DNA from: Deltaproteobacteria bacterium | GTDB lineage: Bacteria > Myxococcota_A > UBA796 > SXON01 | Assembly: GCA_947484175.1 (NCBI GenBank) | Contig: CANKOI010000008.1 | Span: forward strand, 2,637-66,636 | Length of the DNA stretch: 64,000 nt | Direction: 5' to 3' | In this document: piece by piece, positions 1 to 64,000 of the stretch | Position numbering within the stretch: position 1 is the stretch's first letter | Layout: the number at the start of each line of letters is the position of its first letter | Position numbers and translations under genes: made by a program | The notes under the pieces: generated by a model | What the model was told of the DNA's origin: nothing | Databases searched by the model: none | Seen by the model: the letters and a program-made list of their open reading frames with translations, nothing else

Positions 1-212
1 TCTTCATGATCACCGATCCAAAGACCAGCCCCGCCGACACCAAGGGCATGATCGGCTTCGGCGTTGGCCTCGCGTTGGTCGATGCCTGGCTGCAGCTGAA
101 CACCGCGGTCTTTTCGCTGATCTGGGCGCTCTTCTTGGTTTCGACGGTGCGCGGCCTGATGGCGATGGTTCGGGACCAACGGGTTGGCGCGCTCCCAGCA
201 GCGGTCCGATAG
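1..212 (+). CDS. C-terminal fragment of a polytopic membrane protein (NqrB/RnfD-like 'MITDPKTSP' motif); 5' end lies outside the window
   Basis: Frame +3 is open from the window edge (F-MITDPKTSPADTKGMIGFGVGLALV...) to the stop at 210-212. The sequence has hydrophobic helices. The family assignment rests on motif resemblance only. Confidence 0.4.
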   Translation, partial: FMITDPKTSPADTKGMIGFGVGLALVDAWLQLNTAVFSLIWALFLVSTVRGLMAMVRDQRVGALPAAVR

Positions 213-400
213 CCCCCCCGAGATCGTCGGCGCCATGCTCTTCCTGCTCGCCTGTGCCGCCATCGATCCCGAGTCCCCCGCCGCCGACCCCAGCACCCAC
301 GTGGTCGTCATCGGCGCCGGTGGCGGTGAAGGTGCTACCGTAGGGGCAACGACTCGCGAGAGCGCCAGCCCCCCAACCGCGTAGGCTACACTCCCCCGCG

Positions 401-3400
401 GTGCTCCTCCTCCTCGCCCCCCTCGCCGCCGCCGATCCGGCGTTCTCCGTGGAGCGCGGCGTGTTCACGGAAGCCTTCGTCGTGGAGATCACCCCCTCCG
501 ACGCAGGCGGCACCGTGCTCGTCAGCACCGGCACCGCCGAGCCCACCGCCGCGTACGCAGGCCCGATCGCCGTCTCCGCCACCGCAATCCTCCGGGCCGT
601 AGAGGTCGACGCCGACGGCGTGCGCGGCACCGTCGTCACCCACAGCTACCTCTTCCCGCAGGACATCGTCGCGCAGCCCGCGATGGACCCCGGCATCACC
701 CAGAGCGCGGCCTACAAGGACGACGTGCTCTCCACGCTCTCCACGCTCCCGTCGGTGTCGTTGGTGTCCGGAGGGGCCCTCACCACGGCCAAATCGTCGG
801 TCTCCGCCGAGTGGATCGACCCCGACGGCGACGACCTCCAGGTGAACTGCGCCGTGGCGCGCACCGGTACCACGAGTCTCGGCTACCCCAAGAACAGCCT
901 CCGCCTCTACTTCAACGGCGACTACGGCCCCGACGAGGTGGACTTCGACTTCTGGTCCCTCGAGGACGAAGGCCCCGCCCCGTCCCGCGAGCAGGACGCC
1001 CTCAGCCTCCGCTCCGGTCACGACTCCGTGTTCTACTTGGGCGCCCAGGGCCAATACACCCGCAACGACTGGATGGACGCGTCCCAGCTCGCCATGGGGC
1101 ACACCGCCCCCCACGGCCGGTTCGCCCACGTCTACGAAAACGGCAGCTACATCGGGCTGTACCACGTTCGTGAGCGCTTCAACGCCGCCTTCCTCTCCCA
1201 CTACCTCGGCGGCAGCTCCAGCGACTACGAAGCCGTGAACGAGGGAACCATCCGCGCAGGCTCCGGGGCGGCCTGGGCGCAGGTGATGGCCTCGATGTAC
1301 GACGTAGAGGCCATCCAAGCGTGGCTGCACCTCGACCACTTCCTCGACTACATGCTGCTGAATTACTACGCCGGCAACACCTGGGATTGGACGGCGTACC
1401 ACAACTGGGCGGGAGCCGGCCCCTCCACCCCCAACGCAGGCGGCTACCGCTTCTACAGCTCCGACAGCGACATCTGCATCTACTACGACTACCCGGTGAA
1501 CGCGCTCTACTTGCCCGGTCCAGCCGGCATTTTTCCAGCGCTGCTCTCCCAAGGGCACCCTGACTTTCTGGTGGCGCTGCAAGACGCCATCCACCGGAAC
1601 TTGGAGGGCAACGGACCGCTCACCGCCGACCGCGCGGGCGAACGTTACGCCGCCATCGCCGACAGTATCGAACTGGCCGTGACCGCCGAGTCCGCGCGCT
1701 GGGGCTACGGCTGGTGGGACCGCGACGGCGAGTGGGTGACCGAACGCGAACGCCTCCTGCAAACGTTTTTCCCGTACCGCACCGACGAGCTGCTCGACCA
1801 GGTCGAAGCGTTGGGCTGGTACCCCGTTGCAGCGCCCGTCCTGTCGATCGCCTCGGGCGAGCTGCGGGCCGGCGACGACGTGAGCGTGGAGGTGCCCGAC
1901 GGGGAGGTGGCGGAGCTGTGGGTGACGGTGGACGGGACCGATCCGCGCCGGCCGGGCGGCGAAACGGCGCCGGGGGCGCTGCTCGCCGACAACGGCGTAT
2001 TCGTGGTGGCCGTCCAGCACGGCACGGTGCTGCGGGCACGCCTGCGGGTGCGCGACCAGTGGGGACCCATCGAAACCGGCGAGTACGTCGTGCGCGAGGC
2101 GAACCCGCTCGTGCTCAACGAGTGGAACGCGGTGGGTGAGGGGGGGGTGCTCGACGACCGAGGGTTCGCGGGCAGCGGCAGCGACGACGCCCTCGGCGTG
2201 CTCGAAGGCAACGGTGGCGCCTGGCTGGAGTTCGTGGTCACGGAGGAGCTCGACCTGCGCGGCTGGCGGCTCACCATGGCTGACCTACGCGGCCCGGCCG
2301 GCGAGATCACCTTCACCGACCACGCTGCGCTGGCCGCCCTCCCTGCCGGTGCGCTCCTCACCGTGTCGGCCAGCCTTCAAGAGGACACCTCGATCGACGC
2401 AACCGCCGCCGACTGGCGCCTCCACCTCACCGCCTCCCCCGAGGGAGCCTACGCGCAGAGCGAGGGCTTCCGCGTGAGCGCGCAGGAGTGGCAGCTCAGC
2501 GTGTGGGACGCCGAAGGCCACCGCCGCTTCGGCCCCGTGGGCGAAGGGCTCGCGCCCCGCCGCGGCATCAGCGAGCACGAGGTCGGCGCGCTCCTCGCCA
2601 ACCCCGGTGCATCCACCCCCGCCGACAGCACCGACTACGGCGCCACGACCCGCTCGACGTACGCCGCGCCCAACGCCTGGGAGAACGGCCTCCAGGACCT
2701 CTCCGCGCTCCGGGGCGTGGCGGAGGCCGCCCCCGACCCGTCCGAGCCCAACGACCCACCCCCCTCGTGGACCGGCGTGTGCGGCGGCTGCGGCACGGCT
2801 GGTGGGGACGGGTCGCTGGCGTGGGGGCTCGCGCTCCTCCTCCTCGCCGGGTGCCGGAACGGCACCTCCGTGGCGCCCCCCCCCGAGGACGAGGAGACCG
2901 GCGACGAGTGCGCCACCGCCCCCGAACAGTGCAACGGCCTCGACGACGATTGCAACGGCCTCGTGGACGACGCCCCCATCGACCCCCTCCCCTTCTACGC
3001 CGACGCCGACGGCGACGGCTGGGGAGCCGAGGGCGCGACCGTGTACGCCTGTGCGGTAGGCGCGGGCGCGTCGGCCACCGCCGGCGACTGCGACGACGCC
3101 GACCCCGACGTACACCCCGGAGCCGAGGAGGCCTGCAACGACATCGACCGCGACTGTGACGGCGTGGAGAACTCCGGGTTCGGTTCCGCCCCCGCCTGCG
3201 CCGCAACGACCTGCCTAGAAATCCTCACGGCGGTGCCCACCGCCGACGACGGCGCCTACTGGCTGAACCTCCCCTCCGGCACCGCCACCGAGGTGTGGTG
3301 CGACATGGCCGACGGCGGGTGGACCCTCGGCTTCAACCGCAACACCGCCAGCACCGGCAGCCAGGGCTCCTTCGGCAGTGGCGAGGAAGGCCTCGCCGCC

Positions 3401-3859
3401 CTCGCCACCTCCCCGGAGCTCGCCAGCGCCAGCGTGACCCCCGCGCGCGGCTGGCACGACCTCAACGCCTTCTCGTGGGACGAGCTCCGCCTCACCGCGG
3501 CGGCCTCCGGAGCGCGCAGCTACACATCGCGGCCGATCGGCCGCGACGAGCTGCGCGTGAACTTCGGCGAGCCAGGCTACCTCCTGTACGGGGGCGCGAG
3601 CGGCTACTTCTGGTGCGGGGGGCCGGCGTCGTACACCGACACCGGCATCGGCGCGGTGAACAACCCTGCCGGCGCCACGCCGGATTGCAAGGGGCACGGC
3701 TCGTTGGGCTCCGGGTGGGATTTTTCGGACGTGGACGGCGCCAACGCCGGGCTCACCCTCTGCGGAGGCGATGGCAGCTACTTCCTCGCCGGGGGCTGGG
3801 GCGGTCCGTGGATGTACTATGGGACCGCCGGCGGCGCGGAGGCCATTTGGGTGCGATGA
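401..3859 (+). CDS. Large secreted mosaic protein: Fn3-like N-terminus, CotH kinase-like core, lamin-tail-like domain, internal GCG/LALLLLAGC segment, Cys/Asp metal-binding-type repeats, C-terminal fibrinogen-related domain
   Basis: 1152-codon ORF with a GTG start. CotH-like stretches are present (LRLYFNGDYG, LLNYYAGNTWDW). An LTD-like stretch follows (PLVLNEWNAVG...WLEFVV). MopE-like repeats follow that (CNGLDDDCNG, CDDADPDVHPGAEEACNDIDRDCDG). The fibrinogen-type motif is TCLEIL...VWCDMADGGWTL. The stop overlaps the next start (ATGA at 3856-3859). Confidence 0.8.
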   Translation: MLLLLAPLAAADPAFSVERGVFTEAFVVEITPSDAGGTVLVSTGTAEPTAAYAGPIAVSATAILRAVEVDADGVRGTVVTHSYLFPQDIVAQPAMDPGITQSAAYKDDVLSTLSTLPSVSLVSGGALTTAKSSVSAEWIDPDGDDLQVNCAVARTGTTSLGYPKNSLRLYFNGDYGPDEVDFDFWSLEDEGPAPSREQDALSLRSGHDSVFYLGAQGQYTRNDWMDASQLAMGHTAPHGRFAHVYENGSYIGLYHVRERFNAAFLSHYLGGSSSDYEAVNEGTIRAGSGAAWAQVMASMYDVEAIQAWLHLDHFLDYMLLNYYAGNTWDWTAYHNWAGAGPSTPNAGGYRFYSSDSDICIYYDYPVNALYLPGPAGIFPALLSQGHPDFLVALQDAIHRNLEGNGPLTADRAGERYAAIADSIELAVTAESARWGYGWWDRDGEWVTERERLLQTFFPYRTDELLDQVEALGWYPVAAPVLSIASGELRAGDDVSVEVPDGEVAELWVTVDGTDPRRPGGETAPGALLADNGVFVVAVQHGTVLRARLRVRDQWGPIETGEYVVREANPLVLNEWNAVGEGGVLDDRGFAGSGSDDALGVLEGNGGAWLEFVVTEELDLRGWRLTMADLRGPAGEITFTDHAALAALPAGALLTVSASLQEDTSIDATAADWRLHLTASPEGAYAQSEGFRVSAQEWQLSVWDAEGHRRFGPVGEGLAPRRGISEHEVGALLANPGASTPADSTDYGATTRSTYAAPNAWENGLQDLSALRGVAEAAPDPSEPNDPPPSWTGVCGGCGTAGGDGSLAWGLALLLLAGCRNGTSVAPPPEDEETGDECATAPEQCNGLDDDCNGLVDDAPIDPLPFYADADGDGWGAEGATVYACAVGAGASATAGDCDDADPDVHPGAEEACNDIDRDCDGVENSGFGSAPACAATTCLEILTAVPTADDGAYWLNLPSGTATEVWCDMADGGWTLGFNRNTASTGSQGSFGSGEEGLAALATSPELASASVTPARGWHDLNAFSWDELRLTAAASGARSYTSRPIGRDELRVNFGEPGYLLYGGASGYFWCGGPASYTDTGIGAVNNPAGATPDCKGHGSLGSGWDFSDVDGANAGLTLCGGDGSYFLAGGWGGPWMYYGTAGGAEAIWVR

Positions 3860-5049
3860 CCCCCGCGGAGACCACGCTGGTGATCATGGGCGGGCTCGCC
3901 GCGCTCTCCCGATGGGGCGCTGCGGGGCACATCCGCAAGGTGCTGCACCCGCGGTGGCGGCTGGAGCCGGCGCCGCCCGAGGTGCAGAGCCGCCTGAGCG
4001 TGAGTGTGTGCGTACCGGCCCGCAACGAGGCCGCCGTGATCGACCGGCTCCTCGACAGCCTCGATCGGCAAGACCACCCACTTGTGGAGGTGATCGTCTG
4101 CGACGACCGCTCCGACGACGACACCGGCGCACGGGCAGCCCGCCACCGATGCACGGTGGTGGCCGGCAGCGAGCCCCCCGAGGGCTGGATCGGCAAACAA
4201 TGGGCGCTCACCCACGCCGCCGCCGCCGCCACCGGCGACGTGCTCTGTTTTGTGGACGCGGACACTTGGCACCACCCCGCGGCGCTCCGTACCAGCCTCG
4301 CGTTGATGGAGGCCGAGGAGGCCGACGTGCTCGTGCTCGTGAGCGGCCACGCGCTCGGCTCCTGGTCGGAACGATGGGTCCTCCCCTTCCTCTGGTCCGC
4401 GCTGCTCAGCTTCTTGTCCATCGAAAATGCCCAGGACCCCTCGCGCCCCAACGACGCCATGGGAAACGGACAGTTCTGGCTGGTGCGCCGCACGACCTAC
4501 GTCGCGATGGGCGGCCACGAACGCGTAAAGGACCGGCTCGTCGAAGATGTGGCCATCGTGCGCGAGCTCAAACGTGCGGGCGCCCGCTTTCGTCTGCGTT
4601 TCGCCCCCACGCTCACGCGCACCCGCATGTACACCGGCTGGTCCCAACTCTGGTCGGGGCTGGAAAAAAACGCCGCGATCACCGATCCAGCGCGGCCGGT
4701 CCTGTCGATCGCGCTCTCGGTCTTGTCCCTCGTCCTCACCGTGATGGCCGAACTGTGGCCCTGGATCGTGGCCGCCGGGGCGCTGTTCCTTGGCGGTCCG
4801 TGGGCGCACCCCGCGCTCCTGTCGTTCGCCGCCGCACAGCTGTTTTTCATCCTGCTCGGGCGCGCGAGAGTGTTCGCTGCGCTGTGCGACGACCCGTCGG
4901 GTGAGCGGCTTTCCCGGAACCCACGAGTATTGCTCGCGCAACCGCTGGGGGTGCTCCTTGGCATGGTGATCATGCTGAATTCCCTTCAAGCCCAGCTCCG
5001 CGGGACAACCGGGTGGAAAGGGCGGCGGGTGCAAGGGCGGAGTCTGTAG
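3856..5049 (+). CDS. Family 2 glycosyltransferase with C-terminal membrane helices
   Basis: The internal ATG at 3856 is in frame with ORF 3295..5049 and overlaps the upstream stop by 4 nt. GT2 hallmarks are present (VSVCVPARNEAAVIDRLLDSL, VIVCDDRSDDDT, CFVDADT). The C-terminus is hydrophobic. Confidence 0.85.
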   Translation: MTPAETTLVIMGGLAALSRWGAAGHIRKVLHPRWRLEPAPPEVQSRLSVSVCVPARNEAAVIDRLLDSLDRQDHPLVEVIVCDDRSDDDTGARAARHRCTVVAGSEPPEGWIGKQWALTHAAAAATGDVLCFVDADTWHHPAALRTSLALMEAEEADVLVLVSGHALGSWSERWVLPFLWSALLSFLSIENAQDPSRPNDAMGNGQFWLVRRTTYVAMGGHERVKDRLVEDVAIVRELKRAGARFRLRFAPTLTRTRMYTGWSQLWSGLEKNAAITDPARPVLSIALSVLSLVLTVMAELWPWIVAAGALFLGGPWAHPALLSFAAAQLFFILLGRARVFAALCDDPSGERLSRNPRVLLAQPLGVLLGMVIMLNSLQAQLRGTTGWKGRRVQGRSL

Positions 5050-5072
5050 CTGACTCCACGACGATCGGTCGC

Positions 5073-5444
5073 CTACGCGGCGTACTCCAACAGCCCCACC
5101 AACCACGCCAGCACATCGATCAGCACCGGCTCGGTCCACGGCCACAGAAAGGCCTGCGCGCACAGACTGAACGTCGAGAACGTCATCAGGGCGAAGGCAA
5201 CCCCGCGCACCCGCTTGGCGGCGGCCCCCAGCGTGGGAGCGCCGACCCCCGCATCGGCACGAGCCATCTCATCCCCCGCGCGCATCCATACGAAGATCGA
5301 GACGGCGCCGCCGAGGGGGCTGGTGCAACAGCAGGGGCCCAGCACCACCAGCAGGCCTGAAAGCCACAACCAGCGGCGAAGTGCCGGCATGGGATCGGGG
5401 CGGTCGGCGGATCCCCGCCCGCTGAAGAGATCGTCGACGGCCAA
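5073..5444 (-). CDS. Small hypothetical membrane protein
   Basis: 123-codon ORF whose ATG directly abuts the plsB stop (5445). It has predicted TM segments (WLWLSGLLVVLGPCCC, VAFALMTFSTFSLCAQAFLW, VLIDVLAWLVGLL). It fills the only gap between plsB and the GT2 gene. No family was recognised. Confidence 0.5.
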   Translation of the reverse strand: MAVDDLFSGRGSADRPDPMPALRRWLWLSGLLVVLGPCCCTSPLGGAVSIFVWMRAGDEMARADAGVGAPTLGAAAKRVRGVAFALMTFSTFSLCAQAFLWPWTEPVLIDVLAWLVGLLEYAA

Positions 5445-7961
5445 CTACTCGCTCCGCGCGAGCAGGGCGGTGAGGTCGTCCCGGTAGCCGCGGGCCCCAT
5501 CGGCAGCCACGGTCACCGCGCCATCGGCCCCCACCAGCAGGACGTCGTCTTCGCGGAAGGCGCGAGCGGCGTTCTGGAGGTTCACGAGGTTGAGCGCCTC
5601 GGGGCGGGTGAGCTCGTCGGCCGCGAGCATGGCCCGACCTCGCGTGAGGGCGTCGGCGGGCAGCGACTTCCAGGTAGAGCGGCCGTCGCCCGCGGTGAGG
5701 AGCAGCAGCAAGTAGGACTCAAGGAAGTTGGCGGTGAGGTTCGCCACCTCGCCCACGCGCGAACGGTCGCACACGATCACCTGGGTGCCACGCAGCTCCA
5801 CTGCGCCGTAGGCCACGAGCTCCGCCACGGCGCGCCGCTCGTGCTCCTGCGCGTCGGCATCCGGGTCGAGGATGAACTCGTACCGCAGGAGGAACTGCTG
5901 CACCGTGAGGAGGCGCGTGACCTCGTGCAGGTCGATCTCGTCGTGGCCCAGCGCCCGCACGGCGCCGGCAAAATAGGCCGCCGGCGCGAAGGCGTGCATC
6001 ACGGCGTTCTTGTAGTAGTCGAGCGTGATTCGCCGGTCGGGCTGGACGATGTACACGACGTCGCCGCCTTCCCTGACTTCGGTGAGCATCCGCCCCGAAC
6101 GGAAGCGCGAGATCGCCTCGTCCAAGATGCCGTCCACGTGGGAAACCGCGCGGCCCTCCTTCACGCCGGCCACCTGCAAGAAAGCCCGCAGGCGCTCCAC
6201 CCGGGCCTTCAGCTCCTCGCGGCGAACCCCCCGGCGCGGGTGGGCCAAAACCGCCAGAGCGACCAGCGATGTGGGCAGCAGCACGGCCTCCCCGTTGATG
6301 CGGTGCAGAATGCGCTCGCCGAGCCCGAGCAGCGCCTCATCCCGTTCGGCACGCGACTTCGCATTCCACTCGGCGGCCGAGCCCAGACTGTCGGCCCGGA
6401 TGGGCTCGCCTACCCGGAGGTACACCTTGCCGTACCGCTCTCGGATCACGCTGGCGGCGCGCGCCAACTGGCCGACGGACTCCTTCTCCTTGCTCGCCCC
6501 CGCCAGCTCCCGCGCGTACACCCGCTCCTCGGCGATCTGTTCGTACCCCACGTAGATGGGCAGGAAGGTGACCGCACGACCCTCGCGGGCATTCGCAGCG
6601 GCGTTCATGATCATGCCGAGCACACCCACCTTGGGAGGCAGCAGCTTGCCCGTTCGAGACCGGCCGCCTTCGATGAAGAATTCCACCGGCACTTCCATGC
6701 GAACCAACTCTCGGAGGTATCGCTCGAATACGACCGGGAAAATCCGGTCGCCCTGAAAGCTTCGTTTGATGAAGAAGGCCCCGCAGCGCCGCACAAAAGG
6801 GCCGAACGGGAAGAACGCGAGGTTGTCCCCCGCCACGATGTGCGGAATGACAATGTCCTTGCTCAAGAGCAACGACGAGATCAGCAGGTAGTCGAGGTGG
6901 CTGCGATGGCACGGCACGAGGATGGGGGTGCCGTCGCGGAGCGCGCTGCGAATCCGCTCGAGGTCTTCTTCACGCACGTCGATTCCACTGTAGATCCGGT
7001 TCCAAATCTGGAAGCAGAACCAGCCGGCAAAACGAACGAAGGGAAAGGAAAAGCGCGCCGCGATTCGATCAAAGGTGCGAGCGACCTTCGCCAGCACCTC
7101 CTCGGGGGGGCGATTCGTGGCAGCCGCCTCCCGCACGATGAGCTCTCGCACCTCGTGGCTCTCGAGCACCTGTCGACGAACGAACCCGCGAGGCCGCGCC
7201 CTCGGCCCGCGCACCACCCGCGACTCGCGGTACAGGAAGCGCCGCAGAACCAGGCGCAGGCGGCGATTGCGGGTGGCGGGCGGCTCCTCCGAGAACCGCT
7301 CCGTCCACTCGGAGAGCGTGATCGGTTCGCCCACCTGAACCAGCGCCTCGCCGGTGGAGCGTGCCAGCGCGAGCAGCTTCCCGATGGGCCCGGGTGAATC
7401 CTCCGTTCCCAGCAGGAACCGGCCCACCTCCGTGCGCGAGGGCTCCGGGGAGCGATCCCAGATCACCACCACTGGCACCACCTGCACCGGCCGGGCCGAA
7501 CGCGCCTGTGCCGCCACAAGGTGCGGGATCAGGTCGTCCTCGACCGGGGCGAGGCCAACGAGCTCGCGGATGTCCCACGGCGTTCCGAGGAAGATGCAGG
7601 TCGGGCTTCCGGCCTCGATGAAGCGGCCGAGCTGGTCGGGTCCGCTCGCGTCGGCCGCACCGAAGAGGCGGCCGAGCATGGAGAAGGGGAACCACCGCCT
7701 GGCGTCAAACCCCGCCGTGAAGGCTGGCAAGGGCAGGCGGCGCTCGTTGAACACACTCTGCACCGCGAGCCAGTCCACATGCGAGCGGGTGTGCAGGGCG
7801 TACACGATCGGTCCCCGCTCCGCGGCGCGGCGCACCCGCTCCGCGCTGTGATCCTCCATCCGGAGGCGGCGGAGGAACAACTGAAGGCCGCTCAGCCAGT
7901 ACAGGGGGCCCTGCACGGGGAGCATCGCCGAAGAGTGGGGCGCCGCCACGAGCGGGCTCAT
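5445..7961 (-). CDS. plsB: Glycerol-3-phosphate 1-O-acyltransferase
   Basis: 838 aa. It carries the acyltransferase HX4D motif (HRSHLDYLL) and the downstream FFIKRSF and FIEGGRSRTGK blocks typical of PlsB. The length is in the PlsB range. Confidence 0.93.
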   Translation of the reverse strand: MSPLVAAPHSSAMLPVQGPLYWLSGLQLFLRRLRMEDHSAERVRRAAERGPIVYALHTRSHVDWLAVQSVFNERRLPLPAFTAGFDARRWFPFSMLGRLFGAADASGPDQLGRFIEAGSPTCIFLGTPWDIRELVGLAPVEDDLIPHLVAAQARSARPVQVVPVVVIWDRSPEPSRTEVGRFLLGTEDSPGPIGKLLALARSTGEALVQVGEPITLSEWTERFSEEPPATRNRRLRLVLRRFLYRESRVVRGPRARPRGFVRRQVLESHEVRELIVREAAATNRPPEEVLAKVARTFDRIAARFSFPFVRFAGWFCFQIWNRIYSGIDVREEDLERIRSALRDGTPILVPCHRSHLDYLLISSLLLSKDIVIPHIVAGDNLAFFPFGPFVRRCGAFFIKRSFQGDRIFPVVFERYLRELVRMEVPVEFFIEGGRSRTGKLLPPKVGVLGMIMNAAANAREGRAVTFLPIYVGYEQIAEERVYARELAGASKEKESVGQLARAASVIRERYGKVYLRVGEPIRADSLGSAAEWNAKSRAERDEALLGLGERILHRINGEAVLLPTSLVALAVLAHPRRGVRREELKARVERLRAFLQVAGVKEGRAVSHVDGILDEAISRFRSGRMLTEVREGGDVVYIVQPDRRITLDYYKNAVMHAFAPAAYFAGAVRALGHDEIDLHEVTRLLTVQQFLLRYEFILDPDADAQEHERRAVAELVAYGAVELRGTQVIVCDRSRVGEVANLTANFLESYLLLLLTAGDGRSTWKSLPADALTRGRAMLAADELTRPEALNLVNLQNAARAFREDDVLLVGADGAVTVAADGARGYRDDLTALLARSE

Positions 7962-7967
7962 CCCTCG

Positions 7968-8231
7968 CTATGCCCCGCTGTCGCCACTGCCACAGTCGCT
8001 GGTGAGTTCGGCATCCACGTCGTTGCAGTCCCCACCCAACTTCACGTAGCCCGCGGGCGCCGCGCAACCCACGTACACCGAGCGCTCGTTACCGACGCCG
8101 TCCTCATCGAGGTCTTCGTAGAAGAGCGTGCGCGGCTCGCATTCCCGTTCGCCATCGGCAGAGTAGAGATCGGGGAGGTCGCAGCCGGCGAGCGCGACGA
8201 GAAGCAAGGGGGAGCGCATCGCGGCACGCAT
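7968..8231 (-). CDS. Small lipoprotein with a Cys/Asp 'putative metal-binding' (MopE-like) motif
   Basis: Signal peptide with lipobox (LLLVALAGC). Motif DLDEDGVG...GGDCNDVD. It lies 3 nt downstream of the FHA gene and 6 nt upstream of plsB. Confidence 0.75.
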   Translation of the reverse strand: MRAAMRSPLLLVALAGCDLPDLYSADGERECEPRTLFYEDLDEDGVGNERSVYVGCAAPAGYVKLGGDCNDVDAELTSDCGSGDSGA

Positions 8232-8234
8232 AAC

Positions 8235-8642
8235 TCACCCCCTCATGGAGCCCGTCACGTTGCCGACACGAACGGTCGAGCCGGGTACGACCTCCGCCGC
8301 CTCCCCGGGAGGGAGTCGCCACTCCCCCACCCACGTGCCGTTGGTGCTGCCCAGATCGCGCAGCAGCCACGCGCCATCCGAGACCACGAACTCGGCATGC
8401 CGCCGACTCACGCTGTCGTCGTCGAGCTCCACATCTGCGCCGACGCCGCCTTCCGTGCGCCCCACCAACAGCCGACTTCCCATGAGCGGCCAGCTACTTG
8501 CGCCAACCACCAGAACGATCGCTCCGGCGCGCTGATCCGGCACAGCGGCGGCAATGGCGGTGGCGCGAGAACGCGCTGGCGGAGGCGGAGCAGCGGGCAC
8601 TGCCTCGGGAACCGGGGCCGCGAGTCCTTTCCGCTCACGCAT
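8235..8642 (-). CDS. FHA domain protein (phosphothreonine reader)
   Basis: The internal ATG (MRERKG...) overlaps the vWA stop by 8 nt. FHA core: LLVGRTEGGVGADVELDDDSVSRRHAEFVVSDGAWLLRDLGSTNGTWV. The exact start is uncertain because the ORF extends to 8762. Confidence 0.85.
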   Translation of the reverse strand: MRERKGLAAPVPEAVPAAPPPPARSRATAIAAAVPDQRAGAIVLVVGASSWPLMGSRLLVGRTEGGVGADVELDDDSVSRRHAEFVVSDGAWLLRDLGSTNGTWVGEWRLPPGEAAEVVPGSTVRVGNVTGSMRG

Positions 8643-9693
8643 CACGGCTGCCCGACAGCCGGCGGGTGTGGCGCAGCGGGTCCTCCGGATCGTCGGCCAT
8701 GGAGCGGAGCTGGGCGGTACGGGCGAGCTCGACGCGTACCCGGAACTGGTCCACCTCGGCATTGAGCGCCCGGAGCGCGGCGGAGCGCGGCGCCGCGACG
8801 GTCAGTGTGAGGTCGACAGCCACCTCGGTGCCCTCGGCCTGCCGAACGCGGAGGGTCCCCACGCTGCGGACGCCCCGGCCGGCAGCAAGCGGCGCTCGAT
8901 AGCGGACACGGAAGCCGATCCCGCCACCCTCACCAACCGCGACCGCCACCCGCCCAGCCGCCAGAGTGAGTGGCTCCACTCGCGGCGCCACCCGCCACGC
9001 CTCGTGGACCTCCAGCACATCGGAGTCGAGGGCGAGAGTCAACTCGACCTCCTCGGCCGCGTCGCCCCGCAGCACGCCCAAGATTCGCTCCGGCAACCCC
9101 GAGGGTTCGACACCCACGGCGGATGTCCCCCCGCCGGCATCTGCGAGCGACCGAAGAAAGCTCCCGTCGTAGCTCGCGGCGCTCCCAATGCCGATCACAC
9201 TGGTGCGAACCCCGCTGGCGCCGAGGGAGCGCGCTTGAGAGAGGATCGGATCGACAGCGGCAAGGCGCCCGTCCACATCCGTCGGGTCGCCGTCGGTGAG
9301 CACCACGACGTAGCGCGGACCCGACCGGTCGGTCATCCACTTCGCGCACGCGCTGAGGGCGAGGTCGAGCCGAGTCTTGCCGCTCGCGCCGACCCCGGCC
9401 AGCACCGCGCCGACGTCAGCGCCACCTGGGGTGTCGAGCACCTCCGTGACCGCGCTGCCGAAGGAATACACGACGAGCCGATCGGCGGGAAGACAGGCAG
9501 AAACGAGCCCCGCAACGGCCTCTCGGGCGTACGCGAGGCGACGGCCCAACATCGACGTACTCGTGTCCATCAGGATGGCGAACGAGGCGGGTTGGTCGGT
9601 GCGCGGGAAGCCGCGGAGCGTGGCCACCAGCCAGTGCTCGCTGTCGCCAGAGGTGGCGTTGCGGTCCCACCCGAGCTCGATGCGGAGGCTCAC
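8635..9693 (-). CDS. von Willebrand factor A (vWA) domain protein with C-terminal beta-rich extension
   Basis: The GTG at 9693 forms a GTGA overlap with the upstream AAA+ stop. MIDAS-type DxSxS is present (ILMDTSTSM), followed by GKTRLDLAL and VVVLTDGDPTD blocks. Confidence 0.88.
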   Translation of the reverse strand: MSLRIELGWDRNATSGDSEHWLVATLRGFPRTDQPASFAILMDTSTSMLGRRLAYAREAVAGLVSACLPADRLVVYSFGSAVTEVLDTPGGADVGAVLAGVGASGKTRLDLALSACAKWMTDRSGPRYVVVLTDGDPTDVDGRLAAVDPILSQARSLGASGVRTSVIGIGSAASYDGSFLRSLADAGGGTSAVGVEPSGLPERILGVLRGDAAEEVELTLALDSDVLEVHEAWRVAPRVEPLTLAAGRVAVAVGEGGGIGFRVRYRAPLAAGRGVRSVGTLRVRQAEGTEVAVDLTLTVAAPRSAALRALNAEVDQFRVRVELARTAQLRSMADDPEDPLRHTRRLSGSRDA

Positions 9694-11573
9694 AGAACCG
9701 GCCCCACGATCACCTCGCCCTCGCGAGCCCGAACCACGATCGCACGCCCCGGAGTGGCGAGGACCGCGCGATTGACGGGAGCGAGGATCCGGCTCTGAAC
9801 GAAGTTCCGGATGCCGCGCCCACCCAACGCGATCACGGCGGGATGCTGGCATTCCTTGCGGCCAAACTCCAGGAGGGAGGGCTCAAAGCTCACCTCCACG
9901 CCATACTTCTCGCGCGCGGAATCCCGAATGCCGCCCAAGAACTTCGCGAGGATGCCATCGATGTGGGCGTCGCGCAGGCGGTCGAAGGCCACCACGCGCT
10001 CCTCGCCGATGCGCCCCAGCAGCTCCGGGCGGCCGATGCGGAGGAAGTGCTCCCGCACAGCGGAGCGGTAGTGGTCGGCCAGCGCGGCGCCGTCGAGGGC
10101 GGGATCCACGGAAGAGACCACGCGGTCGGTGCCATCGGGCAAGCGTTCCAAACGAGTGGAGCCGATGTTGCTCGTGAAGATCAGAAAGGCCTGACCAAAG
10201 TACACGGTGTCGCCGAGGCCATCGGTGAGCCGGCCGTCGTCGAGAATCTGGAGGAACCGATCGAGGATCCGCGGATGCGCCTTCTCGATCTCATCGAACA
10301 GCAGCAGGCTGAACGGGCGCTCCTTCATCCGATTGGTGAGCTGCCCCCCGGCTTCGTACCCGATGTAGCTGGGCGGGGCGCCGGTCAGCCGCTCGGCGGC
10401 GTGCTCTTGGGCGTACTCGCTCATGTCGAACCGCGCGAACGCGGTCGGGTCGTGAAACACCAACTCCGTGACGGCCTTGGCGAGCTCCGTCTTGCCCACC
10501 CCCGTAGGACCCACGAAGAACAGCACCCCCTTGGGCCGTGGCGAAGGGCGGGCGCCGTCGAGCCCGATCCCGCCGCGAGCCATCGTGAGCACGTCGAGCA
10601 CGGCGTCGACAGCAGCCTCCTGCCCCATCACCTGTCGGGTGAGTCGTTCGCGGGCGTGCCCGAGCACCTCGATGTTCAGCCGCTCCCAGGGGTCCTCGCG
10701 GGTGCCGTGGCGGAAAACGTCGAGCAACTTGCGGGTGTCGCCGATGGCGATCCGCTCGTGGTGCGAGGCGAGGCGCAGCGCTTCGAGGTCCCAGAAGGAC
10801 ATGCCGTCGGTAAGGGCGCCGAAGCCATCGACAACGTCGCCGGAAGGCTCCTCGGCAAGCGCGCCGAAGAACCCTCGCCACTGGCGGCTCAAAAACGCCT
10901 CACGGTCGGGCCGGTCGGGGCGCGCGACGCCCACCACCTGCACCAACGGGTGCTCGCGGTACAGCCAGGTCGGAATCTGGCCGAGCACGGGCGCCACCAA
11001 GACGAGCGCGTTCCGCATCCCTGCGCGCGGACCAGCGGTGTGCCGAGCGGTTTCGTCCATGGCCAACTGCATCGTGACCAGCAGCCCCCGCTCGTCGGGC
11101 GGCTGTTGTTCGGAGAACACTCGGTCGGCGAGATCCACCACCATCGAGCTCGCAGCGTCCGAGGCTGCCAGCACGCGACGGGCAGACGAGAGCGCGAGGT
11201 GGGGGGCGACATGCAGGGCCGGCTGGGGAGCCATCGCGTCGGGGGGGGCGGGCACGGCGGCCTCCGCGGCCCCAGAACGCCGCGGAAGCTGGTACGCACG
11301 TCCGCGGGGCGCGGCGGCCAAGGCGGGGTCTCGCTCCAACTCCTCCCAACGACTGCGCATGGCGGGGTCGGTAAACGTGATCCCGTCGGCCTGATTCCAA
11401 CGCGCGCGCACCTCGTACCCGGCGCTCTCGAGCGCGGCGTCCAGCGCGTCGGCGAAGGCCAGAGGAACGCCCTCGAACATGGCAAGGTCGCGCACGTTGC
11501 CGTGAAGCACCACGTGGCGCCCGCGACGAAGGTGAGACACCACGTCGCGGATCCACCGGGCGGTCGTGGTCAC
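9690..11573 (-). CDS. AAA+ ATPase: degenerate N-terminal AAA-like domain plus ClpA/ClpB D2-type unfoldase module
   Basis: The GTG at 11573 forms a GTGA overlap with the kinase stop. Walker A is GPTGVGKT. The pore-loop region is PPSYIGYEAGGQLT. Walker B is LLLFDEIEKAHP. A ClpB_D2-small-like tail is present. The N-terminal half has HVVLHGNVRD where a P-loop would sit. Confidence 0.88.
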   Translation of the reverse strand: MTTTARWIRDVVSHLRRGRHVVLHGNVRDLAMFEGVPLAFADALDAALESAGYEVRARWNQADGITFTDPAMRSRWEELERDPALAAAPRGRAYQLPRRSGAAEAAVPAPPDAMAPQPALHVAPHLALSSARRVLAASDAASSMVVDLADRVFSEQQPPDERGLLVTMQLAMDETARHTAGPRAGMRNALVLVAPVLGQIPTWLYREHPLVQVVGVARPDRPDREAFLSRQWRGFFGALAEEPSGDVVDGFGALTDGMSFWDLEALRLASHHERIAIGDTRKLLDVFRHGTREDPWERLNIEVLGHARERLTRQVMGQEAAVDAVLDVLTMARGGIGLDGARPSPRPKGVLFFVGPTGVGKTELAKAVTELVFHDPTAFARFDMSEYAQEHAAERLTGAPPSYIGYEAGGQLTNRMKERPFSLLLFDEIEKAHPRILDRFLQILDDGRLTDGLGDTVYFGQAFLIFTSNIGSTRLERLPDGTDRVVSSVDPALDGAALADHYRSAVREHFLRIGRPELLGRIGEERVVAFDRLRDAHIDGILAKFLGGIRDSAREKYGVEVSFEPSLLEFGRKECQHPAVIALGGRGIRNFVQSRILAPVNRAVLATPGRAIVVRAREGEVIVGPVL

Positions 11574-13399
11574 GTGCGCACAGGGCCCGGAACCGGGCTC
11601 ACGAGGTTCATCGTCAGACGACTGCCGGCCTTTGGATCCGGAGCGTCGGACAGCCACGCTTCGTTCACATCCTTCAGCATCTCCACGGCGGCCTTGCCGA
11701 AGGCCTGGAGCAGCACCCCTCCCACGGTGGGAGGGGCTCGTCGTTGCGGAACGCCCGACCGGCGGTCGAGGAGCGGGTTCGGCCGCGACGACGTCGGAGG
11801 GGCCTTGGCCGCCGCTGCAAGCTGCTGCCGATACGCCTTGATCCCGTCGTATTCGAAGATTTTCGGCCAGCGGAGATCATCCACCGGAAACCGCCGCTGC
11901 GCGGCGCCGAGGAAGCTCCCGGCGAGATCGCCCGCGGCAAGAGCGGTGGTGTTCGGGTCGAGGGTGGCGGGGGCAGGTAGGCCCGTGAGCGCGGTCCACT
12001 CACGAATCGTGATCGGACTCGTGCTGTGCCACACACCAACCAGCCCTCCCACGTTCGCCCCGCCGCTGCGGAGTGCCGCGAAGACCTGCGTTGTTCCCTT
12101 GTGAAGCTGAGAGATGGATCGGTAGACGAGCAGGTGGTGAACCCCGCCGCCGAGGTCGAGGACGCGGGTGGCGCCCGGTTCGGGCGGGTAGAGGCGCGCG
12201 AGGAGCGCATCGCGCACCCGCGCGAGCCCAGCCTCGTCAGGAGCGTCGAGGTCGTCCAGCAGCTCTGCCCACGCTGGAGCGGACCAGCGCGGCCCCCCGA
12301 GCCCCTCCACCCACTTGTGAACGCGGCCCATCACGGCGCGCGCCTCATCCGTGGCGACATCCAACTCGGGCGCCAGCTGCCCCGCCCGGCGAATCAGATC
12401 CCGCTCGGTCAGCCCCTGTTCTCGAGCGGGCGCCTCGGCGGCACGCATGAACGCCCGCCACGGCTCGGCATCTCCCCAGCGCTCGCCGTGCACCCAGACG
12501 TGGCGGCGAAGAGCGGGGTCGAGGGGGGTGGGGGTGCTCGCGGGGATCGGCGCCAGCGATGGGGGCGCGGATGCTTCCACGTCAGGCGCCACGCGCACAG
12601 CTTCGGGCTGAGCCGGAGCCTCGACCGACGCTGGTTCCCTCGACTGGACCGCCGCCACCACCCGAGCGAGCGGCCAGCGCTGATCGGGCTCCTTTTTCGT
12701 GCAGCCCCGGATCAGCTCCACGAACGCCGGGGGCATGTCCGGCGGAAACTCAATCTCGGCAGACAGGTGCTTGCTCATCAGCTCGTTGGGGTTGCCGTCG
12801 AAGGGAATTCGCCCCGTGAGGAACTCGTAGACCGCGCAGCCGAGCGCGTACACGTCGACTCCGGGGCCCATCTTGCCGGAGAATACCTCGGGGGCCGCGT
12901 AGGCCAAGCTCGTGGTGGAAGTGGAGCGGGGAGTGCCAGCGAGCGCGCTGGCGGTGCCCACATCGCCCAGCTTCGCGGCTCCACGAACGAACAGGATGTT
13001 CGCGGGCTTCACGTCGCGATGCACCCAGCCCTCCGCATGGAGGTGAGCAAGCGCTGACGCGACGGCCCGAACGATCTCGCTCACTTCGTCAACGGGGAGG
13101 CCGTCCGGCCACAACTTCAGCCGGCCGGCGCCATCCCCGCCGTCGGCAAGCTCAGTGACCAGGCAGACCTCTTCGTCGTCTTCAACGACGGCCCTGTACG
13201 CGAGGACGGATGGGTGCGAGATTCGGGCAAGCAGGGCGATCTCGCGCCGATCGACCTCGGCGGTGAACACCTTGACCGCTACCGTCGCCACGGGCTCACC
13301 CGCGAGCAGCTCCTCGGCCTCCCACACAACACCGGAGCTCCCGCGGCCAAGACGCTTCTTCAAACGGTAGCGGCCGGCGATCACGCGCCCTTTCGACAT
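11570..13399 (-). CDS. Ser/Thr protein kinase with about 340-aa unassigned C-terminal region
   Basis: Hanks kinase motifs are present: GRGSSGVVW, VAVK, HRDVKPANIL, DVGTA, APE. The C-terminal region after about aa 265 matches no family I recognise. Confidence 0.93.
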   Translation of the reverse strand: MSKGRVIAGRYRLKKRLGRGSSGVVWEAEELLAGEPVATVAVKVFTAEVDRREIALLARISHPSVLAYRAVVEDDEEVCLVTELADGGDGAGRLKLWPDGLPVDEVSEIVRAVASALAHLHAEGWVHRDVKPANILFVRGAAKLGDVGTASALAGTPRSTSTTSLAYAAPEVFSGKMGPGVDVYALGCAVYEFLTGRIPFDGNPNELMSKHLSAEIEFPPDMPPAFVELIRGCTKKEPDQRWPLARVVAAVQSREPASVEAPAQPEAVRVAPDVEASAPPSLAPIPASTPTPLDPALRRHVWVHGERWGDAEPWRAFMRAAEAPAREQGLTERDLIRRAGQLAPELDVATDEARAVMGRVHKWVEGLGGPRWSAPAWAELLDDLDAPDEAGLARVRDALLARLYPPEPGATRVLDLGGGVHHLLVYRSISQLHKGTTQVFAALRSGGANVGGLVGVWHSTSPITIREWTALTGLPAPATLDPNTTALAAGDLAGSFLGAAQRRFPVDDLRWPKIFEYDGIKAYRQQLAAAAKAPPTSSRPNPLLDRRSGVPQRRAPPTVGGVLLQAFGKAAVEMLKDVNEAWLSDAPDPKAGSRLTMNLVSPVPGPVRT

Positions 13400-13405
13400 C
13401 GGTTC

Positions 13406-14506
13406 CTACCCGCGCCTTCGCGTCGAGGACGGGCCGCCCGACGGCAATGCATTCGCGTTCTGCCCCTCTCGCGCCGGGTTCTTCGTCTCCCAAAAAAGCT
13501 CGCCGGTCGCGACCCCGAACCGCTCGGCGAGGTCGGTGTGCAGCGCCACCAGCCGAAGCTCGGTCTCGTCGCAGCGGGTGTATGCGGCACCATCGGCGCC
13601 GCGCTCCGTGACCCGCTCGGCACCATCGACGTCGTAGAACACATGCCCTTCCACAGGTACGCTCACATCGACCCAGCGGCGGTCTGCCCGCACGGCACGG
13701 AAGGCTACCTCGCTGTCGAACCCGCCACCGACCAGCGAGGCCTCCCCGACCTGGAAACCCTGCTCCCGCAGGCCCTCTCGGAGCGCGGCCACGATGTGTG
13801 CGCGTCGCTCCTCGGCCAGTTGCCGGTCCTGCGCGGTGAGCAACGCGGCGTCGAGCCGGGCGTTGAGCGCACACGCAGCCTCGTCAGGTTCATTTGCAGC
13901 TGCCAAAGCTGACAACGCATCGGTAACGGCGCGAACCTCGTCCCCACACCAAGCCATCGTCACTTCGTCGGCCTCAAAACCGGCGAGTCTGGCCTGCAGT
14001 TCGGCCGTCACGGCAGCGACGATCCCCTGACGGGACGGCTCATCCGACTGCGCGACCGCGGCCAATCTTGCCGCCTCCGCGGCGATTTCTCGGCGGATGG
14101 TATCCGTTTCTGCCGCGATGGCCGCCTCTTGGCTCGCGATGCGGCCTCCGATCGCCGCAACGCCCGCGGCGAGGGCGCGGATCTTGCTGACCGCCGCGCC
14201 CAACGACGCGGGGTCGCGGCGAGGGAAAGCTACGATGTTGTCGATCTGGGCTTCGAGGTGGGGAATGCCGCCGGGTACGGAAAGGTCCGGGGCCGCGGCC
14301 CGCAGCGCTCTCACCGCCGAGCGTAAGCTCTCCGACTCGCCGGCGAGGCTCGCCCGGAGCTGCTCCGCGAGCGCGATGCGGGCGCGCTCCGACGCCGCCT
14401 CGCGCCGACGGCACTCCTCCTCCGCCTTGCCAGCCCGCGCCTCGGCAAGCCGCCGCTCTTCCGGCTCCAGGAGCCGGATTTCCGCTGCTTTCGGAGACCC
14501 GCTCAT
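13406..14506 (-). CDS. Coiled-coil hypothetical protein with C-terminal globular domain
   Basis: 366 aa. The N-terminal two-thirds is Ala/Glu/Arg-rich and heptad-like. The ATG at 14506 forms an ATGA overlap with the radical-SAM stop. The gene ends 6 nt before the kinase start. Confidence 0.7.
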   Translation of the reverse strand: MSGSPKAAEIRLLEPEERRLAEARAGKAEEECRRREAASERARIALAEQLRASLAGESESLRSAVRALRAAAPDLSVPGGIPHLEAQIDNIVAFPRRDPASLGAAVSKIRALAAGVAAIGGRIASQEAAIAAETDTIRREIAAEAARLAAVAQSDEPSRQGIVAAVTAELQARLAGFEADEVTMAWCGDEVRAVTDALSALAAANEPDEAACALNARLDAALLTAQDRQLAEERRAHIVAALREGLREQGFQVGEASLVGGGFDSEVAFRAVRADRRWVDVSVPVEGHVFYDVDGAERVTERGADGAAYTRCDETELRLVALHTDLAERFGVATGELFWETKNPAREGQNANALPSGGPSSTRRRG

Positions 14507-15138
14507 GCCCAGACACCCTCATGGCCCGTCAGCAGCATCCCACGGCTCGCACCAGCCCGGCGAAGCCGGGCGGAGAAGTCCGAGCTCGGCACGCCCGCCC
14601 AGAACACGTTGCTCTCTCGGTCTAGGCGCAACTCCACCCCGACTCCCGGAGAGTCCAGCGTCGCCGCGAGGTGGGCGTACCGTGGAGTGAGGAGGTGGAC
14701 ACGCTGATTCGCGGAGCCGCGCCACAGGAGATCGGCCTGCTGCTCCAAAACGAAAGGGCCATCGACCAGAATGTCCGTGGCGGCGAGGAGGGCCGCGACA
14801 CCCGGGTCTGGCGACGCTCGCAATTCCCCGAGGGTGAAACCGGTGTAGACCATCACCGACACGCCTGCGCTCTGAAGGCGGTCAGCCACCGCGGCCAGCG
14901 CGTCGGCCTGCTCGAAGGGCTCACCCCCCGAGAACGTGGCTCCCTCCTCGCCCGGGGCCTCGAGGATTCGCTGGGCGGCCGCGTCGGGGTCGAGCACGAG
15001 CGATGGCCCTTCGCCGAGAATGGGGGTGGCAATGCAACCGGGACACCGCCGGGCACAGCCGCGCACCCACAGGACCGTCCGGCGCCCAGGACCCAAGGTG
15101 GTGCATCCGTGCAAAACGTGGGCGAGGCGCACCTGCAT
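14503..15138 (-). CDS. Small radical-SAM activating enzyme (NrdG/PflA-activase-like, 4Fe-4S single-cluster type)
   Basis: The 211-aa product starts at the internal ATG 15138 (MQVRLAHVLHGCTTLGPG). Cluster motif: WVRGCARRCPGC (CX3CX2C). SAM-binding motif: FSGGEP. Size and layout match the NrdG-type activases. Confidence 0.8.
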   Translation of the reverse strand: MQVRLAHVLHGCTTLGPGRRTVLWVRGCARRCPGCIATPILGEGPSLVLDPDAAAQRILEAPGEEGATFSGGEPFEQADALAAVADRLQSAGVSVMVYTGFTLGELRASPDPGVAALLAATDILVDGPFVLEQQADLLWRGSANQRVHLLTPRYAHLAATLDSPGVGVELRLDRESNVFWAGVPSSDFSARLRRAGASRGMLLTGHEGVWA

Positions 15139-15243
15139 CAGGGTTGGCCGCTGCGTGGCATGGATGAACCACAGCCCTAACGTGAACACCGAGCGGGCGG
15201 TCCGCCGCACGCCGCCGCGCCTTGTCCGTCGACATTCATCGGC

Positions 15244-15255
15244 ATATCGCGATAT
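15244..15255. promoter_or_regulatory. Perfect 12-bp AT-rich palindrome ATATCGCGATAT in the metH / radical-SAM divergent intergenic region
   Basis: Read directly from the sequence, 9 nt upstream of the metH ATG (15265). It is the most AT-rich element in the 126-bp divergent region. Any operator or -10 role is inferred. Confidence 0.35.
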
Positions 15256-15264
15256 ACCGAACGC

Positions 15265-18200
15265 ATGTCCATCTTCCGTGATGCCCTTGTTGACCGTGTG
15301 CTCATCTTCGATGGAGGCATGGGCACCCAACTGCAGGGCTTCGACCTTCCGTTGTCGGATTACAACGGCCTGGAGAACTGCTCGGAGATCCTGAACCTCA
15401 CCCGCCCGGATGTGGTGGGCGCCATCCACCGCCGCTACTTCGAGGCCGGCGCCGACATCGTGGAAACGAACAGTTTCGGTGGCGCACCCTGGGTGCTGGC
15501 GGAGTTCGGACTGCAGGACCAGACCGAGGAGATCAACTTCCGCTCCGCCGAACTGGCCCGCGAAGCCGCCATCCACGCTTCCACCGATGCGCGCCCCCGC
15601 TTTGTGGCCGGCTCGATCGGCCCCGGCACCCGGCTGCCCACGCTCGGCCACATCCACTGGGACGAGATGTTTGCCGGCTACCGTCGGCAGGTGCGCGGCC
15701 TCGTGGACGGCGGCTGCGACGTGCTCCTCGTCGAAACCTGTCAGGACCTGCTCCAAACGAAGTGTGCAGTGGCCGCGATCGTCGACGAACTGGCCGCCAT
15801 GGGCCGAGACGTACCGATCATGGCGCAGGTCACGATGGAGACGACCGGCACGATGCTCCTCGGGAGCGACATCGCCGCGGCGCTCACGGTGCTGGAACAG
15901 TACCCCATCGATCTCATCGGTCTCAACTGTGCGACAGGGCCGCAGGAGATGGCCAGCCACATCGCCTTCTTGGGGCGCCACAGTCGCACGCGGATCAGCG
16001 TTTTGCCCAACGCGGGCCTGCCCCAGCTCGTAGACGGCCGCACCCACTACCCGCTCGGCCCCGCGGAGCTAGCCGACTGGCACGTCCGTTTCGTGAAGGA
16101 GGACGGCGTGAACGCGGTGGGCGGCTGCTGCGGCACCACTCCCGACCACATCCGCGCGGTGGCGGAGCGGGTTCTGGGGCTCAAACCGAAACATCGGGTT
16201 CCCGACTTCATCCCCAGCGCATCGAGCCTCTACTCGCCCGTGCCCTTGCGTCAGCAGGCCGACATCTTCGCGGTGGGCGAGCGCACCAACGCCAACGGCT
16301 CTCGCCAGTTCAAACGCATGCTGGACGCGCAGGACTGGGACGGCATGGTGGGAATGGGCAAAGATCAGGTGCGCGGCGGCAGCCACGCGGTCGATGTGTG
16401 TACCGCGTTCGTGGGCCGCAACGAGGTGGTGGACATGGACGAGTTGGTGCGCCGGATGGTGCAGAGCGTGCAGGCGCCGCTCGTGATCGACTCCACGGAG
16501 GTTCCGGTCTTGGAGGCAGCCCTCAAGCGCATCGGCGGCAAGCCCATCGTGAACAGCATCAACCTCGAAGACGGCGAAGCGCGGCTCGACCAGGTGTGTG
16601 TGCTCTGCAAGCGGCACGGCGCCGGCGTGATCGCGCTCACGATCGACGAAGAGGGGATGGCCAAACGACCGGAGCAGAAGCTCGCGGTCGCCGAGCGGCT
16701 CTACGACCTCGCCGTGAACCGCCACGGCATGCAGCCCGACGACATCTTCTTCGACCCGCTCACCTTCACCATCGCCACCGGCAACGAAGACGACCGGAAG
16801 CTCGGCCTGTGGACGCTCGAGGGCATCCAACTCATCGCCACCCGCTTTCCGCGCTGCGGCATCCTGCTGGGCCTCTCCAACATCAGCTTCGGCCTGAACC
16901 CGGCGGCGCGCCACGCCCTGAACTCGGTGTTCCTGCACCACGCTCGCGAGGCCGGCATGACCGCCGCCATCGTGCACGCCGAGAAGATCATGCCGCTTTA
17001 CAAACTCGAGCCCGAGGTGCGAGAGGTGTGCGAGGACCTCATCTGGGACCGGCGCCGAGAGGGCTACGACCCGCTCATGCGGCTGCTCGCGATCTTCGCT
17101 GACCGGAAGGTGGAAAAGACAGTGCGGAAGGTGGCCGAAACCGTAGAGGAGCGGCTGAAGGAGCGCATCGTGGAGGGGGACCGAAACGGCTTGGAGGTCG
17201 ACCTTGAAGAGGCCCTGAAGACTTACACGCCGCTGGCGATCATCAACGACTTGCTGCTCGACGGCATGCGGGTCGTGGGCGAACTGTTCGGCTCCGGCCA
17301 GATGCAGCTCCCGTTCGTGCTCCAGAGCGCGGAGACGATGAAGACGGCGGTGGCGTGGCTGCAGCCGTTCATGGACAAGGTGCAGGGGCCGGCCAAGGGC
17401 ACGATGGTGCTGGCCACCGTGCGCGGCGACGTCCACGACATTGGCAAGAACCTCGTGGACATCATCCTCAGCAACAACGGCTACAAGGTGGTGAACATCG
17501 GCATCAAACAGCCGATCGACCGAATCCTTGCGGCCGCCCAGGAGCACTCCGCAGATGTGATCGGGATGAGCGGGCTGCTCGTAAAGAGCACCGTGATCAT
17601 GAAGGAGAACCTCGAGGAGATGCGGCGGCAGGGCTGGACGACGCCCGTGGTACTCGGGGGCGCAGCGCTGACCCGTAGCTACGTGGAAGTGGACTGTTCG
17701 CAGACCTACGGGCGCAAGGTGAGCTACGCCCGCGACGCCTTCGCGGGCCTGCATTTCATGGAGAAGCTCCGGGAGTGGGACGACACCCTCGCGCCCGCCG
17801 AAACCGGCGAGGGCGGCGCCCCCGTGGTGCCCACCCGCGGCGAACGCCCGATCCCCTACGACGCCCGCGATGCCGAGCCGATCGAACCCGTGGCCACCCC
17901 CGCCATGCCCGCGCTCGGCGCGCGCTTGGCAGAGGTGCCGCTCAAGGCGCTCCTCCCCTGGCTCAACGAGGATGTGCTCTTCAAATTCCAATGGGGTTTT
18001 CTGCGTAAGAACCTCAGCACGGAAGAGCACGCAGAGCAGCTCCGCACCGTGGTGCGCCCCATTCTCGTCGACCTCGCGGACCGCGCGGCGCGCGAAGGCA
18101 TCCTCCGCCCTCAGGCGCTCTACGGCTTCTTCCGGGCCCGGAGCGAGGGCGATGCGCTCGTGTTTCTCGACCACGACCTGCGCCTCCCCTTCCCACGGCA

Positions 18201-18666
18201 GCGCCGCCCGGACGGATCCCCGGGGCTCTGCCTCGCCGACTACGTGCGCCCCGACGAAGATGTCGTGGGCCTTCAGCTGGTCACGGTCGGGCACCGCGCC
18301 ACGGAGGTCTGCCAGGAGTGGTTCGAGGCCAACAAATACACCGAGTACCTCTACCTTCACGGGCTCGCGGTCGAAACCACCGAGGCGCTCGCCGAGTACG
18401 TGCATAAACAGATGCGCGCGGAGCTCGGGATCAGCGCGCACGACGCGCGCGAGCTTCCCGACCTTTTCCGCAAGAAGTACCAAGGCTGCCGCTACGCCTA
18501 CGGCTACCCGGCCTGCCCCGACATGGCCGACCAGCAGCACCTCCTGCGCCTCTTAGGCGCCGACCGCATCGGCGTGACGATGGACGCCGACGAGCAGCTC
18601 TTTCCCGAGCAGTCGACGGCGGCGATCGTCGTGCATCACCCGCAGGCCCGGTACTTTCGGGTCTAG
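15265..18666 (+). CDS. metH: Cobalamin-dependent methionine synthase
   Basis: 1133 aa. It has an Hcy-methyltransferase N-terminus (LIFDGGMGTQL, ETNSFG) and a pterin-binding region. The B12-binding motif is GDVHDIGKN. A C-terminal AdoMet reactivation domain is present. Confidence 0.97.
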   Translation: MSIFRDALVDRVLIFDGGMGTQLQGFDLPLSDYNGLENCSEILNLTRPDVVGAIHRRYFEAGADIVETNSFGGAPWVLAEFGLQDQTEEINFRSAELAREAAIHASTDARPRFVAGSIGPGTRLPTLGHIHWDEMFAGYRRQVRGLVDGGCDVLLVETCQDLLQTKCAVAAIVDELAAMGRDVPIMAQVTMETTGTMLLGSDIAAALTVLEQYPIDLIGLNCATGPQEMASHIAFLGRHSRTRISVLPNAGLPQLVDGRTHYPLGPAELADWHVRFVKEDGVNAVGGCCGTTPDHIRAVAERVLGLKPKHRVPDFIPSASSLYSPVPLRQQADIFAVGERTNANGSRQFKRMLDAQDWDGMVGMGKDQVRGGSHAVDVCTAFVGRNEVVDMDELVRRMVQSVQAPLVIDSTEVPVLEAALKRIGGKPIVNSINLEDGEARLDQVCVLCKRHGAGVIALTIDEEGMAKRPEQKLAVAERLYDLAVNRHGMQPDDIFFDPLTFTIATGNEDDRKLGLWTLEGIQLIATRFPRCGILLGLSNISFGLNPAARHALNSVFLHHAREAGMTAAIVHAEKIMPLYKLEPEVREVCEDLIWDRRREGYDPLMRLLAIFADRKVEKTVRKVAETVEERLKERIVEGDRNGLEVDLEEALKTYTPLAIINDLLLDGMRVVGELFGSGQMQLPFVLQSAETMKTAVAWLQPFMDKVQGPAKGTMVLATVRGDVHDIGKNLVDIILSNNGYKVVNIGIKQPIDRILAAAQEHSADVIGMSGLLVKSTVIMKENLEEMRRQGWTTPVVLGGAALTRSYVEVDCSQTYGRKVSYARDAFAGLHFMEKLREWDDTLAPAETGEGGAPVVPTRGERPIPYDARDAEPIEPVATPAMPALGARLAEVPLKALLPWLNEDVLFKFQWGFLRKNLSTEEHAEQLRTVVRPILVDLADRAAREGILRPQALYGFFRARSEGDALVFLDHDLRLPFPRQRRPDGSPGLCLADYVRPDEDVVGLQLVTVGHRATEVCQEWFEANKYTEYLYLHGLAVETTEALAEYVHKQMRAELGISAHDARELPDLFRKKYQGCRYAYGYPACPDMADQQHLLRLLGADRIGVTMDADEQLFPEQSTAAIVVHHPQARYFRV

Positions 18667-18675
18667 GAGGCGCCG

Positions 18676-20796
18676 TCAGAGCACCGGGAGCCGCTCCGCC
18701 GGCACGCCCGCGGCGCTGTCCACGAAATAGATCGGATTGGAGTAGAGCAACCCTTCGCCCTCCCCGCTGAGCACCTCGAAGCGTACCAAGCGGCCGGCGG
18801 CGGGCTCCACGGTGGTGGACCAAGAGAAGGCACCCGTGGCCGTCACGGTTGCCCGTTCGTGCTCCTCGCCGTCCACCATCGCTCGCACCACCCAGCCTGA
18901 GGCGAGGGCACTGGCGGTGAACACGACCGCGGTCGGGCCCTGATGCCCAATGACCACCTGCCCTTGGTTGGCACCCGCAGCCGGGACTTCGACATCCACG
19001 ACCACCTCGCCGTCGGGGAACTGGCGCGGATCGCCGAACCAGGCCGCGCCGCGCCGCAGGTTCCACAGGAGCGCCTCCTCCTCCAGCTCGCCTGCCGCCA
19101 CCCAGGTCACGAAATTGTTCACCCCTAGGGCCCAAACGCCCTCGTCGTGCACGTCGGAGGTGCCGATGCCGGTGAGGTACAGGCCGTCGATCCCCAGACC
19201 GTCCCACACGCGCAAAAAATCCTCGGTGAGCCCGCCGCGCCGACGGTACCCCACCTCAAGGAGGTCCACCCCGTAGACCGCGTTCGCACCGAGGATGGAG
19301 AGCTGGTCGTGGACGAGCTCCTCCCGTACGTCGGCGGCGAGCTCGGACAGGCCCACGCCGAACATGTGGTTGTACGACACGAGGCCTCCGTCGGCCTGCA
19401 CCTCGGCCACGGCGTCGGCCGGCCCCCAGTCGCCCGGACGGTCGTAGTCGAGCAGGAGACCGTGGCTGCCGAAGGCGTTGAAGTGAGGTTCGCCGAAGCC
19501 GCTCAGCTCGGCACCCACCCACGAGCGTGTGGAAACGCCGCGCTCCGCCGCGACCTCGTCGAGAAAGGCGCGCTGGTCGTCGCGGAGGGCGTCGCCCACG
19601 ACGCGCTGCGAAAACTGGAAGTCGTCGAGGTCCCAGCTTCCGAAGCCTCCGTCGCTGCCCTGCAGCTCGATCTCGAGCAGGCGCGCCGAGAGGTCGCGCT
19701 CGGCGTCGGGCCAGTAGGCGTCGGCGAGCGCGCTGATGTCGGCGGCGACGCTCACCCACAGGCCGGTTCGGGCTCCCATCGGCACCCAGAGCTCGTCGGT
19801 GGCGGTGGCATCCGCGGCTCCGCCATCGAAGAACACGATGCTGCGCCGCCGGCCACGCTCGCCCTCGCCCGAGCTCAGCGGAACTCGCACCCGCAGCTCG
19901 GCGCCCTCCGCCCACAGGCGGCGGAGCTTGAACCGGAGCTGAACGCCCCCGAGCGTGCCGCGCACACTGGTCTGGTTCCTCGCATGAACTCGCCACGTGT
20001 GGGTCGATGTCTCCGAGACGCTGCCTTCTTTCACCTCCACCCGCAGTCCGTAGGCCCCCGAAGCAGCGGAGTGGGGATCGACCCGAAGCTGCGCATCGGC
20101 CAAGTCGCCGCCCCGGTCCAACACCACCCACTCCGACGGGCCGAGCGCGGCCGTGCCCGCGATCTTGCCGCCCAACTCCCCGGACTCCCAGTCGAGCGTG
20201 GAGAGGCTCATGTCGGGGTTCTTGTGGTAGAGCACGTCGTGGTCGGTCCACCACAGGAGGTCGAGCCCGTCGAGATGAGCGGCGTCCCCGAAGCCGCGCA
20301 TGGTGCCGCTGCCTTCCGACAGGCTCCCGTGCACGTGCAGCTGGGCTGACCACGCGCCAAGGGCCGAGAAGGTCACCCGCGCAGGGACCGCGACTTCGCA
20401 GTCGAGCGCCCCCACCTCGGCCTGTCCGGGCCGGGTCGCGGAGTGGAGGGTGGTCTCGGACTCGCCGCCCACCAGAGGGGGCAGCGGCTCCAAGCGTCCG
20501 CCGGTGCTGACCAAGGTGAGGAGGGTGCCATCGGGGAGCGCGTTGCCGGCACGGTCGGTGGCCAGCGCGTGGAGAGTGACGACGGGGCGGCCGTCGGCGG
20601 GGACGACCGCGGGGCTGAGGCTCAGCGACACGCGACACGCGGCCTCGGGCGGGGCGGACTCTCCGCCGCTGTCGAGGGAGGGCGAGTCGATCAACACGAC
20701 GCTGTCGGACTCCTCGGGAGGACGCACCTCCGATCCGGGACCGACCCCACATGCACCACACACCAGCAACAGCATCCGCACGCCGCACTCTACCAC
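18676..20796 (-). CDS. Secreted/lipoprotein with Ig-like N-terminal domain and PHP/CehA-like metallohydrolase-like core (function tentative)
   Basis: 706-aa ORF with signal MLLLVCGACG. It has a Big-like segment (VSLSLSPAVVPADGRPVVTLHALATDRAGN). The HxH...DHD-type stretch (LHVHGSLSEGSG...WWTDHD) suggests a PHP-type fold. Confidence 0.65.
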   Translation of the reverse strand: MVECGVRMLLLVCGACGVGPGSEVRPPEESDSVVLIDSPSLDSGGESAPPEAACRVSLSLSPAVVPADGRPVVTLHALATDRAGNALPDGTLLTLVSTGGRLEPLPPLVGGESETTLHSATRPGQAEVGALDCEVAVPARVTFSALGAWSAQLHVHGSLSEGSGTMRGFGDAAHLDGLDLLWWTDHDVLYHKNPDMSLSTLDWESGELGGKIAGTAALGPSEWVVLDRGGDLADAQLRVDPHSAASGAYGLRVEVKEGSVSETSTHTWRVHARNQTSVRGTLGGVQLRFKLRRLWAEGAELRVRVPLSSGEGERGRRRSIVFFDGGAADATATDELWVPMGARTGLWVSVAADISALADAYWPDAERDLSARLLEIELQGSDGGFGSWDLDDFQFSQRVVGDALRDDQRAFLDEVAAERGVSTRSWVGAELSGFGEPHFNAFGSHGLLLDYDRPGDWGPADAVAEVQADGGLVSYNHMFGVGLSELAADVREELVHDQLSILGANAVYGVDLLEVGYRRRGGLTEDFLRVWDGLGIDGLYLTGIGTSDVHDEGVWALGVNNFVTWVAAGELEEEALLWNLRRGAAWFGDPRQFPDGEVVVDVEVPAAGANQGQVVIGHQGPTAVVFTASALASGWVVRAMVDGEEHERATVTATGAFSWSTTVEPAAGRLVRFEVLSGEGEGLLYSNPIYFVDSAAGVPAERLPVL

Positions 20797-20830
20797 AAAT
20801 GCCCGGCGTTGGCCGCAGGGGACTGCGCAG

Positions 20831-21907
20831 CTACTTCACGACCGTCCTGCGAAAAAGCTCCACCCCGTTCAGGTCGTACACCACGCCCGTGAGCGTGCGC
20901 CCGCGCAGCTCGATCCACACAAAACCTTCGATCTCGGCTTCGAACCACGTAGGATTGTCGCCTTCCAGCTCGGTGGTCTTCGCGCCGGCACCCGAAACGA
21001 TGAACTCGGTGCCGCTGCAGGTGGACTGCGGCCACTGCAAGGAGTGATCGTGGCCGTCGATGTAGAGGTCTACCTGCCCGCAGAGCCGGTCGTCCACGAA
21101 CGCCTCGATGGCGGCGCCGTTCACGATGGGCACCCAGTCGAGCCCCTCGTACTCGCCCGCGTTGCCGTGAGGCCCGTTGCTCAGGTAGGGGTGGTGGCCG
21201 TAGGCCACACGCCACGTACTCGTGTCGCGGGCCAACTGGTCGCGCATCCAGTCGGCCTGATCGTCGCCGAAACCCCAAAACACCTGGGTAGTGTCGAGGC
21301 CGAAGAAGCTGGCATGGGCGTGAGTGTGGGCGTAGTACAGGTCGGGCATCGTCCATTTGTCGGAGAGCGCCGAGTAGTCCACGTAGATCGACCCCTTCCA
21401 CAGCTCCCAGCCGATGCCTTCCCCGCCGTAGTCGTGGTTGCCGAGCGCCGGGTAGAACGGAAAGTCGAGCTCAGCGTACGGCAGCTCGAACTTCTCGTCC
21501 CACTGGGGGTCGGCGGTGTCTTCCACGCCCGAATCGTAGAAGTTGTCGCCGAGGTAGAGCGCGAAATCGCAGCCGTCGCGAGCGCACACCACGGCGATGG
21601 CATCGGCCACGGCGTATTGCTCGCTGTTGCCCTCGCCGGCATCGCCGAGCGCCACGAACCGGACAACGTCGACGGGTGCTTCGCCGGTGTCCTTGGGTGC
21701 GGTGTCTTCCGCGGTGTGTTCGGCCGCCGTGTCGGCGGTGTCGGACTCCACGCCGCTGTCGGTGTCAGCGGCTGCGCTGTCGGTGGAGCCGCTGTCCACA
21801 ACGCCGGCGCCGGCCGTTCGAGAGACGCTGCCGTCGGGGGTGCAGGCGAGGAGCGCGAATAGAGGGACAGTTCGAAGCACGGCCACCTTCCGAGTTGCGG
21901 CTATCAC
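20831..21907 (-). CDS. Calcineurin-like metallophosphoesterase lipoprotein (purple-acid-phosphatase-like)
   Basis: The GTG at 21907 gives a GTGA overlap with the upstream stop and a good lipoprotein signal (VIAATRKVAVLRTVPLFALLAC). Motifs: ALGDAGEG, GDNFY, GNHD, YGHHP. Confidence 0.85.
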   Translation of the reverse strand: MIAATRKVAVLRTVPLFALLACTPDGSVSRTAGAGVVDSGSTDSAAADTDSGVESDTADTAAEHTAEDTAPKDTGEAPVDVVRFVALGDAGEGNSEQYAVADAIAVVCARDGCDFALYLGDNFYDSGVEDTADPQWDEKFELPYAELDFPFYPALGNHDYGGEGIGWELWKGSIYVDYSALSDKWTMPDLYYAHTHAHASFFGLDTTQVFWGFGDDQADWMRDQLARDTSTWRVAYGHHPYLSNGPHGNAGEYEGLDWVPIVNGAAIEAFVDDRLCGQVDLYIDGHDHSLQWPQSTCSGTEFIVSGAGAKTTELEGDNPTWFEAEIEGFVWIELRGRTLTGVVYDLNGVELFRRTVVK

Positions 21908-23916
21908 GGCGCCTCCGCCTCGCTCGGGGAGCCCCACCGCAGCACCCCGTTGTTCACGAGGCGCGCGTGCACGCCGACCAGCCAGGATTGCAGCAGCTCG
22001 GCTTCGCAGCCCTCGCCCGACCAGCGACCGTCGCTGCCGCGGGTGCAGCCCTCGAGGTAGCTGAACTCCTCGACCGCCGGCAGGTGGAAGTACCAGGTGG
22101 AGATGCCATCGGTGCCGCGCTGGGCAGCGGCCCGATGGAGGAGGAGATCAGCCACTGCGATGTCGTCCGCCTCGATGGTGCTGCCCCCGCCCAGCCCGAG
22201 CATGCGGCACTCGGCCTGCAGCGCCCCTGCGCAGTCGGCGCTGTTGAAGATCGCGAGGGTGCTGCCAGGCACGAGCAGGAAGCCCCCCGCCGCATCGTGT
22301 TCGGCCGCGCCCTCGGCGCTGGAGGTGCGCCACGGCCGAGGTTCAGCTTCGCCCGACCAGGGGGCTGCGTCTTTGCCGCGGGGGTCGTCGATGCCCACTT
22401 CGGGGAAGGCGGAGAGCCCGACAAAGGCGTGGCGGTCGAGGCCGGCCGCTTCCAAGGCCACGACCCAGTCGCCACCGGTTTCCCAGCCGGCGGCACCGGC
22501 GGCGAAGCGGGGGGACACGTCGAGGTCGGCGAGCACCTCCAGTTCGGCGAGGATGGCGTCATCGAGGCAGCCCTGCTCGCTGCACTCGGGGGGATCGTGA
22601 AACAGTACGCCCGGCTCCACGCGGTCGCCTTCGGCAACTGCCGAGAACTCGGCCGAGACCTTGCACCGGCGGGCATGCGAGGCCACCGCGGGGGAGACGG
22701 CAAGCGCGATCACGGGCGGAACATCGTCGAAGAGCGCACGATTCCCCACCGCCCGTTCGGCCCGTTCCTCCATACCGTCTTCGGCCCCGGAGCACTCCAC
22801 CCGGGAGGCCACCGCCCGCGGGTTCTCGACGAAGGCGGCCACCCATGCGGAGAGCGGCGGCCGCCCCGAAAGCGCTGTCTCGTCCACAAAGACCGACACG
22901 CTCCCGCCCACCAGAACGCTCACCTCGCCCACACCGTTCACGACGATCGCGTCGGGCCTCCCCACCGCGTGCTGCGCCACCTCCACGCCTCCCCGAAGCT
23001 CCGCCACGCCCTGCTCGGTGGCCGCGTACAGCGCGCCCGACACGGGATGGCGCGCGATGGGCCCCACCAGCAACGCCACCTCCACGCTCGAGAGCACGCC
23101 GCCCGACGAATCGACATGGAGCACCAGCCCTCGCTCGCCGCACGCCATCCACACGCCGCCCTCACCGTCGGGGGTGATCCCTACGCTGGCGCTGCACGCC
23201 TCCTCGGGGCCGCCCACCGGGCCCGCTCCGGTCGCGGTGACCGCCCACAGGCTCTCGCCCGACCAGACGAGCGCCTCCACCGCGCCGGCCAGGGTTGCCG
23301 ATGCGGTGCGACCCCCGAGCTCGTCGAACCAGGCCACTTCCTGGCCGGCGGCAGCGGCCCAGCCGCCGCTCGGCAGCGCCACGAAACGCTCGGGCTCGCC
23401 GCCCCCCGCCAACACCAGCACCCCGACCGACTGCAAGCGCAGGTAGTCGAAGGGGTTGCCGCGGAGCAGGTCGGTGTTGGCCTTCCTCACGCTCCCATCG
23501 CGCAGGAGTACGAAGAGCTGCTTGCCAGCGGGATCGTCGGCGACATCGACCACCTCCTCGCCCACGGCGAGACCCGTGCGGTCAAGCTCCACCTCGCCGG
23601 CCGCGCAGGCGCCCTGCCGATCGGCGCCGTCGTTGGCGTTGGGGAACGGCGCGGGGTCGAGGCAGCGCGGGGCATCGTCGAGGCGGTAGCGCCCGTCGAG
23701 AAGGGCCACGCCGCCGCGGTTTCCGGGCCACACGGCGAGGGATGGAGCGCCGCTCACGGGGAGCATGCGGCGGGAACCTGAGCCCACGGGCACGGCGAGC
23801 AATTCGCGGAAGGGGTCGAGGTCTTCGTGGAGCGAGTCCCAGAAGGGCGGCGCCTGCTCCGACGCACCGGACTCCGCCGCCGGATCACAGGCGGCAAGGA
23901 CAAGGAGGAGCGGCAT
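21904..23916 (-). CDS. Hypothetical lipoprotein (670 aa)
   Basis: Signal and lipobox MPLLLVLAAC. It is a long ORF with coding-like composition, co-directional and coupled with the downstream phosphoesterase. No family was recognised. Confidence 0.7.
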   Translation of the reverse strand: MPLLLVLAACDPAAESGASEQAPPFWDSLHEDLDPFRELLAVPVGSGSRRMLPVSGAPSLAVWPGNRGGVALLDGRYRLDDAPRCLDPAPFPNANDGADRQGACAAGEVELDRTGLAVGEEVVDVADDPAGKQLFVLLRDGSVRKANTDLLRGNPFDYLRLQSVGVLVLAGGGEPERFVALPSGGWAAAAGQEVAWFDELGGRTASATLAGAVEALVWSGESLWAVTATGAGPVGGPEEACSASVGITPDGEGGVWMACGERGLVLHVDSSGGVLSSVEVALLVGPIARHPVSGALYAATEQGVAELRGGVEVAQHAVGRPDAIVVNGVGEVSVLVGGSVSVFVDETALSGRPPLSAWVAAFVENPRAVASRVECSGAEDGMEERAERAVGNRALFDDVPPVIALAVSPAVASHARRCKVSAEFSAVAEGDRVEPGVLFHDPPECSEQGCLDDAILAELEVLADLDVSPRFAAGAAGWETGGDWVVALEAAGLDRHAFVGLSAFPEVGIDDPRGKDAAPWSGEAEPRPWRTSSAEGAAEHDAAGGFLLVPGSTLAIFNSADCAGALQAECRMLGLGGGSTIEADDIAVADLLLHRAAAQRGTDGISTWYFHLPAVEEFSYLEGCTRGSDGRWSGEGCEAELLQSWLVGVHARLVNNGVLRWGSPSEAEAP

Positions 23917-24026
23917 CGGGCCCCCGTAGCTTGCTCGATCATCGGGGGCATCGCACGCGCTTTTTCGGGGTGCAGGGCGATCGTGGCCTCGTTAGCACCC
24001 GCGCGCCAGCCCCCGAGGAGCCCCCC

Positions 24027-26177
24027 ATGTCCGACGCCAGTGCCCGCCGTGCCGCCATTCAGACCGCCACCTCCCGCCCTGGGCGCAGCCTGCCCCGCCC
24101 GGTAGACGCCGAGGGGCGCCCCGCCCGCGTCTCCCAACTCTTCGCTTCGCGGGTGTTCCACCCCGAGCGCATGAAGCAGCGCCTGCCTCCCGAAATCTTC
24201 GCACGCTGGTCCGAAACGGTAGAGGCCGGCAACCGGCTGGAACGCCCGGTGGCCGACGCCATCGCGCACGCCGTGAAAGAATGGGCGCTGGAGCAAGGCG
24301 CCAGCCACTTCTGCCACTGGTTTCACCCGATGACGGGGAGCACGGCGGAGAAGCACGACAGCTTCTTGTGGTTCGACAACAACGGGCGCCCCATCGAGAA
24401 GTTCACCGGTGGGCTGCTGCTCCAGAGTGAGCCCGACGCGTCGAGCTTCCCCTCGGGCGGCATGCGCTCCACGTTTGAGGCGCGCGGCTACACGGCGTGG
24501 GACCCTACGTCGCCGATGTTCCTGATGGAAGGACCCTCGGGGCGCACCTTGGTGATCCCCAGCGCGTTCTTGGGCTACCACGGCGAGTCGCTCGACGAGA
24601 AGGCGCCGCTCTTGCGCTCGATGGAGGCGCTGAGCCGCGCCGCTTCGAAGCTCTGCACGCTCCTCGGAACGCCCGCCTCCCGCATCACCGCCACGGTCGG
24701 CCCGGAGCAGGAGTACTTCGTGATCGACAAGGCCTACGCGTCATTGCGGCCCGATCTTCAGGTGGCCGGCCGCACCGTGCTCGGCGCCGCGGCGCCGAAG
24801 GGGCAGAGCTTGGAAGATCACTACTTCGGCTCGATCCCCACCCGCGTGCTGGGCCTGATGGAAGAAGTCGAGTTCGAGCTCTACGCCCTCGGCGTGTGGG
24901 CCAAGACTCGCCACAACGAGGTGGCGCCCGGCCAGTTTGAGCTGGCACCCGTGTTCACCGAGGCGAACGTCGCGGCCGACCACAACCAGCTCGTGATGCG
25001 CACGCTGCGCAACGTGGCCGACCGGCACGGCTTTGCGATGCTGCTCCACGAAAAACCCTTCGCGGGCGTGAACGGCTCGGGCAAGCACGTGAACTGGTCG
25101 ATGCAGACGGCAACCGGCGAGAACCTGCTCGATCCGGGCCACAACCCCAGCGAAAACCTGCGGTTCTTGGCGTTCCTCGCGGCCACGATGCTCGGTGTGC
25201 ACCGCCACGCGGGCGTGCTCCGTGCGGCCATCGCCAGCCACGGCAACGACTTCCGCCTTGGCGCCAACGAAGCGCCCCCGGCGATCATCTCCGTGTTCCT
25301 CGGCGATTTCCTGACCAAGATCGCCGACGGCATCGTGAGCGGCAAGGTGGCGAACCTCCCGCCCGGCCAGGCGATGATCGAGCTGGGCGTGAGCCGTCTC
25401 CCCGCGATCGCGCAGGACAACACCGACCGCAACCGCACCTCCCCCTTCGCGTTCACGGGCAACAAGTTTGAGTTCCGCGCCGTGGGCTCCTCGTCGAGCA
25501 TCAGCTTCCCCACCGCCTGCCTCAACGCCGCGGTCACCGACGGCTTGGAGCAGATCATCCGTTGGGTAGAAGCGGGCGACGACATGATGGCCGCCGTTCG
25601 CAAAGCCTTCACCGAGAGCACCCCGGTGCGCTTCGACGGCAACGGGTACAGCGCCGAATGGGTGGTGGAGGCCGAACGCCGGGGCCTGCCCCACGCACGC
25701 AACACGCCCACCGCGCTCGCGCTGCTCAACACCGACAGCGCGCGCGCTCTCTTCGAGCGCACCGGCGTGCTCTCCCGCGGCGAGCTGCACAGCCGCTACG
25801 ACGTGCGCCTGGAGCTATACAACAAGAAGGTGGAGATCGAAGCCGACGTACTCAAGGAGCTCGTGGACACCTACGTGATCCCCTCGGTCATCGCGGAGGA
25901 GCAGTCGCTCACGGGCGCCACCAACGCCTTGGCTGTTGCGCGGCGGGGAGCGGTCGACGCAGTCGGCCAGGCGCTCCTTGAAACGCGGCGCGCCGTCGAC
26001 ACCGCCGTGAGCGGCACCCCCACCGACGACCTGATGGCCGTGGCCACCTACCTCTGCGCCAACGTGGTGCCCGCCCTCGAGGCGCTGCGCGGCGCGTGCG
26101 ACGCCGCCGAGCGCGTCGTAGCCGACCACCGCTGGAGCCTGCCCAAGTACCGCGAGATGCTGTTTGTGAACGGGTGA
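24027..26177 (+). CDS. glnN: Type III glutamine synthetase
   Basis: The internal ATG at 24027 is in frame with ORF 23295..26177. The product is 716 aa. The GS-III N-terminus is recognisable (FASRVF...MKQRLP, HFCHWFHPMTG, EPDASSFPSGGMRSTFEARGY). The catalytic region is also recognisable (NEVAPGQFELAP, HEKPFAGVNGSGKHVNWS). Confidence 0.9.
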   Translation: MSDASARRAAIQTATSRPGRSLPRPVDAEGRPARVSQLFASRVFHPERMKQRLPPEIFARWSETVEAGNRLERPVADAIAHAVKEWALEQGASHFCHWFHPMTGSTAEKHDSFLWFDNNGRPIEKFTGGLLLQSEPDASSFPSGGMRSTFEARGYTAWDPTSPMFLMEGPSGRTLVIPSAFLGYHGESLDEKAPLLRSMEALSRAASKLCTLLGTPASRITATVGPEQEYFVIDKAYASLRPDLQVAGRTVLGAAAPKGQSLEDHYFGSIPTRVLGLMEEVEFELYALGVWAKTRHNEVAPGQFELAPVFTEANVAADHNQLVMRTLRNVADRHGFAMLLHEKPFAGVNGSGKHVNWSMQTATGENLLDPGHNPSENLRFLAFLAATMLGVHRHAGVLRAAIASHGNDFRLGANEAPPAIISVFLGDFLTKIADGIVSGKVANLPPGQAMIELGVSRLPAIAQDNTDRNRTSPFAFTGNKFEFRAVGSSSSISFPTACLNAAVTDGLEQIIRWVEAGDDMMAAVRKAFTESTPVRFDGNGYSAEWVVEAERRGLPHARNTPTALALLNTDSARALFERTGVLSRGELHSRYDVRLELYNKKVEIEADVLKELVDTYVIPSVIAEEQSLTGATNALAVARRGAVDAVGQALLETRRAVDTAVSGTPTDDLMAVATYLCANVVPALEALRGACDAAERVVADHRWSLPKYREMLFVNG

Positions 26178-26181
26178 GCCG

Positions 26182-27138
26182 CTACTCCAACGTGTAGCTG
26201 AACGTGACCGGCCGCCCGCGCCGCACGAGCCGCACCTCGATGTGCGACTCCTTCCGCAGCTTGAAGTAGGCGCCGATGGCCCCGAAAATGTCGTGCACTT
26301 CGAGGCCGTTGATGGTCTGCACCACATCGCCGGTGCGCAGGCCGGTGTCGCGGAGGATGCTGCACCGCGCCACGGCCACGCGGAACCCGCGTAGCTTGCC
26401 GTCTTCGGCGCGGTGGGGGCGAACCGAGCCCAGCTTCATCAGCTCTCGGAGGTTGCCCGCGTAGTGCTCCACCACGGTGCGGCGAACGTTCCAGTCGGTC
26501 GGCGAGGTGCGCTGCACGCCGTCGTCTTCGACAAGCGGGCAAGTGCGCACGTGCCCCTTGCCGGCCGGACGGCGCCCGCTCGGCTGAAACGCCTTGCCCT
26601 GCTTGTGGGGCTTCCCCGTGGCTACGACTGCGTCCGCGACGGGCTCCGTGGGGGTGGCCTCCTCGGGGGCAGGCGCCTCGGCGGCCGGCTCCGCGTTCGC
26701 GTCCGCCGCCGCCTCCACCGACTCAGGCGCGCTCGGCTCCGCCGCCGCCTGCGGGGCCTCAGGAGCCTCGGCCGACGGCTCGGGAGGCTGCTCCACGGCG
26801 ACCACCTCGGCGGTGGGAGCAGGGGAAGGGGGAGGCGCAGCGGGCGGAGCGGGCGCAGCGGGCGCCGCCACGGGAGGAGCCTCGGCCGGCGGCGCCGGCG
26901 CGTCCACCACGATGCCGATGGAAACGAGTCGCGCAGCCGGACCGGCCCCCTCAGCGGCGGTCGCCTCGGCCTCGTAGACGGCCTCGCTCTCCGCGGTGCC
27001 TCCGAAGTCGGCCTCCCCCTCGCCAAGGCCCTCCGCCCGGGTGATCGGCATTGGGCTGGCGGCCCACACACCCCCGATCACGCCGACATGCAGAACACCG
27101 CTGAACAGCACGGACAGGGAGCGGCGGCGAAGCGACAT
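26182..27138 (-). CDS. Membrane-anchored PDZ-domain protein with Pro/Ala-rich linker (GspC-like)
   Basis: Start at MSLRRRSLSVLFSGVLHVGVIGGVW (TM anchor). A long PAPPA-type linker follows. The C-terminal PDZ-like block is GFRVAVARCSILRDTGLRTGDVVQTINGLEV. Confidence 0.7.
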   Translation of the reverse strand: MSLRRRSLSVLFSGVLHVGVIGGVWAASPMPITRAEGLGEGEADFGGTAESEAVYEAEATAAEGAGPAARLVSIGIVVDAPAPPAEAPPVAAPAAPAPPAAPPPSPAPTAEVVAVEQPPEPSAEAPEAPQAAAEPSAPESVEAAADANAEPAAEAPAPEEATPTEPVADAVVATGKPHKQGKAFQPSGRRPAGKGHVRTCPLVEDDGVQRTSPTDWNVRRTVVEHYAGNLRELMKLGSVRPHRAEDGKLRGFRVAVARCSILRDTGLRTGDVVQTINGLEVHDIFGAIGAYFKLRKESHIEVRLVRRGRPVTFSYTLE

Positions 27139-27148
27139 GGTCAGCCGT

Positions 27149-28396
27149 TCAACGATCGTCGGCCGGCGACCATTCACGCTCCCCGGCACGCCACCACAGG
27201 AGCGCGAACAGCGCCGCCTCCGCCATCGTCTTGCTCTCGCGGGTGAGCCAACTGAGCCCGGCAGGCAGCTCGGCCTGCGCGGCGCGGAGCCACGGCAGCG
27301 GCCACGCGAGGAAGAACCAGACGGCCGCCAAGGACGCCCACCAGCCCACAGCTCGAAGCGGGTGCCCCTCGCGGCGTGCGGCTCCGGCAGCCCGCGCCAC
27401 CTCTCCAGCCGCGATGCCCACGGCCACCAGTAGGAAGACGAGGTGGTGTTCGTAGGTGTAGACCGGTGCCACCACCATCAAGACGGTCAGCGCGCCGATC
27501 GAGGCGGGGCTCTCGGGCCGATGGCGCACCCGCCAGGCCCACGCACCGATCAGGGCGACGAGGCTGAGCGCCGCCGCCCGCTGGGCCCCTTTCCCCAAGA
27601 GCTCGCCGGGGTCGGGGAGGAGCCGGTCCCAGAGATCGGGCAGCGAGTGGTTGGCTTGCAGCGAGATGGGAACGGTGAGGCCGTGGTAGTCGCCGGTGGA
27701 AAAGCCGGGCAGGATTTCGAGGTAGAACTGCCGTTGCACCGCAAACGGCACGAGCGGGAGGCTCAGCACGCTCAGCCCCACCGCGGTGGCGACCGCTGCG
27801 AGCACGGCGCGCCGATTGCCCGCGAGCAGCCACGCGAGGAGGAACAGCGCGGGCGACATCTTGAACATCGCGGCCGTGCCCACGAGCACGCCGCCCACCA
27901 CCGGCCGCGAGCGAGCCACGGCCAACCCCGCGAGCGCCGGCGCGAGGGCGAGGAGGTTGGCCTGCCCCATCCACGCGTTGTCCGGGATGGGCGACCACGT
28001 GCAGAGCAGGGCGCCCGCCGCCCACAACGGCACCCCGAAGCGCCACACCCCGAGGCCCAAGCACAAGAACAGGAGCGCCTCGTTCAGCCCGAACCACAGC
28101 TCGAACGCCGCCTGCAAGGACACCGCGCCCACCCAGGCCACCGCAAGAACGAAGGGCGGCGGGTAGAAGAAGGGGTTCACGCCCTTGCGGGTGCCGTCGG
28201 CCCGCGCGGCGGCCGAAAGCGCCTTCGTGTCGTAGGCGTTGCCGCCTTCTAGGGCCACCTCCGCGGCGTAGTAGTAGCTGGAGAAGTCGCGGGCCCCCTT
28301 CGAGCCGTGCACCTTCTTCCACGCGGGCCCCGCCTGCAACAAGAGGTGCCCCACGAGCGCGAGGAGCAGGAGCACGGCGGGGAGGTGGCGACGCAC
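27149..28396 (-). CDS. Polytopic membrane glycosyltransferase (GT87/DUF2029-like)
   Basis: 415 aa with about 10 hydrophobic helices. The N-terminal loop motif is DFSSYYYAA...NPFFYPPPF. The family assignment is by resemblance. Confidence 0.65.
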   Translation of the reverse strand: MRRHLPAVLLLLALVGHLLLQAGPAWKKVHGSKGARDFSSYYYAAEVALEGGNAYDTKALSAAARADGTRKGVNPFFYPPPFVLAVAWVGAVSLQAAFELWFGLNEALLFLCLGLGVWRFGVPLWAAGALLCTWSPIPDNAWMGQANLLALAPALAGLAVARSRPVVGGVLVGTAAMFKMSPALFLLAWLLAGNRRAVLAAVATAVGLSVLSLPLVPFAVQRQFYLEILPGFSTGDYHGLTVPISLQANHSLPDLWDRLLPDPGELLGKGAQRAAALSLVALIGAWAWRVRHRPESPASIGALTVLMVVAPVYTYEHHLVFLLVAVGIAAGEVARAAGAARREGHPLRAVGWWASLAAVWFFLAWPLPWLRAAQAELPAGLSWLTRESKTMAEAALFALLWWRAGEREWSPADDR

Positions 28397-28493
28397 CCGG
28401 CAATGTCACCCGCGGAGGCGGGCTGCGCCCCCCGGCGCGGGAGCCCCACTCGACCGCGGTAGCGCCTCCGCCCGGCGCGGGTGAGGCTGCCGG

Positions 28494-29495
28494 ATGTCGC
28501 TGTGGCGCCTGGCCTCCGCTGTCCCCCTCGCGCTCAGCGCCTGCGGCCCGCGCTTGCCGCCAGCGGCGCCCATCCCGGAGGAGGCGGTGCGCCACGAGGT
28601 GCTCACCACCGAACCCTTCCGCCAACGCCTTCCCAGCAAGCCGGCCGACCTCGTGATCCGCTACGGTGCTGAAAACCACGGCTCGTTGGAGACCTGCGGA
28701 TGCCCCCGCCGCCCCCGTGGCGCCCTCGCCCGCTGGGCCGGCTACGCCGAGGCCGCCGACGCTGCGGCCCCCGCCCCCAGCGTGCGCCTCCACGCCGGCT
28801 ACTGGCTCGCCGACGCCCTGGACTACATGGGCCAACCGCGCCTCGACGCCGAGGAGATGGACCGCTGGGCGATGCTCGGCCTCTCCGCCGCCGGCTTCGA
28901 CGCGCTGAACGTCAGCGCCCACGACGTGGCAGGGCTCGTGCGCGTGCCCCCCGACCCCACGCTGCCGTTGGTGAGCGCGAACATCTCCGGCCCCGGCATC
29001 CGCAAGTGGGTGATCGTGGAGCGCGGCGGGCAGCGGGTGGGGGTCACGGGGATCAGCGGTGAGGCGGCGTCGATGGCGGACACATCGGCCTACCCGATGG
29101 TGGCGCCCTCGCAAGCGGCGCCGGTGCTGGCGGAGTTGGTGGCGCAGACCGACGTGGTGGTGCTCCTCGCGTGGAACGCCAACGAGGCGGTGCGGGGACT
29201 GTTGAAGGCGGTTCCCGGCATCGACGTGGTGATCGATGCGGGCTTCTACATCGACTCGCTGCCGCCCGTGCTCAGCCGCGGCGCGGTCTGGACGTTCGCG
29301 GAGTACCAGATGGTGCGAGCCGGCGAGCTGCGCCTCACGCTCGATGCGGGGCGGGTGGTCGGGGCGGTGGACCGCCACATTGACCTCGACGACGCGGTGC
29401 CCGATCGGGCCGACATCCTCTCGATCCAGCGCAGGGCCCGCACGGCCATCGACGCCGTGCAGCGCGAGCACTACGGCGGGGGCGGAGCCGGATAG
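28494..29495 (+). CDS. Hypothetical lipoprotein (possible metallophosphatase/5'-nucleotidase-like, tentative)
   Basis: Signal and lipobox AVPLALSAC. The motif ENHGSLETCGCP and later NISGP...VGVTGI blocks recall UshA-like proteins. The family is not secure. Confidence 0.6.
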   Translation: MSLWRLASAVPLALSACGPRLPPAAPIPEEAVRHEVLTTEPFRQRLPSKPADLVIRYGAENHGSLETCGCPRRPRGALARWAGYAEAADAAAPAPSVRLHAGYWLADALDYMGQPRLDAEEMDRWAMLGLSAAGFDALNVSAHDVAGLVRVPPDPTLPLVSANISGPGIRKWVIVERGGQRVGVTGISGEAASMADTSAYPMVAPSQAAPVLAELVAQTDVVVLLAWNANEAVRGLLKAVPGIDVVIDAGFYIDSLPPVLSRGAVWTFAEYQMVRAGELRLTLDAGRVVGAVDRHIDLDDAVPDRADILSIQRRARTAIDAVQREHYGGGGAG

Positions 29496-29506
29496 ACTCC
29501 CCCGCG

Positions 29507-30877
<1,371 letters not shown>

Positions 30878-30880
30878 CGC

Positions 30881-31792
30881 TCAGGTCTTGCCGACGACCA
30901 CGCTGTAGCCAATCGTGCCGCTCCGGTCGGCGAGCGCCAGGAGCTGGTTGATGAGCGCGAAGCCCATGGCCTGAGCGAGGCCGCGGCGACCGATGTCGCT
31001 CCGGAACTCCTTGCTCTTGGCGCGGCAATACGGTGCCCAAACGCGGTCGCCGATCTCCTGCGTCGTGACGTTGAAGCCGAGATCGCGGAGCTGCGCGGCA
31101 AACTCCGGGGCGGTCAGGATGTTCTCGGAAGGCATTTTCCACGCCCGCGCGGCGAGTTGAACCAGCGGTAGCCACGCCCCCGGGGGTCGCCGCAGCGTCG
31201 CATCGCAGATTCCGAGCACGCCGCCTGGCCGGAGGATCGCCTTCGCCGAGCGGAAGAACTCCACCCGCCCCTTCATCTGCGAGGTCCCTTCGACGCAGAT
31301 CACGTGGGTGGCAAACTCCTTCCCGAACAGCTTGTCGATCTGGGTACCCGAGCCGAGGATCACCTCGATGTGCTCGGACAGCCCGTGCTTGGCGATGAGT
31401 CGATTCGACCGGACCACGTGCTGGGGCGTGAGGTCCACGCCCACGATCCTCTTGGGCCGGAACTTCTCGTAGAGATGAATCAGCTCCTTGCCCATTCCGG
31501 GGGCCACGTCGACCACCACCGATTCGCCGGGAACGAGGCTGAGGCCCCGGAACAGCTCGTCCCACATGTTGGCCGCTGCCTGCGCGTAGGTATCGGATGC
31601 GCTCCGCCACAGTCCGTAGGTCAGCTCCCAGTTGAGGTCGTCGTCCACGCGGTCGAGGCCCGTGCCGTAGAACGCGGCCACGCCGCGCTCGTGGGCGAGC
31701 CTCGTCTCGGTGTTCGAATCGCTCACGTTCAACCAGTCTTGGAATAACGCGTACTTGGAGGCAGAACACGCGAAGCGCGCCGAGGCCGACAC
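30881..31792 (-). CDS. Class I SAM-dependent methyltransferase (small-molecule type)
   Basis: The motif I region is VVDVAPGMGKE, and the protein is Rossmann-like throughout. The start is uncertain: GTG at 31792 or 31726. The ORF's annotated ATG at 32050 would overlap the divergent helicase gene. Confidence 0.75.
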   Translation of the reverse strand: MSASARFACSASKYALFQDWLNVSDSNTETRLAHERGVAAFYGTGLDRVDDDLNWELTYGLWRSASDTYAQAAANMWDELFRGLSLVPGESVVVDVAPGMGKELIHLYEKFRPKRIVGVDLTPQHVVRSNRLIAKHGLSEHIEVILGSGTQIDKLFGKEFATHVICVEGTSQMKGRVEFFRSAKAILRPGGVLGICDATLRRPPGAWLPLVQLAARAWKMPSENILTAPEFAAQLRDLGFNVTTQEIGDRVWAPYCRAKSKEFRSDIGRRGLAQAMGFALINQLLALADRSGTIGYSVVVGKT

Positions 31793-31921
31793 GGCGCCTG
31801 CCCGATCGCCGAGAGGAGCGGATCGCCGAGCTGTTGCTCGTGGTGGGCAACAGCGGGGGGCAGCCAAGCTGATCCCGAGTTCGACGTCGACCCCGCCGGC
31901 GCGGCCCGGTAGGTTCTCCGA

Positions 31922-34900
31922 ATGGGCTCCTTTCGCCGTCCCGAACTGACTGCCGGCGTCTACGACGAGCTCGTCACGCGACACTCCGCCGCCCTGCTCG
32001 CCGCGCTCGCCACGGAGCACGACGTCGTGCGAAAGGCGATCGGCGCGCAAGAAGACCTCGTCTCCCCGCTCACGAGCCTACTGAACGAGGCGATCGGTCT
32101 CGCCTTCGCTCAACTCCGGCGCGAACCGGAGAGGAGTCTGGCGCTCGCCGAGGCAGTCCTTCGCCTGCTCAGCGGCACCGACCACCTACTGGGCACTTCT
32201 GATGAACTCAGCCTGCTGCCCGAACGCATTCGAGCGATCGTCGCGCGTCCGGCCTCCCCGCCAGAGCTTCCTCTCGGGTCGCTCCACACATCGCGGCTCC
32301 TGGTGAACTCGGAAGGCGAATCCCTGCTCGATCACCTGCGCAGCGAGTTTGACTCGGCAGACAGTGTCGATCTCCTGTGCTCGTTCGTGAAGCTCAGCGG
32401 CGTAGAAAAGCTGCGTGTCGCTCTGGAGCGCCACAGCGAAACGCGCCGTCGCCCCCTACGCGTGCTGACGACCACCTACATGCGAGCAACCGACGCGCTC
32501 GCTGTCGAACGACTCGCCGCGCTGCCGGCCTGCGAAGTCAAGGTCTCCTACGACGCCTCGATGACCCGTCTCCACGCGAAAGCCTGGGTTTTTCATCGCA
32601 AGAGCGGGTACTCCACCGCGTTCGTCGGCTCCTCGAACCTCTCCCACGCCGCGCAGACCGATGGTCTGGAGTGGAACGTGCGCCTCACCGAGCAGGACCA
32701 ACCAGCCGTGTTGGCCCAGATGGTTGAGACCTTCAAGCAGTATTGGAACGACCTATACAAGTTTGAGCGGTTCGACGGCTCCACGGCGCACCGCACCCGG
32801 CTGCGCGCCGCGCTCGCGCCCGAGGAGTCCCAGACGGTGAACGCCTGGTTCGATCTGGAAGCCAAGGACTACCAACGACCCGTGCTCGCCGAGCTGTCTC
32901 GAGCTCGCGCTCTGGGTCGGCACCGCAACCTGCTCGTCGCCGCCACCGGGACCGGGAAGACGGTCATGGCCGCGCTTGACTACCGGGCGATGCGTGAAGC
33001 AGGGGAGATCGATTCGCTGCTGTTCGTCGCGCACCGGAAAGAGATTCTGGTGCAGGCGAGGCAGACTTTCCGCGCCGCTCTACGGTCCGCCACGTTTGGA
33101 GAGCTGTGGGTTGACGGGCTTCGGCCGACCGTCGGGCGACACGTCTTTGCGTCGATCGAGTCGCTCGGGGAAGCTGACGTCAGCGGGTTCGAAATGGTGA
33201 TCGTCGATGAGGCCCACCATTCGGCTGCCCGCACCTGGGACACCCTCCTCACCCGGCTCTCGCCCCGCGAGCTGCTCGGCCTGACCGGCACCCCAGAGCG
33301 GACGGATGGCTGGTCCTACTCCACTCACTTTCCCCCGCCGTGGGTCGGAAACCTGCGGGTGTGGAACGCGATCCCCGACGCGCTCGTGCCTTTCCGCTAC
33401 TACGTGATCGATGTGGACGAGGTGAGCCTGGCCGACGTGGCTTGGGTGTCCGGTCGCTACGCCCCTGAGGCGCTCGCCGGCAAGTTGGTAACGGCCGCGG
33501 ATGTGTTCGTGGAGAGGGCTGTCAAGGCCGTGCACGAGTACGTCGCCCGACCGGAGGGCATGCGCGCACTCGCCTTCTGCGCGAACATCGCCCACGCGAA
33601 GGCGGTGCACGCGTGCCTCACGGTGCGAGGACTGCGGGCGCAGGTGCTCACGGGCCAGACCGGCTCGGCCGAGCGCGAAGCGGCACAGGGCGCCCTGAAC
33701 GCCGGTAGCCTGCAGGTGCTTTGTGTCGTGGACCTCTACAACGAGGGCGTCGACGTCCCCAACGTCAACACCCTCCTCTTCTTCCGCCCCACAGAGAGCG
33801 CTACGGTCTTCCTCCAGCAACTCGGCCGAGGACTCCGGCGCGCGCGAGACAAGGCGGAACTGGTCGTGTTCGACCTCACCGGACGCCAGCGAGCCGAGTT
33901 TCGTTTCGACCAACGGCTTCGCGGCTTGCTGGGGCATACACCCCGCCAGCTTCGAGAGTTCGTCGACCAGGGCTTCGGCAGGCTCCCCGCCGGGTGCCAC
34001 GTGGTGTTCGGTGAGCGATCGCGTGCCGACATCCTCGCCCAGCTTCGAAGGTCAATCCCCGATAGTTTCAAGGGCCTGTGCGCCTTGCTCGCGGAACCAG
34101 TTCACGCTCACCTCTCGCTCGCTGGCTTCCTCGAAGAGACGGAGGTCTCGCTTGAGGACATCTACCGGTACCGCGAGTCGTGGCGTTCGCTCAGGTTGTC
34201 CGCCGGGCTCATTGTCTCGCCGATGCTCGCCGCTGGCGAGGAAGAGGCGCTGGCCAACGTCCACAAGCTTCTCCACGTGGGTGGCGAGCGGCTCGAGGCT
34301 TGGGGGCTGCTTCAGACCGGAGGGTGGCCCAGCGACGAGGCAGGTCAACGGTGCGCCCGCATGCTGTTCGCCGTCCTCTACGGCAAGGAGGTCGCTGCGG
34401 ATGACGATGCGTGTCGGGAACGAATCGCCGCCCACGCAGCGGTCCGCGCCGAGCTTGCGGAGCTGATTCCCGTGCTCCGCGCCCGAAACGCCACCCTCGC
34501 TGAAGGGACTAGGTTGTCCACCGACAACCCGCTATCGCTTCACGAGCGCTACCTCGGCGTCGAGGTCAGTGTCGCATTCAACCAGCGGACACCCACCGGC
34601 GCATTTCGTGAGTACTACACCGGCGTGGAGCGCGCGGGCGAAAAGGCCTACGACCTCCTGTTCGTCACGCTGGCGAAGTCGGCAGCCACGAAAGAACATC
34701 TCAAGTACCGGGACTTCCCGCTCCACGAGCAGCGATTCCACTGGCAGTCCAAGTCGCGGACGCGCCGGTCGACGGAAGACGGCCGCCGCCTTCTCGACCC
34801 CGCGGGCGAAGGCTGTACGGCCCTGCTCTTCGTGCGCGAGCGTGCCGACGAGCGCTCGCAGGTGACGATGGCGTTTCGTTATCTTGGCCCTGTCGACCCC

Positions 34901-34996
34901 GACGGCGACGACGGCGAGCGCCCCATCACCATCGAGTGGGCGCTGCGCCATCCGATGCCCGGCTCGCTGGCGCGGGAGGGAAGGGTGGCGGGGTGA
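31922..34996 (+). CDS. Single-chain PLD-family nuclease / SF2 DEAH helicase / DUF3427-like C-terminal domain protein
   Basis: 1024 aa. The HKD motif is RLHAKAWVFHRKSGYSTAFVGSSNLS. Helicase motifs are AATGTGKT, VDEAHH and LGLTGTPER. The C-terminal block FVTLAKS...YRDFPLHEQRFHWQSKS resembles DUF3427 as I recall it. Confidence 0.88.
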   Translation: MGSFRRPELTAGVYDELVTRHSAALLAALATEHDVVRKAIGAQEDLVSPLTSLLNEAIGLAFAQLRREPERSLALAEAVLRLLSGTDHLLGTSDELSLLPERIRAIVARPASPPELPLGSLHTSRLLVNSEGESLLDHLRSEFDSADSVDLLCSFVKLSGVEKLRVALERHSETRRRPLRVLTTTYMRATDALAVERLAALPACEVKVSYDASMTRLHAKAWVFHRKSGYSTAFVGSSNLSHAAQTDGLEWNVRLTEQDQPAVLAQMVETFKQYWNDLYKFERFDGSTAHRTRLRAALAPEESQTVNAWFDLEAKDYQRPVLAELSRARALGRHRNLLVAATGTGKTVMAALDYRAMREAGEIDSLLFVAHRKEILVQARQTFRAALRSATFGELWVDGLRPTVGRHVFASIESLGEADVSGFEMVIVDEAHHSAARTWDTLLTRLSPRELLGLTGTPERTDGWSYSTHFPPPWVGNLRVWNAIPDALVPFRYYVIDVDEVSLADVAWVSGRYAPEALAGKLVTAADVFVERAVKAVHEYVARPEGMRALAFCANIAHAKAVHACLTVRGLRAQVLTGQTGSAEREAAQGALNAGSLQVLCVVDLYNEGVDVPNVNTLLFFRPTESATVFLQQLGRGLRRARDKAELVVFDLTGRQRAEFRFDQRLRGLLGHTPRQLREFVDQGFGRLPAGCHVVFGERSRADILAQLRRSIPDSFKGLCALLAEPVHAHLSLAGFLEETEVSLEDIYRYRESWRSLRLSAGLIVSPMLAAGEEEALANVHKLLHVGGERLEAWGLLQTGGWPSDEAGQRCARMLFAVLYGKEVAADDDACRERIAAHAAVRAELAELIPVLRARNATLAEGTRLSTDNPLSLHERYLGVEVSVAFNQRTPTGAFREYYTGVERAGEKAYDLLFVTLAKSAATKEHLKYRDFPLHEQRFHWQSKSRTRRSTEDGRRLLDPAGEGCTALLFVRERADERSQVTMAFRYLGPVDPDGDDGERPITIEWALRHPMPGSLAREGRVAG

Positions 34997-35097
34997 GGGG
35001 CAGCGCAGAGCGACCGAAGTCGATGGGTGAGCCGCCACCCTGCGACTTCGGTCGCACCGCAACGCTCCGTGCTATTCTGCGCGGCCGAGGGGTTCCG

Positions 35098-36432
35098 ATG
35101 CCACTTCTGCTTCAGCTCGCGGCGTGCGGAAACGACGTCTCCGTCAGCAGCTACAACGAGCCGCCTACCGCGAGCATCCAGTCGCCGCCCAACGGCACCA
35201 CGCGCAAAGAAGGCGAGATCATCGACTTCATCGGCACCGCCAACGACGACCAGACGCCCAGCAACCTGCTGTTCATCCAGTGGTCGAGCGACATCGACAG
35301 CGTGCTCACCAACGAGAAGGCCTGCGCGGTGAGCGGCTCCTGCACCTACTCCACCGCCCAGCTCACGCCGGGAAACCACACCATCACGCTGAGCGCGGGC
35401 GACGAACAGGGCGAAACCGCGGAGTCGCACATCACCGTCGTGATCGAGGAGGTGCCCGACGCGCCCACCATCCAGATGGTTCACCCGGCCGCGGGCGAAA
35501 CGACCGATGAAGGCGACGACTTCACGTTCATGGTGCAGGTCTCCGACGAGCAAGACACGCCCGACCTCCTCTACCTGAGCTTCAACTACGAGGGCGATGC
35601 CGGGCTCACGGAGTTCTGCGCCCCGAAAGCCGATGCCACCGGCATCGCCGCCTGCGAGGCGGAGATTCCTGGAGGCACGCAGCACTTGCTGTTCACCGTC
35701 ATCGATCAGGACGGCTTGAGCGACACCGCCGAGGCCTTCTTCGTGGTGCGCCCCCTCACGCAGATCGACAACGACGGCGACGGGTTCACCGAAGAGATGG
35801 GCGACTGCGACGACGACGACAACCTCAGCTACCCCGGCGGCACCGAGATCGAAGACGGCAGCGACAACGACTGCGACGAGATCGTCGACGAAGGCACCCG
35901 CGGCTACGACGACGACGGCGACGGCTATTCCGAGAACGACGGCGACTGCGACGACACCACCCTCGCGCTGGGCCCCGAAGCCGCGGAGAGCTGCAACGGC
36001 CTTGACGACAACTGCGACGGCACCGCCGACACCGAGGGCGCCACCGGCTGCTCCAACTACTACTACGACTACGACGGCGACGGGTACGGCAGCTCCTCTG
36101 TGTCCGCGAAGTGCCTCTGCACCGACAGCGGCTACTACCGCAGCGGCTACGACAACGACTGCTACGACTACAACGTGTCCGCGAGCCCGGCCGCCACCTC
36201 GTACAGCACCGCCCAGCGCGGCGACGGCAGCTGGGACTGGAACTGCGACGGCAACGAAACGAAGTACTACCCCTCCGTGGGCACCTGCTCGGGCGCGCTG
36301 TGGGTCTGCTCCTGGGCGAGCGGGTGGAGCGGAACGGTGCGCGCCTGCGGGAGCAGCGGGGACTGGATCGACGGGTGCGACGGAATTCTGTGTGATTCGA
36401 GCACCACCCCCGTCACGCAGCCCTGCATCTAG
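35098..36432 (+). CDS. Cys/Asp-rich lipoprotein with Ig-like domains and MopE-like metal-binding-type repeats
   Basis: Lipobox MPLLLQLAAC (an alternative ATG lies at 35023). Repeats: DNDGDGFTEEMGDCDDDD, DDDGDGYSENDGDCDD, CNGLDDNCDG, YDYDGDGYG. The C-terminal tail is Cys-rich. Confidence 0.8.
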   Translation: MPLLLQLAACGNDVSVSSYNEPPTASIQSPPNGTTRKEGEIIDFIGTANDDQTPSNLLFIQWSSDIDSVLTNEKACAVSGSCTYSTAQLTPGNHTITLSAGDEQGETAESHITVVIEEVPDAPTIQMVHPAAGETTDEGDDFTFMVQVSDEQDTPDLLYLSFNYEGDAGLTEFCAPKADATGIAACEAEIPGGTQHLLFTVIDQDGLSDTAEAFFVVRPLTQIDNDGDGFTEEMGDCDDDDNLSYPGGTEIEDGSDNDCDEIVDEGTRGYDDDGDGYSENDGDCDDTTLALGPEAAESCNGLDDNCDGTADTEGATGCSNYYYDYDGDGYGSSSVSAKCLCTDSGYYRSGYDNDCYDYNVSASPAATSYSTAQRGDGSWDWNCDGNETKYYPSVGTCSGALWVCSWASGWSGTVRACGSSGDWIDGCDGILCDSSTTPVTQPCI

Positions 36433-36457
36433 GCGGCGAGCCCTCCCGAAAGCCCCG

Positions 36458-37222
36458 CTAGAAGTCCTGGGCCCCCTTGCCGCTCGGCGCTTCGAGCTTC
36501 ACCAGCCGGATGGTGAGGCCGTCGATGGGGCTCTCCGACACGGTCACCGGGTAACGGTCGGCGGTGCCGCGGGGGTCCTGGGGGCCGGGGCGGCCGTCCT
36601 TGTCTTCGTCCACTACGGCTTCCACGTAGAGGCGGCCGCTGTTCTGGGGCACCTGAAGCGTGAAGGCGCCCGGGCGATCGAGGCGGGCCGAGGCCACCAC
36701 GCCCGGGCGGTTGCCGTGCACGGTGTGGTCGCCGTCGAAGGCGTCGATGCGCACGCCTCCCGCGCGCCACTTCGTGTACTCCACGACGCCCTCCACCGTA
36801 ACGGTAGGTCCCGCGTCGGGAGGCGGCTGCACGGCCGCGCCCGCTACGCCGCCGCCCACCGGCCCCCCGCCTTCGGCGTGGGGCGCCCCCCCCGGCGAGC
36901 CTTCGGGGGCGGGCTCGGGCTCCTCGGCCACGCCCGGCACCTGGGGCGCCGTCACCGCCACCGGCGCGCCCGGGCCTTCGTACCCGAAGGGCGGGGGCTC
37001 GCCGCCCCCCGGAGGAGGCGGCACCTTGCCGTCCGCGCCCGCGACGGGCGGCACCCCACCGACGGCGCCGCCGGGTGCGCCGCCGGGCGGAGCGCCCCCC
37101 GGCTGCGCCCCGCTGCCGGCCGCCTTCGCCGCCGCCTCTTCCCGCGCCCGCTGGAGGATCGGATCCTCCCCGCAGGCGGTCATTCCAAGGAGCGTGGCGG
37201 CGAATACAAACGGCAGACGCAT
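36458..37222 (-). CDS. Hypothetical lipoprotein with Gly/Pro-rich linker and beta-sandwich-like C-terminus
   Basis: The internal ATG at 37222 gives the signal MRLPFVFAATLLGMTAC. A long PGG/APG low-complexity linker follows. The C-terminal region is TVTVEGVVEY...RLYVEAVVDEDKDGRPG. Confidence 0.7.
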   Translation of the reverse strand: MRLPFVFAATLLGMTACGEDPILQRAREEAAAKAAGSGAQPGGAPPGGAPGGAVGGVPPVAGADGKVPPPPGGGEPPPFGYEGPGAPVAVTAPQVPGVAEEPEPAPEGSPGGAPHAEGGGPVGGGVAGAAVQPPPDAGPTVTVEGVVEYTKWRAGGVRIDAFDGDHTVHGNRPGVVASARLDRPGAFTLQVPQNSGRLYVEAVVDEDKDGRPGPQDPRGTADRYPVTVSESPIDGLTIRLVKLEAPSGKGAQDF

Positions 37223-37244
37223 CGACAGGTAGTATAGCGACCGA

Positions 37245-37820
37245 ATGGCACGTTTGGTCGAGATGGCAGCGGGTGCGGGGCGCGTTGCGCTCACGCCCCA
37301 AATCCTGCTGATGGTCACGAAGGTGTACATCCCCTTCTTGTTCCCGCTCACCTTCCTGATCGCGATGCTGGCGCTCTGGTTGGACGGGGCGCTGGGCTTT
37401 TCCGGCGGGCTCCTTCCTGCGCCCACGAACCTCTGGGTGGCCGCGTTCTTGATGGCGGCGGGGCTCGCGTTCGTCGGGGTCACCTACGCCGAGCTGGTGT
37501 TCGAAGGCAAGGGAAGCCCCTCGCCCACGGCGGGCCGCACCCTCCACCTCGTACGATCGGGCATCTACGCCTACAGTCGCAACCCTTCGGTGATCGGCAA
37601 GCTGCTCGGCTTCCTCTCCGTAGGCGTGGCGCTGAACTCCTTTACCTTCGTGGCGCTCCTCGCTCCGCTGTTGCTCGCTGGTTCGCTGGTCGAGAAGGTG
37701 GTACGGCAGGAGCCACAGCTCATCGAGATTTTCGGCGACGAGTACCTCGCGTACCAGCGCGAGGTCCCGTTGTTCTTCCCTTGGCGACTCTTCGGCCTTC
37801 GCCCCCCTTTCCGCTCGTAG
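37245..37820 (+). CDS. ICMT/PEMT-like membrane methyltransferase family protein
   Basis: 191 aa with 4-5 TM helices. The C-terminal block is LVRSGIYAYSRNPSVIGKLLGF...EPQLIEIFGDEYLAYQREVP, typical of the isoprenylcysteine carboxyl methyltransferase-like family. The start may lie at a downstream Met because only 22 bp separate it from the divergent gene. Confidence 0.75.
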   Translation: MARLVEMAAGAGRVALTPQILLMVTKVYIPFLFPLTFLIAMLALWLDGALGFSGGLLPAPTNLWVAAFLMAAGLAFVGVTYAELVFEGKGSPSPTAGRTLHLVRSGIYAYSRNPSVIGKLLGFLSVGVALNSFTFVALLAPLLLAGSLVEKVVRQEPQLIEIFGDEYLAYQREVPLFFPWRLFGLRPPFRS

Positions 37821-37848
37821 TTCCGTCCCTTTCGCTCCCGGAGCCCCT

Positions 37849-39300
37849 ATGGACATCACTCTCCTCAACCCTCCCGAGCAGCTCCGCGTGTGGGCCGGCA
37901 TTCCCAAGGCCATGGCCTACGGGGTGTACTGCTTTCCGCCGCTCGGCCTGATGTACGTTCAGGCGGCGATCGAAAAACGCTCCCACTACAAGGCGGAGAT
38001 CTTTGATCCGGTCGTCGACGATCTCGACTACCCCGAGTTCGAAGCGCAGCTCAAGCGCTACCCGCTCGACATCGTGGGCATCAGCACCTACACGCACTCG
38101 CTGCCCGACGTGCAGATGACCATCAACACGGTGCGCAAGCTCAACCCGAACGCGAAGATCGTGCTCGGCGGCCCACACACCTCGATGTTTCCCGACTACG
38201 CGATGCAGCTCAAGGATGCCGACGCCATCCTCACGGGCGATGGCGAAGACGCGTTTCTCGAGATGGTACAGCGCTACGACGCCGGCAAGTCCTGGGAGGG
38301 CATCGAGGGCCTCTGGTTCAAGGACAACGACGGCACGGTCATCAAGAACAAGGATCGGAAGAGCACCAAGTCGCTCGACTCCTACCCTTGGCCCGACCGC
38401 AGCCGCACCCGCTTCCGCGAGTACTACCTGCCCGGCTGCAAACAGCCGCTCAACACCACGGCCATCACCAGCCGCGGCTGTCCGCACTCCTGCCCCTTCT
38501 GCCTCACCTACAAGAAGCAGTACCGGATGCGCGACATCGACAACATCCTCGACGAGATGGAGCACTGCGTTTCCCTCGGCATCACCGAGACCCACTTCAT
38601 CGACGACCTGTTCACGCCGAACAGCCAGTGGGCGATGAAGTTCTGCGACGGCATCGAGCGGCGCGGGCTGAAGTTCAACTGGGGCTACAAGACCACGATC
38701 GCCGGTACCACCCGCGAGCAGCTCCGTCGCTGCGCCGAAACGGGCTGCACGAAGATTCACTTCGGCGTGGAGAGCACGAACAACGAAGGCCTCGACGTGT
38801 GGGGCAAACACTGCGACACCGACGACGTGCACCGCGTATTCAAGTGGTGCCGCGAAGAGGGCGTGCGCAGCGTGGCCTACATCATGCTCGGCGGGCCCCA
38901 CGAGCGCACGATGGATGCCGCGATCAAGAACGTCGACGAGATGATCAAGCTCGACGCCGACTACGCGGTGTTCGCGGTCTTCTCGCCCTACCCGGGCACC
39001 GAGAGCTTCGAAGACGGCGCCAAGAAGGGTCTTTTCGCGGCCGACTGCTGGGACCGCCTGATGAAAGACCCGCTCTGCGGCGTGGAAGTACCCGCCTGCT
39101 GGGAGGAGCACCTCACCAAGGAGCAAATCCTTGAGCTCCTGAAGATCGCGCACCGCAAGTTCTACTTGCGGCCTCGTTTCGTGGCGCGCACGGCGGCGAA
39201 GATCGCCAGCGTTTCGGAGGCCAAACGCCTCTTTGCCGGCGGGCTCTCGATCTTCAAGCTGGAATTGCTCAACGGCAAGAGCCGCACCGCACCGGTGTAG
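37849..39300 (+). CDS. B12-binding-domain radical SAM protein (class B rSAM)
   Basis: 483 aa, with a GGAG Shine-Dalgarno 5 nt upstream. It has an N-terminal cobalamin-binding-like domain (DIVGISTYTHS...IVLGGPH). The radical-SAM cluster motif is SRGCPHSCPFC. Confidence 0.9.
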   Translation: MDITLLNPPEQLRVWAGIPKAMAYGVYCFPPLGLMYVQAAIEKRSHYKAEIFDPVVDDLDYPEFEAQLKRYPLDIVGISTYTHSLPDVQMTINTVRKLNPNAKIVLGGPHTSMFPDYAMQLKDADAILTGDGEDAFLEMVQRYDAGKSWEGIEGLWFKDNDGTVIKNKDRKSTKSLDSYPWPDRSRTRFREYYLPGCKQPLNTTAITSRGCPHSCPFCLTYKKQYRMRDIDNILDEMEHCVSLGITETHFIDDLFTPNSQWAMKFCDGIERRGLKFNWGYKTTIAGTTREQLRRCAETGCTKIHFGVESTNNEGLDVWGKHCDTDDVHRVFKWCREEGVRSVAYIMLGGPHERTMDAAIKNVDEMIKLDADYAVFAVFSPYPGTESFEDGAKKGLFAADCWDRLMKDPLCGVEVPACWEEHLTKEQILELLKIAHRKFYLRPRFVARTAAKIASVSEAKRLFAGGLSIFKLELLNGKSRTAPV

Positions 39301-40401
39301 GTGCAGGTGGGCTCGGTCTGGGCAAAACGCGGCGGCCCGGCAACTTCGGTGGGGCCGGGTCGCCTGCGTTTTGCGCTGCGATCGGGCAGCGGGCTCCTCG
39401 TGTTCGCCCTCCTCGCGGCGTGCAGCCCTCACACCGCCGCCGTGGACTCCGGCGACACCGGGCAGAGCGCACACCACACCGGCGACACCGGCACAGCGGG
39501 CGACACCGACAGCGGCGGCGACACCGGCGGGGGGGGCGACACCGACAGCGGCGGCGACACCGACAGCGGCGGCGACACCGACAGCGGCACCGGGCTGGGC
39601 CAGGGCGACTTCATCACCGTTTCGCGGCCCTACGAGGGCGACGCCGCCTGCATCGGCGAGCCCGTGGTTCCCCCGGAGGCGGTGTGTGTGGAAACGCACC
39701 TGCTTGAGGCCCAAATCCTCGACTTCCAGACCGAGGACGAGGTCGCCGACGCGAGCTGGAGCCTGTGGTTCAACGACAACCCTCCCGTCAGCGCCGACGA
39801 TGGGGGAACCGCAAACGCCCGCGGCGTTTTCAAGTCCGAGGCCCCGTCGTGCACCCCCCTTACGATCGGCACCTCCACGCCGGCGGAGTGGGAGGAAACG
39901 GTGCCCACCTACGAACAGCATGTGGTCTGGGGCTGGGAACGGGACGGCGCGATTGAAACGAACGCAGCGGCGGTGTCGTGGAGCACCACGATGATCGTCA
40001 CCTCCGTTTTGGGCACCGAGTGGAAGCCGGGCACCGGCATGGTGATCGGAGCGATCGTCGGCTGCGACAAGGGGCCGTTCGGCCACGCGCAGGTCTACGC
40101 GCACGATGGCGACGGCTGGGCGCCCCCCGACGAACAGGTCTTCTACTTCGACAGCAACCACCTGCCCTCCGAGCGGGAGGCCGACTCCCATCCTGCGAAC
40201 GGCATGTTCCTGATCCTCGATGTTCCGCCGGGCGCGTGGCACCTCAGCGCCTTCGCGTGGGATGGCGCCCTGTTTGAGCTCGGCGGGGCGCCCGTGGCGG
40301 TGCTGGCCGACTCCGTCACGATCGTCACGGTGTACGTGGGCCGCGATGACGGCGCGCACTACCCCGACGTCTGCTTCGCGGCGTGCGACGAGATCAACTG
40401 A
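39301..40401 (+). CDS. Hypothetical lipoprotein with GDT(D/G)SG repeat linker
   Basis: A GTG follows immediately after the rSAM stop. Lipobox: LLVFALLAAC. The repeat tract is HHTGDTGTAGDTDSGGDTGGGGDTDSGGDTDSGGDTDSG. The C-terminal ~270 aa is globular. Confidence 0.75.
   Translation: MQVGSVWAKRGGPATSVGPGRLRFALRSGSGLLVFALLAACSPHTAAVDSGDTGQSAHHTGDTGTAGDTDSGGDTGGGGDTDSGGDTDSGGDTDSGTGLGQGDFITVSRPYEGDAACIGEPVVPPEAVCVETHLLEAQILDFQTEDEVADASWSLWFNDNPPVSADDGGTANARGVFKSEAPSCTPLTIGTSTPAEWEETVPTYEQHVVWGWERDGAIETNAAAVSWSTTMIVTSVLGTEWKPGTGMVIGAIVGCDKGPFGHAQVYAHDGDGWAPPDEQVFYFDSNHLPSEREADSHPANGMFLILDVPPGAWHLSAFAWDGALFELGGAPVAVLADSVTIVTVYVGRDDGAHYPDVCFAACDEIN
39451..39588 (+). repeat. In-frame 18-bp (GDTxSG) tandem repeat tract; three perfect copies of ggcgacaccgacagcggc at 39535-39588
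   Basis: Read directly from the sequence. Imperfect copies begin at 39451. Confidence 0.9.
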
Positions 40402-40440
40402 GGGGGGGCGAGCCGCCCGCCGCCTGCCGGCCGATGTCCC

Positions 40441-40604
40441 CGAACTCGAGGAGACCTCGAGGCCTAGTCGAGTTCGGAGACACATTTCGGCTTCCGGCGT
40501 AAGCGAACTCAGGGAGACCTCGAGGCCTAGTCGAGTTCGGAGACACATTTCGGCCTCCGGCGTAAGCGAACTCAGGGAGACCTCGAGGCCTAGTCGAGTT
40601 CGGA
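40441..40604. repeat. 63-bp intergenic tandem repeat, 2.6 copies, each with an internal hairpin (CGAACTC...GAGTTCG)
   Basis: The copies lie at 40441-40503, 40504-40566 and 40567-40604 (partial). They differ at only 3 positions. Copy 1 has 9-bp arms CGAACTCGA/TCGAGTTCG and an inner CCTCGAGG palindrome. Confidence 0.9.
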
Positions 40605-40698
40605 AACGCGGCGGGGCGCCGTCGGGCCGACCCCTCAACCGAAGGTCAACGTCCTTCGTGGCCCAAGCGCGATGACCCAGGAGTCGTGTAGGTGCGGA

Positions 40699-41238
40699 TC
40701 ATCCTGGCGCCTCAGCACGGGAAACGAGGCCCCGGCGCACGGCCTGCTCGGTTGCTTGTTGGAGGACGTCGGGCGGGAGAGGCGCCGCTGCACAGTCGCG
40801 GAGCGTACGCGCCACGCTCGTGACAGGGACGTTGCCCACCCAGGTGCGATCCTCAGCCGCGAGGTCGGCGTGGTGCAGAACGACGCCATCCGGGACGCGG
40901 AGCCGACGCGCGCGCCACGGCATGGGCAGCGTGAGGTCGGCGAGGTTGGGAAGGATGTCGGAGAGGTCATGCAGCGCAAGCGCAGTCGCGCAGCTGAACA
41001 CGCCTGCTCGTGCAGACCAGAGCCACACCACGACGAGGTCTTCGTCGTCCTGCGAAGGGAGGTGGCGGACACGGTAGATGCCGCGCCTCACGCGGACGAG
41101 CCTGGCTGCGTGCGTGTGGTGGATCAGAAGCTCGGGCGAAAAGCCGAGCGAGCCCGCCTGGGCGGTGGTGAAGTAGCCGGACTGGGAGACCGCAAGGTCG
41201 AGCAGCGACGGCCAGTCGGGAAACGAGGGCGGTGGCAT
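40699..41238 (-). CDS. AbiEi-family (type IV TA) antitoxin-like wHTH protein, no cognate AbiEii toxin adjacent
   Basis: 179 aa. The N-terminal AbiEi-type wHTH is GYFTTAQAGSLGFSPELLIHHTHAARLVRVRRGIYRV. No nucleotidyltransferase ORF lies downstream. Confidence 0.75.
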   Translation of the reverse strand: MPPPSFPDWPSLLDLAVSQSGYFTTAQAGSLGFSPELLIHHTHAARLVRVRRGIYRVRHLPSQDDEDLVVVWLWSARAGVFSCATALALHDLSDILPNLADLTLPMPWRARRLRVPDGVVLHHADLAAEDRTWVGNVPVTSVARTLRDCAAAPLPPDVLQQATEQAVRRGLVSRAEAPG

Positions 41239-41255
41239 GTCGAGGGCCTCCCAGC

Positions 41256-41278
41256 AAACCTAAGCCACGCTTAGGTTT
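41256..41278. promoter_or_regulatory. Perfect 10-bp inverted repeat AAACCTAAGC-cac-GCTTAGGTTT upstream of the AbiEi-like gene (candidate operator and/or terminator of the upstream gene)
   Basis: Read directly from the sequence. It lies 18 nt upstream of the abiEi-like ATG and 37 nt downstream of the DTW-PUS stop. The patch is locally AT-rich. Confidence 0.5.
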
Positions 41279-41314
41279 TGTGCAACGGGGCGCGCAGGCC
41301 CCTCGCACTCCGGC

Positions 41315-42616
41315 CTACCCCCCCGCGTCGATCCCCAGCTGCGTAAGCAGCCCGGCAAACGCCGCGTCGAGCGGCGCCTGCACGCGAAGGGGAGCGCCGG
41401 TCCGAGGGTGCGCGAACGCCATCTCGCGGCAATGCAGGGCGAGGCGCCCAAAGCCGTACACCTCGCGGAAGTGGCGGTTGTGTTCCCCCTTGCCGTAGCG
41501 CACGTCGCCGATGATGGGGTGGCTGGCGTGTTTGAGGTGGCGGCGGATTTGGTGCGTCCGCCCGGTGAGGGGCCGGGCCTCAAAAAGGCCGTAACGGCCA
41601 TGCTCCCCGAGCAGGCGGAACTCGGTCAGCGCGGGCTTCCGCTCGGCGCCGGCTTCGCTCGCGAGGGGGTGATCCACGCACGTGAGCGCGGCGTCGTGGC
41701 CGCGGCAGAGCGCGAGGTAGCGCTTCTCCACCGTTCGGCCGGCGAACTGTTCGTGCAGGCGGGCGGCCATCGTGGAGGAGCGTGCGAAGAGCAACACTCC
41801 GCTGGTGGCCCGATCGAGGCGGTGCGCCGCGTGAAGCCGCTGTCCCAGCTGATCACGGAGTTGCTGCAACACGGGCAGCGCGTCGTCGCCCCACCCGCGG
41901 TGCACGAGCGACCCGGCGGGCTTGTTGATCACCACGATGTCGTCGTCAACGTAGAGCACCTCCAGCGGCGGACGGGGCGGCAGCGCCTCGGCGCTCGGCG
42001 AGGCGGGCGCGGGGAGTGTGGGCGGCTTCCCGCGCATCTCCCACGTTTCTTTCACCATCGTGCGGAAGGCCGGCATCAGCGCCCCCTCCACGTCCACGCC
42101 CTCCACCAGCGTGAGCGCGCGCACGATCGCCTCGAAGGTGGAGAGCCCCCCCTCCTTCCGCTCCACCCGGATGCCCCACTCCGTCGGCGGCCCCTCGGGC
42201 AGCGTCACCCGCTCCGCCCGCTCCACCCCCGGCAGCCGCCGCGCCGCCCGCCGCGCCTGCCCCCAACTCCCGTCGGGCACGATCAGCGTGACCGGGCGCG
42301 GATCGCCGTCGGCCATCACCGCGTCGAGCGGCCGCGCGTCGTCGGCGGGGAAGAGCAGAAGTACGCGACGGCCCGCGTCAAACAGCGGGGCAAGGTCTAC
42401 GCGGTCGTCGCGCAGGCCGTGAATGTGCAGCTCGCTGTTGGGCAGGCACTCCATCGCGAGGGGGCCACTGGCGCTGGGGCGGCCGTGCTCGCTGGTATGC
42501 ATCACCAGCACGAGCCGGGTGCGCAGCTCCAAACGCGGCAGCATCGTGCACAGGCAGCGTTCGAGGTGCACCCGACACCGGGGACAGCGGGCGACAAGAC
42601 TTCGGGAGCGTCCCAC
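41315..42616 (-). CDS. Fusion protein: DTW-domain tRNA aminocarboxypropyltransferase-like N-terminus plus RluA/TruC-family pseudouridine synthase C-terminus
   Basis: The DTW half has RCPRCRVHLERCLC (the same C-x2-C-x6-C-x-C spacing as E. coli YfiP/TapT) and LIVPDGSWGQARR (DTW motif). A Pro-rich linker follows. The PUS half has VINKPAGSLVH, HRLDRATSGVLLFA and GRTHQIRRHL. The GTG start at 42616 is inferred; the ORF is open to 42808. Confidence 0.85.
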   Translation of the reverse strand: MGRSRSLVARCPRCRVHLERCLCTMLPRLELRTRLVLVMHTSEHGRPSASGPLAMECLPNSELHIHGLRDDRVDLAPLFDAGRRVLLLFPADDARPLDAVMADGDPRPVTLIVPDGSWGQARRAARRLPGVERAERVTLPEGPPTEWGIRVERKEGGLSTFEAIVRALTLVEGVDVEGALMPAFRTMVKETWEMRGKPPTLPAPASPSAEALPPRPPLEVLYVDDDIVVINKPAGSLVHRGWGDDALPVLQQLRDQLGQRLHAAHRLDRATSGVLLFARSSTMAARLHEQFAGRTVEKRYLALCRGHDAALTCVDHPLASEAGAERKPALTEFRLLGEHGRYGLFEARPLTGRTHQIRRHLKHASHPIIGDVRYGKGEHNRHFREVYGFGRLALHCREMAFAHPRTGAPLRVQAPLDAAFAGLLTQLGIDAGG

Positions 42617-42650
42617 GCGGGCCGCATAGCCCGCCGCGCGGGCGGGGCGC

Positions 42651-43616
42651 CTACGAGGCCACGGCCTCGTGCCCCGCCCGCTCCCAAGCGGCGAACGTGA
42701 GCTGCAGTTCGTAGCGCCGGGCGCGCAAGCGGCCGAGCGCGGACAGCTCCTCGCGAAGGGCGCGGCTGCCCAGCACGCGCTGGATCGCGGCGCGCAGCGC
42801 CGCTGCATCTCCGGGCGGCACGAGCAGGGCCGCGCCGCCGACCACGTCGCGGAGCCCGGGAACGTCGGAGGCGATCACGGGCGTGCCCGCCGCGAGGCCC
42901 TCCAGCGCCACGAGCCCAAAGCCTTCCCACCGCGAGGGCACCACGAGCGCATCGGCCGCTGCGAACAGGTCGGGGAGGTCGTCGCGGGTGCCGAGCCAGG
43001 CCACGCCCGGCGTGGGGGGCGCGAAGGGGCCCTCGCCGACCACGCGCAGCGGAGTGTCGGGCGGCAAGGCCGCAAGCAGCACGTCGAAGCCCTTTTGGGG
43101 CACCCGCCGCCCCACGGCGAGGAGCCCCCCGCCGCCTCGCCAAGGGGCCGCGTACCGAGCGAGGTCCACGCCGTTCGGCACCACCTCGATGCGACGGGCG
43201 AAGCTGTGGCGAGCCGCGGCTTCGCTCACCGCGAGCGTGCGTGCGGGCATCCACGCCGACAGGCGCCGCGCCGCTCGCACGTGCTGCGACTCGTCTACGT
43301 CCACGTTGTGTTCGTGCGACACCACGGGACGGCCGGCGAGGCGCGCGGCCATGCCCCCCCAGAGGTCACCGGCGAACAGGTGGGTGTGCACGACATCGGC
43401 GGCGCGCGCGGCCGCGATCAGGCGGGCGAAAGCGAGGAGGCTCGGCCGCCCGTTCCGCCGCTCGCCGAGCACCACCCCCTCCCCGAACTCCGCCGCGAGG
43501 GGTCCGCCACCGAAAACCGTGGCCACCGTCACCTCCGGGCACAGCCGCGAGTGGGCCAGCACAAGGCGCTCGGCGCCGCCACCGGAGAGGTCGGGGAGCA
43601 CGTGGAGGCGCCGCAC
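42651..43616 (-). CDS. GT4-family (GT-B) glycosyltransferase
   Basis: The start is chosen at GTG 43616 (VRRLHVLPDLSGGGAERLV, a typical GT4 N-terminus). The C-terminal block is PSRWEGFGLVALEGLAAGTPVIASDVPG. The ORF is open further upstream to 43970. Confidence 0.85.
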   Translation of the reverse strand: MRRLHVLPDLSGGGAERLVLAHSRLCPEVTVATVFGGGPLAAEFGEGVVLGERRNGRPSLLAFARLIAAARAADVVHTHLFAGDLWGGMAARLAGRPVVSHEHNVDVDESQHVRAARRLSAWMPARTLAVSEAAARHSFARRIEVVPNGVDLARYAAPWRGGGGLLAVGRRVPQKGFDVLLAALPPDTPLRVVGEGPFAPPTPGVAWLGTRDDLPDLFAAADALVVPSRWEGFGLVALEGLAAGTPVIASDVPGLRDVVGGAALLVPPGDAAALRAAIQRVLGSRALREELSALGRLRARRYELQLTFAAWERAGHEAVAS

Positions 43617-43634
43617 CCCCCCCCCTATCGCCGC

Positions 43635-43650
43635 TGGCACGGGCCTTGCT
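43635..43650 (+). promoter_or_regulatory. Sigma-54 (-24/-12) promoter, TGGCACGGGCCTTGCT
   Basis: This is an exact match to the TGGCACG-N4-TTGCW consensus, including the GG/GC spacing. It lies 51 nt upstream of the ATG of a small ORF. A sigma-54 activator is encoded in the same window. Confidence 0.65.
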
Positions 43651-43700
43651 CCACAGGGGAGTGCTGCTGCTCCTCCCCGCTGCGCTCTCTGGAGATTCTC

Positions 43701-43844
43701 ATGGCCCGTTCCCTCAACGTCAAACATCACGAAACGCCCGGCACTTCGCCGCTCATGAACGCCTTCCTCGCCCTCGCCCTTGGCTGGATGGTTCTGGGCG
43801 CGTTCTTCGCGAACCTCGCCGAAACGACGATCGTCACCCCGTAG
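43701..43844 (+). CDS. Small (47 aa) single-TM hypothetical protein
   Basis: Product: MARSLNVKHHETPGTSPLMNAFLALALGWMVLGAFFANLAETTIVTP. A GGAG lies 6 nt upstream of the ATG. Third codon positions are G/C-rich. A sigma-54 promoter precedes it. It was not listed as a separate ORF because it is the tail of spurious ORF 42669..43844. Confidence 0.5.
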   Translation: MARSLNVKHHETPGTSPLMNAFLALALGWMVLGAFFANLAETTIVTP

Positions 43845-44005
43845 CCGGGGATGGCGATCTGCGGTTCGTTGCGGCCACGCGACGATTCGTAGATTTGCTT
43901 CGGCGACGACGGCCCGCGGCCGGCCTCGCGCCGGCGCGCCCGGTCTTGCCCCAAACTCCGACGCGCGCATCGCCCGGTTAGGCCCGCCGTTCTGCGAGAA
44001 CGCCG

Positions 44006-45298
44006 ATGCCTGTCGCCCAGAACGCCCGTGGCACCCGAGACCTGCTGCCCGCGCAGATGCACGCGCGGCTGCACGTCATCGGGCTCGTGCGCGAGGTGTT
44101 CGCCCGCTACGGCTTTGAGCCTCTCGAAACTCCGGCGTTCGAACGGCTCGAAACGCTGATGGGCAAGTATGGCGACGAAGGCGAGAAGCTCATCTTCCGC
44201 ATCCTCGAGCGCGGCGAAGGCGGCAGGGAGGGCAAGGCCGACTTGGCGCTGCGTTACGACCTCACGGTGCCGCTCGCGCGGGTCATCGCGCAGCACGCCG
44301 ACATCGCCATGCCGTTCAAGCGGTACCAGGTGCAGCCGGTGTGGCGGGCCGACCGGCCGCAGCGGGGGCGCTTCCGCGAGTTTTACCAGTGTGACGCTGA
44401 CATCGTGGGCGTGGACTCCCGCGTGGCCGACGCCGAGTGCTTGGCGGTGGCCAGCGACGGACTCTCGCGGCTGGGGTTTACGAACTACACGATCAAGCTG
44501 AACCACCGGGCCCTGCTCCGCGCGATCGTGGCCGCAGCCGGGGCAGCCGACCGCGAGGGCGAAGTGCTCGTAGCGATCGACAAGCTCGACAAGATCGGGG
44601 TCGAGGGCGTGTCGGAGGAGCTCGGCCGCCGCGGGTTTGATTCCGCAGTGGTCGCCCGGCTGTGGGAGGTGCTGGCCGCGCCGGCCGACCTCGCCGCAGT
44701 CGCGGCCGCCGTGGGGGAGGCCGCCGCCGGCCCCGCCGCCGAGCTGCGCGAAGTGCTCGCCCACGCCGCAGCGCTCGGCGCCCGCAACGTGGCCTTCGAT
44801 GCCACCCTCGCGCGCGGCCTCGGCTACTACACCGGCGCCGTTTTCGAAGCGGTGATCCACGACGGCGGGGTGGGCTCCGTGGGCGGAGGAGGCCGCTACG
44901 ACGGGCTCGTGGGCATGTTCAGCGGGCGGCAGGTGCCGGCGGTGGGCGTGTCGCTGGGGTTGGAACGGCTGCTGGTCGTGATGGAGGAGCGCGGCATGCT
45001 GCCCGGCATCGGCACCCGCACCCGCGCTCTGGTCACCCGCTTCGGTGCCGAACTCGACGCCGCCTCGCTCGGGCTCGCGGCCGAACTCCGCGCCGCGGGG
45101 CTGGAGGTGGAGGCGTGGCTGGGGGCGCCGGGCAAGCTCGGCAAGCAGTTCCAGTACGCCGACAGCCGCGGCATTCCCTACGCGGTGGTGCTGGGGCCCG
45201 ACGAGCTGGCGGAGGGGGTCGTGGCGGTCAAGACTCTGGCCACCGGCGAGCAGCGTCGGGTGCCTCGGGACCAGCTCGCGGAGGCACTGCGTGGGTGA
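44006..45298 (+). CDS. hisS: Histidine--tRNA ligase
   Basis: 430 aa. Class II aaRS HisRS motifs are present: RGTRDLLP, FRILERG, RYDLTVPLAR, YQVQPVWRADRPQRGRFREFYQCD, GGGRYDGL. Confidence 0.96.
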   Translation: MPVAQNARGTRDLLPAQMHARLHVIGLVREVFARYGFEPLETPAFERLETLMGKYGDEGEKLIFRILERGEGGREGKADLALRYDLTVPLARVIAQHADIAMPFKRYQVQPVWRADRPQRGRFREFYQCDADIVGVDSRVADAECLAVASDGLSRLGFTNYTIKLNHRALLRAIVAAAGAADREGEVLVAIDKLDKIGVEGVSEELGRRGFDSAVVARLWEVLAAPADLAAVAAAVGEAAAGPAAELREVLAHAAALGARNVAFDATLARGLGYYTGAVFEAVIHDGGVGSVGGGGRYDGLVGMFSGRQVPAVGVSLGLERLLVVMEERGMLPGIGTRTRALVTRFGAELDAASLGLAAELRAAGLEVEAWLGAPGKLGKQFQYADSRGIPYAVVLGPDELAEGVVAVKTLATGEQRRVPRDQLAEALRG

Positions 45299-46187
45299 CG
45301 CGCGCGACCCCTTAGCGGGGCGAACGGAGGCCGCACGGGCCGCCGCCGCCGTGCTCGCGCCCGGCTCGCTCGCGGGGAAGGTGGCGCTCGTCACGGGGGG
45401 CGGCACGGGCATCGGCGCGGCCACCGCGCGGCAGCTCGGGCGCATGGGCGCGGAGCTGGTGATCGCGTCGCGCAAGGCCTCGAACATCGAGCCCGCGGCC
45501 CGCGGGCTCGGCGAAGAGCTCGGTCGCAGCGTGCTCGGCGTGGTGTGCGATGTGCGCGACCGCGCCGCCATCGACACGCTCGTAGAGGCAACGCTCGCTC
45601 GCTTTGGCCGCATCGACGTGCTGGTGAACAACGGCGGGGGACAGTTTCTCACCCCCGCCGAGGCCATCACCCCGCGCGGCTGGGAGGCGGTCGTGGCCAC
45701 CAACCTCACCGGGCAGTGGGCGCTCACGCAGGCCGTCGCCAACCGTTGGATGCTGGAGCACGGCGGCGCGATCGTGAACGTGACGATGCTCAGCCACCGC
45801 GGTTTTCCCGGCATGGCCCACAGTGTCGCGGCGCGGGCCGGCGTGGAGGCCCTCACCCGCACCCTCGCCGTCGAGTGGGCCAGCCGCGGGGTGCGGCTGA
45901 ACTGCGTGGCGCCCGGCCTCATCGCCAGCTCGGGTTTTCGTAACTACCCCGAGGGCGCCTTTGTCCTCGACGAGCTGCGCAGCCGGGTGCCCCTGAAGCG
46001 GCTCGGCACCGCCGAGGAGATCGCCGCCACCATCGGCTTTTTGGTCTCCCCCGCCGGCGCCTACTTCACGGGCCAGGTGCTCACGTGCGATGGGGGGCAG
46101 AGCCTGTGGGGCGACATGTGGGTGGTGCCCGACTCCCCCGCCGCTGAGCCGGTGGTGCTCCCCCACGAATGGTGGGAGCTCCCGTGA
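45291..46187 (+). CDS. SDR-family oxidoreductase (PECR/DECR-like enoyl-CoA reductase type)
   Basis: The GTG at 45291 overlaps the hisS end by 8 nt. Motifs: GKVALVTGGGTGIGAA, NNGGG, and the non-classical active-site stretch GMAHSVAARAGVEALT. Confidence 0.85.
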   Translation: MGDARDPLAGRTEAARAAAAVLAPGSLAGKVALVTGGGTGIGAATARQLGRMGAELVIASRKASNIEPAARGLGEELGRSVLGVVCDVRDRAAIDTLVEATLARFGRIDVLVNNGGGQFLTPAEAITPRGWEAVVATNLTGQWALTQAVANRWMLEHGGAIVNVTMLSHRGFPGMAHSVAARAGVEALTRTLAVEWASRGVRLNCVAPGLIASSGFRNYPEGAFVLDELRSRVPLKRLGTAEEIAATIGFLVSPAGAYFTGQVLTCDGGQSLWGDMWVVPDSPAAEPVVLPHEWWELP

Positions 46188-46942
46188 ATCGCCGCACCTT
46201 TCTTACCGCCGCCGCCGGCGCCGCCTTCGCCCGGCCCGCCGCCGCCGATGACACCGCCCTCGTCGTACTCGCCGCCTCCAGTCTCACGGAAGCCCTCCAA
46301 CGCGCGGGCGAGGCGTGGACCGCGCTGGGCAATCCAAGGGTCACGTTCAGCTTCGACGCGTCCTCGCGGCTGGCCAAACAGATCGAGGCCGGCGCACCCG
46401 CAGACCTGTTCTTCGCGGCCGACCGCGACTGGATGGACTTCCTCGACGCCAAGGGGCTCATCGACCCGGCCACGCGCCGAAACCTCGTCGGGAACGGGCT
46501 CGTCGTCATCACGCGTGCGAGCTCGGCGGTGCCGATCGCCACCGTAGCCGACCTCGCCAAGCCGGAGCTACACCACGTGGCGCTGGCTGGAGAGAACGTG
46601 CCCGCGGGAAAGTACGCGAGGGCGGCGCTGGTGAGCCTCGGCGTGTGGGACGGCATCAAGGAGCGGGTGGTCAGCGGCGACAACGTGCGCACCGTGCTCC
46701 GCTGGGTGGCCACGGGCGAGGCCGAGGCCGGGGTGGTGTACGCCACCGACGCGCGGCAGTCGCCTGAGGTGAAGGTGGCGTTCGCCCTTCCGAGCGGCAG
46801 CTACCCCCCCGTCGTGTACCCGGTGGCCGTCACCCGAAACGCCGCGAACGCGAAGGCGGCGGCGAGCTTCCTCGTTTGGTGCAAGGGCCCCGCGGGGATG
46901 GCGATCTTCCTTGAGGCGGGCTTCACCGCCGTGGCGGAATAA
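46184..46942 (+). CDS. modA: Molybdate ABC transporter substrate-binding protein
   Basis: The GTG at 46184 forms a GTGA overlap with the SDR stop (an alternative start is 46169). The signal is Tat-like (NRRTFLTAAAGAAFA). ModA blocks: VLAASSLTEAL, DLFFAAD, AGENVPAGKYA. Confidence 0.85.
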   Translation: MNRRTFLTAAAGAAFARPAAADDTALVVLAASSLTEALQRAGEAWTALGNPRVTFSFDASSRLAKQIEAGAPADLFFAADRDWMDFLDAKGLIDPATRRNLVGNGLVVITRASSAVPIATVADLAKPELHHVALAGENVPAGKYARAALVSLGVWDGIKERVVSGDNVRTVLRWVATGEAEAGVVYATDARQSPEVKVAFALPSGSYPPVVYPVAVTRNAANAKAAASFLVWCKGPAGMAIFLEAGFTAVAE

Positions 46943-46962
46943 GCAGCGCCCTCGGAGGCTCC

Positions 46963-48450
46963 ATGCGGCACATCGGACATTGGATTGACGGCGCGGAAGT
47001 GCGCGGCACCTCGGGCAAGCACGGGCCCGTGTACGACCCCGCGGCGGGGCATGTGCAGGCAGAGGTCGACTTCGCCAGCGTGGACGAGGTGGACGCCGTC
47101 GTTGCCTCCTGCACCCGAGCGGCGGTGGGCTGGAGCCAAGCCTCCCTCTCACGACGTGCCGAGATTCTGTTCAAATTTCGGGAGCTGCTCGACGCCCGCA
47201 AGGCCGACCTCGCCCGCCTCCTCACCAGCGAACACGGCAAGGTGTTCTCCGACGCGATGGGCGAGATCTCCCGCGGCATCGAGAACGTGGAGTTCGCCTG
47301 CGGCATCCCGCACCTCCTCAAAGGGGAGCACTCGGAGCAGGCGGCGACGGGCGTAGACGTGTACTCGCTGCGCCAGCCGCTGGGCGTGGTGGCGGCGATC
47401 ACCCCGTTCAACTTCCCGGCGATGGTTCCCATCTGGATGCTCGCGAACGGGGTGGCCTGCGGCAACGCTGTGGTGCTCAAGCCCAGCGAGAAGGACCCCT
47501 CGCCCTCGCTGTTCCTCGCGGCCCTCCTCAAGGAGGCCGGCCTGCCCGACGGCGTGCTCAACGTGGTGAACGGCGACAAGTTGGTCGTAGACCGACTGAT
47601 CGAGCACCCCGGCGTGGCCGCGCTCTCCTTCGTCGGCTCCACCCCGATCGCGCGCTACATCTACGAGAACGGCACCCGGCGCGGCAAACGGGTGCAGGCG
47701 CTGGGCGGGGCCAAGAACCACATGGTCGTCCTCCCCGACGCCGACGTCGGCATGGCTGCGGACGCCGCGGTGTCGGCCGCCTACGGATCGGCAGGCGAGC
47801 GCTGCATGGCCGTCGCCATGGTCGTGGCCGTCGGCGATGTGGCGGAGCCGCTCGTGCGCGCCATCGAGGCCCGGCTCGATCGGATCAAGGTCGGTCCCGG
47901 CACCGACCCGGAGAACGAGATGGGGCCGCTCATCACGCGCGAGCACCGCGACCGGGTGGCGTCGTACCTCGACATCGCGAAGGAAGAGGGCGCCACCGTA
48001 GTGCGGGACGGACGCGAACAGAAGTTCGCCAACGACGGCTTCTTCTTGGGCGTGTCGCTCATCGACAAGGTGAAGCCGAACAGCCGGGTGCACTGCGAAG
48101 AAATCTTTGGCCCGGTGCTCTCCGTGCTGCGCGTGGGCACCTACGACGAAGCGCTCGCAATCGTGAACAGCCACGAGTACGGCAACGGCACCGCCATCTT
48201 CACGCGCGACGGCGGGGCCGCACGCCGCTTCCAGCGCGAGGTGGACGTGGGCATGGTCGGCATCAACGTGCCCATCCCCGTGCCCGTGTCGTACTACAGC
48301 TTCGGCGGCTGGCGGGCCTCCCTGTTCGGCGACCACCACATGTACGGTCCGGAGGGCATCCGCTTCTTCACCCGCACAAAAGTGGTCACCAGCCGGTGGC
48401 CCGACCCCGCAACGTCGGTGATCGATCTCGGCTTCCCGAGGAACCGGTAG
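46963..48450 (+). CDS. mmsA: CoA-acylating methylmalonate-semialdehyde dehydrogenase
   Basis: 495 aa. ALDH-family motifs are present, plus the MmsA-typical ITPFNFPAMVPIWM, GERCMA and VGINVPIPVP. Confidence 0.92.
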   Translation: MRHIGHWIDGAEVRGTSGKHGPVYDPAAGHVQAEVDFASVDEVDAVVASCTRAAVGWSQASLSRRAEILFKFRELLDARKADLARLLTSEHGKVFSDAMGEISRGIENVEFACGIPHLLKGEHSEQAATGVDVYSLRQPLGVVAAITPFNFPAMVPIWMLANGVACGNAVVLKPSEKDPSPSLFLAALLKEAGLPDGVLNVVNGDKLVVDRLIEHPGVAALSFVGSTPIARYIYENGTRRGKRVQALGGAKNHMVVLPDADVGMAADAAVSAAYGSAGERCMAVAMVVAVGDVAEPLVRAIEARLDRIKVGPGTDPENEMGPLITREHRDRVASYLDIAKEEGATVVRDGREQKFANDGFFLGVSLIDKVKPNSRVHCEEIFGPVLSVLRVGTYDEALAIVNSHEYGNGTAIFTRDGGAARRFQREVDVGMVGINVPIPVPVSYYSFGGWRASLFGDHHMYGPEGIRFFTRTKVVTSRWPDPATSVIDLGFPRNR

Positions 48451-48696
48451 GGCGCGGGCCCCCCGATGTCTACCGATTGACCTCGATGCGGCTCGCCGCG
48501 CAGGACGCGGCGCCGGTGGGGCGCAGGTCCCTCGCCAGCCGGCCGCCCCGGAAGGGCCGTCGTGAGGAAAAGCCGGAGTTGGCGCTGGGGCCTGCCTCGT
48601 CCAACCGTAGTGCTCAACGAGGAGGTGCCGAGCTGCCAAGAGACTCCGCTGGGCTTGCTGCTGCGGCTCAGCAGGGGCGGTGTTCGCGATCCAACG

Positions 48697-50037
48697 CTAC
48701 CAGTCGCTGCCCTCGACACATAGCGCCTCGGTGCTGGCAAACTGCTCCTCGAGCGCCGCCGCCAGCGTGGTGGACATGGTGACGCTGGCCGCGAGATCGG
48801 TGTCGCTGTTGGGGTCCAAAAGAGTGTCGTAGAGCTCGTAGGACACCTTGCCGCCGGGGCGGCGGATCTTGATGCCGAGCGAGTCGCCCTCCCAGATCGC
48901 GGTTTCAACCGTGAGCGACTGCGGTGCACAGCGCCAGGCTTTCACGAGGCCCGTGGCCGGCTCGCCCAGCGGAACCCCCTCGAACTGGCCCTCGGGAGGC
49001 GACACGCCGAGCCGGTCGAGCAGGGTGGGCGCGAGGTCGACCTGCGAGGCGAGCGCGTACTCGCCGGGCACGCCCTGCGCGTCGAACAGCGCCAGAAAGC
49101 CCCGGCTGATTTTCTGGTTGAGCGTCCAGTTGTGGTCGGTCTTGGGGTCGAGCCACCCTTCGCCGTGGTCGGTGGTCACGGCCACCAGCGCATCGGCCGG
49201 AAGGGCGCTGAGGAAGGCGTCGAGCTCAGCATCGAGCTGGGTGGCGGCGCAGGACTGGCCCACGTGGATGGCCGCCCCACACGCCGCACGCTCTTCATCG
49301 CTCATCACGGTGAAGTCGATGAACGCGTAGGTCACCTCCGCCCCGATGTCGAACAACTCCTCGGGGCACAGGGCGGCCGCCGCCTGCACCTCCGCCGCGC
49401 AGGAGTCCGCCATCGGCCCGAAGGGCACGTGCAGCTCCATCAGCTGCAGCCAGGCGAGCACCGGCTCCTCGTGAGTGGAGAGCTGCTCCAGCACCGCATC
49501 GAAGCGCTGGGGCGCGGACTCCTCTCCCTTGTCGGAGAACACCTGCTCCTCAAAGCCCTGGCTGAGCCAGTCCCCGAGCGCCGGGTTGGCGCTGTTGAGG
49601 TAGGTGTGCCACCCGTGGGACTGCAGACTCTCGGCCAGCGTCGTGACGGTGCTCTCGTCGAGCGCCTCGTCCCCGCCAGCGAGGTACCGCTCCTCCCACC
49701 GTAGGCCGCTCATCAACGACACGGTCGCGGGGCGGGTCCAGCCGGCGGTGTTCGTCATGTTCACGACGGTCTCACCCAGAAGCGCGCGCTCTGAAAGGAG
49801 CGGCATGGACCCCTCCGCAAACAAGCCGTACCGGGCGGTGTCGAGCACCACAACGACCACGTCGCGCTCGACGACGGCGGGGTCGCCCGAGTGGCCCGTG
49901 CCCCCCGCCGAGTCCTGCGTATCGGGCTCGCGGCCGGTCTCGCGGGGGTCGCCTTCACTGTCCACCCCTCCCTCGCACGCCAGCACGCAAAGCAGCAAGC
50001 CATGCCAAGGCCAAAGCGGGGAGCGGGAGGGAAACAA
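48697..50037 (-). CDS. Alkaline-phosphatase-superfamily (sulfatase-like) lipoprotein
   Basis: Lipobox: LLLCVLAC. The metal-ligand block is VVVVVLDTARYG. The nucleophile region is NTAGWTRPATVSLMSG, in the position of the sulfatase CxPxR signature. Confidence 0.7.
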   Translation of the reverse strand: MFPSRSPLWPWHGLLLCVLACEGGVDSEGDPRETGREPDTQDSAGGTGHSGDPAVVERDVVVVVLDTARYGLFAEGSMPLLSERALLGETVVNMTNTAGWTRPATVSLMSGLRWEERYLAGGDEALDESTVTTLAESLQSHGWHTYLNSANPALGDWLSQGFEEQVFSDKGEESAPQRFDAVLEQLSTHEEPVLAWLQLMELHVPFGPMADSCAAEVQAAAALCPEELFDIGAEVTYAFIDFTVMSDEERAACGAAIHVGQSCAATQLDAELDAFLSALPADALVAVTTDHGEGWLDPKTDHNWTLNQKISRGFLALFDAQGVPGEYALASQVDLAPTLLDRLGVSPPEGQFEGVPLGEPATGLVKAWRCAPQSLTVETAIWEGDSLGIKIRRPGGKVSYELYDTLLDPNSDTDLAASVTMSTTLAAALEEQFASTEALCVEGSDW

Positions 50038-50045
50038 CGCGGGCG

Positions 50046-51215
50046 CTACCAGGGGAGCGGGTCGGGACGCACGGGTTCCGGCGAAGGAGAAGCGGGCGGG
50101 GCCGCGGCCGGGGCACCCACGATGAGGAACTCGACGCGACGGTTGTTGGAGCGCCCCTCCTCGGTGCGGTTGGTATCAACCGGACGGGTTTCGCCGTAGC
50201 CGACCGTCATCATTCGGACCGCGGGAATGCGCTTCTCGAGGAGGTACTCGAACACGGCGTCGGCGCGCTCCTTCGACAACTTCTGGTTCTTCGCATCGTC
50301 GCCCACGTTGTCGGTGTGGCCTCCAATCTCGATCTTAAGCTTCGGGTAGTCGCGCATGGCCTGGGCCACATCGTCGAGGAGCGCAAAACTATCGGCGAGG
50401 ATCACGCCCTTGCCGGTGGCAAAGTTGACCTTCTGGTTGATCTCGATGGCGGTGCCCGTGACCTGCACCCGCGACGGCTTCTGGTCGGGGCAGCCGTCGG
50501 GGTCGAGGTACCCGTTCACGGTTTCGGCGGCGTCGGGGCAGGCATCTGCGGCGTCGGTCACGCCGTCGTGGTCGCGGTCGCGTGAGGGGCAGCCGCCATC
50601 GGTGCCGGCCTCATCGGGGCAGCGGTCGGCGGGGTCGAGCACGCCGTCGCGATCGTTGTCGGGGTCGGGGCAGCCGTCTCGGTCCTCGAAGCCGTCTTTG
50701 TCCTCGGCCTGCATCGCGCAGCGGTCGAGGCTGTCGTTCACGCCGTCCACATCGTTGTCGAGTTCGGGGCAGCCGTCGGCGTCCTTGAATCCGTCGAGGT
50801 CTTCCGGGTCGGCCGGGCAGCCGTCGTCGGCGTCGAGCATGCCGTCGCCATCCCGATCGGCGGGCGTAGACGGAAGGGGCTTGGCCACCGGCGCAGGAGG
50901 CTCCGGCAAAGACTCGAACGCGTCCTTCTCGGGTGGAGGGGGAGCGGCGGGCGTGTCACGCTCGGGGCACGTGTTGGCCACGGCGGCGTAGCTCCGGCCG
51001 AGCTTCAGATGCTCGGAAGCACGCGCCAGGCTCGCCTCGTCAAACTCCACTTCGGCGAAGGCGAGGTTCGCCTCGGCGAGGGCTAGCTCCGCGGGCTTGC
51101 ACCGCGCCCGCCCCTTCGATTCTTCGAGCTCCCGCTTCAGCGCGCTGTGCTCGGCTTGGAGGAGGGAAACGGGCACGCAGCCGACGAGCACGACCGCCAA
51201 CAGAAAGGGGCGCAT
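50046..51215 (-). CDS. OmpA-family lipoprotein with thrombospondin type-3 (Asp-rich Ca-binding) repeats
   Basis: Lipobox: VVLVGC. It has multiple D-x-D-G-x-x-D / DGCPD repeats. The C-terminal OmpA peptidoglycan-binding block is IEIGGHTDNVGDDAKNQKLSKERADAV...NRRVEF. Confidence 0.9.
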   Translation of the reverse strand: MRPFLLAVVLVGCVPVSLLQAEHSALKRELEESKGRARCKPAELALAEANLAFAEVEFDEASLARASEHLKLGRSYAAVANTCPERDTPAAPPPPEKDAFESLPEPPAPVAKPLPSTPADRDGDGMLDADDGCPADPEDLDGFKDADGCPELDNDVDGVNDSLDRCAMQAEDKDGFEDRDGCPDPDNDRDGVLDPADRCPDEAGTDGGCPSRDRDHDGVTDAADACPDAAETVNGYLDPDGCPDQKPSRVQVTGTAIEINQKVNFATGKGVILADSFALLDDVAQAMRDYPKLKIEIGGHTDNVGDDAKNQKLSKERADAVFEYLLEKRIPAVRMMTVGYGETRPVDTNRTEEGRSNNRRVEFLIVGAPAAAPPASPSPEPVRPDPLPW

Positions 51216-51583
51216 CAGAGTTCGTCCAAGTCGATCTGTTCGAGCGAATTCTCTTTCTGCTCCTTCACCTCTTCGCGGCGCTCCTCGGGCACGAATTCGT
51301 CGCCGAACTCCCGCTCCGCGTCGGACGTGGCCTCCAGCGCCCGCGCCGCCCAGTCGATCGCGGACTGAGCGAGCACGTCGGAGTGACCGTACTCGTTCCC
51401 GCCGTTCTCTTCGCGAGCCTTGTCGTAGTAGGCCAAGGCAAGCGTGTACTCGTACGTGGCCTTCTGCTCGGCCCCGGCGACCTTCGCCTTATCGAGCGCT
51501 CGCTGCGCATTGATCAGCACGTAGCCGGAACGGGCCGACGCGCAGCCCGATCCGAGGAGAGCCAGAACCACCAGAAGTCGCAT
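51215..51583 (-). CDS. DUF4398-like helical lipoprotein
   Basis: Lipobox: LALLGSGC. It is a helical Ala/Glu-rich protein upstream of an OmpA gene, a common pairing. The stop overlaps the OmpA start by 1 nt (TGATG). Confidence 0.75.
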   Translation of the reverse strand: MRLLVVLALLGSGCASARSGYVLINAQRALDKAKVAGAEQKATYEYTLALAYYDKAREENGGNEYGHSDVLAQSAIDWAARALEATSDAEREFGDEFVPEERREEVKEQKENSLEQIDLDEL

Positions 51584-51617
51584 CGCTCGATCGTAACGCG
51601 CCCCGGCCGCCGCGCCG

Positions 51618-53672
51618 TCAAGGCGCCGGTTTCGCGGCCTCGGCCTCCGCCGCTTCCGGCACCTCGAACACCGCCATCCTCATGGCGGAGGGCGCAATGG
51701 CCTCGGGAATGTCGGCCGGCTGCGAGGTCCACGGCACGAGGTCGCCCGAGGTGGGCACGCCGAATTGAGGGTTGGAAGGGTCGCCCCGGCGCATCTCCTC
51801 CACCATGAGCGGAGTGAGCCCCATCTGCTTCGAAATCCGGTCGACCGCAGCGATGAACAGCCGGGAGCCCTGGGAACGATCGGCCAGGAAGTAGCCTCGC
51901 TCATGCAGGATGATGCGCCGATAGTTGCCGCTCTTCCCCCACGCGCGGAAGCTCTCGACCGTGAGGTCTTTCGCGTCGGCCGCCATCGCATGTTGGGAGA
52001 GCTCCTCGAACACCTTGGGCACCTTTCCCACCACGACGTCGGGGCGCGCGAGGTACCGCAATCGTTCCCCAGAATCGCCGCCCGTGCCCTTCGCGCGCAG
52101 AAAGGGCGGCACGGCCCCCGGCGAAGCCCACGACCGGTACACTTTCTGGTGGTGAATGACCTGGTAGTAGTAGATCAGGTCCTGCTGATGCTCCAGCGGC
52201 AGCTCGACGATGCCAGTGAGGGCGCTGGAGTCGAGCTTTCGGTAGTACTCGGGCACCCGAATGCGGCTCGCCTTGATGGGACTGCGCCACTCGCGGCTGT
52301 CGCCCCCGCCCTCCACCACCGCGCCCCGACCCCAGTAGTAGAGCGGCTGAGCCACGGTGGCCACGATCACGAAGGGGGCCACCCAGGCCCGAAACGGGAG
52401 GCGAGCCAGCCCCAACGCCACCAAGGCCACCGACGCCACCACCACGAAGGCGCACAGCCGATAGGGCGCGAACATTCGAGCCATCCCCGGGATGTACTGG
52501 AACATCAGGGTGTACGGCATGCGTACGACGTAGCCCCCATCGAGCCGAAACACGTCGCGGGAGTCGCCATCGCCGATGCGCAGAAAGGGGCCGAGCGTGC
52601 CGAGGTAGAAGAAGAACCACACCGCGAGCCAGCCCCAGGAGCGGCGCCGCGCCATGGCCGGTAGCACCCCAAACGCCATCGCAGTCAGCGGCATCGCAAA
52701 GCCCAGGCGAGGATCCAGCGGGTAGGTGGCGCTCCACGAGGAGCCGATCGTTCGGTTGATCGAGGCGAGCACGTTCTCCGCGTAGGTCTCCGGCCGCAAG
52801 GGCGCGTGGCTCACGGTGTCGTAGCTAGGGAAGGGAAGGAAGAACGTCAGCTCGGGGAGGGCCGCGCGGCCTCCGCCACTGCCGCCACCCCCACCCGGCG
52901 AGGTGCCATCGCCCACGAGGTACGCCAGCACAAACGGGCCGGCAGCCAATCCGGCACCGAGAGCCACTCCGGCCAACGCCCGGCCGAGCGCTCCGAGGCG
53001 CGCCCGCTGCCCCTCCGTAGCGAGCGTCTTCACTAGCCAGAGCACCGTAAAAATGGCGGCAAACAGACCATAGAACCAATACCAGGCGCCGGCGAGGCCA
53101 AGGCAGACGCCCGCGAGGACCCCAGAGCCCAGCGTGCGACGACGGAGAGCCCGGTCCAAGAGCGCGGGGTACAGCAGCACCCACCACAGGATGGCCTGCC
53201 GCAGGCCGCACTCCCCTACCTCCAAGATGTTGATCGGATTGGCCACCGCGATGCTGCACGCGGCCAGCGCCGCGGCGATGCTGCCCGAAAAATACCGGGC
53301 CAAGGCGTAGCCGGCCACGCCATCGAGCACGAGGACGATGAAGATCTTGGCGTTGTAGGATTGGGGAAAACCGAGGAGCGCCTCTAGCGGGTAGGAGAGG
53401 GCAAGCACGTCGAGGATGTTGCCGGTTTCCGGGTACCGGCCCAGGGAGACGAAACCCAGCCAGCGATCGACAGGGCCAAGGTCGCTCGACGACAGGCCCG
53501 CCAGCGAGTCAAAGTGCCACTGGTACCGCCACAGCCAGCCGCCCAACTCCCCTCCGCCGGGCACCACCTCGCCAAGGTACTGCACCACGGGCCACGTGAT
53601 CGCCGTCACCGAGGCGAGCGACACCAGAACCGCCGCCGCGAGCCCGAGCGCCTCTCGCGCCGTTCGCGTCAT
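51618..53672 (-). CDS. Large polytopic membrane protein, GT-C-like (paralog of the upstream gene) with C-terminal soluble domain
   Basis: The ATG at 53672 forms an ATGA overlap with the upstream stop. The product is 684 aa with more than 10 hydrophobic segments. The N-terminal motif is ITWPVVQYLG...GGWLWRYQWHF. Confidence 0.75.
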   Translation of the reverse strand: MTRTAREALGLAAAVLVSLASVTAITWPVVQYLGEVVPGGGELGGWLWRYQWHFDSLAGLSSSDLGPVDRWLGFVSLGRYPETGNILDVLALSYPLEALLGFPQSYNAKIFIVLVLDGVAGYALARYFSGSIAAALAACSIAVANPINILEVGECGLRQAILWWVLLYPALLDRALRRRTLGSGVLAGVCLGLAGAWYWFYGLFAAIFTVLWLVKTLATEGQRARLGALGRALAGVALGAGLAAGPFVLAYLVGDGTSPGGGGGSGGGRAALPELTFFLPFPSYDTVSHAPLRPETYAENVLASINRTIGSSWSATYPLDPRLGFAMPLTAMAFGVLPAMARRRSWGWLAVWFFFYLGTLGPFLRIGDGDSRDVFRLDGGYVVRMPYTLMFQYIPGMARMFAPYRLCAFVVVASVALVALGLARLPFRAWVAPFVIVATVAQPLYYWGRGAVVEGGGDSREWRSPIKASRIRVPEYYRKLDSSALTGIVELPLEHQQDLIYYYQVIHHQKVYRSWASPGAVPPFLRAKGTGGDSGERLRYLARPDVVVGKVPKVFEELSQHAMAADAKDLTVESFRAWGKSGNYRRIILHERGYFLADRSQGSRLFIAAVDRISKQMGLTPLMVEEMRRGDPSNPQFGVPTSGDLVPWTSQPADIPEAIAPSAMRMAVFEVPEAAEAEAAKPAP

Positions 53673-55402
53673 TCTGGCGTCTCGGCAGCGTAGGGCGACT
53701 GCAGGCACCACACATGCTCGCCGGTTTCCGTGGTGGTCGTCTCGGGCCCCAACGCCACCCGCAAGAGCGTGAGCGTCGTCTCGGCGCGCTCCCGGATGTA
53801 GAACCGCTGGTGCATCACGACGTAGCGTACGCCAAGCGCCGCGAGAGCGCGGCCCGACACCACCAGATCGAGGTCGGGAAGCAGCGGCGGGAGGCGGTCC
53901 AGTCGCCCAGCTTCGGCCACTCGGAGCGCACGAGCAAGGTGGGAGCGTTGCAAGATCTCGGGATCGGGCTCGTTGAGCGAATACACACTCGGACGGCCGT
54001 GGCCGATCTGCCAGTAGTTGTAGATCGCCCGCTCCAAGTTGGGCAGGCCCATGGGCAGGTCGAGCACGGCGCCCGCATGCGGGTCGGCCGCGAGGATCGC
54101 GCTGCTGGCGGGAATTTCGGTGGGCGAGCGGCTCACCGGCCAAGGCGCGGGCGAGCCGAGGAGCAGCTCCGCCGCAAGGAGCCCGCCAACCGGCAGCAGC
54201 CACCGGGCAGGGAGCCGGCGCGCCCCGAGGGTGGCCAGCACCGCCAAGCCCAACTGCACCGGAACCACGAAGCGGAAGGGGTGCGAGATGCGCGCAAAGA
54301 TGGGGAAGGAGTCAAAGAAGAGCAGGAAGGGAAGCGGGATCTTGCGATCGTCGATCGTCGCGTAGTCGCCTGCCACGTAGAGGTAGGGGCCCAGCATCAG
54401 GAGCGCGAAGCAGCCGATCCACAACAGCCAAGGCAGCCGATCCCGCCAGCGCCGTAGCGAGAGTAGGCCCCACCCCGCGAGCGCGACGAGTACCCAGCCA
54501 GCGTACGTGACGATGAGCAGCTCTTCGCCGTGCAGCGCCTTCAGGTCGGGGCTGTACACCTTCCCGGGGCGGAACACCGACACGAGGTCGGTGACGTTGT
54601 GGGTGATGAGCTGCCGCCACACGAAGTCGGGGTCGCGGTTTACGATGGCGTCGGGCCCTTCAAGAGAGATCGCGAGCAGCCAGAGCGCCGGAGCCACCAG
54701 CACGGCCGCCACCAACGCCGCCACGAGGGTGGGAGCGGGCAGCCCGCGCCAGTCCACGCGCTCCCAGCGCGCCACCGCCGCCGAAAACAACAGCACCGCC
54801 GCGCCGAGAACGGCGAACAGGCCGTAGTAATTGTTCGAGAGCATACACAGCGCGCCAGCGAGTGCGGCCACGAGGCCCGTTCGGAGGCTCGGACGCTCCA
54901 CGAGGCGGAGGGTGGCGAGCGCCGTCAAGGCGAGCGTTCCCGCCGTGATGGTCTCCGTGATGCCGTTGTAGGCTTGGGCCAACAGGTGTGGGGAGAAGGC
55001 GAAGGCGGCGGCGCCCACGAACGCGGGGAGGTCCCCTTGGCCGAAGCGTTCGTTGCACACGTGACGACACAAGAGCCACGCCGCGAATCCGGCGAGCCAG
55101 AACCCGACGAACATGGCGAGATTGTAGGCGGCGACGGGGCCGGCGAGCTTCTGGAGGGGAAGCGTCCACAGCGCGCCGAAGGTGTCGATGAAGAACAGCC
55201 GGCTGCTGCCCGGAAAGTGGAGCAGGTCGGTGATGAGCGGCAGGAAGCCCTGCTCCACCTGGGTTCCCACCCACCAGTAGCCCCACACGTGGTTCCACAC
55301 ATCGTTGCCCGGGTGCCCCATCAGGCCCCCGAGCGGATCGATGGCCATCGGCCAGGTGGCCACGACAGCAAAAAAGAAGGTCACGGCGAGGCCGAGCCGC
55401 AT
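53669..55402 (-). CDS. Large polytopic membrane protein, GT-C-like (function unknown)
   Basis: 577 aa with many TM helices. The N-terminal motif is ATWPMAIDPLG...NDVWNHVWGYWWV. A C-terminal soluble domain is present. Confidence 0.75.
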   Translation of the reverse strand: MRLGLAVTFFFAVVATWPMAIDPLGGLMGHPGNDVWNHVWGYWWVGTQVEQGFLPLITDLLHFPGSSRLFFIDTFGALWTLPLQKLAGPVAAYNLAMFVGFWLAGFAAWLLCRHVCNERFGQGDLPAFVGAAAFAFSPHLLAQAYNGITETITAGTLALTALATLRLVERPSLRTGLVAALAGALCMLSNNYYGLFAVLGAAVLLFSAAVARWERVDWRGLPAPTLVAALVAAVLVAPALWLLAISLEGPDAIVNRDPDFVWRQLITHNVTDLVSVFRPGKVYSPDLKALHGEELLIVTYAGWVLVALAGWGLLSLRRWRDRLPWLLWIGCFALLMLGPYLYVAGDYATIDDRKIPLPFLLFFDSFPIFARISHPFRFVVPVQLGLAVLATLGARRLPARWLLPVGGLLAAELLLGSPAPWPVSRSPTEIPASSAILAADPHAGAVLDLPMGLPNLERAIYNYWQIGHGRPSVYSLNEPDPEILQRSHLARALRVAEAGRLDRLPPLLPDLDLVVSGRALAALGVRYVVMHQRFYIRERAETTLTLLRVALGPETTTTETGEHVWCLQSPYAAETPE

Positions 55403-55437
55403 GCCGGGGAGCGTAGCTGGCGGAGTACACTTGGCCC

Positions 55438-56310
55438 ATGAGCTTCTGGGTCTTCGTCGCCTTGGCCTCCGGATGCGCCCTCCCGCCCGAGGCGCCTCCC
55501 GCGGAAGTGGCGGCCGCCGCCGATCTGGACCGCGAGAGCCTGCCGCCCCTGTACCGGAAGCTGTACGACTACGCCTTCTTGCCCGCGGCTCAGGCGAGCG
55601 AGCAGCGTGTGCGGTTGCGGGTTTTTTTGCGGGCGCTCCAATTCGACCTCTACCAGTTGGGGCTGCTCGAAGAACTGCACGGCTTCGCCGGCCGGGAGTT
55701 CAGTTCGGTGGCAGCACGCAATGCAGAGATCACCGGCAGCTACGAGCCGGGGATCGCCGCCGTTCATGATGAGCTCTGGGCCGCCATGGAGCGCGGCGCC
55801 ACCGACGAGGAGCTCGGCCAGATCGGGTTGCGGCTCGACGGGATGAAGCGCCGAGAAACCGAACTGCTGGAGCTGCGCGCCACCTCCGTGCGCACCGTGC
55901 TCGATCAGGAGCGCACCTTTCTGGGCACGCTCACCCCCCGGCAGGACACGATGTTCGCCGACGCGGTGTTCGTGCTCCGCCACCGCCTCGACCCGTGGGC
56001 CAACGCCGGTGACTTCCGCGAGCTGGTGGGCACCGTGTACGTGGCCGGTGAGTTCGGCACGCTCACGCGGCCCACCTACACCCCCGACGAAGACCACCTG
56101 AACATCGGCGGGCTCTGGTCCCCGGAGCCCGAGAAGCTCGCGGGCCCCTACTTCCAAGACGCGCGGCGGGAGATCATCCTCTACATGCTGCTCTTGGAGC
56201 CCGCGCTCCCCGAAGCGCTCGCCGCCGCCCGGGCCGACCGCGCCCGGGCGGCCGCTCCCGCCGCGCCCGCCCCGGCTGTCGAAGTCCCTGCGGAGCTCGC
56301 CGCACCGTGA
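55438..56310 (+). CDS. Hypothetical lipoprotein
   Basis: Lipobox: FVALASGC. 290 aa and helical. The stop overlaps the next GTG start (GTGA at 56307-56310). Confidence 0.7.
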   Translation: MSFWVFVALASGCALPPEAPPAEVAAAADLDRESLPPLYRKLYDYAFLPAAQASEQRVRLRVFLRALQFDLYQLGLLEELHGFAGREFSSVAARNAEITGSYEPGIAAVHDELWAAMERGATDEELGQIGLRLDGMKRRETELLELRATSVRTVLDQERTFLGTLTPRQDTMFADAVFVLRHRLDPWANAGDFRELVGTVYVAGEFGTLTRPTYTPDEDHLNIGGLWSPEPEKLAGPYFQDARREIILYMLLLEPALPEALAAARADRARAAAPAAPAPAVEVPAELAAP

Positions 56311-57392
56311 GTACGCTTCGGAATCGCGCCCGCTGGGCGCTCCTCCTCGCTTCCGGCCCCGCGGCGGCGCTGGCCCAACGCACAGCGGATCCGGCGTGGG
56401 TGGAGGCCACCGTGGCGCGAGGCTGGGGCCTGCGCGTCGCTGCCGCCCTCTCCAGAGTCACGGGAACGGTGTCCTTCTCGATCGGCGAGGTCTGCGTGGT
56501 CGGGCTCGTGGCGGGCGCTGCGGTGGGCATGTGGCGCACCTTTCGACCCACCGACCGCTGGGCACGCGCGCGCCGGGCGCTGCCCTGGGTGCTCGCCACC
56601 GCATCGCTCACCTGGGCGTGGGGAATGGCGACCTGGGGGCTCAACTACAGGCGAGAGCCCATCCGCAAAGCCTTCGGCTACAGCGTGTCGAAACCCACTC
56701 CCGACGAGCTCGGTCAGCTCGGCGCGGCGTTGATCTCCGAGCTCAATGACACCCGCGCCGAAGTCAGCGAAGACCCCTCGGGGGTAGCTCGCCTGGGCGA
56801 CGACATCCCCGACGCCTTCCGCCGCGCCTCCGCCACCTTCGACCGCCTCGGCGAACGGCATGGCTTTCTGGGCGGAAGCTACGCCCCCCCCAAGCCGATC
56901 TTCCTCTCCCCGATCCTCAGCCTTCTCGGAATTGGCGGCGTGTACAACCCGCTCACGGCCGAGCCCAACCTCAATGTGGACATGCCCACCTTTTTTCTGC
57001 CGTTCAACGCCTGCCACGAGCTGGCGCACCAGCGCGGCATCGCCCGCGAAGACGAAGCAAACTTCGTGGGCTGGCTTGCGGCCCACGACGATGCCGGGGC
57101 CGACTTCCGCTATTCGGCCGCACGGTTCGCTTCGCGTCACATCGTCGTAGCCTGGGGCCGGACGAACCAAGCCGAAGCCTGGGAGCTCTGGCAGTCGCGC
57201 AGCGCGGGCGTGCTCCGGGACGAAGCCGCCGTCGACGCTTGGCGCGCCCGCTACGACACGATCATCGCCGACGCTGGCGAAGCCGTGAACGACGCCTACC
57301 TCCGGAGCAACGGCGTTCACGACGGCGTGGAGAGCTACGGGCGCGTAACGGACCTGCTCGTGGCGTGGTGGCGGGCCCGCGAAGGGCTCTAG
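56307..57392 (+). CDS. DUF3810-like membrane-associated putative zinc metallopeptidase
   Basis: It has N-terminal TM helices and an HExxH-type site (ACHELAHQRG). The overall layout resembles the DUF3810 family. Confidence 0.75.
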   Translation: MSTLRNRARWALLLASGPAAALAQRTADPAWVEATVARGWGLRVAAALSRVTGTVSFSIGEVCVVGLVAGAAVGMWRTFRPTDRWARARRALPWVLATASLTWAWGMATWGLNYRREPIRKAFGYSVSKPTPDELGQLGAALISELNDTRAEVSEDPSGVARLGDDIPDAFRRASATFDRLGERHGFLGGSYAPPKPIFLSPILSLLGIGGVYNPLTAEPNLNVDMPTFFLPFNACHELAHQRGIAREDEANFVGWLAAHDDAGADFRYSAARFASRHIVVAWGRTNQAEAWELWQSRSAGVLRDEAAVDAWRARYDTIIADAGEAVNDAYLRSNGVHDGVESYGRVTDLLVAWWRAREGL

Positions 57393-58303
57393 AACCTCGT
57401 CACGTACCCCTTCATCCAGTCCACCTGCCCGCGAACCCCCGCCCCGTACAGCTCTTGCACACGGCGAGTGATCGAGCCGGGGGGGCCCACTTCGCGGCGG
57501 TCCACCTCGCGCACGGGAGTGATCTCCGCCGCAGTGCCCGAGAGGAACACCTCGTCGGCCACGTAGAGCGCGTCGCGACCGAAGTGCATCTCGTGAATCG
57601 GGATGCGTTCGTGCTGGAGGATATCGATCACCGTGCGGCGGGTGAGCCCGCCGAGGATATTCACCACCGGAGGCGTTTTTACGACGCCGTCACGCGCGAC
57701 GAACAGGTTTTCGCCGGTGCCCTCCGCCACATACCCGGCGCCGTCGAGCATGATCGCTTCGTCGTAGCCGTTGTCGTTGGCTTCGTAACGAGCGAGGATC
57801 GAGTTCACGTAGTGCCCGATCACCTTGGCGCGCTGCAGGTTGCTGTTCACGTGGTGACGCGTGAACGTGCTCGTCTGCACACGAATGCCGTTCTTGATGC
57901 CCTCCTCGCCGAGGTACCGGCCCCAGTTCCACACCGCCACCGTGAGATGCACGGTGTTGTTGCGGGCGCCGAGGCCCATGCTCCCCTCGCCGAAGTACAC
58001 GAGGGGCCGAATGTAGGCCTCGGGCATCTCGTTGGCCGCAAGGGTTTCTATACACGCGTCCCGGATCTGTTCCTTCGTGAAGGGGATCTGCATGCGACAC
58101 ATCTTCGCGCTGTCCCAGAGGCGGCGCACGTGTTCGTCGAGCTTGAACACCCCGCCCGCACCGTCCGGCTGCTTGTAGCTGCGAATGCCCTCGAAAACGC
58201 CCAACCCGTAGTGGAGGGTGTGCGAGAGCACATGCACCTTCGCGTCGTCGAAGGGGACCAGCTTCCCGTCCATCCAGATGAATCGGCTTTCGATGCCCAT
58301 CAC
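57389..58303 (-). CDS. ilvE: Branched-chain amino acid aminotransferase
   Basis: 304 aa. Fold-type IV PLP aminotransferase blocks are present: HYGLGVFEGIR, AYIRP, KVIGHYVNSILA, EGTGENLF, GLTRRTVI. Confidence 0.94.
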   Translation of the reverse strand: MMGIESRFIWMDGKLVPFDDAKVHVLSHTLHYGLGVFEGIRSYKQPDGAGGVFKLDEHVRRLWDSAKMCRMQIPFTKEQIRDACIETLAANEMPEAYIRPLVYFGEGSMGLGARNNTVHLTVAVWNWGRYLGEEGIKNGIRVQTSTFTRHHVNSNLQRAKVIGHYVNSILARYEANDNGYDEAIMLDGAGYVAEGTGENLFVARDGVVKTPPVVNILGGLTRRTVIDILQHERIPIHEMHFGRDALYVADEVFLSGTAAEITPVREVDRREVGPPGSITRRVQELYGAGVRGQVDWMKGYVTRF

Positions 58304-59745
58304 TTTGCTCCGATCACGTTGCCGTCTACGTCTACGGGCACCACCAGGAGGCCCAGACCTTCGAGGTCCGGGCGAACCCGGGCGGCGTCTCCTACCACGA
58401 CGAACGTCAGCCTGTCGGGGTCTACCCGCGAGCTCCAGGCCGCCTGCGCCGCAGAGGTCGTCACGGCGCGAGTGCGGCCGAGGTAGCCGCTCACCCAGTC
58501 CTCAGGGAGGCCGTACGTGCGCATCACGTCCAGCTGGCCGAGGAGGTAATCCGGGCTCTCGAAACGCAAGGGCCACCCGCCCACCAGCGCGCCGAGGCCC
58601 TGCGACGTTTCCGCGTCGGTAAGCGCCCGGCCGGCCTCCACCGCGCGCAGCTCCGCCAACAACTCCGCGAGCGCCGGCCCGGTCTTCTCCGTGTGGATTC
58701 CCGATGAGAACGACCAACTCACGCCCGCGAGATCGTAGCCGACACTCGTGCGCGCCCCGTAGGTATACCCCTTCTGTTCCCGGAGGTTCAGGTTGATGCG
58801 CGAGGCGAACTGGCCGCCCATCGCCATGTTCGCCACCACGAGCGCGCTGTAGTCGGGGTCGGTGGGCTGCCCGAAGTAGGCAGCCGCGCGCACCACACTC
58901 TGGGCCGAACCCGGCTTGTCCACGAGGTAGACCACCGACTTTTCCGGGGCAACCGGGGAAGCCGGGCGCGGCTCCGTGGCGGGGGCGGGGCGGTTGAGCG
59001 TAGCGAAGCGGGCGGCGAGGAGCGGCTCCACCTCGGCGAGCGTGATGTCGCCGCCGACGAGCACGAGGGCCCCCTCGAGCGTGACGTTCGCCTTGTGCCA
59101 CGCGACCATGTCGCGCACGGTGATGCGTTTGAGGGAGGCGGGGGTGGCCACCTTTCCCGCGTAGGTGTTGCCCCACAGGCGATGGTTCATCACCTCACCG
59201 GCGATCACCGAGGGGTTGTTGCGCCCCTCCTCAATTCCGTCCACCCACAAGGCACGCCTGCGGTCCCATTCGTCGGCGGGGAAGGTGGGGCGCACCAGCA
59301 CGTCGGCCAGCACATCGAGGGTGGCCTCCAGCCGGTCGCGCAGACAGGTCACCGAAGCGCGGCTCCCATCCGTGCCCGAGCCCGTGCCCAGCTCAGCGCC
59401 CAGCCTTCGCAGCTCGGCGCTGATCTGGAGCGCGGTTCGTTTGCCCGCACCCTCGTTGAGCATGTCCATGGCGGCTTCGGCAAGGCCAGCCTTCTCGGGG
59501 GGCGTTGCGGTGGAGCGCACGGGAAACTCGATCGTCACCGTCACGAACGGCACCTCGTGGTTCTCCACCACGGCGAGGCGGGCTCCGCCAACCTTGCCCC
59601 AAGCCACGGCGGGCGGACTGAACGGCCGCGGCGCTAGGGTTTCGGGCACCATCGGCACGTAGGGCGGCGGGGTTTCCAACGGAGGAGGAGGCGCCACCTT
59701 GGGAGCGCAGGCCAAGGCGAGGAGGAGCGGGAGCAGGTGGTTCAC
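58300..59745 (-). CDS. M16-family peptidase, non-catalytic (no HxxEH) subunit, lipoprotein
   Basis: The GTG at 59745 forms a GTGA overlap with the upstream M16 stop. Lipobox: LLLALAC. It has the M16 fold but lacks the zinc motif. Confidence 0.85.
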   Translation of the reverse strand: MNHLLPLLLALACAPKVAPPPPLETPPPYVPMVPETLAPRPFSPPAVAWGKVGGARLAVVENHEVPFVTVTIEFPVRSTATPPEKAGLAEAAMDMLNEGAGKRTALQISAELRRLGAELGTGSGTDGSRASVTCLRDRLEATLDVLADVLVRPTFPADEWDRRRALWVDGIEEGRNNPSVIAGEVMNHRLWGNTYAGKVATPASLKRITVRDMVAWHKANVTLEGALVLVGGDITLAEVEPLLAARFATLNRPAPATEPRPASPVAPEKSVVYLVDKPGSAQSVVRAAAYFGQPTDPDYSALVVANMAMGGQFASRINLNLREQKGYTYGARTSVGYDLAGVSWSFSSGIHTEKTGPALAELLAELRAVEAGRALTDAETSQGLGALVGGWPLRFESPDYLLGQLDVMRTYGLPEDWVSGYLGRTRAVTTSAAQAAWSSRVDPDRLTFVVVGDAARVRPDLEGLGLLVVPVDVDGNVIGAK

Positions 59746-61040
59746 TTGGCCTCCGGACCGATGGTCAGCACGAGGCGTCGATCCGGCGGCAACCAGGTGG
59801 ACAAGGCCTGATTCACGCCCTCCACCGTGGCGGCCCGGTAGCGGGCGAGGTCGCGGGCGAGGTACCCCGGGTCGTCGGTGCGGGTGACGTAGCCGTTGAG
59901 CAGGTCGGCTTTGCCCTGAATGGACGTGATCGACCCGAAGAACTGCACCTCGTAGGCGGTGCGGCCCAGCTCGAGCTCCGCCTGAGTGATCGGCCGAGTG
60001 CGGGCCTCCGCGAGCACCGCATCGATCGCTCGGACGAGCTCGTCGCCCGTGTGACCGGCCGCGGCCTGCGCCGTGATCACGTAGAGGCTCTCGAGCGCTG
60101 AACTGGATTGCTGGGCCGAGACGTCCTGGGCGATCTGCTGCTCGTGCACCAGCGCCTTGTACAGCCGGCTGTCCTTGCCGCTGGACAGCGCGCTCGAGAG
60201 AAGGTCGAGCTCGGCGTCGGCCGCCGCGTAGAGCGCAGGGGTGTGCCACACCAGCCACACCTTCTCGAAGGGCACGTCGTCGGTGGCGCGCACCCGGCGC
60301 TCCTCCGTGAAGGTCGCGGGCGCCGCCGGGCGCAGGTGTTCCGGCTCCGGCCCACGGGGCACCGCGCCGAAGTACCGGGCGATCAACTCCCGGGCCTCGG
60401 GCTCGTCGAAGTCACCGCTCAGCACGAGCGATGCGTTGTTGGGTAGGTACCACTTTTGGAAGAAGGCGGAGACGTCAGCGAGAGTGGCGGCGTCGATCTC
60501 CTCGTGCTTGCCGATCGTGGCGATGTGGTACGGATGGCCCGAGGGGTAGGCGTTCTGGAGAATCTCCAGCCACGCCTGCCCGTACGGCGGGTTGTCGTAG
60601 TTCTGCCGCCGCTCGTTCCGCACCACATCTTTCTGGTTCTGGAGCTTCTCGGGCGTGAGCGCCGGCAAGAGCCAGCCCATCCGGTCCGCCTCCAAAAAAA
60701 GCGCGAGGGGCAGGTGTTCGCGGGGCAGGCACTCGTAGTAGTTCGTGCGGTCGAGCGTCGTGCTTCCGTTGAGGCGGGCGCCGAGGGGCTGCAGGGGCGC
60801 GAAGAAGTCGTCGTCGGCGTGCTGGCTGCCGTTGAACATCAAGTGTTCGAACAGATGCGCAAAGCCGGAGCGACCGGCCACCTCGTCCTTGCTGCCCACG
60901 TCGTACCATACGTTCACGCATACAAAGGGCACGCTGGCGTCGGCCGAGAGCGTCACCTTCAAGCCATTCGCAAGTTCATACCTTGAGAAGGGAATGGCAG
61001 GATCGCCGGCAAGAGCGATGGATGCGAAGAAAGGGATCAT
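59742..61040 (-). CDS. M16-family zinc metallopeptidase (insulinase/pitrilysin type), catalytic subunit
   Basis: The inverted zinc motif is HLFEHLMFNGS, with a downstream E in NERRQ. 432 aa. Confidence 0.9.
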   Translation of the reverse strand: MIPFFASIALAGDPAIPFSRYELANGLKVTLSADASVPFVCVNVWYDVGSKDEVAGRSGFAHLFEHLMFNGSQHADDDFFAPLQPLGARLNGSTTLDRTNYYECLPREHLPLALFLEADRMGWLLPALTPEKLQNQKDVVRNERRQNYDNPPYGQAWLEILQNAYPSGHPYHIATIGKHEEIDAATLADVSAFFQKWYLPNNASLVLSGDFDEPEARELIARYFGAVPRGPEPEHLRPAAPATFTEERRVRATDDVPFEKVWLVWHTPALYAAADAELDLLSSALSSGKDSRLYKALVHEQQIAQDVSAQQSSSALESLYVITAQAAAGHTGDELVRAIDAVLAEARTRPITQAELELGRTAYEVQFFGSITSIQGKADLLNGYVTRTDDPGYLARDLARYRAATVEGVNQALSTWLPPDRRLVLTIGPEAK

Positions 61041-61108
61041 TCCGCCGCCCTTAGCCTGCTACCCCCGCACCCCGCTCCTGTTCGCCGCGGCTGCGTTAGC
61101 TCCCCGCC

Positions 61109-61909
61109 GTGCTGGCCTGCCCCGAGTGCACCCGACCCTTCCACCAAGGGCGTTGTGATTGTCGGCGCGAGTGGACGGAGACGGGCGGCGTGCCCGACTT
61201 CCATATCGGTGCCCCCGAACGCGACGAGAACGTCGATCTCGCGACTCGCATCCGGGCCTGGTACGAGGAGCGGCCCGCGCCCGGCCTGCGGGCGGACGAA
61301 ACGCCGGACGACGTGTTCGCCGCCGACCCCGTGCTCGCCGCCCTCCACGCCGAGCTGCCACGGCGCGCCCGCGTGGCCGACCTCGGCTGCGGAGGGGGGC
61401 GCGCCGCTGCGGCGCTCGCCGCCGCCGGCCGCGAGGTCGTGGGCATCGACGTCGCCATGACCGGGCTGCTCCATGCTGAATCGCGCCGGCGCGCGAAGGG
61501 AGGGGCCTCGCTCTCGTTCGTGCGCGGCAACCTGCTGCGGCCGCCGCTCGCGCCCGGCACTGTCGACGCCGCCCTGCTTCTGGAGTCGGCCGAGGCCTCC
61601 GGCTCGCCCGAGGGCGCCGTGGCCGCTGCCGCCGCCACGCTGACCCCCCATGGCTACCTCGTGCTCCGCTTCGCGCGCACGCTCACGACCGAGGCTCCCG
61701 GGGCTTCGGCCCACACCGCCGAGGAGGCCCTCGACTGGCTCCGCGCCGCCGGCCTGAGGCCGGTGGGCGCGGAGCCGGCGCTGAGCCCCCTATCGGGAAC
61801 TCGGCCGCTCTTCGGCCCGCACCCGATCGGCAGCTGGCTCGTTCGCCAGCTGCACGCTTGGCGGGCTGGCACCGCGCCACCGCCCCAAACCCTCGTGGCT
61901 CGACGGTAG
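61109..61909 (+). CDS. Class I SAM-dependent methyltransferase with N-terminal Cys-rich zinc-ribbon-like segment
   Basis: GTG start. Cys-rich segment: MLACPECTRPFHQGRCDC. Motif I: VADLGCGGGR. Confidence 0.75.
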   Translation: MLACPECTRPFHQGRCDCRREWTETGGVPDFHIGAPERDENVDLATRIRAWYEERPAPGLRADETPDDVFAADPVLAALHAELPRRARVADLGCGGGRAAAALAAAGREVVGIDVAMTGLLHAESRRRAKGGASLSFVRGNLLRPPLAPGTVDAALLLESAEASGSPEGAVAAAAATLTPHGYLVLRFARTLTTEAPGASAHTAEEALDWLRAAGLRPVGAEPALSPLSGTRPLFGPHPIGSWLVRQLHAWRAGTAPPPQTLVARR

Positions 61910-61919
61910 CCTCCTACGG

Positions 61920-62933
61920 TCAAGAGAAGCGGAGCTGTTTCCGCAGGGCGAGCGCGCGGGCGTGGGTGGGATCGATCTGAAGTGCGGCCTGCACCTCGCG
62001 ACCCGCGTTCTGCAGCAGTTTCAGCTCCACGTAGAGCTCGGCGAGTGCAATCCGGTAAGCCACCTGCTTGGGCTCCTTCTGAACCGCCTTTCGCAGGAGA
62101 GTCAGAGCCTCGCGGCTGTCCTTTTCCACTTGGCGCAGCAACATCGCGAGCTTGGCGTAGGCCACCCCCTCTTCGGGATCACACTCCACGGCCTTGCGGT
62201 ACTGCACCAACGCCTCCCGCGCGTTTCCAAATTGCTCGGCCGTCTGCCCGAGACCGATGAACCCCGCGGCCCGCCCGCGCTTGGCGCCTGTTTGCGCGAG
62301 GCGGAACTTCTCCGCGTACTCTTGGTTTCGCGGGTCGTAGCGCATGGCTAGGTAGAACGAGCTCTCGGCCTTCGCGAAGCGGCCTTCGCCCAGGTCCACC
62401 ACGCCGGCGTCGAAGTAGGTGCGAGCGCGCGCGAACTGCTCCGCCATCTGGCCTTGCAAGCGGGTAACGGCCGGGGGGGCGGAAGCGGCGGGCGCGGACG
62501 GCGCCTGAGGGGGCGCAGCTGGAGAGAGCGCAGCTGGCGCGATGCGAGTCGAGCCGCCCGAAGGCCGGTCTACCCGAACCTCGAAGCCCACGCGCTCGTC
62601 GCGCACCCCCCCCCCGACGGCGACCACGGTCACGCCGCGCCCTCTCAGGTCGGCGTCGTAGACGGTGCGCTTGTTTGCATCGCGGAGCGTCTTGTACGCC
62701 CGCGTGACCTCGACGAAGTTGTTCTCGATTTGCTCGACCTTCGTACCCGCATCCCGAGAAAAAAAGCGGTCGGGATGCCAGTCACGAACGTAGTCCCGGT
62801 AGGCCGTCTCGACATCCTCCCTGGCGGCCCGAGTGTCGAGCCCAAGGAGGCCGTAGAGCGTCCCGCTTTCCGCCTCCCGCTGGGTCGAGTCCAGCCTTCC
62901 GAGCTCGGCCGGCGATAACGGGGCTTTCGACAT
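61920..62933 (-). CDS. J-domain (DnaJ-like) protein with C-terminal TPR repeats
   Basis: J domain: LYGLLGLDTRAAREDVETAYRDYVRDWHPDRF (HPD motif). The C-terminal half has TPR-like repeats. Confidence 0.85.
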   Translation of the reverse strand: MSKAPLSPAELGRLDSTQREAESGTLYGLLGLDTRAAREDVETAYRDYVRDWHPDRFFSRDAGTKVEQIENNFVEVTRAYKTLRDANKRTVYDADLRGRGVTVVAVGGGVRDERVGFEVRVDRPSGGSTRIAPAALSPAAPPQAPSAPAASAPPAVTRLQGQMAEQFARARTYFDAGVVDLGEGRFAKAESSFYLAMRYDPRNQEYAEKFRLAQTGAKRGRAAGFIGLGQTAEQFGNAREALVQYRKAVECDPEEGVAYAKLAMLLRQVEKDSREALTLLRKAVQKEPKQVAYRIALAELYVELKLLQNAGREVQAALQIDPTHARALALRKQLRFS

Positions 62934-62966
62934 CGCCTGCCTTGTAGCCCGGCAGCATCCCGATGT

Positions 62967-63812
62967 TCAAGAGCGGCGTGCGCGTGGATGGGCGGATCGG
63001 TACGCCAGCTGGAGCGCTTCGAGGTCGACCTGCGTGTAGCGCTGGGTGGTGCCGAGCGAGGCGTGACCGAGCATCTCTTGGATCGAGCGGATGTCCGCGC
63101 CGGCCGACAACAGATGCGTGGCGAAGCTGTGGCGAAGCGCATGGGGGTGGACGTCGGGCAGCCCCACCCGCAAGGATTCTTCATTCACCACGGTCCACGC
63201 CGCGCGGCTCGACAGCCTGCCGCCACGTGCGTTGAGAAAAATCGCTCCGGTGGAGATCCCGGCGGTCGTGAAGAGCGTGCGCAGCGCAACGACAGCGCCC
63301 TCGCCCAGCGGCACCACGCGCCCCTTCCCGCCCTTGCCGCGTCGCACCGTCACCAACCCCTCCTCCAGCCGCACGTCGTCCACGTCGAGACCCACCACCT
63401 CCGACACGCGCAGGCCCGAGCCGTACGCCACCTCGAAGAGGGCGCGGTCCCGCGCGCGCGGCGGCCCCTCCACCACCCTCGCGGCTTCGTCCACCTGCAA
63501 CACCCTCGGCAGAGGCTGCTTCACCCGCGGGGCCCGGAGGCGCTCGGCGGGGGAATGCGCCACGAGCCCCTCGCGTTGCGCCCACCGCCAGAAGCCCTTC
63601 GCACAAGAAATCCTGCGAGCCAGACTGCTCCGGACGAGGTCGGCCCGAGCCAGCCAACCGCGGAGGTCGAGGGTGGTGGCAGTCAAGAGCGAGCGCGGAG
63701 AAAGATGTGCTACCAAAGTGAGGAGTTCTGCTTCATACGCACGCAGCGTGTGGGGGGACGCGCCCCGCTCAGCGCGGAGGTGGTCGAGGTAGCTGCCGAC
63801 CGGGTCCGTCAT
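62967..63812 (-). CDS. Tyrosine site-specific recombinase, XerC/XerD family
   Basis: The N-terminal SAM-like domain is [23 protein letters not shown]. Catalytic residues lie in GLRVSE and [12 protein letters not shown]...[13 protein letters not shown]. Confidence 0.88.
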
Positions 63813-63871
63813 GGGAACGATTGTATCCGTCAGGTTGCCACGCCGGGCCCAGTCGGGGTAATCGCCCCGCC

Positions 63872-64000
63872 ATGGCCAAGCCCCTCGTCATCGTCGAATC
63901 GCCGACCAAGAAGAAGACCATCGAGCGCTTCCTCGGCGAGGGGTACATGGTGGAGGCGAGCGTAGGGCACATCCGAGATCTTCCGGCGAACGCGAAGGAC
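63872..64000 (+). CDS. topA: DNA topoisomerase I, N-terminal (Toprim) fragment; 3' end lies outside the window
   Basis: Translated by hand: [43 protein letters not shown]. The frame stays open to the window edge. The motifs are canonical for TopA (VESPxKxKTI, GHIRDLP). Confidence 0.88.

Follow-up and report, generated by a model that had tools for sequence, protein, structure and literature searches.

Within the window, by which we mean the whole 64,000-nucleotide stretch of DNA that was analyzed, an open reading frame on the + strand (positions 401..3859; all features below lie on this strand) starts with GTG and encodes a protein of 1152 aa, the codon of residue i beginning at nt 401+3(i-1). 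No ATG, GTG, or TTG was found in frame upstream of position 401, and a stop codon lies 60 nt upstream. The ORF reading, a GC3 of 0.91 across the entire frame, and approximately 60 full-length homologues covering 99 to 100% of the query all describe a single fused ORF, consisting of a CotH-like module, a junction, and a MopE/fibrinogen-like module. The protein begins with an ultrashort signal-like peptide, M-LLLLAPLAAA (401..433), followed by DPAFSVERG. This hydrophobic peptide carries an AxA-like site but lacks a basic n-region and spans just 11 residues. Most of >90 aligned homologues, including all three junction types described below, start in this way. The flanking genes differed from locus to locus without any conserved neighborhood, and the genomic context therefore gave no functional clue.

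In the AlphaFold model, the protein is predicted to fold into two confident modules, one CotH kinase-like and one intelectin-like, joined via a low-confidence linker. The N-terminal module (aa 12-774, 434..2722) has a pLDDT mostly >90 at residues 8-774 and appears to comprise a CHB_HEX_C-like domain, a CotH kinase-like core, and beta-sandwich domains. In Foldseek, it matched the Bacillus cereus CotH kinase 5JDA (E 7e-10, prob 1.0, TM 0.67 on target). The first-pass annotation had labeled this part CotH-LTD. For the CotH half of the label, the fold match stands beside a score of 20.7 bits over 45 residues in the Pfam CotH model (PF08757), under its cut-off of 23.8; for the LTD half, LTD (PF00932) gave no match in the 1152-aa protein at E<=1, while it was present in outgroup homologues. 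The module is followed by an acidic, Pro-rich, unstructured linker (aa 775-793, 2723..2779), which is hypervariable among homologues and begins a region with pLDDT <50 (residues 775-840) covering both linkers and the junction.

Downstream of the junction, a Pro/acidic linker that would belong to the mature lipoprotein part, NGTSVAPPPEDEETGDE (2858..2908), again modeled with low confidence, leads to Cys-rich MopE-type repeats at about aa 837-929 (2909..3187; PF11617, 42.7 bits over two stretches, best at aa 896-922), in which the Cys are invariant. The protein ends with a fibrinogen/intelectin-like domain at about aa 930-1152 (3188..3859, including the stop codon), which was recognized by the NCBIfam model GGGWT_bact (36.1 bits at aa 937-976) and by Foldseek, where intelectin-1, ficolin, and Xenopus embryonic epidermal lectin were matched with prob 1.0. 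Twelve or more Cys of the C-terminal module are invariant among the aligned fused homologues, and these indicate that this module still functions outside the cytoplasm.

Between the two modules lies the peptide VCGGCGTAGGDGSLAWGLALLLLAGCRNG (nt 2777-2860, aa 793-820, with V793 at 2777-2779 and N820 at 2858-2860), encoded by gtg tgc ggc ggc tgc ... gcc ggg tgc cgg aac, at exactly the position and with exactly the sequence given in the first-pass annotation. It opens with a MYXO-CTERM-type signature, C794-G-G-C797 (2780..2791; C794 at 2780-2782, C797 at 2789-2791), a predicted lipidation/myxosortase site in which C797 is invariant and which aligns with the GCGC of the tags of split orthologues. 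Then follows a 20-residue stretch that is common to both signals (2792..2851) and whose length is conserved across junction types, with a spacer (G798-S805) and a hydrophobic helix (L806-G817, nt 2816-2851). The helix runs into a lipobox, L815-A816-G817-C818 (2843..2854), which fits [LVI][ASTVI][GAS]C and aligns with the +1 Cys of the downstream gene in split loci; the h-region LAWGLALLLL lies directly before AGC. C818 is followed by R819 (2855..2857) and then by NGTSVAPPPEDEETGDE. Judging from R/K counts in the different junction types, R819 stands in for the lost RRRR cluster. With 334 residues downstream of C818, the tag is not at the C terminus and the lipobox is internal rather than N-terminal. 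No K/R lies between R771 and C818, where D803 is present, and the lipoprotein signal is without a basic n-region.

The lipobox had been proposed from an LLAGC at the end of the hydrophobic helix and a lipoprotein-type linker after it, and as a sequence pattern this proposal held. The proposal of a MYXO-CTERM-type signal held for the Cys motif, the spacer, and the helix, but not for the Arg cluster that should follow the helix, nor at the cut-offs of the two profile models, with 11.7 bits for TIGR03382 (cut-off 15.85) and 9 bits for TIGR03901 (cut-off 20). These low scores are explained by the missing Arg cluster, of which R819 alone remains here and which is present in split and two-helix homologues. 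At the homologous position, TIGR03901 scored above its cut-off in the relatives P0021 (26.4 bits, internal), P0043 (21.3 bits, internal), and P0077 (20.4 bits, C-terminal), the internal matches being those of two-helix proteins (see below). The name MYXO-CTERM-like is therefore justified by the homologous position and not by the HMM score.

Relatives in which the two modules are encoded by separate, adjacent genes, with order and orientation unchanged, were found at 15 distinct split loci. The upstream gene encodes a CotH-like protein of about 820-860 aa ending in GCGC-helix-RRRR, a canonical MYXO-CTERM tag. The downstream gene, always in the -1 frame relative to the first, encodes a MopE/fibrinogen-like protein of 395 aa that starts with M, a short hydrophobic run, and Cys; it is the orthologue of the C-terminal part of the 1152-aa ORF and shares its C terminus, ...GGAQAIWVR. 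In 14 of the 15 loci, the TGA of the first gene overlaps the start codon of the second by 4 nt, as ATGA or GTGA. It is unlikely that the split loci are themselves frameshift errors, since in each of them a start codon falls precisely on the overlap, and the tails that follow RRRR differ. Programmed -1 frameshifting was also considered and rejected, as no slippery heptamer is present at the overlaps inspected and termination-reinitiation at ATGA/GTGA explains the -1 frame.

Fused genes were found at 34 loci from different MAGs, each of which, when translated from DNA, was one ORF without a stop, and several homologue clusters occurred on many contigs or in many samples (up to 25 member sequences or 9 contigs). 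Among 98 non-fragment proteins, 35 were split, 42 were fused with two helices at the junction, and 21, including the 1152-aa protein, were fused with one helix. The two-helix form, to which most fused proteins belong, keeps the whole tag, RRRR, a short second helix, and the lipobox Cys in the manner of a hairpin. The one-helix form is derived, and its lipobox Cys occupies the former position of RRRR. Split and fused states are interleaved among relatives, and Fitch parsimony on 50 bootstrap NJ trees gave 9-12 fused/split changes and 5-8 one-helix origins, numbers of independent events that are rough because the trees are approximate. The adjacent split orthologues point to the in-frame joining of a MopE/fibrinogen-like lipoprotein to a CotH protein with a C-terminal tag, as had been suspected from the 1152-aa sequence alone; the uninterrupted architecture is not uniform among orthologues. 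By comparison with these relatives, the view that the segment is the seam between a MYXO-CTERM-tagged gene and a lipoprotein gene is directly supported.

Aligning 42 fused homologues (47-73% identical to the 1152-aa protein) revealed that just two columns from Q765 to E842, those of C797 and C818, are invariant in a 76-residue stretch that is otherwise hypervariable, and the seam is for this reason not a chance feature. The hydrophobic run between the two Cys was kept in 63 of the 63 fused homologues examined, and in each of the three types (split, two-helix, and one-helix) the helix ended at a median distance of 20 residues from the MYXO Cys. The strict lipobox pattern was present in 15 of 21 one-helix and 26 of 42 two-helix proteins. 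An R/K within 3 residues after the lipobox Cys was found in 18 of the 21 one-helix proteins (6 of 7 lineages), compared to 3 of the 42 two-helix proteins. The stretch following R819 is acidic, like translocated linkers.

The best explanation overall, in which we have moderate confidence, is that the seam of this fusion still works as a double lipidation/cleavage module within the 1152-aa protein. The ancestral state would be two adjacent, translationally coupled genes, the first for a secreted CotH-kinase-like protein with a MYXO-CTERM tag (Cys motif, spacer, helix, RRRR) and the second, with its ATG/GTG start over the TGA of the first, for a MopE/intelectin-like lipoprotein whose signal peptide was very short. 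A small frame-restoring indel would then have yielded a common product with the signals back to back, in the order Cys motif, helix 1, RRRR, helix 2, and lipobox Cys. This two-helix form could sit in the inner membrane as a stop-transfer/start-transfer hairpin, with a cytoplasmic RRRR that doubles as basic cluster for the tag and n-region for the lipoprotein signal. Two proteins, each with its own lipid anchor, would be released by myxosortase, once the tag Cys is lipidated, and by Lgt/LspA at the lipobox Cys. In the one-helix form, RRRR and one helix would have been deleted, leaving a single 20-residue spacer and helix between C797 and C818, with R819 in place of RRRR. As all relatives keep both lipid-attachment Cys, the protein is probably still cut into two lipid-anchored products. 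The first-pass annotation had placed internal processing beside fusion as an alternative; given the two invariant Cys and the precedent for processing of internal tags, we consider it instead the most likely consequence of the fusion. No myxosortase/CPBP-like, Lgt, LspA, or T2SS genes were seen in the 64-kb window, as judged by Pfam on 10 ORFs and by scanning every ORF with a crude CPBP motif, a result that says nothing about the genome as a whole in a piece of this length.

For the one-helix form, two features complicate this picture. Exported lipoproteins do not usually have an Arg at +2, and a single helix cannot span the membrane with both flanking modules outside, which makes the two-enzyme model topologically problematic. 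A more specific reading, which we regard as unlikely, would treat the one-helix seam as a mirror-image double lipidation site, at which Lgt acylates both Cys, myxosortase cuts after the first, and LspA cuts before the second, so that a peptide of ~20 residues is excised and two lipoproteins arise from one precursor. It would need the helix to lie in the outer leaflet, or to be inverted after the first cut. Taken more broadly, it would have Myxococcota make polyprotein-like precursors with 2-4 complete export units per ORF, linked via tag-plus-signal hairpins, as a regular means to co-express surface proteins. As for the enzyme, Lgt is the leading candidate for the acyltransferase of the invariant MYXO-CTERM Cys and has been proposed despite the inverted topology; this topology and the lack of a lipobox are the arguments raised against it (PMC11980579).

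The topological problem also bears on what we consider the main rival, a less likely one, namely that the seam is a fusion scar with one live signal or none. The protein would then stay uncut, both modules would be held together on the envelope, and the hydrophobic stretch would act as a membrane-embedded or interfacial anchor, or one Cys would be lipidated and the second kept for, e.g., a disulfide or cleavage-free acylation. One helix indeed offers no consistent topology for two enzymes with opposite orientation needs, the seam is below the cut-off in both MYXO-CTERM models with RRRR and a basic n-region missing, and co-retention of the modules could be what selects repeated fusions. However, no fused lineage shows any variation at either Cys, and most one-helix proteins still fit the lipobox pattern (the 15 of 21 given above). 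A useless exposed hydrophobic run should decay, yet it has been lost in no fused homologue. Moreover, the split state is common and interleaved with the fused one, suggesting that the products act as separate chains.

The helix could also be a plain stop-transfer anchor, N-out and C-in, placing the CotH module outside via the MYXO-CTERM pathway, released or anchored, and leaving the MopE/fibrinogen-like module in the cytoplasm. In its favor, the one-helix form has the geometry of a MYXO-CTERM tag (a median of 20 residues between Cys and helix end), and the basic residue after the helix in 6 of 7 one-helix lineages matches the positive-inside rule. We nevertheless find it improbable, as a cytoplasmic location is difficult to reconcile with a C-terminal module that in split loci is a lipoprotein and hence exported, that keeps at least 12 invariant Cys in one-helix lineages, and whose predicted fold matches extracellular, disulfide-bonded, Ca-dependent lectins. 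The acidic sequence after R819, with its resemblance to translocated linkers, also speaks against it.

A separate synthesis of the C-terminal module from an internal start, such as the GTG at 2777, would turn the seam into the signal peptide of a second product. This codon, that of V793, does lie 25 codons before C818, and it is at this point that the second gene of split loci starts. Against this, neither a start codon nor a Shine-Dalgarno sequence is conserved at the seam among 22 fused loci, several of which (L008, L009, L016, and L040) lack any start codon from the Cys motif to the lipobox; a Shine-Dalgarno-like sequence is missing ahead of 2777, as is a promoter-like site at the seam, and, since there is no stop, the full-length protein would be made regardless. 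We judge this reading very improbable. At the DNA level, nt 2400-3100 contained neither a promoter-like nor a terminator-like site, nor any meaningful repeat. Finally, an assembly or sequencing artefact merging two real genes is extremely improbable, for while split and fused genes differ by one frame and a single indel error could imitate a fusion, the one-helix form, which lacks RRRR, the tail, and the start codon altogether, is beyond the reach of a frameshift, recurs in relatives at 58-73% identity from independent samples, and has a GC3 of 0.91 throughout the ORF.

When the fusion seam is compared with the canonical MYXO-CTERM tag (TIGR03901/TIGR03382, with MrtX processing and T2SS export), the disordered stretch, the Cys motif, the ~8-residue spacer, the ~12-residue helix, and the basic residue on the far side are all alike, the total geometry is identical, and split orthologues carry the tag itself at the same position. 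The seam differs in being internal, in having its Arg cluster cut to R819, in a helix that ends in a lipobox Cys, and in its sub-cut-off scores. With the bacterial lipoprotein signal (Lgt, LspA, Lnt), it shares a LAGC after a Leu-rich h-region and before a Pro/acidic linker, and it is orthologous to the signal of the downstream gene in split loci; it differs in not being N-terminal, in lacking a basic n-region, for which two-helix relatives use the RRRR of the tag, and in its basic residue at +2. The two C-terminal helices of flavivirus E that precede NS1 are the stop-transfer and internal-signal pair of a viral polyprotein. The two-helix relatives would resemble this pair in that helix 1 anchors the upstream protein, helix 2 restarts translocation, and cleavage on the far side separates the products, while here the gene is bacterial and chromosomal, both cleavages would be coupled to Cys lipidation, and the one-helix form is without a counterpart. 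A literature search on internal lipoboxes or bacterial lipoprotein polyproteins turned up viral and clinical papers only.

The closest precedent is MXAN_5598 of Myxococcus xanthus, which has an internal MYXO-CTERM and was proposed to have arisen by fusion from a TraA-like adhesin and a TraB-like OmpA protein, the N-terminal part being processed and surface-anchored according to its authors (Guo, Haft & Wall 2025, PMC11980579). MYXO-CTERM is cleaved by MrtX (PMC11980579), and traA and traB overlap by 4 bases (PMC3325183). As in the present family, a mid-protein MYXO-CTERM is thus ascribed to the fusion of genes whose unfused counterparts overlap by 4 bases. Compared by description, MXAN_5598 differs in that its downstream part is a beta-barrel/OmpA protein and not a lipoprotein; the description mentions no lipobox, shared RRRR, one-helix form, or recurrence, and it is a single passing case in a discussion section, without comparative or experimental support (PMC11980579). 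In the archaeon Haloferax volcanii, HVO_0405 is a fusion protein whose central PGF-CTERM-type tripartite signal is cut in vivo by ArtA (Abdul Halim et al. 2017, as described in PMC7157517). According to that description, two once-independent genes were fused here too, so that a sorting signal of the C-terminal kind now lies mid-protein, and the lipidation pathway is needed for its cleavage (PMC7157517). As far as the description goes, HVO_0405 differs in being archaeal and a Tat substrate with another sorting enzyme and signal, and in being a strain-specific rather than recurrent fusion with no lipoprotein signal after the tag.

A C-terminal tag with a signal peptide directly after it is a reusable seam, which in this CotH/MopE family arose about ten times. 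A wider profile search, which covered the two-helix form, found this junction in at least 23 other protein clusters, where it joins unrelated domain pairs or enzymes, or 2-4 tandem paralogues. Because the seam recurs both here and in these clusters, polyprotein-like secretory precursors may be commonplace in these bacteria and not a mere curiosity. The family forms a graded natural series on one scaffold, with the tag and the lipoprotein signal separate, back to back, or merged on one helix, and for this reason would make a ready substrate set for defining the requirements of myxosortase, Lgt, and LspA. Internal tags of this kind are now missed by models of C-terminal tags as well as by signal-peptide predictors, and ORFs with such seams should be annotated as two or more mature products. 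The related MAG loci also encode other canonical MYXO-CTERM proteins.

The open reading frame at 401..3859 (+) of the window starts at GTG, spans 1152 codons, and has a GC3 of 0.91 in a window of 69% GC. The peptide VCGGCGTAGGDGSLAWGLALLLLAGCRNG, which the first-pass annotation had reported at 2777-2860, is encoded there exactly, as read directly from the DNA. This seam opens with the Cys motif C794-G-G-C797, followed by a spacer of eight small residues, a Leu-rich run forming the seam helix (L806-G817), the lipobox at the end of that run (L815-A816-G817-C818), and, directly after it, R819 and a Pro/acidic linker. The CotH and MopE/fibrinogen modules proposed to flank it agree with the fold and domain matches. 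The N-terminal 774 residues form a high-confidence fold in the AlphaFold model that resembled the Bacillus cereus CotH kinase 5JDA in Foldseek (E 7e-10, probability 1.0), with a sub-threshold Pfam CotH match. Two MopE motifs (Pfam) and a fibrinogen-like GGGWT domain (36.1 bits), similar in Foldseek to intelectins and ficolins, were found in the C-terminal part. Residues 775-840, including the seam, are the sole long low-confidence stretch (pLDDT <50). The seam had been called MYXO-CTERM-like, and it does have the Cys motif, spacer, and helix; scored by itself, it falls short of the curated MYXO-CTERM cut-offs, since it lacks the Arg cluster.

At E<=1e-5, a search with the full window protein found 333 homologues, and the best 102 of these were assigned to three junction types. 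Type A proteins (n = 35; about 820 to 860 residues) end in a canonical tag, i.e., GCGC, a spacer, a helix, RRRR, and a short tail, and in one of them, P0077, the C-terminal match to the MYXO-CTERM model TIGR03901 was above cut-off (20.4 bits). In the full-length type B proteins (n = 42), a second short hydrophobic run and a lipobox Cys come straight after the tag, as in ...GCGCESSNARAGWLGLLLLLPLYRRRRVLPLVALAAC...; here, TIGR03901 scored above cut-off internally (P0021, 26.4 bits; P0043, 21.3 bits), and some members still have a Met directly after RRRR. Type C proteins (20 homologues and the window protein), also full length, have one helix between both Cys residues and no Arg cluster.

Both protein halves were mapped onto the DNA of 77 related loci taken from genome assemblies, mostly freshwater-lake MAGs labelled Myxococcota or Deltaproteobacteria. 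The halves lay in one frame without a stop in 34 loci, and the second half was in the -1 frame in every split locus. The first-pass annotation had proposed an in-frame fusion of a sorting-tagged CotH gene with a MopE/fibrinogen lipoprotein gene and had suggested looking for split orthologues and for stop or start codons in relatives. Rather than being uniformly uninterrupted, type A loci are divided at the seam into two adjacent genes, the next gene encoding a 395-residue MopE protein that aligns to the C-terminal part of the window protein through its last residues (...GGAQAIWVR). Of 15 distinct split loci, 14 have an ATGA or GTGA overlap, in which the TGA of the CotH-like gene 1 shares bases with the gene 2 start. 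The gene 2 product then opens with M and six to nine hydrophobic residues before the lipobox Cys (e.g., MILLALVAC), and the GGAGG-like Shine-Dalgarno of gene 2 is often inside the Arg codons of the tag. The same four-base arrangement is found in traA/traB of M. xanthus (PMC3325183). Inserting one base close to the overlap suffices to join the two genes. Given the split relatives and the 34 one-frame loci, we regard an origin of the seam by gene fusion as almost certain.

Several loci had further features. In L025, L029, L043, L051, L075, and L079, the GGAGG of the lipoprotein gene stands just before the ATGA overlap and consists of CGG/AGG codons of RRRR or of the short tail, so that one stretch is both sorting signal and ribosome-binding site. 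The type A CotH gene of L044 (3240-6409) ends in a canonical MYXO-CTERM tag and has no MopE/fibrinogen-like partner downstream; pairing of the two genes is thus not obligatory. At L056 (about 8506-8878), the N-terminal ORF extends 228 nt beyond the start of the C-module match, which lies in another frame, and this irregular locus is probably a frameshifted copy. The two-helix fused gene of P0098 (L083, 3001-6591) has a single in-frame stop in the first MopE motif (ERCNG*DDDC), after which the remaining C module continues in the same frame; the stop may reflect a nonsense mutation, an error in sequencing, or an ongoing fission.

Types A, B, and C were interleaved when a neighbour-joining tree was built from the 750 N-terminal columns. 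Fitch parsimony on 50 bootstrap trees gave 9 to 12 changes between fused and split states and 5 to 8 origins of type C, compared to about 27 changes for randomly shuffled labels. The trees are approximate, but fusion, or reversion from it, has clearly happened many times. The window protein falls within a type C clade (P0001-P0010, 58 to 73% identity), whose nearest outside neighbours are type A.

Between Q765 and E842, the 42 aligned fused proteins share no invariant columns other than C797 and C818; the linker around them is hypervariable in length and sequence, and the hydrophobic run is retained in all fused homologues. From the tag Cys to the helix end, the median is 20 residues in all three types, which places the type C lipobox Cys where the first Arg would stand. 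Of the 21 type C proteins, 18 (in 6 of 7 lineages) have a basic residue within three residues after the lipobox Cys, compared to 3 of 42 in type B; where RRRR is gone, a positive charge is back on the same side of the helix. Neither a conserved internal start codon among 22 fused loci nor a promoter- or terminator-like site was found at the seam, indicating that the C-terminal module relies on the fused chain for export. Its 12 or more Cys residues, invariant across all fused lineages, argue that it still works outside the cytoplasm.

Sec exports MYXO-CTERM proteins, which the tag helix then retains in the inner membrane while the Arg cluster stays on the cytoplasmic side (PMC11980579). The type B seam would form a helical hairpin in the membrane: helix 1 would act as a stop-transfer segment, the cytoplasmic RRRR would also serve the lipoprotein signal after it as n-region, helix 2 would restart translocation, and the two enzyme sets, myxosortase on the one hand and Lgt/LspA on the other, would release two lipid-anchored proteins. 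Stop-transfer/internal-signal pairs of viral polyproteins work likewise, by the principle proposed here for type B. Fusion would also give the short helix of gene 2 a basic n-region and delivery to the membrane, and may have been favoured because the gene 2 signal is so short. HVO_0405 of Haloferax volcanii was shown experimentally to undergo ArtA-dependent cleavage at a central site, a precedent for a gene fusion that left a sorting signal mid-protein and still processed (PMC7157517). Processing of the same kind was proposed for MXAN_5598 by Guo et al. (PMC11980579). We consider dual processing at the seam somewhat more probable than its absence.

Type C has a single helix, and both modules cannot be outside if it spans the membrane. 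In the tag orientation, the C-terminal module would remain cytoplasmic; in the lipoprotein-signal orientation, the CotH module would. With some 12 hydrophobic residues, the helix does not exceed those of canonical tags, and without RRRR it may fail to stop transfer and may come to lie in the outer leaflet with both Cys residues at the periplasmic face. Alternatively, it may invert after the first cut, or only one site may still be used.

A 43-position profile from 31 type B seams, searched against 1.84 billion representative proteins, gave 52 matches at E<=1e-3. None of the 52 was a CotH homologue. Since members of that family themselves fell below the threshold with so short a profile, the true number of seams must be much larger. 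The match was internal in 26, 24 of which extend through the second hydrophobic segment. In one group, unrelated domains are joined via tag, RRRR, short helix, and lipobox Cys: Kelch and RCC1 (P0130), pectinacetylesterase and sulfatase (P0133; L085, 1501-4746), metallophosphoesterase and CAP (P0152), trypsin and the copper (Cu2) monooxygenase C domain (P0164), and several MopE/FG-GAP proteins. Another group has ORFs of two to four tandem paralogous modules, every module carrying a signal peptide, type I-like in examples such as P0121 and P0123-P0126, and a MYXO-CTERM tag (P0121, P0122-P0126, P0136, P0138, P0139, P0144, P0157, and P0169); these look like concatenated secretory precursors. P0121 (L084, 1501-5211), with four modules in 1236 residues, is carried by two independent assemblies, and both it and P0133 are single ORFs at the DNA level, with no in-frame stops in the standard bacterial code. 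The P0121 gene adjoins type III secretion ATPase/YscO-like genes.

Internal sorting tags from gene fusions (HVO_0405, experimentally; MXAN_5598, in one discussion paragraph) and the four-base overlap of a MYXO-CTERM gene with its partner are already known. In the literature searched, we found no description of direct fusion between a tag and a lipoprotein signal that share one Arg cluster, of repeated fusion within one family, of seam collapse to one Cys-helix-Cys unit as in the window, or of the breadth of such seams across unrelated proteins. The junction family offers a natural substrate series for asking which enzyme lipidates MYXO-CTERM tags.

Very short signal peptides lacking a basic n-region recur in the window and in gene 2 of L025, L027, L029, L043, L075, and L079. 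The CotH ORF starts with M-LLLLAPLAAA|DP (401-433) and a 670-aa ORF at 23916..21904 (-) with MPLLLVLAAC; signal peptides usually held functional are longer than these and those of gene 2. An 87-aa lipoprotein at 8231..7968 (-), MRAAMRSPLLLVALAGC..., also has such a signal and a MopE-type Cys/Asp motif, showing that the genome encodes further MopE lipoproteins. At 37245-39300 (+), the gene for a 191-aa PEMT/ICMT-family membrane methyltransferase immediately precedes that for a B12-binding radical SAM protein. In eukaryotes, Rce1, a homologue of myxosortase, leaves a lipidated C-terminal Cys, which ICMT methylates; the presence of this gene in the window may be a coincidence. The window holds 400 nt upstream of the CotH ORF. 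In the closest relative (L082, 2498-5113), an 871-aa MopE gene lies directly upstream and overlaps the CotH gene start by about 30 nt, and in L006, L009, and L013, the tblastn match reaches about 1.5 kb upstream. Finally, the public records of L007, L014, L019, L032, L039, and others name Klebsiella pneumoniae, Bifidobacterium breve, Enterobacterales, or Rickettsiales in their titles; these high-GC contigs with a Myxococcota-type gene are evidently mislabelled MAG submissions.

Follow-up and report, generated by a model that had tools for sequence, protein, structure and literature searches.

Each of the activases named in a 2026 review of glycyl-radical enzymes (GREs; PMC13450708) acts on a GRE in anaerobic metabolism, and according to the same review PFL-AE is the sole activase having an experimental structure. 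The auxiliary ferredoxin domain also described there (PMC13450708) is absent from both PFL-AE and the RNR activase. A different setting was put forward by Kaur, Burroughs, Iyer and Aravind (2020, eLife, PMC7159879), who proposed that the radical-SAM of the FtsH ternary systems modifies a peptide effector, and who also described a theme of kinase, PP2C and vWA around actinobacterial GAP1-N2. The operon analysed here was not found described in the literature searched, where related systems appear only in this last work. It lies within a 64-kb stretch of DNA, the whole of which was analysed and is called the window in what follows, and comprises the following genes, listed together with the adjoining spacer and metH:

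8235..8483, minus strand, small FHA-domain protein (FHA E 1.6e-15; 82 aa in the public gene call)
8635..9693, minus strand, vWA-domain protein of 352 aa (VWA_2 and VWA; start taken from the public gene call)
9690..11573, minus strand, single-ring AAA+ ATPase of the ClpB/ClpC NBD2 type, 627 aa, as also in the public gene call (AAA_2 E 1.1e-43; ClpB_D2-small)
11570..13399, minus strand, Hanks-type Ser/Thr kinase (residues 1-260; Pkinase E 7.1e-44)
13406..14506, minus strand, 'MSGSPKYS' partner protein of 366 aa (ATGA overlap with the stop of the next gene)
14503..15138, minus strand, NrdG-like radical-SAM (rSAM) gene, 211 aa (translation and motifs)
15139..15264, no strand, 126-bp spacer between the starts of rSAM and metH, containing the palindrome ATATCGCGATAT
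15265..18666, plus strand, metH, cobalamin-dependent methionine synthase (five MetH Pfam domains), a neighbour outside the system

The translation of the rSAM gene bears out the intact 211-aa NrdG-type radical-SAM protein proposed in the first-pass annotation, with a CX3CX2C cluster motif (GCARRCPGC; C28, C32 and C35), the glycine-rich SAM motif FSGGEP that contains the reported SGGEP, and a Pfam match to Fer4_12 (E 7.6e-27). Both the CX3CX2C and the GGE motifs are invariant in an alignment of 82 family sequences. The range originally given, 14503-15264, corresponds to this gene together with the spacer that ends just before the metH ATG (15265). Public gene calls for the same contig missed the rSAM gene and have a 161-aa antisense ORF in its place. 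Since all the family-invariant residues are found in the rSAM frame and its nearest full-length homologues are about 80% identical, we take it, and not the antisense ORF, as the true frame. The protein consists of a radical-SAM core only, followed by a C-terminal extension of ~60 aa that is absent from nrdD-linked NrdGs; it has no extra cysteine cluster, i.e., no auxiliary ferredoxin domain.

The start/stop overlap with a coiled-coil protein noted in the first reading is indeed there, as an ATGA at 14503-14506, and this neighbour is largely helical in its AlphaFold2 model. Further downstream, the GTG start of the AAA+ gene (11573) overlaps the kinase stop as GTGA, and the vWA start and the AAA+ stop share 4 nt. 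The start of the FHA gene is uncertain, and its ORF could reach 8762. Judging from their motifs, the components of the operon look active: the kinase keeps VAVK, HRD and APE, with DVG replacing DFG; the AAA+ protein, which matches ClpB chains in the PDB (E 1e-51), has a Walker A (GPTGVGKT), a Walker B (LLLFDE) and a pore-loop-like SYIGY; and the vWA protein carries a MIDAS-type DTSTS. No fold could be assigned to the C-terminal ~350 aa of the kinase nor to the N-terminal ~300 aa of the AAA+ protein.

The linkage of rSAM, coiled-coil protein and kinase module, which had been reported for this DNA, recurs elsewhere: the rSAM clade, the MSGSPKYS partner and the ClpB-NBD2-type AAA+ travel together in loci assigned to seven phyla, where Ser/Thr kinase, FHA, vWA and PP2C genes are the usual companions. 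By their locus labels, rSAM, partner, AAA_2 and kinase occur together in Streptomyces, Actinospica, Actinocrispum, Thermoguttaceae, Bacillota, Thermodesulfovibrio and an unclassified metagenome contig, and also on a Geminocystis plasmid; Actinomadura is likewise among the carriers of the rSAM clade. PP2C was seen in related loci L003, L005, L023, L089 and L094, and the window has FHA in its place, together with vWA and kinase. A set of 21 loci was obtained independently of rSAM, through the motif of the partner protein. Among them, rSAM lies directly upstream of the partner in 10 of the 13 testable loci, and by our count about 16 of 18 have AAA_2 nearby, on the downstream side except in one case. 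On the other hand, about a quarter of the partner+AAA loci keep the MSGSPKYS motif with no adjacent rSAM, and a proteobacterial variant with the gene order AAA_2, rSAM, kinase-helicase-nuclease fusion has no partner, so that neither of the two is always found with the other. Of the companions of the rSAM family, the ClpB-like AAA+ ATPase is the most constant; it was missing from the first-pass annotation, as was any likeness to published conflict systems. An AAA+ gene adjoins rSAM in clade A, in the proteobacterial variant and in clades B, C and E, and the AAA+ families differ among them. In alignment-based locus scans of metagenomes, no stretch was conserved enough.

The other side of the rSAM gene gives a different picture. 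It had been noted that rSAM is transcribed divergently from metH, which regenerates the SAM pool used by radical-SAM enzymes, and that the two share a 126-bp control region holding a 12-bp palindrome. The spacer and ATATCGCGATAT are present as described, the latter at 15244-15255, 9 nt ahead of the metH ATG, and it is unique in the window, where 0 copies are expected by chance. However, the palindrome occurs in 0 of 85 related loci, the spacer matches no Rfam family, and no sigma-70-like promoter match was found in it. The metH link itself did not hold, as a MetH homologue is found in 0 of 107 related loci; the same count (0/107) applies to homologues of the downstream PlsB. A coupling of metH and SAM supply through the palindrome as a shared operator was thus rejected, and both the adjacency to metH and the palindrome are probably incidental, since they are missing from related loci.

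Is this protein simply an NrdG whose NrdD partner is encoded elsewhere in the genome, with an accidental position beside a kinase operon? NrdG is the top-scoring named family among the 14 NCBIfam matches at E <= 0.01, and the search for NrdD and other GREs spans the 64-kb window, where their absence agrees with the first reading: the GRE fingerprint RVxG[FWY]x6-8[FL]x4Qx2[IV]x2R (source PMC13450708) is unmatched in the six frames, and tblastn with an NrdD query gave a best E of 0.2 and no NrdD. Nevertheless, the score against the NrdG model TIGR02491 (77.5 bits, E 1e-21) falls below its equivalog cut-off of 126.1, as does that against PRK11121 (52.5 bits, cut-off 199), and the PFL-AE model is matched weakly (28 bits, cut-off 232). 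The motifs [D/L/E]GPGxR, CX3CX2C, SGGEPFEQA, DGPF and RGSxNQR are common to rSAM and the nrdD-linked NrdGs, and Vey et al. in 2008 reportedly gave GPGxR a part in the binding of the peptide to PFL-AE. Phage NrdGs can be aligned to about residues 1-150 only, leaving the C-terminal ~60 aa unmatched. In a rough neighbour-joining tree the grouping agrees with the genomic surroundings, and all ten nrdD-linked sequences fall together in a clade apart from that of rSAM. Moreover, rSAM keeps its position relative to partner and AAA+ across the seven assigned phyla, and to our knowledge the carriers Streptomyces and Actinomadura are aerobes generally without a class III RNR. An ordinary NrdG is therefore barely credible. 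The first-pass annotation had allowed that its idea would fall if rSAM clustered tightly with bona fide NrdG and its adjacency were not conserved, or if a GRE were its only conserved partner; the clade stands apart from the nrdD-linked NrdGs, and the conserved partners are the proteins of the operon. Judged by its sequence, the rSAM of the window is a homologue of NrdG-type activases but not an nrdD activase.

A second group of explanations concerns the kind of substrate. Foldseek with the predicted structure of rSAM (AlphaFold2, pLDDT 95) returned as top PDB match PFL-AE with a bound peptide substrate (3CB8, E 7.4e-8), followed at lower ranks by QueE (E 6e-5) and viperins (E 4e-4); phmmer against PDB sequences gave no match. 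The two lower matches, and a length of 211 aa near that of the matched QueE chains (225-241 residues), would suit a QueE- or viperin-like enzyme of small molecules, making a modified nucleotide or a SAM-derived effector or signal, with the partner and AAA+ as sensor or regulator. Effectors that modify nucleotides are a common feature of conflict systems, which would fit; so would the dispensability of rSAM in some partner+AAA loci and the weak resemblance (E 0.03) of the partner head to the AdoMetDC/spermine-synthase N-domain fold. We hold this reading to be unlikely, in view of the top structural match to PFL-AE, of the absence of QueE and viperin HMMs among the NCBIfam matches at E <= 0.01, where NrdG reaches E 1e-21, and of the motif set in common with nrdD-linked NrdGs, including the GPGxR before the cluster. 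Moreover, the constant pairing of several rSAM clades with unfoldase-type AAA+ proteins suggests a protein substrate.

Which protein this might be is indicated in clades A and B, where translation of rSAM and of the partner is tightly coupled. The partner, with 171 family representatives in an exhaustive search (a word-index search with its head gave only 3 proteins), matches none of the Pfam, NCBIfam or PADLOC models. Its AlphaFold2 model (pLDDT 91) is mostly helical, with an N-terminal strand, a long helical coiled coil and a C-terminal beta-sheet head, and the protein ends in CDExE-(22 aa)-WExKxP...LP. In the actinomycete clade B, the gene after rSAM encodes a homologue of this head (hhalign probability 96%, E 4e-9). 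Neither fvmX5 nor the small protein of clade C was supported as a further homologue (hhalign probability <1%). Residues S2, W186 and C312 are invariant, and the near-invariant G250-F251 lies outside any RVxG context. Within the MSGSPKYS motif, S2, P5 and K6 are conserved, unlike position 3: Gly3 was considered as a glycyl-radical site and rejected, as D, S, K, R, N or E stands there in many members. The case for Cys312 as a universal thiyl partner was weakened in turn, this residue being invariant in clade-A partners but missing in the homologous clade-B protein. No target residue proved to be universally conserved.

The same neighbourhoods admit another protein target, the AAA+ itself or foreign (phage) polypeptides threaded through it, which rSAM might attack, for instance through Calpha-H abstraction and a subsequent, O2-dependent cleavage of the backbone; the coiled-coil protein would then be a scaffold or sensor. 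Such an attack is speculation, and we know of no precedent for it. The AAA+ is the most constant neighbour across the rSAM clades, its Walker A/B motifs are intact and its pore-loop tyrosine is present, and the proteobacterial variant does without the partner; yet the differing AAA+ families share no obvious target residue, and the rSAM-partner coupling favours the partner. We regard this option as quite improbable.

Altogether, rSAM belongs to a conserved multi-gene system not found described in the literature searched, and we give an even chance to the reading in which an activase-type enzyme acts on a protein within a phospho-regulated, chaperone-driven conflict system. The parts of the system are rSAM, the MSGSPKYS coiled-coil protein, an AAA+ unfoldase of the ClpB-NBD2 type and a set of proteins for Ser/Thr phospho-signalling (kinase, FHA and vWA here, PP2C in other genomes). 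In this scheme, rSAM would reductively cleave SAM and abstract a hydrogen atom from a protein other than NrdD, the likeliest target, from gene order and enzyme type, being the translationally coupled coiled-coil partner. The AAA+ might expose, remodel or release this partner, and the kinase, FHA, vWA and PP2C proteins would gate the process. Against this reading stand the inconstant presence of the partner beside rSAM, the variability of Gly3 and the lack of Cys312 in the clade-B homologue.

The whole could constitute a biological-conflict system of anti-phage or abortive-infection type, a defence role that may be proposed through guilt by association. Neighbours across related loci include HsdM, HsdR, AIPR, MNT/HepT, NOV_C, HigBA, DO-GTPase2, GAP1 and Hsp70; some of these loci sit amid defence-island genes, with IS and TA insertions inside the locus in places, and the phyletic spread is patchy, with one copy borne on a plasmid. 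In PADLOC-DB v2, the kinase has generic kinase matches only, and the AAA+ protein matches PDC-M37B and DolB over its ATPase region only. Two observations speak against a conflict role: the operon of the window is flanked by housekeeping genes (metH, plsB, glutamine synthetase) with a uniform GC content, and PADLOC-DB v2 has no match for rSAM, the partner or the vWA protein. These flanks, together with chaperone-like parts such as ClpB NBD2 and, in some loci, Hsp70, would fit a housekeeping module for stress or development, that is, a phospho-regulated protein quality control in which rSAM modifies an endogenous client. The patchy distribution among phyla and the plasmid copy, the restriction-modification, AIPR and toxin-antitoxin neighbours, the insertions, the helicase-nuclease fusion of some loci and the DO-GTPase/GAP1 linkage of others make such a module improbable.

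A more specific form of the conflict-system reading is a long shot: rSAM would give the MSGSPKYS protein, which does not have the GRE fold, a protein-centred radical or a modification derived from one, with the help of the AAA+ unfoldase and in loci assigned to aerobic genera (Streptomyces, Actinomadura). If true, this would be the first activase-type radical-SAM outside glycyl-radical enzymes, and the modification could be an immune switch, e.g., through O2-dependent self-cleavage or cross-linking. The rSAM clade has retained the activase motifs, lost the GRE, and gained an unfoldase and a dedicated coiled-coil protein, also in aerobic genera. Should the substrate be any protein of the system, activase chemistry would reach a new class of targets, and biochemistry would gain a concrete handle on the poorly understood conflict systems that chaperones and kinases regulate in bacteria with complex development. 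With its three core genes the system is compact; it is found in culturable Streptomyces, Providencia and Paraburkholderia and on the Geminocystis plasmid, and can be tested directly. It also exposes an annotation gap, comprising a partner family lacking a Pfam or NCBIfam model and an rSAM gene overlooked by gene callers on this contig.

Compared with described enzymes, rSAM resembles NrdG (TIGR02491) in having a radical-SAM core only and the motif set given above, with ~32-44% identity to nrdD-adjacent and phage NrdGs over residues 1-150. It differs in a Leu instead of Asp before the GPG, in lacking the His-Asn that follows the third cysteine in nrdD-linked NrdGs, in scoring below the family cut-off, in carrying the C-terminal extension, in never adjoining nrdD and in forming a clade of its own. 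PFL-AE (3CB8), its best structural match, is 22-24% identical over ~130 residues, but no PFL or other GRE lies near rSAM and the HMM score is weak. QueE and viperin, the latter an antiviral effector, have a similar partial-barrel fold, whereas the motifs of rSAM follow the activase pattern, with no HMM match to either at E <= 0.01. At the level of the operon, the window shares vWA and kinase with the TerY-P-like triad (vWA, PP2C and Ser/Thr kinase), a name said to come from Anantharaman et al. in 2012, and PP2C is found in related loci. The Streptomyces, Thermoguttaceae and Geminocystis loci pair the rSAM module with DO-GTPase-type genes, the first additionally with GAP1 and Hsp70, which recalls the DO-GTPase/GAP1-N2 systems; the operon of the window, however, has neither GTPase nor GAP1, and the text on the GAP1-N2 theme (Kaur et al. 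2020, PMC7159879) includes no radical-SAM, ClpB-like AAA+ or coiled-coil protein of this type. A further parallel is offered by the FtsH ternary systems (PMC7159879), where a homologous rSAM of a sister clade stands beside an AAA+ and belongs to a conflict system of several genes, with fvmX5, fvmX6 and FtsH as neighbours. These systems combine an FtsH-type double AAA+, with or without an M41 peptidase, with fvmX-type and MoxR/vWA proteins, as seen in sister-clade loci such as L022; in the operon of the window, neither an fvmX match nor an FtsH-type double AAA+ was found with Pfam, and the radical-SAM gene is accompanied instead by a ClpB-NBD2-type (AAA_2) AAA+, the MSGSPKYS coiled-coil protein and the kinase/FHA/vWA set.

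The first-pass annotation had pointed out a 211-aa protein with the CX3CX2C cluster and the SGGEP motif; both are found in the translated ORF of the radical-SAM gene, as GCARRCPGC (Cys28, 32, 35) and FSGGEP, and Pfam Fer4_12 covers residues 16-148 (E 7.6e-27). The range originally assigned to it (14503-15264) comprises the gene plus the 126-bp spacer up to the metH ATG at 15265. The described start/stop overlap with a coiled-coil protein gene (hereafter, the partner) corresponds to ATGA at 14503-14506, and the kinase module indeed lies alongside, in an operon of six tightly packed genes (overlaps, or gaps of at most about 150 nt).

Radical-SAM operon and overlapping public gene call
14503-15138, minus strand: radical-SAM protein, 211 aa
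13406-14506, minus strand: partner with coiled coil and head, 366 aa
11570-13399, minus strand: Ser/Thr kinase, downstream of the radical-SAM gene
GTG start at 11573, minus strand: ClpB-like AAA+ ATPase, its start overlapping the kinase stop
8635-9693, minus strand: vWA protein, downstream of the radical-SAM gene
8235-8483, minus strand: small FHA protein, downstream of the radical-SAM gene
14695-15180, plus strand (9327-9812, minus strand, in L108-L111, the public records of this contig): 161-aa antisense ORF, no Pfam hit

The kinase keeps the VAVK, HRD and APE motifs, with DVG where DFG is canonical, and no domain was detectable in its C-terminal ~350 residues; the ATPase carries Walker A/B motifs and a SYIGY pore-loop-like segment, and the vWA protein a MIDAS-type motif. 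Judged by these motifs, the ATPase is apparently an active translocase and the kinase apparently active. The FHA gene is followed by an 87-aa ORF (7968-8231, minus strand; no Pfam hit on record) and, only 7 nt further, by the start of a PlsB-type glycerol-3-phosphate acyltransferase gene (5445-7961, minus strand), which may therefore be co-transcribed with the operon. Public gene calls for the same contig miss the radical-SAM gene in favour of the antisense ORF, which is why the protein collection does not contain its exact sequence; since every family-invariant residue lies in the radical-SAM frame, this is the real gene.

Regarding the type of enzyme, the top NCBIfam family is NrdG TIGR02491 (E 1e-21), whose 77.5 bits fall far short of the equivalog cut-off of 126.1; PFL activase models reach about 28 bits, and no QueE models are found among the NCBIfam matches. 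A confident AlphaFold2 model (pLDDT 95) retrieved from the PDB, in this order, the pyruvate formate-lyase activating enzyme 3CB8 (E 7.4e-8), QueE (6e-5) and viperins. Alignment of 87 relatives revealed that [D/L/E]GPGxR before the cluster, CX3CX2C, SGGEPFEQA, DGPF and RGSxNQR are common to all clades, including the nrdD-adjacent one, whereas in the clade of the window Leu takes the place of Asp before GPG, no His-Asn follows the third cysteine and a C-terminal extension of ~60 aa is present, phage and clostridial NrdGs aligning to residues 1-150 only. Altogether, these scores, fold matches, shared motifs and clade-specific differences identify the protein as a predicted activase-like hydrogen-atom abstractor and, at the sequence level, not as an NrdG equivalog. 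The reported lack of a glycyl-radical enzyme in the window held up: a fingerprint taken from a 2026 review (PMC13450708) had no match in any frame, and tblastn with NrdD gave a best E of 0.2.

The thousands of relatives returned by a word-index search carry no annotation beyond 'radical SAM' or '4Fe-4S single cluster domain' protein. One genome per species was scanned, giving 80 loci whose neighbours were clustered and their representatives annotated.

Gene contexts of the radical-SAM relatives
Group A, unclassified metagenome contig: radical-SAM, 457-aa protein, kinase, AAA_2 (ClpB-NBD2-type AAA+), vWA, FHA
Group A, Streptomyces: vWA, PP2C, kinase, radical-SAM, 463-aa protein, AAA_2, Hsp70, DO-GTPase2, GAP1
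Group A, Bacillota: 329-aa protein, AAA_2, radical-SAM, FHA, PP2C, kinase
Group A, labels: Streptomyces, Actinospica, Actinocrispum, Thermoguttaceae, Bacillota, Thermodesulfovibrio
Proteobacterial variant: AAA_2, radical-SAM, 2,091-aa fusion (kinase, DUF4011, SF1 helicase, REase)
Group B, 17 loci (16 from Actinomadura- or Streptomyces-type actinomycetes): radical-SAM, 456-aa 'MSGAKRITVD' protein, double AAA+
Group C: radical-SAM, FtsH-like AAA+ without peptidase, small protein
Group D, ten loci: nrdD immediately adjacent
Group E: radical-SAM, fvmX6, fvmX5, FtsH (FtsH ternary system; Kaur et al. 2020, PMC7159879)
Group F, six cyanobacterial loci: no AAA+

Group A also includes a locus labelled as an uncultured Rickettsiales MAG (L006), with a radical-SAM protein 66% identical to that of the window. 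In the proteobacterial variant, the fusion of ~2,100 aa (helicase AAA_11/AAA_12, REase_MTES_1575) stands in for the coiled-coil partner; it lies at 4805-11080 of L047, where a DUF4236 protein precedes the AAA+, recurs in L067 and L079, and is divided between two genes in L077. An unlikely rival reading, in line with the top family match, is that the enzyme serves a distant NrdD. The phylogenetic placing against NrdG proposed in the first-pass annotation speaks to this point: in a neighbour-joining tree the sequences group by gene context, and the nrdD-linked group D forms its own clade, apart from clade A of the window. An AAA+ gene occurs within 7 kb of at least 52 of 86 radical-SAM sequences, and nrdD near 10. 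The clade of the window is not linked to nrdD, and what all clades without that linkage have in common is the AAA+. One Thermoguttaceae contig (L007, 1-1291 and 9989-14273) holds two radical-SAM plus AAA+ modules ~9 kb apart, one enzyme near the FtsH-type C/E clades and the other in A. The cyanobacterial clade from Laspinema and Oscillatoria (L009-L014) has no AAA+ nearby; its neighbours are a membrane protein bearing an S26 signal-peptidase domain and a short-chain dehydrogenase, and it may represent a different use of the same family.

The functional link suggested with metH did not find support: none of 107 related loci has a homologue of MetH, or of PlsB further downstream, and the adjacency is probably incidental. 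The perfect 12-bp palindrome ATATCGCGATAT described in the shared control region does exist (15244-15255, unique in the window), but it is conserved in 0 of 85 related loci searched. Its end is only 9 nt away from the metH ATG, in the expected place of a ribosome-binding site, and therefore, if functional, it more likely concerns metH. It may be a metH-specific operator; alternatively, the start of metH may be misannotated. The spacer gave no Rfam or sigma-70-like promoter match, and GC content stays uniform throughout the region.

The partner, like typical members of its family, has no match in Pfam, NCBIfam or PADLOC. Its last 145 residues, used as query in an exhaustive search, yielded 171 representatives, mostly of 425-440 aa, sharing an MSGSPKYS start, an Arg/Glu-rich coiled coil and a C-terminal head (VSVPxxGxVxYDVDGY...CDEAE-(22 aa)-WEGKDPxR..LP); S2, W186 and C312 are invariant, and P5, K6, G250, F251 and G306 are among the near-invariant positions. 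The window encodes a short form with ~70 residues less of coiled coil, and some members have a hydrophobic, membrane-like segment directly after MSG. In the AlphaFold2 model (pLDDT 91), an N-terminal strand at residues 6-12 is followed by long helices and, at the C-terminus, by a beta-sheet head, whose only fold matches, weak ones to the spermine-synthase N-domain/AdoMetDC fold (E 0.03), are a hint at most. The head is homologous to the protein after the radical-SAM gene in clade B (hhalign probability 96%, E 4e-9), with no detectable homology to fvmX5 or the small clade-C protein.

Metagenome contigs were also searched from the partner side with a DNA pattern for CDE[AT]E-(22 aa)-W[ED]GKDP, independent of the radical-SAM gene. 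Among the 21 loci retrieved, vWA, FHA, PP2C and kinase genes are frequent, the radical-SAM gene lies directly upstream in 10 of the 13 with upstream sequence, AAA_2 by our count sits close to the partner in about 16 of the 18 loci that could be tested (downstream in all but one case), and partners without adjacent radical-SAM still keep MSGSPKYS. Therefore, partner and AAA+ are the tightest pair, with the radical-SAM protein as a frequent third member.

A housekeeping role of the operon is the rival to be weighed against the surroundings of related loci, which include HsdM with a NOV_C protein and elsewhere AIPR, a weak MazE-like match, HsdR and MNT/HepT. Geminocystis plasmid pGM01 (L107, 1087-12451) carries a copy of the module with a HigB/HigA toxin-antitoxin pair inserted between partner and AAA+, and with three DO-GTPase-like genes in the 7 kb that separate the radical-SAM gene from the partner; in a metagenome copy (L001; radical-SAM protein 66% identical to that of the window), an IS110-family transposase (16000-17208) separates the AAA+ and vWA genes. 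DO-GTPase-type genes are linked to the module in Streptomyces, Thermoguttaceae and Geminocystis, together with GAP1 and Hsp70 in the Streptomyces locus, all three of which belong to the conflict systems that Kaur et al. 2020 (PMC7159879) defined.

The radical-SAM protein is conserved together with AAA+, kinase and vWA proteins carrying intact-looking motifs. It would abstract a hydrogen atom from one of the system's proteins, most likely the translationally coupled partner, while the AAA+ would give access to this target or remodel it and phospho-signalling would set the threshold. Such a scheme would match the logic put forward for chaperone-centred conflict systems. Against its simplest form, the partner and the radical-SAM protein are each missing from some loci, and no target residue stood out as conserved throughout; rival proposals are the AAA+ or a foreign protein as target, or small-molecule chemistry.

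The finding is real and of more interest than an orphan activase, as it marks a widespread, unannotated system pairing predicted glycyl-radical-activase-type chemistry with an unfoldase. RefSeq labels proteins of the ClpB-type system 'hypothetical', 'AAA family ATPase' or '4Fe-4S single cluster domain-containing protein', and our literature search found no description of this version. In Kaur et al. 2020 (PMC7159879), a 'distinctive' radical-SAM comes up solely for FtsH ternary systems, as an enzyme that 'likely modifies a peptide-effector'. The ClpB-type version would thereby be a further form of an already known type, the NTPase/chaperone-regulated conflict systems that include a radical-SAM component.

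Follow-up and report, generated by a model that had tools for sequence, protein, structure and literature searches.

A Predicted Single-Chain Type IV Restriction Enzyme of the SauUSI Family, with an Additional N-Terminal Module, in a Myxococcota-Type Bacterium

SauUSI, an ATP-dependent Type IV modification-dependent restriction endonuclease of Staphylococcus aureus (PDB 7CLG; PMC3141236, PMC7913695, bioRxiv 10.1101/2025.10.16.682607) combines four modules on one chain: a PLD nuclease, a DExH SF2 ATPase, a helical coupler (residues 618-805; PMC7913695) and a DUF3427/SRA-like target-recognition domain (TRD). The enzyme is a barrier to methylated plasmid DNA in staphylococci (PMC3312211), and its gene has no adjacent DNA methyltransferase (PMC3141236). 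Its residues H119, K121, N139, and E150 are essential by mutagenesis (PMC3141236); E126, at the K+5 position, is part of the described conserved PLD motif H-x-K-x4-(D/E) and was not covered by mutagenesis. Within the TRD, M829 is the intercalating residue and Y831 makes the methyl contact. CglI and NgoAVII likewise combine a dimeric PLD nuclease with an SF2 translocase ATPase, but as two proteins, R (PLD plus a B3-like DNA-binding domain) and H (ATPase), which act on an unmodified sequence and have a cognate methyltransferase (PMC7913695, bioRxiv 10.1101/2025.10.16.682607). The closest relative of the helicase core outside the restriction enzymes is RadD (Escherichia coli YejH), an SF2 helicase that has neither a PLD nuclease nor a DUF3427 reader.

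We describe here a complete gene at 31922..34996 (+) of a 64,000-nucleotide stretch of DNA (the window), whose product is very probably, judging by homology, a single-chain Type IV (modification-dependent) restriction endonuclease of the SauUSI family. It is an ordinary member of this already characterized family and its layout is not new; the host is a high-GC Myxococcota-type bacterium, compared with the Bacillota for SauUSI. The open reading frame is intact, starts with ATG and encodes 1024 aa, with GC1/GC2/GC3 of 0.715/0.475/0.806, a pattern of the coding type. On four public contigs with the identical protein, gene callers chose the same start and stop codons, and a 100% identical protein is present on five independent metagenome contigs. 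The start at 31922 is supported by the nucleotide similarity to an orthologue with 89% identity, because this similarity begins 21 nt upstream of the ATG (31901) and ends at the stop codon. A preliminary description had proposed that an HKD nuclease, an SF2 helicase and a DUF3427 domain on one chain form a stand-alone, accessory DNA-targeting defence enzyme. The domain layout is borne out by Pfam (PLDc_2, ResIII, Helicase_C, and DUF3427), the motifs quoted for it are present, and the defence role, although a predicted function, is supported by every test run.

The PADLOC search called for in that description returned PDLC03659 mREase_IV ("Type IV methyl-directed restriction enzyme") at E = 2.8e-175, with aa 117-1014 aligned nearly end to end to profile positions 17-933 of 945 (coverage 917/945), and PDLC03658 at E = 5.6e-52; this full-length match and the individual domain matches (E from 1e-6 to 1e-28) are far beyond chance. 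It should be noted that the subfamily already has a place in the catalogue of defence genes, but as a predicted enzyme and not a characterized one. Among PDB sequences the top match is that of SauUSI (crystal structure 7CLG), reached at E = 1.2e-54 by the single sequence and at E = 1.1e-101 by a profile of 53 sequences. The alignment has two parts, one running collinearly from the nuclease domain into the coupler and the other lying in the core of the TRD. The same structure is the best Foldseek match of the full-length AF2 model (pLDDT 80.6; E = 3.6e-38, 936 columns), 22 orders of magnitude ahead of the next match, RadD, and SauUSI is the top match in both sequence and structure for the TRD alone as well. 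Identity to SauUSI is low (20% across the structural alignment), and so are the full-length TM-scores against 7CLG (0.32 and 0.38, rmsd 22 A), which we provisionally attribute to differing domain orientations in the multidomain model.

All four SauUSI modules are found on a single chain and in unchanged order, and the catalytic His, Lys, Asn, and Glu, the ATPase motifs and the pocket Asp and Trp are conserved. The PLD (HKD) nuclease domain (aa ~133-300; 32318..32821, +) is recognized by Pfam as PLDc_2 (aa 179-275) at 27.2 bits, barely above the cut-off of 27, and as RE_NgoFVII PLD (aa 205-269) at 24.9 bits. Its catalytic residues H218 and K220 (in HAKAWVF), N239 (in GSSNLS) and E250 align with SauUSI H119, K121, N139, and E150 and are invariant in 53/53 homologues down to 51% identity, so that the degeneration of the HKD His and Lys among orthologues, named beforehand as a finding that would speak against the defence-enzyme reading, is not seen. 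The acidic K+5 residue is replaced: SauUSI E126 corresponds to His225, and the clade has His in 49 of its 53 members, Tyr in three and Ala in one. We treat this as variation at the level of the clade and not as a defining failure of family membership, because none of the four residues proven to be essential is altered and the catalogued family HMM aligns along its length.

The SF2 DExH helicase-like ATPase (aa ~301-670; 32822..33931, +) is covered by ResIII (aa 312-460, 98.7 bits) and Helicase_C (aa 535-639, 50.2 bits) and was aligned to the SauUSI ATPase in both single-sequence and profile searches. Its motifs I (Walker A; G343-T-G-K346-T347), II (DExH; D429-E430-A431-H432, DEAH), III (T455-G-T457), and VI (Q632-Q-x-x-R636-G-L-R639) consist of residues that are invariant in 53/53 homologues. 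An all-helical coupler (aa ~671-860; 33932..34501, +) joins the ATPase to the reader domain; model helices run across aa 662-855 with pLDDT mostly 85-95, and the profile alignment reaches the first subdomain of the SauUSI coupler (residues 618-684). At the other end of the chain, and in contrast to SauUSI and the PADLOC profile, which both lack a counterpart, there is a conserved N-terminal module of about 115 residues (aa 1-116; 31922..32269, +), followed by a low-confidence and probably flexible linker (aa 117-132; 32270..32317, +; pLDDT <50 in the full-length model). The module is found in 53/53 homologues, free of gaps and at ~35% identity, with conserved R5-R6, L9, G12, and Y14-D15-E16, and is modelled as 3-4 helices (H20-29, H47-64, H69-84, H93-96; pLDDT 66-90). 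No Pfam family was found for aa 1-116, and a profile search with the module gave matches almost exclusively at residue 1 of proteins with the same architecture. The module also occurs fused to a NERD-UvrD nuclease-helicase.

For the C-terminal TRD (DUF3427, aa ~861-1024; 34502..34993, +), where a search for a modified-base reader fold had been suggested, an SRA-like fold is predicted. Pfam places DUF3427 at aa 837-1016 (72.5 bits, E = 4.6e-20), and the sole significant PDB match of a TRD profile is 7CLG (E = 6.9e-5). A TRD-only model (pLDDT 84.2, pTM 0.82) matches the SauUSI TRD of 7CLG first in Foldseek (E = 2.4e-5, TMq 0.53, 17% identity), followed by MspJI, SUVH6, KRYPTONITE, AbaSI, TagI, ScoMcrA-SRA, and UHRF1-SRA, all of them modified-cytosine readers; the SUVH6 and KRYPTONITE structures in this list are with methylated DNA. 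The predicted reader is thus similar in fold to the base-flippers MspJI, AbaSI, TagI, ScoMcrA and the eukaryotic SRA proteins (UHRF1, SUVH5/6, KRYPTONITE), with which the protein has the reader domain alone in common, as a structural likeness at 8-14% identity; enzymes of the MspJI, AbaSI, TagI and ScoMcrA type use PD-(D/E)XK, HNH, or Vsr-like nucleases and lack an ATPase motor.

Mapping of residues to SauUSI gives R896, Y898, F914, V915, D931, and W941 as candidates for the base pocket. D931 and W941, the counterparts of SauUSI D858 and W868, are invariant in the 53 homologues, and the positions of F841 and I842 are taken by F/L914 (Leu or Phe in 52/53) and V915 (Val in 51/53). The equivalents of M829 and Y831 depend on the alignment, being R896/Y898 by MAFFT and T900/V902 if anchored on a conserved Gly, and they are not confidently assignable because the inter-strand hairpin is not of the same length, being longer here than in SauUSI. 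Specificity for 5mC is therefore not firm and stands as a candidate derived from homology. The pocket also varies within the SauUSI family, since Gln and Thr occupy the M829/Y831 positions even in a homologue from the Bacilli whose match to SauUSI has E = 2e-106.

The gene is separated by a divergent intergenic region of 129 bp (31793..31921), the presumed promoter region as delimited by gene calls on the identical public contigs, from a methyltransferase gene (30881..31792, -; 303 aa as called). A sigma-70 consensus was not found in this interval, which is uninformative in a genome of 68% GC. The preliminary description had pointed to the divergent methyltransferase; the gene is indeed there, but it matches generic class-I SAM families and not DNA methyltransferases, and has a partial Rossmann-core match to PADLOC mad2. 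It has no bearing on DNA modification and is missing beside the homologues. Of the genes called over about 10 kb around the locus, none has a DNA methyltransferase domain, and no Mod or HsdM/S genes lie nearby. The lipoprotein genes said to surround the locus are confirmed by direct reading, as the flanking proteins of 333, 444, and 254 aa have lipoprotein-like signal/lipobox starts (LSAC, LAAC, and MTAC). Nine nt past the stop codon lies a GC-rich stem-loop (35005..35060, +), an inverted repeat with 25-nt arms and no T-tract, with a predicted RNA fold of -49.8 kcal/mol (z = -4.3; 0/200 shuffles as stable), which may act as a terminator or 3'-end stabilizer; it has no second copy in the window and is missing from the orthologue loci.

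The slightly lower GC noted previously is real but weak (GC3 = 0.806; mean over the window 0.855, sd 0.041; z = -1.2; five of the 37 genes are lower). The deviation is too slight to argue for transfer, for which the unshared flanks are the real evidence. The contexts of six homologues at 89-59% identity (including 89, 76, 61, 60, and 59%) are all different, which agrees with the horizontally acquired, accessory function suggested for the gene and not with a syntenic core context in the clade. The gene itself is the sole part of the locus shared with the 89% orthologue; one homologue adjoins integrase, Fic, HNH, and HicB genes, and another ParAB, peptidase M78, and WYL-domain genes.

A different specificity within the same family and mechanism is an unlikely but serious alternative: the reader of the myxobacterial clade could recognize a modification or sequence context other than that of SauUSI, with other cytosine adducts, hypermodified bases and N4-methylcytosine as candidates, and the N-terminal module could add regulation. 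The TRD is only 17% identical to that of SauUSI, M829/Y831 are possibly replaced by an invariant Arg plus Tyr/Phe or by Thr plus Val, the Bacilli homologue illustrates a variable pocket, and the marks recognized by related SRA/PUA-like readers include 5mC and 5hmC as well as others (PMC6765204); however, neither D931, the Asp that contacts cytosine, nor the pocket Trp W941 varies, and the nearest structural neighbours are all readers of 5mC or 5hmC. More speculatively, the clade with the ~115-aa module and the remodelled hairpin (with invariant R896) could form a functionally distinct SauUSI branch, perhaps reading a mark other than 5mC/5hmC, or the module could serve nuclease-helicase defence proteins as a shared, portable domain for regulation or sensing; we consider this unlikely.

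It is quite improbable that the protein is one component of a multi-gene system with partners elsewhere, such as CglI/NgoAVII-type Type II, DISARM, Dpd, BREX-associated helicases, PbeA-type, or Type I/III. Family variants with the specificity domain as a separate protein are described (Lutz et al., PMC6765204), the RE_NgoFVII match has been given above, and there are partial PADLOC/NCBIfam matches to PbeA (E = 7e-28), REase_I, DpdF, BrxH, DrmA, DrmC, and "PLD_Helicase", but these cover the helicase C-lobe or the PLD core only and are >100 orders of magnitude weaker than the full-length mREase_IV match. Nuclease, motor, and reader are all on one chain, the neighbours differ in every homologue, and among the ten neighbouring proteins no partner scores with PADLOC apart from an unrelated AbiEi. 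We rejected a CglI/NgoAVII-type Type II identity, as the protein is a single chain with an SRA-like reader, the NgoFVII-related match is confined to the PLD core and no methyltransferase or partner is nearby; Type I (HsdR) and Type III (Res) on low scores (EcoAI-type R, 56 bits against a cut-off of 550; TIGR00348 hsdR, 12 bits against 285) and the lack of Mod or HsdM/S; and DISARM on partial matches (DrmC E = 0.0045, DrmA E = 3.6e-4; NCBIfam DrmC 18.4 bits against 133) and the lack of partner genes. The NCBIfam model phospholipD_antiphage reaches 26.8 bits against 1100, and no Mokosh model is among the best 25 PADLOC matches. The earlier comparison with DISARM, Mokosh, and Bfi-type enzymes did not name the closest family, SauUSI Type IV; DISARM, Mokosh, and BfiI are far more distant. 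A housekeeping helicase-nuclease of DNA repair or recombination (RadD/XPB-like) is very improbable: the helicase core does resemble RadD and XPB, with RadD matches in NCBIfam (E = 1.3e-24), PDB (E = 1.3e-20), and Foldseek (E = 7e-16), and chromosomal genes such as GlnN and HisRS lie in the window and UDG, Dfp, and ClpB beside one homologue, yet the RadD score is 86.4 bits against an equivalog cut-off of 720 and covers the helicase lobes only, RadD lacks the PLD nuclease and the SRA-like reader, synteny is lacking even with the 89% orthologue, and it is a restriction enzyme that the protein matches along its full length. Hardly conceivable is a decayed or inactive relic, as the borderline PLDc_2 score and the His at K+5 might suggest, given the intact 1024-codon frame, its coding-type composition, the invariant catalytic and motor residues and the identical protein on five contigs. 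Some other DUF3427 fusions show little nuclease activity in vitro (Lutz et al., PMC6765204), which counts against an assignment to the SauUSI type.

As a SauUSI-family Type IV enzyme, the protein most likely recognizes methylated cytosine in DNA that enters the cell, moves along this DNA driven by ATP and shreds it. By analogy with SauUSI, the C-terminal SRA-like domain would bind incoming DNA and flip a modified cytosine into its pocket (5mC or 5hmC is the likeliest), where D931 would hydrogen-bond the base and W941, F914, V915, and the aromatic residue at 898 would line the cavity. Recognition would switch on the DExH ATPase via the helical coupler, and the motor would translocate along double-stranded DNA. 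The PLD domains, on the N-terminal side, may form a single active site (H218, K220, N239, and E250) within a homodimer that they hold together, as inferred from SauUSI (PMC7913695); both strands would be cut at variable distances, and repeated cycles would shred the foreign DNA. By the same analogy, translocation and cleavage of 5mC/5hmC DNA would depend on ATP, and modified plasmids and phage would be restricted. Under this proposal the host is safe and a partner methyltransferase unneeded, because the host's own DNA would lack the modification.

As a routine gain for annotation, the name SauUSI-family Type IV restriction enzyme can be given to those proteins of Myxococcota-type genomes that are labelled only "helicase" or "DUF3427 domain-containing protein". 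For a wider range of known specificities or regulation in the SauUSI family, modest leads are offered by the N-terminal module specific to the clade and by the divergence of the reader pocket. Such an enzyme would bar Dcm- or CpG-methylated plasmid DNA from hard-to-transform Myxococcota-type bacteria, and DNA for their transformation would therefore best be prepared from a dcm-negative host.

The restriction gene is an open reading frame at 31922..34996 on the plus strand, which starts with ATG and encodes 1024 amino acids. An identical protein is present on four public metagenome contigs, where gene callers pick the same coordinates, and nucleotide similarity with the closest nonidentical orthologue begins 21 nt before the ATG and ends exactly at the stop codon. 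The Pfam annotation comprises PLDc_2 at residues 179-275 (27.2 bits, barely above the cut-off of 27, and backed by a match to the RE_NgoFVII PLD family at 205-269), ResIII at 312-460 (98.7 bits), Helicase_C at 535-639, and DUF3427 at 837-1016 (72.5 bits). The motifs quoted in the preliminary description, HAKAWVF (H218-A-K220), GSSNLS (N239), and the DEAH box (D429-E-A-H432), are all found, and together with the ORF call and the Pfam domains they bear out the nuclease-helicase-DUF3427 layout proposed there.

This protein belongs to the SauUSI family of Type IV modification-dependent restriction enzymes. The PADLOC profile PDLC03659, "Type IV methyl-directed restriction enzyme", matches with E = 2.8e-175, residues 117-1014 covering profile positions 17-933 of 945; the remaining PADLOC and NCBIfam matches, among them PbeA, Type I R subunits, DpdF, DrmA/DrmC, RadD, and XPB, are confined to the helicase lobes or the PLD core and fall far under the curated cut-offs. 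The best match in the PDB is 7CLG, the structure of SauUSI from Staphylococcus aureus (E = 1.2e-54 with the single sequence, and 1.1e-101 with a profile built from 53 homologues). The profile aligns collinearly with SauUSI residues 28-684, which comprise the PLD domain, the ATPase, and the first subdomain of the coupler, the helical part joining the ATPase to the C-terminal target-recognition domain (TRD); a second aligned stretch, residues 840-914, lies inside the TRD. An AlphaFold2 model of the full-length protein (mean pLDDT 80.6) likewise retrieved 7CLG as the best match in a Foldseek search of the PDB (E = 3.6e-38 over 936 alignment columns), with RadD as the runner-up at 7e-16. The TM-scores between the full-length model and 7CLG are low (0.32 and 0.38, with an rmsd of about 22 Å), as differing interdomain orientations in the predicted model would produce. 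The reading as a stand-alone defence nuclease-helicase is upheld, with a layout that is that of SauUSI-family Type IV enzymes and not a new one: it was already known, the family is catalogued by PADLOC-type tools, and the host here is an uncultured high-GC lineage. A protein search returned at least 8000 relatives; a scan of genome contigs by exact peptide patterns recovered only six loci, a number that says little on taxonomic spread.

Alanine substitution of each of H119, K121, N139, and E150 in SauUSI abolishes cleavage (PMC3141236). These residues correspond to H218, K220, N239, and E250, which are invariant in all 53 homologues (51-89% identity), as are the Walker A residues G343, K346, and T347, and D429, E430, H432, T455, T457, Q632, R636, G637, and R639 of the ATPase. 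Because of this invariance of the catalytic and motor residues, the objection that the HKD motif might be degenerate across orthologues is ruled out. One position nearby differs: the H-x-K-x4-E motif has Glu in SauUSI (E126), whereas the enzyme studied here has His225, and 49 of the 53 clade members have a His at this site.

In SauUSI, the DUF3427 region adopts an SRA fold. It has been proposed to flip 5-methylcytosine out into a pocket lined by Y831, F841, I842, and W868, where D858 hydrogen bonds the base, while M829 occupies the space vacated in the duplex (PMC7913695). We modeled residues 800-1024 separately (pLDDT 84.2, pTM 0.82); the best PDB match of this model is the SauUSI TRD (E = 2.4e-5, TMq 0.53), and the next matches are all modified-cytosine readers, namely MspJI, SUVH6, and KRYPTONITE in complex with methylated DNA, AbaSI, TagI, the ScoMcrA SRA domain, and the UHRF1 SRA domain. 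A TRD sequence profile had the SauUSI structure as its sole significant match in the PDB (E = 6.9e-5). D858 and W868 correspond to D931 and W941, both invariant in 53/53 homologues; I842 corresponds to V915 (Val in 51 of the 53), and F841 to position 914 (47 Leu, 5 Phe). Model and alignment thereby support a predicted SRA-like fold with the cytosine-contacting Asp and Trp.

The strand carrying M829 and Y831 was reached by neither the single-sequence nor the profile HMMER alignments. The SauUSI sequence at these positions was recovered through a Bacilli homologue (L004; match to 7CLG at E = 2e-106), and its residue count agrees with the published numbering. MAFFT places Y831 at Y898 (Tyr or Phe in 52/53) and M829 at the invariant R896, whereas anchoring on a conserved Gly gives T900 and V902 as the equivalents of M829 and Y831; the hairpin in the TRD is 8 residues longer than that of SauUSI. 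Placement from sequence alone was dropped as alignment dependent, and the methyl-specific contact of the putative pocket has these two candidate placements, the choice being set by the alignment.

The protein carries the domain inventory and the residues needed for each step of the mechanism derived from work on SauUSI (PMC7913695; bioRxiv 10.1101/2025.10.16.682607). By homology, the SRA-like TRD would recognize a modified cytosine, and the coupler would pass activation on to the DExH ATPase, which would then drive translocation along double-stranded DNA, either in one direction or by forming loops. The two subunits of a homodimer would together build a single PLD active site, which would cut both strands at variable positions, and repeated cycles of cleavage would shred the foreign DNA. 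We infer substrate, ATP dependence, and dimerization from SauUSI.

The wider neighborhood looks chromosomal in character, with genes for glutamine synthetase III, a GT87 glycosyltransferase, an FHA-sigma54 activator, lipoproteins, a PEMT-like enzyme, a B12 radical-SAM enzyme, and HisRS. A housekeeping role in a syntenic core, the alternative raised in the preliminary description, would have the gene in a conserved setting. The orthologue with 89% identity (85% at the nucleotide level) has only 31901..34996 in common with the 64-kb window by blastn and tblastx, and its flanking genes are unrelated; the homologues at 76, 61, 60, and 59% identity are every one in a different setting, one with integrase, Fic, HNH, HicB, and another PLD protein, another with ParAB, peptidase M78, CoiA, and WYL-domain genes. 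This unshared context defeats the syntenic housekeeping role and is as expected of an accessory, horizontally moving gene. The lower GC bias noted by eye is real in direction (GC3 0.806, where the window averages 0.855 with an sd of 0.041; sixth lowest among 37 genes) but, at z = -1.2, too weak to support transfer, and composition was dropped as evidence for it. No meaningful direct or inverted repeats marking a cassette or mobile element flank the gene; a 16-nt repeat pair at 31886 and 34892 is near chance for GC-rich DNA (about 0.5 expected by estimate).

The gene content of the flanks (29507..30877 and 35098..36432, both plus strand) is typical of Myxococcota, with an FHA-domain sigma-54 activator, a lipoprotein with MopE-type Cys-rich metal-binding repeats and a Big_7 domain, and several lipobox proteins, consistent with the homologue names Myxococcales, Anaeromyxobacter, and Kofleriaceae. 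From such names and from the nearest named relative, a helicase recorded under Deltaproteobacteria bacterium (GDX81865.1), the host lineage is probably Myxococcota. The 61% homologue (L012 1..9768, on a 504-kb JGI contig) lies at the edge of an apparent integrated element or defence island, beside a tyrosine integrase that carries an Arm-DNA-binding domain, an excisionase-like gene (HTH_17), Fic, HNH_2, HicB, another PLDc_2 protein, and an unannotated 1049-aa protein. About 3-6 kb upstream of the 76% homologue (L011 4233..7018) are a gene with an Eco57I-type (Type IIG-like) methyltransferase domain and a class-I methyltransferase. The homologue with 60% identity is from Anaeromyxobacter terrae, a cultured relative.

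Directly upstream, on the minus strand, is a methyltransferase gene called at 30881..31792 (303 aa), which leaves a divergent intergenic region of 129 bp; the mechanical ORF, 30881..32050 (389 aa from a TTG start), is an over-extension that also covers the initial 129 nt of the restriction gene. The methyltransferase matches generic class-I SAM families only, including Methyltransf_25, Methyltransf_11, and CMAS-like families, with weak NCBIfam matches to small-molecule, protein, and tRNA methyltransferases; its sole match in the defence libraries, PADLOC mad2 (E = 8.7e-14), is partial and covers the Rossmann core only. Given this generic type and its absence beside every homologue, a functional tie to the restriction gene was rejected. 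It shows no sign of being a DNA methyltransferase, and none of the genes called within about 10 kb encodes a DNA-methylase domain, which fits a Type IV enzyme, since these require no partner methylase (PMC3141236). Scans for sigma-70 promoters and intrinsic terminators at the restriction gene found none, a result that is uninformative for a high-GC organism.

Nine nucleotides past the stop codon is a very stable, GC-rich stem-loop (35005..35060, plus strand; 25-nt arms, -49.8 kcal/mol, z = -4.3), without a T-tract, unique within the window and absent from the orthologue loci, which may be a terminator or 3'-end stabilizer. The B12-binding radical-SAM enzyme (37849..39300, plus strand, 483 aa) matches the candidate defence family PDC-M51A of PADLOC (E = 1.3e-10), probably through generic radical-SAM similarity; a 364-aa protein without a family match comes next. 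An AbiEi-family gene (40699..41238, minus strand, 179 aa; PADLOC PDLC02228, E = 5e-64; Pfam AbiEi_4) lies 5.7 kb downstream of the restriction gene and shares its low GC3 (0.80). No AbiEii nucleotidyltransferase partner is evident, as downstream on the minus strand a gap of about 300 nt leads to the plus-strand 364-aa gene; the AbiEi-family protein may be an orphan antitoxin or regulator.

Relative to SauUSI, residues 1-116 form an extra N-terminal module, predicted by AlphaFold2 as three to four helices followed by a low-confidence linker (117-132). The module lies outside PDLC03659 and matched no family in a Pfam search; it is gap-free in 53/53 homologues (about 35% identity), among which R5-R6, L9, G12, and Y14-D15-E16 are conserved. 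Against 1.84 billion representative proteins, its profile gave only 129 matches at E <= 1e-3, nearly all starting at residue 1 and being either short fragments or proteins of the same PLD-helicase-DUF3427 architecture. One exception is a 907-aa protein (P0182, E = 5.9e-6) in which the module precedes a NERD nuclease and a helicase of UvrD-like type, as assigned by Pfam, a hint of portability among nuclease-helicases of the defence type. The module, His225, and the longer TRD hairpin are variations inside the SauUSI family and not a new kind of system.
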